Origin: Oligoflexales bacterium
Lineage (GTDB): Bacteria > Bdellovibrionota_B > Oligoflexia > Oligoflexales > RGVZ01
Assembly: GCA_044236265.1 (NCBI GenBank)
Contig: JBIIGV010000057.1
Location: 1 to 18,573, forward strand
Reading direction: 5' to 3'
Length of the DNA: 18,573 nt
Made by a program: the position numbers and the translations under genes. Positions within the stretch are counted from its first letter, which is position 1. Each line of letters begins with the position of its first letter. The notes under the pieces are model-generated. The model saw only the letters and a list, made by a program, of their open reading frames with translations. It did no database searches and was not told where the DNA came from. Shown here one piece after another: positions 1 to 18,573 of the stretch.

Positions 1-1
1 G

Positions 2-1120
2 GCTGAAATGATTGTCAGCCGGCCAGCAGGGCAGCAATTTGCACTCGTGGAAGCGAGGGCCGGAGAGGCAAAAGCGACTCCCTCCAGCGGTGAAGCCAAA
101 TTAGTATCTTCCCTAAATTCCCCATTTCTCTTATCAAACCCGAAAGACCCGGCTATTTGGATTAACTCACCCGCCCCAGAGCAATTCATCATTGCCAAAG
201 AGGGATTCGCGGCCGTGTTGTTTTCTTGGCACTCCAACAAGCCCTTGGGTAACGCCAATATTCTTGTACGTAATTTAGCTACAGGCGAGATGACGATTCA
301 CGAAGCATCAAAAGCCCGCGAAGACATCACACTAGCCTCGGGGTCATACAGCTGGTCCGTAAACACCGGAGGACTGATCTCCGGCTCGCGACGATTTCAC
401 GTCAAAGGTGACGCACCCACCGATGGTATCGCCGACAGAAAGATCGCCTCAACCACTCGTAAGGTAGCCACAAGTGATTCGACTGTCGATGCAACAAAGG
501 AGCCAAGCGCCATCAAGCCGCAGTCGGAAGCAGCACCCGTGTTAGAACGACCTAAAATTAAAATTGTGGAGCCGACAGAAGGATTATCTATTCCTGTAGA
601 GAGTTTAACGGAGCAACGGGTGCACTGGTCTGCGACAGGCGATGTAGACTCTATTGATCTTGAAATCCTTGGGAGTTCTGGCAATCCTGCCAAACAGTTT
701 ACACTTGAGGGCGACCGCACACGCCGACGATTGCCAGCTCTTCCTCCGGGGCGTTATACAGTTCGCGTTCGGGCCAACGGAATTCGTGATGATGTGACAG
801 CGAGTAGTGCCTGGGCAGAAACATTTTTTGACGTCGTACAAACAGAGCCAGGTCAATTAGCCCCCTCGGATGTTAAGGTATCTACGACAAAAAAAGGGAA
901 CACCCCCTATATCCTGATCGAATGGTCTAAAAGCACAGCCCCTCGTTATCAGGTGACGATGACGACATCTGATGCTCCCGCAAAAGTGGCGCGAACGACA
1001 AAATCTCAGGTACTGCTGAACATGCCTAAAGATACCGTCAAAGACATCGAAGTTTGTGCATTGGATGCAAACCTTCAAGTCAGGGGCTGCGCGCCCAAGA
1101 TTGAGGAACCCCAGTTATGA
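2..1120 (+). CDS. 5'-truncated extracytoplasmic protein with Ig/fibronectin type III-like beta-sandwich domains (possibly the C-terminal part of a FecR-domain protein)
   Basis: The frame is open to the left edge (GCT GAA ATG at 2-10), so the true start is probably upstream. FN3-like segments: GRYTVRVRANG and LAPSDVKVST...LIEWSKS...YQVTM. The stop overlaps the next start (ATGA at 1117-1120). Confidence 0.55.
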   Translation, partial: AEMIVSRPAGQQFALVEARAGEAKATPSSGEAKLVSSLNSPFLLSNPKDPAIWINSPAPEQFIIAKEGFAAVLFSWHSNKPLGNANILVRNLATGEMTIHEASKAREDITLASGSYSWSVNTGGLISGSRRFHVKGDAPTDGIADRKIASTTRKVATSDSTVDATKEPSAIKPQSEAAPVLERPKIKIVEPTEGLSIPVESLTEQRVHWSATGDVDSIDLEILGSSGNPAKQFTLEGDRTRRRLPALPPGRYTVRVRANGIRDDVTASSAWAETFFDVVQTEPGQLAPSDVKVSTTKKGNTPYILIEWSKSTAPRYQVTMTTSDAPAKVARTTKSQVLLNMPKDTVKDIEVCALDANLQVRGCAPKIEEPQL

Positions 1121-1860
1121 AAAAAAATCTACGTCTCAGCGTCTTCCTGATTGTGGCTATGGGGCCCTCGTGCTCTGCAACAAAGGATCCGCGCAGCCAC
1201 CTTAAAGATGATTCATTGACGGGTATTAGCTTTGCGCCATGCAGCCCAGACACAAGCGTCCAAACAATTTGCAGCACGTCGCCCACGGCTATTCATCCTA
1301 CCCAGTTTGCCGTTGGGTATCGAGACGTCGAGAAAAAAAGGGAAAAACTTAGAAAAATCAAAGATAGACCAGATCAAATTGATGAGTATTTAAAGAAAAA
1401 AATTGTGCCCGCAGTTAAAGGTCCCGATTCAGTCTACTACATCGTTGACGGTCATCACACATCGCGTGCACTTGCTGAGGAGTCCATCCTCGTACTTTAC
1501 ATGCGCGTTATACACGACTACTCAAACATGACCATTGACGCGTTCCTGGCGAAACTAAAGTCAGAACAACTTGTTTGGCTCTATGATGAAAACGGCGTTG
1601 GCAACCAGGATCCCCGCTCTCTGCCAGCGAAAATACTCGCTTTAAAAGATGACCCCTACCGATCCTTAGCAGAGGATGCGCAGGAGGAGGGAGCTTTTAA
1701 CGAAGAACCGGTTTACTACCAACAATTTATTTGGGCTAACTACTTTAGAAAAGTGGTGGACAAAGTTTTACTCGAGTCAAATTACAAAGAGGCTATAAAC
1801 GAGGCTGTGCTGTGGTCTAAGCACCCGAAGGCATCTCATTTGCCTGGTTATAAAGACTGA
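1117..1860 (+). CDS. ParB-like nuclease family protein (ParBc_2 type, ParB/Srx fold) with N-terminal signal/lipoprotein peptide
   Basis: Motifs HPTQFAVG, VPAVKGP..YYIVDGHH..RAL, LKDDPYRSLA and QFIWANYFR are typical of ParBc_2. The N-terminus MKKNLRLSVFLIVAMGPSC has basic, hydrophobic and Cys segments. Confidence 0.8.
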   Translation: MKKNLRLSVFLIVAMGPSCSATKDPRSHLKDDSLTGISFAPCSPDTSVQTICSTSPTAIHPTQFAVGYRDVEKKREKLRKIKDRPDQIDEYLKKKIVPAVKGPDSVYYIVDGHHTSRALAEESILVLYMRVIHDYSNMTIDAFLAKLKSEQLVWLYDENGVGNQDPRSLPAKILALKDDPYRSLAEDAQEEGAFNEEPVYYQQFIWANYFRKVVDKVLLESNYKEAINEAVLWSKHPKASHLPGYKD

Positions 1861-2285
1861 GGGGAGTCAGACTTAAACTCCACACCCATGGCGGCCGCCC
1901 ACTTGTCGTCAGCCGAGACTAGTTTTCTAAGCTTCATGTCAAACATTCCGAGTGTGATCAGCGCATCACAGTATACGACACCTTGATCGTCGATAATGGT
2001 TTGACGAATGGTCCCAATCTTAGAGTGCCACTGCACCATTTGACTGCGTATTTTTACTTTTTGTCTAAGTCGTAGTTCCTTGCGAAATTTTGTTTTGATC
2101 TCAATAACGACTGGCCCCACTCCCGTTTGATGCACATATTCCAAACCACATCCAGCCTGATGGACCATCTCCCAGCGGGCTTGCTCAAAAAGACCGATAT
2201 AGGCCACATGGTTAACATGCCCGTAGGCATCCAAATGATGCTCCAAAATGGTGACGTCATAGTGATGAATGATCGGTTGACTCAT
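1848..2285 (-). CDS. Acyl-CoA thioesterase, hotdog fold (YbgC/FadM/4HBT family)
   Basis: LDAYGHVNHVAYIGLFEQAR signature (D-x-x-G-H-V-N-x-x-x-Y-x-x-x-F-E-x-A-R). AGGGA RBS-like sequence upstream on the minus strand. Confidence 0.9.
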   Translation of the reverse strand: MSQPIIHHYDVTILEHHLDAYGHVNHVAYIGLFEQARWEMVHQAGCGLEYVHQTGVGPVVIEIKTKFRKELRLRQKVKIRSQMVQWHSKIGTIRQTIIDDQGVVYCDALITLGMFDMKLRKLVSADDKWAAAMGVEFKSDSPQSL

Positions 2286-2545
2286 ATTATTTGTCCCTAT
2301 TTTGGACTTTGTTTGGACCCAAGCAAGAATGCCTCATCGAGGTTAAAGCGGTTACATACTCTGGGTCAATGTCAGGAACTTTGTCAGACAATCACGCCCT
2401 TGAACCCTCTTGCAGCATAAAATTTAATCAAATGCTGAGTGTTCCCTATGTTTACTGCCGGTTATTGCTTTCGTTTGGCAGCTGTCTTTCGTATGATCTT
2501 TCCCGACACAAAGACTGACAACCCGATCGATGCTGGGAGCTGACC

Positions 2546-3469
2546 ATGCTAGACGTAGTGATTATCGGAACTGGACCGGCGGGACTCACCGCTGCCATCT
2601 ATGCCGCTCGCGCAAACCTGAAACCTGTCATCTATGCGGGAACAATGCATGGCGGTCAGTTGACGACTACGACCGAGGTGGAAAATTTCCCAGGCTTTGA
2701 GCATGGGATCATGGGTCCAAAATTGATGACTGAGATGACTTCCCAAGCAGAGCGTTTCGGTACAAAAATAATTTATGAAACCATCACGAAGGTTGACTTC
2801 TCAAAACGTCCGTTCAAGCTCTGGACTGACTCCGGAGAGATCACGGCAAAAGCCGTCATCATTGCCACGGGGGCAACTGCCAAAACCCTTGGCTTGCCAA
2901 AGGAAGCCGAACTCATGGGACGTGGCCTTTCCACTTGCGCAACGTGTGACGGATTTTTTTATCGTAACAAGGTCGTGGCCGTCACAGGCGGTGGCGACAG
3001 CGCCATGGAAGAAGCAAACTATCTATCTAAACTTTGCTCTCAGGTGTACCTGATCCATCGCCGCGCCGAGTTTCGAGCCTCCAAAATCATGGTGGACCGC
3101 GTACTAAACAATCCAAAAATTAAAGTCATGACACCGTACGTCATTGAAAAACCACTGCATGATCAAGGTGGCGTCAATGGACTCGTAATCAAACATGTTG
3201 AGACTGGCGCAACCCAAGAGCTGAAAGTTGATGGTCTATTCATGGCGATCGGTCACAAGCCGAATAGCGAAATCTTCCTTCCATGGGTTGATATTGACTC
3301 CCATGGCTACATTAAGACTACTCAACATACGTCCACGAAAACTCCTGGGGTTTTTGCGGCCGGTGACATCGCAGACCCAACATTCAAGCAAGCTATTACA
3401 GCCGCAGGCATGGGCTGTCAGGCTGCCATTCAAGCCCAACGTTTCATTGAAGAGCATGAAGGACACTGA
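2546..3469 (+). CDS. trxB: Thioredoxin-disulfide reductase
   Basis: GTGPAGLTAAIY FAD motif, GGQLTTTTEVENFPGF, CATCDG redox centre, GGGDSAMEEA and HRRAEFRAS NADPH motifs, GVFAAGD. GGGAG RBS. Confidence 0.97.
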   Translation: MLDVVIIGTGPAGLTAAIYAARANLKPVIYAGTMHGGQLTTTTEVENFPGFEHGIMGPKLMTEMTSQAERFGTKIIYETITKVDFSKRPFKLWTDSGEITAKAVIIATGATAKTLGLPKEAELMGRGLSTCATCDGFFYRNKVVAVTGGGDSAMEEANYLSKLCSQVYLIHRRAEFRASKIMVDRVLNNPKIKVMTPYVIEKPLHDQGGVNGLVIKHVETGATQELKVDGLFMAIGHKPNSEIFLPWVDIDSHGYIKTTQHTSTKTPGVFAAGDIADPTFKQAITAAGMGCQAAIQAQRFIEEHEGH

Positions 3470-3472
3470 TCC

Positions 3473-4621
3473 ATGAGTCTGATTAAATCCATGCAAGAGA
3501 AAATCCTTGGGCGACCATCTTCCATCACAGAAGATATGGTGCGATCTGCACTATCCAGCATTATGGACCCAGATCTCGGTAAAGACATTGTGAGCCTTGG
3601 TTTTGTTCGCAATGTTGTAATTTCTGGAACCGACATCAAGCTAGATATCAACTTAACAACTCCCGCATGCCCAGTTAAAGACAGCATCAAAACTCAGGCG
3701 GAAGTGGCCCTTAAAAATCTTCCAAACGCTGGCACAGTCTCTGTAAATATGACTGCCACAACGCGCGGCCAGGTCACGCCAGCCGGTAGCCCCATTGCCG
3801 CCAGCTTAGGACAGGTCAAAAACATTATTGCCGTAGCGTCTGGTAAAGGCGGCGTCGGTAAATCTACAACTGCGGTCAACCTAGCCTACGCTTTAGCTGC
3901 ACGCGGTTCTAAAGTTGGTCTTTTGGATGCTGATGTGTATGGACCATCAATACCACACATGACAAGACCAGATGCGCCGATGCAAAGTAACAGCAACCTG
4001 ATCAATCCGCCCATGGCAGCCGGCGTCAAAATCATGTCGATCGGGTTGTTTGCAGGCGGTGACAAAGCCACTATCCTGCGCGGCCCCATGGTATCAGGGG
4101 TCATCAAACAATTTCTAACCCAGGTCAACTGGGGTGATCTTGACTATTTGATCATCGATTACCCACCGGGGACAGGAGACATCCAGCTAACCCTTTCACA
4201 GACCGCACCCATCACCGGAGCCGTGGTCGTGACCACGCCTCAAGACGTCGCGTTAATTGACGTGCGCAAAGCGATTGCCATGTTTGACACCATGAAAGTG
4301 CCAGTTATTGGTGTGGTTGAGACCATGAGCTATTTTGTTTGTGATGGCTGTGACAAGAAGCACCACATCTTCCGAGATGGCGGCGGCGCACGCGTGGCCA
4401 AAGAGTTTGGTATCAGCTTTCTAGGTGATGTTCCGTTGGAGCCATCCGTGGCGACAGCCAGTGATCAAGGCTCGCCTGCGGTCGTTTCGCACCCGGCGTC
4501 GAGCGCAGCAAAGTCATACACTGAGATTGCCGGAGCCGTTGCGTCGCAGGTTTCGATTATCCATGAGGCCTACAAAGACGCTCTCAATCACTTCTCCATC
4601 GTATGGAATAGTCAGAATTAA
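3473..4621 (+). CDS. mrp: Mrp/ApbC/NBP35-family Fe-S cluster carrier ATPase with N-terminal DUF59 (HCF101-like)
   Basis: DUF59 motifs DPDLGKDIVSLGFV and LTTPACP. Deviant Walker A GKGGVGKST, DADVYGPS, DYPPGTGD, VTTPQ and C-terminal CDGC. Confidence 0.95.
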   Translation: MSLIKSMQEKILGRPSSITEDMVRSALSSIMDPDLGKDIVSLGFVRNVVISGTDIKLDINLTTPACPVKDSIKTQAEVALKNLPNAGTVSVNMTATTRGQVTPAGSPIAASLGQVKNIIAVASGKGGVGKSTTAVNLAYALAARGSKVGLLDADVYGPSIPHMTRPDAPMQSNSNLINPPMAAGVKIMSIGLFAGGDKATILRGPMVSGVIKQFLTQVNWGDLDYLIIDYPPGTGDIQLTLSQTAPITGAVVVTTPQDVALIDVRKAIAMFDTMKVPVIGVVETMSYFVCDGCDKKHHIFRDGGGARVAKEFGISFLGDVPLEPSVATASDQGSPAVVSHPASSAAKSYTEIAGAVASQVSIIHEAYKDALNHFSIVWNSQN

Positions 4622-4638
4622 GGAATGGATCAGCCATT

Positions 4639-4974
4639 ATGAAGCCTGAATCGTCACTTACCAATGCCAAAGGACCAGCAGTCCGCGTCAAATCAATCAG
4701 CCAAATGGATGATCGCACCCTCGGCATCACATGGACCGACAATGAATCATCGCGCTTTGACGTGGTAGAACTACGCCGGAAATGCCCCTGCGCCACGTGT
4801 ATTGATGAGTGGACACATGAGCAGATTCTGAAGCCTGAGCAGGTCGCGGAAACCGTTCGTCCGTTGAAAATTGAATCTGTCGGTCAGTATGCCATGTCGA
4901 TTCAATTCACCGACGGACACAAAACGGGGATCTATACATTTGCCATGTTGCGAAGACTTGCTCATCTCAACTGA
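4639..4974 (+). CDS. DUF971 / GBBH-like N-terminal domain protein
   Basis: LGITWTD...ELRRKCPCATC...VGQYAMSIQFTDGHKTGIYTF..LR is the DUF971 pattern. It lies 17 bp downstream of mrp. Confidence 0.92.
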   Translation: MKPESSLTNAKGPAVRVKSISQMDDRTLGITWTDNESSRFDVVELRRKCPCATCIDEWTHEQILKPEQVAETVRPLKIESVGQYAMSIQFTDGHKTGIYTFAMLRRLAHLN

Positions 4975-4987
4975 GCAAGTCACTGGT

Positions 4988-5689
4988 TTAATGCCAGCGT
5001 AACTGCGGCTCAGGGTCGATACTGACATCTTTTGGGATTCCGAGAAGCGTTTGCGTCACGCGGAAATTACCTAGTTTTACAAACATGCCCGGTGCTGAGC
5101 AATCCACAGATCCGTTACAAACCTCTGACGACACCTCACAACGGCCATTAGAAAGAAACGTCTTAGATCGTACAACCGCCTTGCGTCCCATCACGTTAAG
5201 CGTTGTCTCAAGTGTTGCGCCTTCTGCACCAGAAATTCCCGGGGAAATATCGATGACCCGGTACATTGCCGGATTTACGTAGCTAAAGCCAACGGCTGCT
5301 TCTCCGGAAAGATTGGTAATTAGATTTGAATCAACCCGATCCTGTGAGCCGAAAAATCCCGTAAGCGTTCTTCCATTGCGAACTTCCGATGAGTCACCGA
5401 AGATGACCCAGTAAACCTGAAAAGGTTTCCACCGGGTGGACTCATCATTCAAGGATGGCTCAACAAAACGACAGCTACCATCTAATCCCTGCTTAACGCC
5501 GGCCTCGGATACAACAAAATCGTCCCAAACGTTAAATGACATCGTGCCAATCAAATGGCGAGACACGCCGGAAGACGTCTCCTGATTACTTATACGCGAG
5601 ATTTGACGAGTATGTGCTCCACAGCCACTAACAATCACCAGTAAAACCGGCGTCGCTGCCAATAATAAATAAAGTTTGCCCAACCGCAT
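4988..5689 (-). CDS. Hypothetical lipoprotein
   Basis: Signal peptide MRLGKLYLLLAATPVLLVIVSGC with lipobox VSGC. GGGAGG RBS at 5700-5695 favours the ATG at 5689 over the GTG at 5695. No family recognised. Confidence 0.7.
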   Translation of the reverse strand: MRLGKLYLLLAATPVLLVIVSGCGAHTRQISRISNQETSSGVSRHLIGTMSFNVWDDFVVSEAGVKQGLDGSCRFVEPSLNDESTRWKPFQVYWVIFGDSSEVRNGRTLTGFFGSQDRVDSNLITNLSGEAAVGFSYVNPAMYRVIDISPGISGAEGATLETTLNVMGRKAVVRSKTFLSNGRCEVSSEVCNGSVDCSAPGMFVKLGNFRVTQTLLGIPKDVSIDPEPQLRWH

Positions 5690-5692
5690 ACG

Positions 5693-5715
5693 CACCTCCC
5701 GCTAACAGGGAGGCG
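5693..5715 (-). promoter_or_regulatory. Stem-loop sequestering the RBS of the lipoprotein gene
   Basis: The minus strand reads CGCCTCCC-TGTTAGC-GGGAGGTG-CGT-ATG: an 8-bp stem (one G-U pair) whose 3' arm is the SD sequence. Confidence 0.55.
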
Positions 5716-5739
5716 TCAACTAACATAAACGTTAAAGGT

Positions 5740-6573
5740 TTAAAAGCGGAACATCGACGGCTCAAGTTCTGGTACTAAGCCATGTGCAGGGACATCAGCC
5801 CCAGACCCAGCGGATGCATCGAGCGCCACGAGAACATCATCCCAAAGACGACGTCGAGCTGCCAGGGACGCCGCTGCGGCATCAGCTGCCTCACGCCATC
5901 GCTTTTGGTTTAATCCTCGACCACACAGATTTTCCAACAACTTAACCGCCATAGGCGCGTGATTTTCATGATCGATCTGAATATGGCGCTCGAGATAGGC
6001 GCGAAAATGAGCACAGCCGGTTTCAGGCAGAAGTGGGAGCACACGTTGAAACATCTCGGGGATGACGTCTTCTCGACCAAACAGGAAACTTGCAGCCACC
6101 TCATGTAATGAGCGCTGACTCATCGTCATGGTATGACGGGTAAACTTTTGTGCTGCAGGGGGAATACGGCTGGACTCCAATGCAATTAAGAAAGGCGTTC
6201 CTGTTGCAAGTCCAGCCATAAACCGTTCAACTGCTGTGACGTCTGCTCCCACCTCTTCCATGCCCGCGAGGTATAGTTCAAAATGGCTACCTAGAAAGTT
6301 CAGAGACTCGATGTGATCGCTCTCCTCGGCAACAATGATTTCATTTATAAGCCTAGCTGCCGCTGGATCCTCTGGTGGCAGCCAAGGCGAGTCCATACTC
6401 GTAAGTCCTCGCTGGAGTGTTTTTGCAAGCGCCATAAAGTCCCAGACTGCAATGACATGATGTTCCATGACAATTTGCAAATCCCGCAATGACCATTTCC
6501 GAAAGAATAAAGGATGTCGCGTTACTTCAAGTCGAAGCTCTGAGATCTCTTGACGCAGGTCTTCAATCGTCAT
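5740..6573 (-). CDS. DUF3050 family protein (heme-oxygenase-like helical fold, putative dimetal enzyme)
   Basis: MEHHVIAVWDFMAL.K.LQR.LT....PWLP, RLINEII..EESD, SHFELYL.GM.EVGAD, FGREDVIP.MF, YLERHI..D...H.PMA. AAGGAG upstream favours the ATG at 6573. Confidence 0.88.
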   Translation of the reverse strand: MTIEDLRQEISELRLEVTRHPLFFRKWSLRDLQIVMEHHVIAVWDFMALAKTLQRGLTSMDSPWLPPEDPAAARLINEIIVAEESDHIESLNFLGSHFELYLAGMEEVGADVTAVERFMAGLATGTPFLIALESSRIPPAAQKFTRHTMTMSQRSLHEVAASFLFGREDVIPEMFQRVLPLLPETGCAHFRAYLERHIQIDHENHAPMAVKLLENLCGRGLNQKRWREAADAAAASLAARRRLWDDVLVALDASAGSGADVPAHGLVPELEPSMFRF

Positions 6574-6600
6574 GGACACTCCTTGGAATGGGTTTTCTCT

Positions 6601-6629
6601 ATTTTATATTAGGTACGTCGGCTTGACAA
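6601..6629 (-). promoter_or_regulatory. Sigma70-type promoter for the DUF3050 gene
   Basis: Minus strand TTGTCA (6629-6624) - 17 bp - TAAAAT (6606-6601). Confidence 0.7.
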
Positions 6630-6648
6630 ACCCCTGCGTACCATGGAC

Positions 6649-7779
6649 TTAGCGAACATAGGCCAGTCCTACATTGCCGGAAGTAACCTGACCCTTGTCT
6701 TCAATAAAATTACTATTTTTCGAGTCATAGGACTTGCTGTCTAAACGCACCAAAAGCCGCCACCCCAGCATCGAACCCCAGCCGACTTGAGCAAAAAGAC
6801 GCGAAGACCTGGTGTTGCCAGTCCCGGAACTCGATCGAAATACTCCGGCCTGACGTCCGCCTCCTAGCTCAAAGGCCCAATGCCGTCCTTGCCTACCTGC
6901 GCTAACTTCATAGTCAGTCGTTTTAACGGTCTCACTATTGAGCCGATCATCCGCCTCAGACCGTCCAAGACCGACACCAAGCCAAAATTGATCACCGAGA
7001 GCAAAACGCATCGGGACTGAATAGGTTATGGCTGGGCGCCGATCATCACCATCAATGCTAACCTCCGCGGCCGCGTGAGCCCAACGTCCCTGATACTCAA
7101 TCGCTAAAAATTTCTGATTTGCATCGCGTTGCTCTTTGGTCTCGTTGTAGCCTTTCTTAGCGGAAACGATAACTTCATTGATTGTTTTCGAAAGATAACG
7201 TCGCGATTGATAACCAGCGCCAATCCACAGACCAGGTCTTGGCCTGGCCGCCACCGTGATCAGGCCTGAAGGCACATCGCTCATTTCAGTTACGACCGTA
7301 CTAAACGTCGCACTTTTGCCTCTTTTTTTCAGGCTTGTGCGTTGAACTTCCAAAGCAGCACTCCAAAACACCAAACCTTGTGACGAAGCCTGCCCATGCT
7401 GAATGGTCAGAGTACCCTCTTCCGAAACCGTGTCCAGCGGCGCAAAAAGCGCGGGAGAACGCGTAGTTCCCTTACCTGATCCTGCCGTCCCTGAGATCAA
7501 AGATCGTGACTCAGGGGTCAGCGAGCCCGGCGTTGAGGCAACTCCTAAGGGAAATATCCACGTTGGAAAAAGCGCCATCGACGGTCGCGATGCAAAAAAA
7601 GGATCGTGACGCTCGGCCAACGACTCCATGACGGGAGGTGGGGGCGGCCAAATCGGAGCGCCAACGTCAGAGGAGCCCTCAGCTAAAATACCGCCCGCAT
7701 TCTGGGAAAGCGCAGAATGGCAATCGCTTAGGCCAAGGACCCCGACGATAACAAAGTATTTTGATCGCACCAAAAACAT
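6649..7779 (-). CDS. Hypothetical exported protein, probable outer-membrane beta-barrel
   Basis: N-terminal signal-like segment and Pro-rich linker (WPPPPPV), followed by many alternating amphipathic strands (LWIGAGYQ, FWLGVGLG, YEVSAG, WAFELGGG, LFAQVGW, GNVGLAY). The start is ATG 7779 or GTG 7785. Confidence 0.6.
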   Translation of the reverse strand: MFLVRSKYFVIVGVLGLSDCHSALSQNAGGILAEGSSDVGAPIWPPPPPVMESLAERHDPFFASRPSMALFPTWIFPLGVASTPGSLTPESRSLISGTAGSGKGTTRSPALFAPLDTVSEEGTLTIQHGQASSQGLVFWSAALEVQRTSLKKRGKSATFSTVVTEMSDVPSGLITVAARPRPGLWIGAGYQSRRYLSKTINEVIVSAKKGYNETKEQRDANQKFLAIEYQGRWAHAAAEVSIDGDDRRPAITYSVPMRFALGDQFWLGVGLGRSEADDRLNSETVKTTDYEVSAGRQGRHWAFELGGGRQAGVFRSSSGTGNTRSSRLFAQVGWGSMLGWRLLVRLDSKSYDSKNSNFIEDKGQVTSGNVGLAYVR

Positions 7780-7808
7780 TGGCACCCCGATGATGATGGC
7801 TCAGTCAT

Positions 7809-7837
7809 ATTATAGTCCACCCGGCCTCAGTGAACAA
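7809..7837 (-). promoter_or_regulatory. Sigma70-type promoter for the putative beta-barrel gene
   Basis: Minus strand TTGTTC (7837-7832) - 17 bp - TATAAT (7814-7809). Confidence 0.7.
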
Positions 7838-7864
7838 TTACCCGATCAATGGATGGTCTGTGGA

Positions 7865-7880
7865 TGGAACAGCGATTGCA
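7865..7880 (+). promoter_or_regulatory. Sigma54 (-24/-12) promoter
   Basis: TGGAACAGCGATTGCA: GG-N10-GC with TTGCA, ending 38 bp upstream of ATG 7919 (GAGGA RBS in between). Confidence 0.7.
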
Positions 7881-7918
7881 TCCCGCAAAGAAGTTAAATA
7901 TGCACCGATGAGGATGTT

Positions 7919-8863
7919 ATGAACACAAAGTACCCGCCTGTGATATTGGCCACCGAGAATAATACAGTGAAAAATCGACTGCTTGAAAAACTGGTGCACC
8001 TGGATCAAGCAGCAACTTGCATAGCTCCATCCGAGCTCGAGCTAAATCCCGAGCAATTTTTCTCAGAACTGCCAGCCATTTTGGTCATAGACGTCACCAA
8101 AGCGATGGCCGGACTACTACCAGAAAAAATCCTCTCCATCAGGCGTCAAAGCTTACTCAAGGTTATAGTCCTTGGTGACCCAAAAACGATCAATAAGTTT
8201 TCATTTTTCGATGACACTCGCCCATTGACGATGATCTCATCAGATCCAAGCATTAGCGAACTTGCTCACGCCATCAACTTTTGTCGAGCCAAGCTTGATC
8301 TGCAGGTGCTCGAGCAAGAGCAAAAAAAAGAGCATTGGACACAAAGAGCGCTCCAGGGATTGTATGAACGCACAAGCGAGAAAGAAGCTCAAATGGCTGG
8401 TATTATGGGAATTACAGCCACCGCACTCAATGCATTGAGCGCCGTGCTTACCATCGGATCTCTGCAAACTATAAAATCAATCGTCTCCCACTCAGGCGCA
8501 AAGCCCGATCGACTTGAACTTCTGTGGAAACGCCTACCAGATCTTGAGTTTGACACTGGGCCGTTGTCGCAATTTTTACAGATAAAAACAGTTGGGCAAA
8601 GTAAGACTTCCGGTTTCAAATCTGCACATGTTTTTTCACCAACAACAGCCCTCATCACACGAATTTCAAGACCAGGACATAAAACTCAAATTATGTGTGT
8701 CCTGGCGGAGCCAACTCACAGTTTCAGAGACTTCGAAAAGCGAATCTTTATGCAAGCGGCTCTCATGACTAGTATCCTAACCGAGTCAAATCAGAAGACT
8801 GAAAGAAGTCTCATGACTACAATCGAGACTAGCTTACTCAATCATCCAGCAGAAATTTTATGA
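7919..8863 (+). CDS. Hypothetical signalling protein: degenerate (pseudo-)receiver domain, helical linker and GAF-like domain
   Basis: Receiver-like periodicity (VILATE..., PAILVID, KVIVLGD, SDPSISELAHAI) lacking the acidic pair, Thr/Ser and Lys. The C-terminal MCVLAEPTHSFRDFEKRIFMQAA resembles the end of a GAF domain. Confidence 0.55.
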   Translation: MNTKYPPVILATENNTVKNRLLEKLVHLDQAATCIAPSELELNPEQFFSELPAILVIDVTKAMAGLLPEKILSIRRQSLLKVIVLGDPKTINKFSFFDDTRPLTMISSDPSISELAHAINFCRAKLDLQVLEQEQKKEHWTQRALQGLYERTSEKEAQMAGIMGITATALNALSAVLTIGSLQTIKSIVSHSGAKPDRLELLWKRLPDLEFDTGPLSQFLQIKTVGQSKTSGFKSAHVFSPTTALITRISRPGHKTQIMCVLAEPTHSFRDFEKRIFMQAALMTSILTESNQKTERSLMTTIETSLLNHPAEIL

Positions 8864-9318
8864 CTTACGAGACGCTTCATCATCTCCAATATTTTCACGG
8901 CGCCCATGCTTTTCGAGGCAAAATCACGGACGCCAGGATGTTCCTGATCTTGAGAACGCCGAAGAACAGAGGCATCCGCACTAACAAGAACCGTCGGTAT
9001 AGATCCAAAAAAAGATCTCAAGTGGGAGACAAGATCGAGTCCATCATGCTGCCCCAGATAGTAGTCAACAATAGCTCCATCGTAACGATTAATTCTCGAG
9101 AAGGGATCCAAATCCAGCAGAGTCTCGATTGCATCTACATCCAGGCCAAGGAGTGGACCAAGCTTTACCAAGACTGATCTAAATACGGGATCATCATCGA
9201 TGAGCAAAATCTTCGGTAATTCGGCAGCGCTGATGCCATCACCCATCTTGGTCGCACGATTCGACACGAAAGGCGACTCATGCAATGCAGGCTCATTATC
9301 ATTTGAAGGATGCTCCAT
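8842..9318 (-). CDS. Stand-alone response regulator receiver (CheY-like) protein
   Basis: KILLIDDDPVFR, AIVDYYLGQHDG (phospho-Asp), PTVLVSA, FASKS. No output domain. ATG 9318 is preferred because it overlaps the upstream small ORF stop (TGATG). Confidence 0.9.
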   Translation of the reverse strand: MEHPSNDNEPALHESPFVSNRATKMGDGISAAELPKILLIDDDPVFRSVLVKLGPLLGLDVDAIETLLDLDPFSRINRYDGAIVDYYLGQHDGLDLVSHLRSFFGSIPTVLVSADASVLRRSQDQEHPGVRDFASKSMGAVKILEMMKRLVSHKISAG

Positions 9319-9434
9319 CAGGAAATCCCATCCAAAAGTTTTTGTAATGCAATCACAACTCCCAAGACCCAAAAGCGACTAACAAAAACGAGAAGCTCAC
9401 TTAAAGCCAGAAAAATACCGACTAATAACGTCAC
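9318..9434 (-). CDS. Putative 38-aa hydrophobic small membrane protein
   Basis: AAAGGGG RBS, 6 nt spacer, GTG at 9434. Encodes MTLLVGIFLALSELLVFVSRFWVLGVVIALQKLLDGIS. Its TGA overlaps the ATG of the receiver gene, and it lies just downstream of a sigma54 promoter. Confidence 0.6.
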   Translation of the reverse strand: MTLLVGIFLALSELLVFVSRFWVLGVVIALQKLLDGIS

Positions 9435-9481
9435 GTTGCGCCCCTTTCCCGCTTCTTCCGCACTGATTCTGACATATAGGG

Positions 9482-9498
9482 AGCAACGTTTATGCCAA
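9482..9498 (-). promoter_or_regulatory. Sigma54 (-24/-12) promoter driving the small ORF and receiver gene
   Basis: Minus strand TTGGCATAAACGTTGCT is a near-consensus TGGCAY-N5-TTGCW. Confidence 0.82.
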
Positions 9499-9571
9499 GT
9501 TTCGCGGATGGACAGACGAGCGACTGGACGCCTAGCCAAGAAAATCCAAGCCCAGAACGGGGACAAATCCA

Positions 9572-9716
9572 TGTATCAAAATGAAACATTGTATCGATTT
9601 TTTGCTACAGGTTTTTCTGGGTATATAGTGGATTTCCCTCTCTTGACCGTAATCGATACAACAGATAAAAGCGCGCCAACGAAACATCTAAAGCGCACTT
9701 GTATCAGTCTGATACA
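9572..9716. promoter_or_regulatory. Cluster of palindromic TGTATC-N5-GATACA boxes (candidate enhancer/operator sites of the adjacent NtrC-family regulator)
   Basis: TGTATCAAAATGAAACA (9572-9588), TGTATCGATTTTTTGCTACA (9590-9609, longer spacer), TGACCGTAATCGATACA (9644-9660) and the perfect palindrome TGTATCAGTCTGATACA (9700-9716). Confidence 0.68.
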
Positions 9717-9745
9717 GTGCCGCAACTGCAGAAGGAAAGCCACGC

Positions 9746-11113
9746 ATGCATATGATTACGAACCGGAAATTGGCTCTTGTCATCGACGATTCTGAGGAGG
9801 CGCGCCTTATTTATTCGACGGCTCTTAAAAGTATCGGCTTTGATGCAGTGCCGCTCTCTGGTTTGCCATCGCGGGACTTCTTCGAAAATCGTTCGATCGA
9901 TTTGATTCTTTTGGATATGAATCTCGGAAATATAAACTCGATCGATTACATCAAAGACTTGGCAAAACACAGTGATGCCAAGATCGTCGTTATGACTGCG
10001 TTTGGTGGAATTGAGTCCGCTGTAGCAGCTGTCCACAATGGAGCATCTGGCTTCTTTGTGAAGTCTGATCCAATTGATTCACTCCTTCCGAAAATCCAAG
10101 CTTTATTTCAAGCACAAAAGTCGATTGGTCGCGTCGAAACATTTCTTGAGGAATGCGGAATAAAAGGAACAAGCAGAGCCATGAAAAGCCTTGGGCAACT
10201 CATCATGCAGGTCGGGCCCACCGCAAGCACGGTTTTGATCAGCGGTAGCTCGGGTGCTGGCAAAGAGCTGATCGCACATGCGATCCATAAATCATCAGGC
10301 TGCAATGGACCATTTGTAGCCATCAACTGCAGCGCTATCCCTGATCAACTTCTAGAGAGCGAGTTATTTGGTGTCAAGCGCGGTGCCTTTACCGACGCCA
10401 AGCAGGATCGCCAGGGAGTTTTGGACGCTGCAGCTGGCGGAACCATCTTCTTGGATGAAATCGGCGAAATGCCGCTGCCGCTGCAGTCCAAGTTGCTACG
10501 AGTGATTCAAGAGTGCGAATTCACACCTCTTGGAGGAACTCAGCCAGTTAAAATGCGCGCTCGCATCGTTTGCGCCACGAATCGCAATCTCATCCAGATG
10601 ATGGCGGATGGCAAATTTCGTGAAGATCTTTATTATCGCATCGCAGTTATAACCCTTAAGGCGCCCGATTTAAGCGAGCGCAGCGCTGACATTCCTATTC
10701 TTATCGAACATTTTCTTGGTATCTATAACCGCAAATGTGGCAAACATTTGAAAATGCCGCTCGAATCAGAACTATCGATTCTTGCATCTTACCCTTGGCC
10801 AGGCAACGTCCGCGAGTTGCAAAATGCGGTCGAACGCGCCACGGTCTTAGGCACGGGCGACCGTCTTTCCATAAATCTGATGCTGCCGCCAACCCAGGTG
10901 ATTAATTTGCCCCAAACTCAAGAAAGGTCAGGCCCTCAGAGGACCGGATTCAATTACAAGACAAGCATCGACGCCTTTGAGCGCACATTCCTGACTGATC
11001 TGCTAGCTGCAGCCAATGGCAATATGTCAGAGGCTGCAAGGCTTTCTGGTATTTATCGTGCAAATATCTACCGCATGGCGAAGCGACTAAACATAAGCTT
11101 AAAGAAAGATTGA
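9746..11113 (+). CDS. NtrC-family sigma54-dependent response regulator (REC-AAA+-Fis HTH)
   Basis: REC motifs VIDD, LILLD, VVMTAFG, FFVK. AAA+ motifs GSSGAGKE, ESELFG..RGAFTDA, FLDEIGE, Q.KLLRVIQ, FREDLYYR, WPGNVREL. HTH GNMSEAARLSGIYRANIYR. Confidence 0.96.
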   Translation: MHMITNRKLALVIDDSEEARLIYSTALKSIGFDAVPLSGLPSRDFFENRSIDLILLDMNLGNINSIDYIKDLAKHSDAKIVVMTAFGGIESAVAAVHNGASGFFVKSDPIDSLLPKIQALFQAQKSIGRVETFLEECGIKGTSRAMKSLGQLIMQVGPTASTVLISGSSGAGKELIAHAIHKSSGCNGPFVAINCSAIPDQLLESELFGVKRGAFTDAKQDRQGVLDAAAGGTIFLDEIGEMPLPLQSKLLRVIQECEFTPLGGTQPVKMRARIVCATNRNLIQMMADGKFREDLYYRIAVITLKAPDLSERSADIPILIEHFLGIYNRKCGKHLKMPLESELSILASYPWPGNVRELQNAVERATVLGTGDRLSINLMLPPTQVINLPQTQERSGPQRTGFNYKTSIDAFERTFLTDLLAAANGNMSEAARLSGIYRANIYRMAKRLNISLKKD

Positions 11114-11123
11114 GAGGAATGTC

Positions 11124-11486
11124 ATGACAATCAATCGCGATGAGTATCAAAAGCTAAAAAACATGTTAGCCGCAAACGGCCAACTAGAGAGCGTGATCCA
11201 AGCGTTTGTTAACCACTCTTCAATACGATTGGAAGATTTACAGAAGTCCATTGCCGCACAGGATCTTGAGTCCATACTGAAAATCGCCCACGCTATCAAA
11301 GGATCATGCGCGATGTTGGGCGGAACCCAATGTGCACAGCTCTGCGACGCCATCGAAAGCGCATGTCGTCATTCACACCCTGGCGAACTCCCAGAGCTAT
11401 TGGCCAAACTAATTATAGAGATCAGATCTATTGCAGAATTTCTACAAAACGATCGCCCTGTAAATACCCAGGGGTGCTGCGAATAA
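11124..11486 (+). CDS. Stand-alone Hpt (histidine phosphotransfer) domain protein
   Basis: AHAIKGSCAMLG matches H-x-x-K-G-x-x-x-x-x-G, followed by LCDAIE. GAGG RBS, 10 bp after the regulator stop. Confidence 0.92.
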   Translation: MTINRDEYQKLKNMLAANGQLESVIQAFVNHSSIRLEDLQKSIAAQDLESILKIAHAIKGSCAMLGGTQCAQLCDAIESACRHSHPGELPELLAKLIIEIRSIAEFLQNDRPVNTQGCCE

Positions 11487-11590
11487 GATCTGCGATATTT
11501 TAATTCATCGATAATCCACCGATCTCGGACCGTGGAGATGCGAAATCTACCCAATCTCTGTTTTCTGCCAAATATGATACCTCCCGTCAT

Positions 11591-11606
11591 TGGGCGTCGA
11601 TTTGCA
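11591..11606 (+). promoter_or_regulatory. Possible sigma54 (-24/-12) promoter of the hpf-like gene
   Basis: TGGGCGTCGATTTGCA: GG-N10-GC with TTGCA, ending 24 bp upstream of ATG 11631. It deviates from consensus just after GG. Confidence 0.5.
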
Positions 11607-11630
11607 ACTAGCTAACGAAGGGGGTTTGTC

Positions 11631-12122
11631 ATGTTTTTTCAGTTTGCATTTAAGAAAATGGATCCATCAGACTCGCTGATGACGATGGCCATCGACAAAA
11701 TCGAATCGCGTATTAAAACGTTCTCGGGCCACTGTATTAATCCGCAACTCACATTCTCCTCGTATCGTGGTATGCAAAAGATTCATTTCTCCATGTTAAC
11801 CAATGACGGTTTTAAAATTGAGGTCAGTCACAGCGGTCCTGACATGTATGCCGAAATCGACGAGGTCGCCGACCGCATTGAATCCCAGCTGCGAAAACAC
11901 AAAGAACGCCTTCGAGACCACAAAGGCCAGAGTGGCATCAGGGCCGCCGCAGGGGCGATGTCGGACGGCTACCTTGATCGCTCGTGGGACGATCTCCTGC
12001 ATGAGCCTAAAACCATTGATGCCGAAGATATCCTAAAATATGAGACGGCACGTCGCGACATACTGAAACGCCGCCGCCACGGTCGGCGATCCAAACAATC
12101 AATGGCAGTAATAGTCCATTGA
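11631..12122 (+). CDS. hpf: Ribosome hibernation promoting factor HPF/RaiA-like protein with atypical C-terminal extension
   Basis: S30AE pattern: F..MDPSDSL...A.DKI... and DMYAEIDEVADRIESQLRKHKERLRDH. AAGGGGG RBS. Confidence 0.85.
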   Translation: MFFQFAFKKMDPSDSLMTMAIDKIESRIKTFSGHCINPQLTFSSYRGMQKIHFSMLTNDGFKIEVSHSGPDMYAEIDEVADRIESQLRKHKERLRDHKGQSGIRAAAGAMSDGYLDRSWDDLLHEPKTIDAEDILKYETARRDILKRRRHGRRSKQSMAVIVH

Positions 12123-12150
12123 AAACGGCCTATTACGCTACCTCTTTGAT

Positions 12151-12188
12151 GCCAGCCGCAGCCTTGTATCACAAGGGCTCGGTCTGGC
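12151..12188 (+). terminator. Imperfect long hairpin after hpf (possible terminator)
   Basis: GCCAG-CCG-CAGCC-TTGT-atc-ACAA-GGGCT-CGG-T-CTGGC followed by TAAATTTTGT. The U-tract is weak. Confidence 0.4.
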
Positions 12189-12260
12189 TAAATTTTGTAG
12201 ATCTTCTTCGATTGATGCGGCTAAGATGAGGCCATACTTCAAGCGACAAGGAGGCCGCCC

Positions 12261-13055
12261 ATGCGCCAATACTTGAACCTTCTCAGCCGCGTCTTAGAAG
12301 AAGGCGTTGAAAAATCTGACCGCACCGGAACCGGAACCAGAAGCGTTTTTGGACACCAGATGCGTTTTGATCTCTCGGAAGGCTTCCCCCTTGTCACGAC
12401 CAAGAAATGCCACCTGAAATCAATTATCCACGAGCTCTTATGGTTTCTTGCAGGAGATACCAACACGAAGTACCTCAAAGATAACGGTGTTTCCATTTGG
12501 GACGAATGGGCGGACGACCATGGAGATCTTGGACGCGTATACGGAGCCCAATGGAGATCCTGGCGACGAGCTGATGGAACGACTCTAGATCAGATATCGC
12601 AAGTGCTTGGGCAGATTAAGTCTAACCCAGATTCCCGTAGGCACATTGTCGTAGCCTATAATCCTGGGGAAATCGAACAGATGGCTCTTCCCCCCTGTCA
12701 TGCGTTTTTTCAGTTTTACGTGGCCCAAGGAAAACTCTCATGCCAGCTTTACCAGCGCAGTGCAGATGTCTTCCTCGGCGTTCCCTTTAACATTGCTAGT
12801 TATGCACTGCTTACGATGATGATGGCTCAGGTGACAGGATTGGAAGTTGGAGAGTTTGTACACACATTGGGTGATGCTCACCTCTACTTGAATCATATGG
12901 AGCAGGCCATGACCCAACTTAAACGCGAGCCACGGTCCAAGCCACTAATGAAAATTAATCCTGAGATTAAGGATTTATTTGGATTCAAATACGACGATTT
13001 TGAGTTGATTGGCTACGACCCACATCCTGCGATTAAAGCGCCGGTTGCGATCTAA
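12261..13055 (+). CDS. thyA: Thymidylate synthase
   Basis: [41 protein letters not shown] (catalytic Cys), [27 protein letters not shown]. Confidence 0.98.
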
Positions 13056-13057
13056 TC

Positions 13058-13564
13058 ATGACAATGAAGATCAGTCACATCGTTGCCATGGCCGAAAACC
13101 GCGTGATCGGTCGTGCCGGCGGAATGCCCTGGCATATTCCAGAAGACTTTAAGTTTTTTAAAGCCACAACTATGGGACATGCCATGATCATGGGTCGCAA
13201 AACCTGGGACTCAATCGGTCGCGCCCTGCCTGGACGACTCTCGATTGTCATCACAAGAAATCCAAACTTCGGCGTGCCAGCGGGAGTTCTTGTTAGAGCT
13301 ACGCTCGATGAGGCGATTGAGTATTGCGAACAGCATCAGAACGAATGGGGATCAGAGTGTTTTATTGTTGGAGGTGGGGAGCTTTACCGGCAGAGTTTAT
13401 CGCTTACTGACCGTGTTTATTTGACGCAGATTCACCGGTCAATCGAAGGCGATACTACATACCCCGAGCTACCAAAATCAGCATTTAAGCAGATCAGCGT
13501 CGAGCCTCATCGAGATGCCGCGACTCCCTTTTCCTTCACAGTATGGGATAGAATCCAAAAATAG
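13058..13564 (+). CDS. folA: Dihydrofolate reductase
   Basis: IVAMAENRVIG...MPWHIPEDFKFFK, IMGRKTWDSI.RALPGR, IVGGGELY, GDTTYP. Directly follows thyA. Confidence 0.97.
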   Translation: MTMKISHIVAMAENRVIGRAGGMPWHIPEDFKFFKATTMGHAMIMGRKTWDSIGRALPGRLSIVITRNPNFGVPAGVLVRATLDEAIEYCEQHQNEWGSECFIVGGGELYRQSLSLTDRVYLTQIHRSIEGDTTYPELPKSAFKQISVEPHRDAATPFSFTVWDRIQK

Positions 13565-13593
13565 AAACGCCGCAAGATGTTTGCGGCGTTTTC
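13565..13593. terminator. Intrinsic terminator, probably bidirectional, between folA and the convergent caspase gene
   Basis: AAACGCCGCAA-GATGT-TTGCGGCGTTT-TC: perfect 11-bp stem with short T tracts on both strands. Confidence 0.85.
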
Positions 13594-13617
13594 ATACAAA
13601 CTGCTGATCTGAAGTTA

Positions 13618-14523
13618 TTAATTATTTGCAAACTCAAAGATCTTTTCCTCCAAGAGACTCGTAGGAACCGCCTTGTAAACTGGCTTGTGATGGCGTGTGT
13701 CCTGCCACGTAGCGTCCACAGTCTGAGTTGCCAAATCACCCATTGTTGCCTCTGGCCTCTGCGCCTTCAATGACGAAAACACCTTCCGCAAAGACCAAGT
13801 AAAAGCTCCGCCCTTTTCACGGCCGTAATCGAGACTTGTTTGTGTCTTTTTTGACGCTGCAAAAGTCAAAAACTGCTCTATGCTATCAGCGCGGCCCTTA
13901 TCACTACTGCCCGTCAATTGGTCTGCCATAAGCTGAGCCTGAGCATCTGCAAGAGCTTGGGCCACCTCTGGTGAGTGGTCAGCAAAAAACTCTGCGGGCT
14001 CATTCAGGTTCTTCATATCATCCGGAAGAGAACCGTTACCATCAACCCAGTGCCCGGAGTAACAGGAGTCGTTAAATGCCATAAGACGCTTGAGTGGCTG
14101 AGCACGACCCGCAGCAATCGCCCTAGCAACCTCTGAATAACTCATCATGCCATTTGCTGTCATAAATTTTCCGTCGTTACTGCCATGACCACTCACATAA
14201 AGTCCTAGCGTTCCAAACTCTCCCACAGCGGCAGCGTTAGCAGTCAGTTCCCGAAGAATGTAGTCTTTGGGAGCGTTCCCGTTACTAATGACATTCCAGT
14301 TAAAACCATTTGATGCGTCATTAAGAACTTTCGTCATCTCACGGATGTCAGTCGCCACACCAGACAATCCATTTGGCGCACCAATGACCAAAAATACGTT
14401 ATGAGATTCTGGATCATAGGGTCTAAATTTTACGGACGAAGAGCTAACTCCACGACCACAGCCCACCATGGTCAGCGTTGCGAGCGCAAATATCGTTATC
14501 TTAGCTACGCCAAATTTAGGCAT
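13618..14523 (-). CDS. Caspase-family (peptidase C14, meta/orthocaspase-like) lipoprotein
   Basis: Lipobox MVGC. Catalytic dyad motifs YVSGHGS and FNDSCYSG, plus LSGVATDIREM, FAAS...QTS and GGAFTWSL. AAGGAG RBS. Confidence 0.88.
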   Translation of the reverse strand: MPKFGVAKITIFALATLTMVGCGRGVSSSSVKFRPYDPESHNVFLVIGAPNGLSGVATDIREMTKVLNDASNGFNWNVISNGNAPKDYILRELTANAAAVGEFGTLGLYVSGHGSNDGKFMTANGMMSYSEVARAIAAGRAQPLKRLMAFNDSCYSGHWVDGNGSLPDDMKNLNEPAEFFADHSPEVAQALADAQAQLMADQLTGSSDKGRADSIEQFLTFAASKKTQTSLDYGREKGGAFTWSLRKVFSSLKAQRPEATMGDLATQTVDATWQDTRHHKPVYKAVPTSLLEEKIFEFANN

Positions 14524-14777
14524 ACGAAATCTCCTTGCGTGTTAACGTTTTCATTCGTGTGTTTAGGGATCTATCAATATTTTCACATGCATCATGCAGC
14601 TCACCAAAGATTTGGAAGAGCCATCAGAAGATCTAATAAAACTAGATGGACGTAACACGGCAGTTTTCTATTTGGAAAAATGCGAATCTATGCTGAAAAT
14701 ATCCGTAAAATTTGGCAGTAACAGAAGGCCCACATTTTTGCTTCTGAACACAAATAACAAAGGACTTTGAGTTTTAA

Positions 14778-15527
14778 ATGCAGACCGCTTGGTTAGAAAC
14801 AGATGAGAAACTTTTAATTTTTGCCACAGAAGATACCAACGATGACTCTATTTTCGGATCTGCACTGACGCGTCTCATTTATGGAGTCTCAACAGCGTTT
14901 GGTGAAGAGCGCCTGCGCTACCTGCGTAAACGCATCCTGACTACAGGCAGGATGACTTTGTGGGAAAAAAATCTCATCAAAGTCTGCGCTAAACGCGCGT
15001 CGACAGTATCAGAGTTTCGAACGGATCAATTTAACGAGTCAAAATACATCGATATCGGCGCCACCATGAACACAGATACCAAGGCCTTAAGACGCCAGGA
15101 TCTGATCGGAGCAAAACTCTTAGAAACCCCTGCGTTGGACATTCTTAGGCTAATTGCAAACGAAGACTCGCTTACAGCACAAAACGAAAAACTGAAACAA
15201 CATCAGAGATCACGCCCTATCAGCGCGATCATATGCGACGATAACGATACTGTGTTAGCAATTGCCGTGAACACGAATGCATCCTGCCAAATGCGGCACG
15301 CTGAGGTGAATCTTTTTCTGCAGCTTCGCTCACAAGGAATTAGAAAGCTTCCGGCTGGCAGCAAAATCTACACATCACTGAAGCCCTGCCGTATGTGCGC
15401 GGCCCTAATACTTGAGTACGCCTGTGACTTAGGTCAAGGACACACCCGAGTCGTTGCTCTTGAGGATGATCTTGGTCCAATGGGCCGACATCGCCTGCTC
15501 GACGGCATGCTGCAAATACAAGGCTGA
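14778..15527 (+). CDS. Bd3614-family nucleic acid deaminase (Zn-dependent CDA fold with Bd3614-like N-terminal domain)
   Basis: HAEVNL and YTSLKPCRMCAALI deaminase motifs. The N-terminal SALTRLIYG...LRKRILTT...IKVCAKR resembles the Bd3614 N-domain as I recall it. Confidence 0.82.
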   Translation: MQTAWLETDEKLLIFATEDTNDDSIFGSALTRLIYGVSTAFGEERLRYLRKRILTTGRMTLWEKNLIKVCAKRASTVSEFRTDQFNESKYIDIGATMNTDTKALRRQDLIGAKLLETPALDILRLIANEDSLTAQNEKLKQHQRSRPISAIICDDNDTVLAIAVNTNASCQMRHAEVNLFLQLRSQGIRKLPAGSKIYTSLKPCRMCAALILEYACDLGQGHTRVVALEDDLGPMGRHRLLDGMLQIQG

Positions 15528-15543
15528 CTGTATCAATCCACAC

Positions 15544-16266
15544 TTACTTAATGGCCGTATAAACGCGGTGAACATCATCATAATCATTGATGTCGCCCAA
15601 GAACTGCTCCACTTCTTTGCGGGCATCTCCTGAAAGTTCGACCAAATTCTTTGCAAGATAACCCAACTCTGCCTTCGAAACGGCCCAACCTTTTTCGGTC
15701 AAGGCTTTGTTAACTGCATCAAGATCGGACGTATCGGTGTAAAAAATGCCACCCGTGCTGCCGGCAGGAACGTCCTCTGAGTCCATCGCTTCCATATTCT
15801 GGGCACCGCATTCAATAGCCGCCTCTTCTATGTCTACACCTGGCTTGGCGATCGTTGCTTCAATGATACCCAGGCGATCGAACATCCACGCCACAGCCCC
15901 GCTGCTGCCAAGCTGACCTTTACGAAATAGAACGCGAATATCTCCGGCCGTTCGATTGTTGTTTTCGGTCAGGCACTCAACTATGACTGGCACATTGTGT
16001 GGAGCAAAACCTTCGTAGGTTAACGTCGAGTAAGTAATGTTCTCATCGGTCTGACCTGACCCGCGTTTGATCGCACGATCAATCGAATCTTTAGTGACAG
16101 AGTTTTTTCGCGCATCTTCCAAAGCAGCCCGCAAACGCGCATTACCAGATGGATCGGGACCGCCCATTTTTGTGGCAACCATGATCTCTTTGACCAATTT
16201 GCCAACGATTTTGCCCTTGCGATTCGCCGCATCCATCTTTCCGGCATGTTTCCACTGCGCGCCCAT
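15544..16266 (-). CDS. yebC: YebC/PmpR (TACO1) family protein
   Basis: MGAQWKH..., GGPDPSGNARLR, SIDRAIKR, YEGFAP, VECLTENNNRT, DDVHRVY. GGGGAG RBS places the start at ATG 16266. Confidence 0.95.
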   Translation of the reverse strand: MGAQWKHAGKMDAANRKGKIVGKLVKEIMVATKMGGPDPSGNARLRAALEDARKNSVTKDSIDRAIKRGSGQTDENITYSTLTYEGFAPHNVPVIVECLTENNNRTAGDIRVLFRKGQLGSSGAVAWMFDRLGIIEATIAKPGVDIEEAAIECGAQNMEAMDSEDVPAGSTGGIFYTDTSDLDAVNKALTEKGWAVSKAELGYLAKNLVELSGDARKEVEQFLGDINDYDDVHRVYTAIK

Positions 16267-16370
16267 TGTTAACTCCCCTATAAATCTAAAAACGATAAAC
16301 AATATATAAAGTTAAGAGCTGAGTTAGTAAAGCGTTTACATCCCCAGCACATTCATCCTATAACCTTTAG

Positions 16371-18020
16371 ATGACCAACGGCAAACGTTACAAACACTGG
16401 ATTTCCCAGTCAACTCAGACACCTTCGTCATTTCCGGACGTGGCATCCATCGTGCGGAAAAGTCGAGGATTCGAAGCTGTCGACAAGCTGGACTACGGCG
16501 ATCATGGACTGCATGCCGTTCTTGACGCCATCAGTGAGGCTATTGAATCCAACAAGCGAATAGCTCTTTACGCTGACTACGATGTCGACGGGACCATGTC
16601 GTGCGTCTCCTGGATCTGGTTTTTAGAGTCCATTGGTTACAAAAATTTTGTTCACTACATCCCATGCAGATTTAAAGAAGGTTACGGCGTCAACCTGAGC
16701 GCAATTAAACACCTGGTTGAAACGGAGCGCGCCGATCTGATTATCACCATGGATACGGGAATCACCGCAAACACGGAAGCCACATGGTGCAAAGAAAGAG
16801 GTGTAACATTCATCTGTACGGACCATCATAAGATCCAACCAGAGAAAATGCCTGACTGTCTGATCCTTAATCCCAAAACACATCCGAATTCGATGTATCA
16901 AGAACTCTGCGGCTGTGGAATTACGTTTGTACTCCTTCGAAAACTCGCACAGCATTTTCCACAACTTTCAACCCAAGCTCCGGTATGGACGGATATCCTC
17001 GCGCTGACGGGCATGGCGACGATATGTGACGTTGTTCCCCTCAATGGCGTGAATCACAAGCTAGCCAAGTACGGCGTTGACGCCCTCATGCGCAGTCGCC
17101 GTCCTGTTCTGGAGAAGCTGCGTGCAGCTGCAAGTGTGGATGACGCTGACGAAAAAGACATTGGCTTTAAGTTAGGTCCAAGGATTAACGCTGTTGGTCG
17201 CCTTGAGCATGCTGATCTGGTCGTGAAGGCTTTTATTGATGAAGATCCCGCACCTCTGATCGCATTTATGGGAACGGCCAATGAGCGACGCCGACAAATA
17301 CAGTCAGGCATAATAAATGAGGCTAGAGAAGCTGCCTCGCAACACCAGGACAATCACATTTTGTTTCTGGGAGGAGACTGGCATCCAGGAGTTGTGGGAA
17401 TCGCCGCGAGCAAAATCACTGAAGAAAACTGGCGACCGACCTGGCTATTCCAAAGGAAAGACGGCCTATGCAAGGGATCTGCTAGAAGCATCAAAGGTTT
17501 CGACGTCACAGACGCCATGACCTCTTGCAAGGAGCTCTTTCTGAAGTTTGGCGGCCACGCAGCGGCCGGAGGATTCACGTTTGAAGAAAAAAATGAAAAC
17601 GAGATTCGCGATCGTCTCAATGCCTATGCCGAAGCTCAGCGCCTGAAAAATCCTGCCATTTGGGAAAGCAAGATTGCTTATGACTGTGAGTTACCGGAAC
17701 ACCTTATTAACCTAAAAATCATGAACTTGATGGATGAACTAAAGCCATTTGGACACGCTTTCGAAGAGCCAAAGTTTAGACTTAATGTTCCGGTCAAACG
17801 CGTCAACTACTTTTATGACAAAGTTACTGGCAAAGCAAAACACACATGCATTATCGCCGATGTTGGTGGGCAAGAGCAGAAAATCTTGTTTTTTAACGAC
17901 GTGGTGAAAGAAATCACGCCTGGAGTACCCCACTCATTTATCGTCAGTTTCGATCGCAATACATTTCGGGGTGTTACAAGTCTCTCAATTATGGGACATG
18001 ACTGGATGGGCCTTGGATAG
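16371..18020 (+). CDS. recJ: Single-stranded-DNA-specific exonuclease RecJ
   Basis: YADYDVDG, YIP.RF.EGYG, IITMDTG, CTDHH, TICDVVPL, GPRINAVGRL, HPGVVGIAAS, GSARS, FGGHAAAGG, LKPFG. Confidence 0.95.
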   Translation: MTNGKRYKHWISQSTQTPSSFPDVASIVRKSRGFEAVDKLDYGDHGLHAVLDAISEAIESNKRIALYADYDVDGTMSCVSWIWFLESIGYKNFVHYIPCRFKEGYGVNLSAIKHLVETERADLIITMDTGITANTEATWCKERGVTFICTDHHKIQPEKMPDCLILNPKTHPNSMYQELCGCGITFVLLRKLAQHFPQLSTQAPVWTDILALTGMATICDVVPLNGVNHKLAKYGVDALMRSRRPVLEKLRAAASVDDADEKDIGFKLGPRINAVGRLEHADLVVKAFIDEDPAPLIAFMGTANERRRQIQSGIINEAREAASQHQDNHILFLGGDWHPGVVGIAASKITEENWRPTWLFQRKDGLCKGSARSIKGFDVTDAMTSCKELFLKFGGHAAAGGFTFEEKNENEIRDRLNAYAEAQRLKNPAIWESKIAYDCELPEHLINLKIMNLMDELKPFGHAFEEPKFRLNVPVKRVNYFYDKVTGKAKHTCIIADVGGQEQKILFFNDVVKEITPGVPHSFIVSFDRNTFRGVTSLSIMGHDWMGLG

Positions 18021-18025
18021 ACGCC

Positions 18026-18573
18026 ATGTCTCAAATTGAAATCGAAAGCAAATCTAGCCACAGCCCCTCGACTAACTCGGAGGTCCAAGGCCGTTGGGTG
18101 AAGCTTCCGGAAAAATATCTGCGCGATCCAACGCTTATTTTGATTCTGGTTGCCTATGCGATCATCATCCAGCTTTTTTACACAACTGACTTCCGCAAAT
18201 CTCTCGAAAACTTTTTTTTCGATATACGCATAAAATGGATGCCACCTACAACCACAACCCCGAACGTCTTCGTTATCAAAATCGATGATGATAGCATAGA
18301 GAGGCTCACCAAGGACCCTCTAAGACTGCGAATCGATGGCCAGCGTCGACCCTATTTACCAACCGCTCTCCTCACCAAGGCCACAAGCATTTTGGCCAAT
18401 ACAGAAGCACGAGCCATTGCCCTGCTCATGCCAGAGAATGCCTTCCCCGCAACTGACATCGACCTGAATGAACTAACTCTTATCGGCAAATATGATAAGC
18501 GTATCGTTTTCGGAACTGTCGGATATAATCAGACTCAGCCCAATCTAGCAAAGTTACCCCCAGCCTTTTCAAC
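18026..18573 (+). CDS. 3'-truncated membrane-anchored CHASE2-domain sensor protein (absent from the ORF track)
   Basis: My translation from ATG 18026: MSQIEIES...TLILILVAYAIIIQLFY (TM) TTDFRKSLENFFFDIRIKW...NVFVIKIDDDSIERL..., open to the window end. LE..F.D.R and V..I.IDD.S are CHASE2 N-terminal hallmarks. Confidence 0.72.
   Translation, partial: MSQIEIESKSSHSPSTNSEVQGRWVKLPEKYLRDPTLILILVAYAIIIQLFYTTDFRKSLENFFFDIRIKWMPPTTTTPNVFVIKIDDDSIERLTKDPLRLRIDGQRRPYLPTALLTKATSILANTEARAIALLMPENAFPATDIDLNELTLIGKYDKRIVFGTVGYNQTQPNLAKLPPAFS

Follow-up and report, generated by a model that had tools for sequence, protein, structure and literature searches.

A predicted phosphorelay with LuxO-LuxU gene layout in an Oligoflexales genome, and the accessory hibernation-factor gene behind it

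The regulatory genes at positions 7865 to 12122 of the window that we analysed (18,573 nucleotides from an Oligoflexales genome, G000; 3.24 Mb searched, assembly 88.7% complete) appear to encode the core of a phosphorelay with the layout of LuxO-LuxU. Our preferred reading, to which we give about an even chance, is that a hybrid kinase encoded on contig C218 feeds this relay, that the activator of the relay acts on two palindromes to drive a divergent transcription unit, and that the hpf gene at the end of the block is a passenger of read-through transcription. Phosphate would pass from the His to the Asp of the kinase, then to His56 of a free Hpt protein and finally to Asp57 of the activator. 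This provides a named relay (kinase, Hpt, activator, predicted binding site and target promoter) for a lineage whose gene regulation has hardly been studied genetically.

The gene order given in the first-pass annotation was confirmed, and each gene was found where it had been placed: a 314-amino acid ORF, a stand-alone receiver gene on the minus strand, a REC-AAA-HTH activator gene, a free Hpt gene and an HPF-family gene. No kinase domain was found among the 23 window proteins scanned, and a CHASE2 ORF at 18026 is truncated by the window end. The description of the cluster as kinase-less holds for the G000 block but not for G002, G003, G007 and L106, whose clusters contain hybrid kinases; it is a property of the G000 gene order and not of the relay system. 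The proposed synteny is found in relatives for the activator and Hpt genes, which are adjacent in eight of 13 genus genomes (in G008 the pair is split across two contig ends), but in four of these eight genomes hpf is missing behind Hpt. The related genomes are kin and so are not independent samples.

The activator (455 amino acids; 9746..11113, plus strand) has the domains of a sigma54 activator with an intact phosphoacceptor Asp57, Walker A and B motifs and the sigma54 contact loop GAFTDA. Its best PDB sequence match is LuxO (5EP0). The LuxO family model NF041946 gives it 297.6 bits against a cut-off of 800, and the AtoC, NtrC, PrdR and PEP-CTERM models outscore the LuxO model on this protein. 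Gly138 in its linker aligns with Gly141 of Vibrio angustum LuxO, the linker glycine described in the available part of PMC4878744. This glycine is present in nine of ten Hpt-linked activators (G003 has Glu at the position) and in 39 of 40 related activators from the order Oligoflexales, as compared with none of the 11 other activators of G000 and two of 71 distant ones. It may autoinhibit the activator, and its distribution suggests that a residue regarded as peculiar to Vibrio LuxO has a counterpart in a second phylum, alongside Hpt relays. The predicted structure of the activator, built from an 11-row alignment, is no closer to 5EP0 (rmsd 16.8) than to NtrC1 or NtrX and does not reproduce the receiver-ATPase packing of LuxO, a comparison that does not discriminate for or against a LuxO-type linker folded into the ATPase site. 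The best tree places three gammaproteobacterial LuxO-like proteins apart from the activators, with joint grouping not rejected (AU p 0.20); these three score 581-649 bits, below the LuxO cut-off, and the tree contains no Vibrio sequence.

Ten nucleotides behind the activator gene lies the gene for the free Hpt protein (120 amino acids; 11124..11486, plus strand), which scores above the PF01627 cut-off (55.5 bits), has no fused kinase, and carries a conserved His (His56) that is invariant in 11 of 11 sequences. It is the sole stand-alone protein among the five Hpt matches of G000, and it reaches 17 bits with the LuxU family model NF041948 (cut-off 140). The first-pass annotation had proposed that an unlinked kinase feeds the Hpt and the sigma54 activator; this proposal is supported, and a specific candidate can be named. 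The 22 HATPase and 32 receiver matches in G000 include a single hybrid kinase that ends in a receiver, the MASE1-PAS kinase on contig C218, and it has no Hpt domain. Its orthologue is the single match at E<=1e-40 in seven of the eight genomes with the activator-Hpt pair, and in the eighth, G003, a PAS-PAS hybrid kinase is encoded directly behind the block. An orthologue (37% identity over 791 amino acids) also lies inside the G002 cluster, where the small ORF, the receiver, the pseudo-receiver and the kinase follow a single sigma54 site on one strand and Hpt is divergent. The activator orthologue was not found in G002 (a genome 89% complete) despite the presence of kinase, Hpt and receiver genes, and G011 has the MASE1 kinase without the other relay genes. 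We consider the C218 kinase the likely phosphate donor of the Hpt on these sequence comparisons; since the G000 assembly is 88.7% complete, further kinases may be absent from it.

The matrix used to score sigma54 sites was derived from 43 other sites of G000. Three GG-N10-GC strings had been proposed as promoters in the block, a pattern that in its bare form precedes 352 of 1410 genes. All three strings are present, and two of them hold: the sites at 7865..7880 (plus strand) and 9482..9497 (minus strand) differ from the sigma54 consensus at one position each; their scores are 16.0 and 18.7 bits, values that only 56 and 15 G000 sites, respectively, reach. The third, at 11591..11606 (plus strand), has three mismatches and 3.4 bits, a score reached by 9,811 G000 sites, and it is unconserved in G008 and G003. 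Sites of its class show no enrichment upstream of genes (nine of 97, against 10.4 expected).

The 9482 site (predicted start 9471) serves the divergent unit and is conserved in 10/10 loci, scoring 13.0-21.4 bits in the nine loci of relatives. All ten loci encode a hydrophobic ORF between this promoter and the receiver gene (peak hydropathy 1.5-2.95), 38-50 amino acids long in nine of them and 104 in G012. The G000 copy, the small ORF of the first-pass annotation, is real: it spans 38 codons (9318..9434, minus strand), its stop overlaps the receiver ATG, and it is predicted to form a single membrane helix. It has no Pfam match and is 45% identical to its G008 counterpart and 17-30% identical to the others. 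The receiver (8842..9318, minus strand; PF00072, 37.5 bits) is encoded by a gene whose 3' end overlaps the neighbouring GAF-fold gene by 22 nucleotides; its residues D41-D43, D85, S113 and K136 are invariant in 10/10 orthologues, as expected of a phosphorylatable receiver. Single-domain receivers can serve as phosphate sinks, and MgrB and SafA are small membrane peptides that exert feedback on sensor kinases. By analogy, the stand-alone receiver would compete for phosphate on the Hpt and, as the weakest step of the proposed mechanism, the peptide might modulate the membrane kinase in a feedback loop. A Qrr-like RNA in the 180-260-nucleotide leader was considered and rejected: there is no Rfam match, the fold is at chance level (z -0.51), and the leader contains the ORF.

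The activator would bind two predicted 17-bp palindromic sites of the type TGTATCA-N3-TGATACA, turning on the divergent unit and probably repressing its own promoter. One copy (9572..9588, one mismatch) is a predicted enhancer about 109 nucleotides ahead of the 9471 start, and the other (9700..9716, perfect) is a predicted autoregulatory operator 30-46 nucleotides ahead of the activator ATG. The latter is the sole perfect copy in 3.24 Mb. A matrix made from relatives only ranks the 9700 copy first and the 9572 copy second in G000 (21.9 and 20.7 bits; next 15.6), a rank that is partly circular because the training sites were chosen by likeness to a consensus derived partly from G000. In G001, G004, G005 and G006, where the receiver gene has been relocated, one copy stays with the activator gene (60-68 nucleotides upstream, one to three mismatches) and one with the receiver promoter (115-116 nucleotides upstream, three to four mismatches). 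In G012 and G002 the palindromes match poorly (four mismatches), and none was found in G007 or L106. Motif search at width 17 gave 11.8 bits as compared with 9.7-10.1 in three shuffles, and at widths 14, 16 and 18 it did no better than shuffles. A 161-amino acid plus-strand ORF at 9310-9795 was rejected as a shadow frame; its match in just one of 13 related loci is weak and covers 38 amino acids over the operator region.

The hpf gene (11631..12122, plus strand) encodes a 163-amino acid HPF/YfiA-family protein (PF02482, 50.7 bits, cut-off 23.7; TIGR00741, 42.1 bits, cut-off 40.9) with the C-terminal helix motif common to solved HPFs. It is one of three G000 paralogues and falls into its own four-member clade (support 96/95), and the conserved hpf is located elsewhere in the genome. 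The long-HPF dimerisation domain PF16321 had no match in G000 (the same search registers in eight of 14 controls), and the C-terminal tail has an order-wide DAxD motif instead. RMF was not found in G000, and therefore 100S dimer formation is not predicted. A metagenome scan for further hpf loci returned one locus, which came without upstream DNA.

In the preferred reading, hpf would be transcribed by read-through of the activator-Hpt transcript and not by sigma54. The 144-nucleotide Hpt-hpf gap contains no hairpin (z = +1.48), and a hairpin behind hpf (12150..12187, plus strand; region z = -2.35) is a possible transcript end, with no T-run terminator called on the hpf strand. Read-through is impossible in G008, whose Hpt and hpf genes are separated by a convergent receiver gene.

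The first-pass annotation had instead proposed that the regulator directly induces hpf from the 11591 string, forming a dormancy or growth-phase switch. While the relay itself is supported, we consider such a signal-controlled ribosome-hibernation switch unlikely. The 11591 string is the only GG-N10-GC in the gap and keeps TGG and TTGCA, a combination (TGG-N8-TTGCA) expected by chance in about 0.7-0.9% of 144-nucleotide gaps, and relatives use the place behind Hpt as a sigma54 output slot: all four genomes that lack hpf there have a site of 14.4-17.0 bits preceding an 80-amino acid ORF (ORF80), and G003 carries a 5.3-bit string at the slot. ORF80 has no Pfam match above cut-off, no usable Atlas match and 30 unnamed homologues; it was not found in G000 but comes after hpf in G003 and L229, which together with the slot promoters makes an ancestral promoter-hpf-ORF80 unit plausible. 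Across the order, sites of at least 10 bits precede 5 of 28 accessory hpf genes as compared with 1 of 25 conserved ones, and four accessory genes adjoin an activator gene. However, the 3.4 bits of the 11591 string are equalled or exceeded upstream of 10 of the 25 conserved hpf genes, no palindrome lies within 300 nucleotides of hpf (best 6.8 bits, P 0.13) or at the ORF80 promoters, and the absence of hpf behind Hpt in half of the pair genomes also speaks against the switch. The block hpf is likely a spare copy and not a direct target of the activator; were it a direct output, ribosome hibernation would be tied to a sensor kinase, which is the less likely reading on the sequence evidence.

It is similarly doubtful that hpf is a mere neighbour of the relay with its own non-sigma54 promoter. 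About 50-100 nucleotides upstream of hpf, G000 and G008 have a conserved stretch in common, with a TATGAT/TATGGT hexamer at its end; it is kept although the G008 gap contains the convergent gene. On the other hand, this stretch is known from two sequences only, no sigma70-type pair was called in the gap, and all four clade members whose surroundings could be read occupy the slot behind Hpt or the equivalent position upstream of thyA.

The 314-amino acid protein (7919..8863, plus strand) has no Pfam or NCBIfam match above cut-off and only eight homologues. Its predicted structure (pLDDT 76) and Atlas neighbours indicate an atypical receiver, a long helix and a GAF fold, with no output domain. 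Asp58 is retained in 7 of 10 alignment rows, and the acidic pair, Ser/Thr and Lys of a phosphorylatable receiver are missing. The 7865 site (predicted start 7891) precedes this gene and is, judged by its sequence, a real sigma54 site; its position is kept in G008 and G012 (12.6 and 12.9 bits), and the G003 site (10.8 bits) lies farther upstream. No palindrome was found at this promoter (best score -1.0 bits), and therefore another of the 12 sigma54 activators of G000 may drive the pseudo-receiver gene. The idea that the regulator induces its own phosphate sink and modulators is supported for the receiver unit, with its conserved promoter and paired palindromes. The pseudo-receiver promoter, the number of activators, the incomplete assembly and the other kinases in the G003, G007 and L106 clusters would also fit a different wiring, in which the Hpt is fed by the C222 N-terminal-receiver kinase, a CheA-like protein or a kinase that the assembly lacks, or other regulators act at the palindromes and the two promoters, but this is improbable given that the MASE1 kinase occurs one-to-one with the pair in seven genomes and inside the G002 cluster, and that palindrome copies travel with the activator gene as well as with the receiver promoter.

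A bolder proposal, to which we attach low confidence, is that a relay of LuxO-LuxU type, braked by the same linker, evolved separately in Oligoflexales and is spread over much of the order, with proteins in place of small RNAs as outputs: the membrane peptide, the sink receiver, and, from the sigma54 slot behind Hpt, an accessory hibernation factor paired with an undescribed 80-90-amino acid protein. If so, ribosome silencing would be directly controlled by a sensor kinase.

The first-pass annotation knew of no description of this module. Our literature search, with most subscription journals outside it, found none of this relay in Oligoflexales and none of an Hpt-linked activator that drives hpf; an activator and Hpt core with unlinked hybrid kinases is, in contrast, the already described LuxO-LuxU layout of Vibrio. 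In the available parts of the sources, luxO precedes the free Hpt gene luxU on one mRNA (PMC2632942), the same order as here; the receptors LuxN, LuxQ and CqsS pass phosphate via LuxU to LuxO, which represses its own transcription (PMC3130561); and a LuxO target adjoins luxO and has its two binding sites at 119 and 89 nucleotides upstream of the target start (PMC11443567). The linker glycine and the 5EP0 match connect the activator to LuxO, whereas both G000 proteins are below the family cut-offs, the contact loop reads GAFTDA, and the best tree, with joint grouping not rejected, keeps the activator outside the gammaproteobacterial LuxO-like group. The palindrome has just the inner CA-N3-TG in common with the LuxO site TTGCA-W3-TGCAA, the predicted target is a peptide-plus-receiver unit in place of Qrr RNAs, and the candidate kinase is of MASE1-PAS type. 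Other resemblances are looser. The short hydrophobic ORF, the intact output-less receiver and their predicted control by the relay recall MgrB, SafA and sink receivers, with no sequence match. The 314-amino acid protein has the predicted fold of receiver-GAF sensor modules (PDB 6OB8, 6OAQ, 6OAP and 3P01; TM 0.55-0.67, best folds 6OB8/6OAQ) but only 12-14% identity, a degenerate receiver site and no kinase or other output domain. Finally, the neighbourhood of hpf and rpoN is already described (PMC3162934, PMC9977809, available parts), whereas the block hpf is an accessory third copy that lies beside a phosphorelay.

The window, the full length of contig C72, belongs to a 3.25 Mb assembly that is 88.7% complete (G000), its lineage was taken as Oligoflexales (Bdellovibrionota), and comparisons covered 13 genus genomes (G000-G012) and 94 genomes of the order. 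The five genes of the first-pass annotation all lie where it placed them: a GAF gene encoding a pseudo-receiver (7919-8863, plus strand), a stand-alone receiver (8842-9318, minus), an activator (9746-11113, plus), an Hpt protein (11124-11486, plus) and hpf (11631-12122, plus). Its claim that the cluster lacks a kinase also holds, with a kinase domain in 0 of the 23 window proteins scanned. The 314-aa GAF gene product had no family match above cut-off; its predicted structure (pLDDT 76) comprises a receiver, a 40-residue helix and a GAF fold, the best PDB folds are 6OB8/6OAQ (TM 0.55-0.67), and Atlas neighbors agree with this model. The pseudo-receiver is without the acidic pair, the Ser/Thr and the Lys, and its gene is convergent with, and overlaps by 22 nt, that of the stand-alone receiver, whose active site is intact in 10 of 10 orthologues. 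A hydrophobic ORF of 38 codons (9434-9318, minus) ends at the ATG of the receiver; such an ORF separates promoter and receiver in 10 of 10 loci, with sequence likeness of just 17-45%. Divergent from the 7865 promoter is a gene for a 378-aa protein of no family (6649-7785, minus), its place retained in G008 and G012; an alternating pattern and terminal motif in the sequence suggest an outer-membrane barrel. The conserved thyA-folA-yebC-recJ neighborhood carries a caspase-domain lipoprotein-like gene (13618-14523, minus) and a Bd3614-like deaminase (14778-15527, plus).

The activator is directly followed by Hpt in 8 of the 13 genus genomes (in G008 across two contig ends), and the activator orthologues of this pair share 69-84% identity. 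The whole block lies on one contig in G000 and G003 and on two in G008; in G012 it is split and the GAF gene is reduced to 88 codons. In G001, G004, G005 and G006 the receiver unit is located elsewhere, the GAF gene was not found, and the place of hpf behind Hpt is taken by a sigma54 site of 14-17 bits and an 80-aa ORF. This ORF represents an undescribed 78-94-aa family (L062:5603-5836, minus; L065:2614-2853; L037:10817-11098; L229:431-703; L-numbers denote fetched loci) with the motif TxYExC...LxG...ExADLxE, whose 30 homologues are found behind hpf, as in G003 and L229, or alone behind a sigma54 site directly after Hpt; it was not found in G000.

G000 encodes rpoN and 12 sigma54 activators, and its perfect sigma54 consensus sites are intergenic in 10 of 10 cases (1.4 expected). 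After rpoN comes not hpf but an ORF that we take, from its N-terminal sequence, to be RapZ-like (L042:6261-8615). Sites were scored with a matrix trained on 43 sites from other contigs of G000, chosen at ≤1 mismatch, a choice that penalizes odd sites. Two of the sigma54 promoters proposed at first pass were borne out, that of the receiver unit at 9482 (minus; 18.7 bits, present in 10 of 10 loci) and that of the pseudo-receiver gene at 7865 (plus; 16.0 bits, same position in 3 of 4 loci); in G003 the latter gene has a 10.8-bit site further upstream. The third, at 11591 (plus) ahead of hpf, was not: it scores 3.4 bits and is not conserved in G008 or G003. A further 13-bit site within the first ORF (490-505, minus) is probably due to chance. 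A baeRF3 release-factor-like gene close to the block in G003 (L037:2250-3518, minus), like hpf related to translation, has a 14-bit sigma54 site in the vicinity of its 5' end.

Searching 14 promoter regions for motifs yielded a 17-bp palindrome, the predicted activator site. The window carries it without mismatch at 9700 and with one mismatch at 9572, and zero copies with fewer than two mismatches occur elsewhere in G000. In a relatives-only matrix of 13 sites, selected by similarity to a consensus read partly from G000 itself, the window copies are the two best-scoring sites in 3.24 Mb (21.9 and 20.7, next 15.6). Both are retained with identical spacing in G008, and in the four split genomes the activator gene has a palindrome 60-68 nt upstream and the receiver promoter has another 115-116 nt upstream, the pattern that activator control of its own gene and of that promoter would produce. 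G012 and G002 have weak copies, and none was found in G007 or L106. The matrix scan found no copy upstream of hpf, of the kinase or of the promoters of the pseudo-receiver gene and the 80-aa ORF (best P 0.05-0.98). The pseudo-receiver gene is predicted to depend on sigma54, perhaps with another activator.

Hybrid HisKA-HATPase-REC kinases without Hpt lie within the cluster in G002, G003, G007 and L106. The 22 HATPase and 32 receiver matches in G000 include a single protein with a C-terminal receiver but without Hpt, a MASE1-PAS-HisKA-HATPase-REC kinase (contig C218, 21812-24232); two more proteins combine both domains, an N-terminal-receiver kinase and a CheA-like protein. Of five Hpt matches, only the one in the window is stand-alone. 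In 7 of the 8 genomes that have the pair, the C218 kinase orthologue is the sole match at E≤1e-40 (up to 48 candidates were scored in each genome). The G002 orthologue comes after the small ORF, receiver and pseudo-receiver, all behind one sigma54 site. Counting against the assignment, the search of G002 found no activator orthologue, and in G011 the kinase occurs without the rest of the system. In G008 an extra stand-alone receiver of hybrid-kinase type (L035:688-1131, minus) lies between Hpt and hpf; its best G000 match is the receiver of the C218 kinase.

We infer that phosphate from the MASE1-PAS kinase would reach the receiver of that kinase, then Hpt His56 and lastly activator Asp57. Bound at 9572 and 9700, the activator would open the 9482 promoter and damp its own, and the induced stand-alone receiver would drain phosphate from Hpt. 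The membrane peptide of the 38-codon ORF may act on the membrane kinase; this step, drawn by analogy, is the weakest. The literature searched gave no description of this relay.

The first-pass annotation had the regulator also induce hpf as part of a dormancy or growth-phase switch; the predicted relay is supported, and direct hpf induction is not. The block hpf, one of three G000 paralogues, falls in a four-member clade (96/95, with the G003 member on a long branch) and is distinct from the copy next to recD2 that occurs order-wide (25 rows, 100/99). The simplest account would be read-through from the activator-Hpt mRNA in G000, because the 144-nt gap lacks a hairpin and one stands behind hpf. 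In G008 read-through is impossible because a convergent receiver gene separates Hpt from hpf. An upstream stretch common to G000 and G008 may be a separate promoter of hpf. Against direct drive by the regulator, the 11591 site is weak and unconserved and no palindrome precedes hpf. Of 25 conserved hpf genes, 10 are also preceded by a site of 3.4 bits or more. Taken purely as a TGG-N8-TTGCW string, the site is rare (0.7-0.9% per gap of such length); its string class shows no enrichment upstream of genes (9/97 vs 10.4 expected), whereas better classes do (36/100 vs 10.7 and 18/24 vs 2.6), and the string may be the remnant of a decayed site or have arisen by chance.

Order-wide, sigma54 sites of at least 10 bits precede 5 of 28 accessory hpf genes scored versus 1 of 25 conserved ones (20 further matches were fetched; the G012 copy had no upstream DNA), and four accessory genes lie beside an activator gene. 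Sigma54-driven accessory HPFs therefore probably exist in this order. Accessory hpf genes in other families (L234:7300-8290, L294, L298, L309, L293) have sites of 10.7-16.1 bits, some adjoining activator, kinase or receiver genes, and are better candidates for a direct link than the window hpf, for which the case is thin; a direct hibernation output of the relay through the latter is unlikely. Accessory hpf directly precedes what we presume, by motif, to be a SixA-like histidine phosphatase gene in G010 (L038:7828-9005) and G007 (L039:3093-4055). The long-HPF domain and RMF were not found in our searches; where the long-HPF domain would be, the 31 full-length HPF rows instead terminate with a short acidic motif (DAxD or a near variant) 30-45 residues past the HPF domain. 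Passages of PMC3162934 and PMC9977809 describe hpf as a known neighbor of rpoN.

The best PDB sequence match of the window activator is Vibrio LuxO. According to a passage of PMC4878744, every LuxO protein conserves a linker glycine that related NtrC proteins lack; it aligns with Gly138 of the window activator. Of the Hpt-linked activators 9 of 10 carry this glycine, compared with 0 of the 11 others in G000 and 2 of 71 distant ones. When 76 ATPase domains were placed in a tree, 40 activators of the order grouped together (87% SH-aLRT), 39 of them with this glycine; a careful 46-row tree gave the grouping no support. Fetched DNA, from loci partly selected for Hpt, encodes an Hpt domain for 30 of the 40, and a profile built from them matches 55 of 94 order genomes. 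The window activator scores 297.6 against the LuxO family cut-off of 800 bits and the window Hpt 17 against the LuxU cut-off of 140, no Qrr RNA was found at the locus, and the predicted binding site differs from that of LuxO; the system is thus not a LuxO-LuxU member. LuxO packing was not seen in the predicted activator model, which fitted LuxO no better than NtrC1 or NtrX. Three LuxO-like gammaproteobacterial proteins, one with the glycine, are placed elsewhere in the best tree, which contains no Vibrio sequence and omits four long or partial rows; the AU test does not reject a joint clade (p 0.20). Excerpts of published work state that luxOU is transcribed as one mRNA (PMC2632942), that LuxO represses its own expression (PMC3130561) and that qrr1, which has two sites, at -119 and -89, adjoins luxO (PMC11443567). 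By analogy, the predicted relay would work like LuxO-LuxU without being a member of that family.
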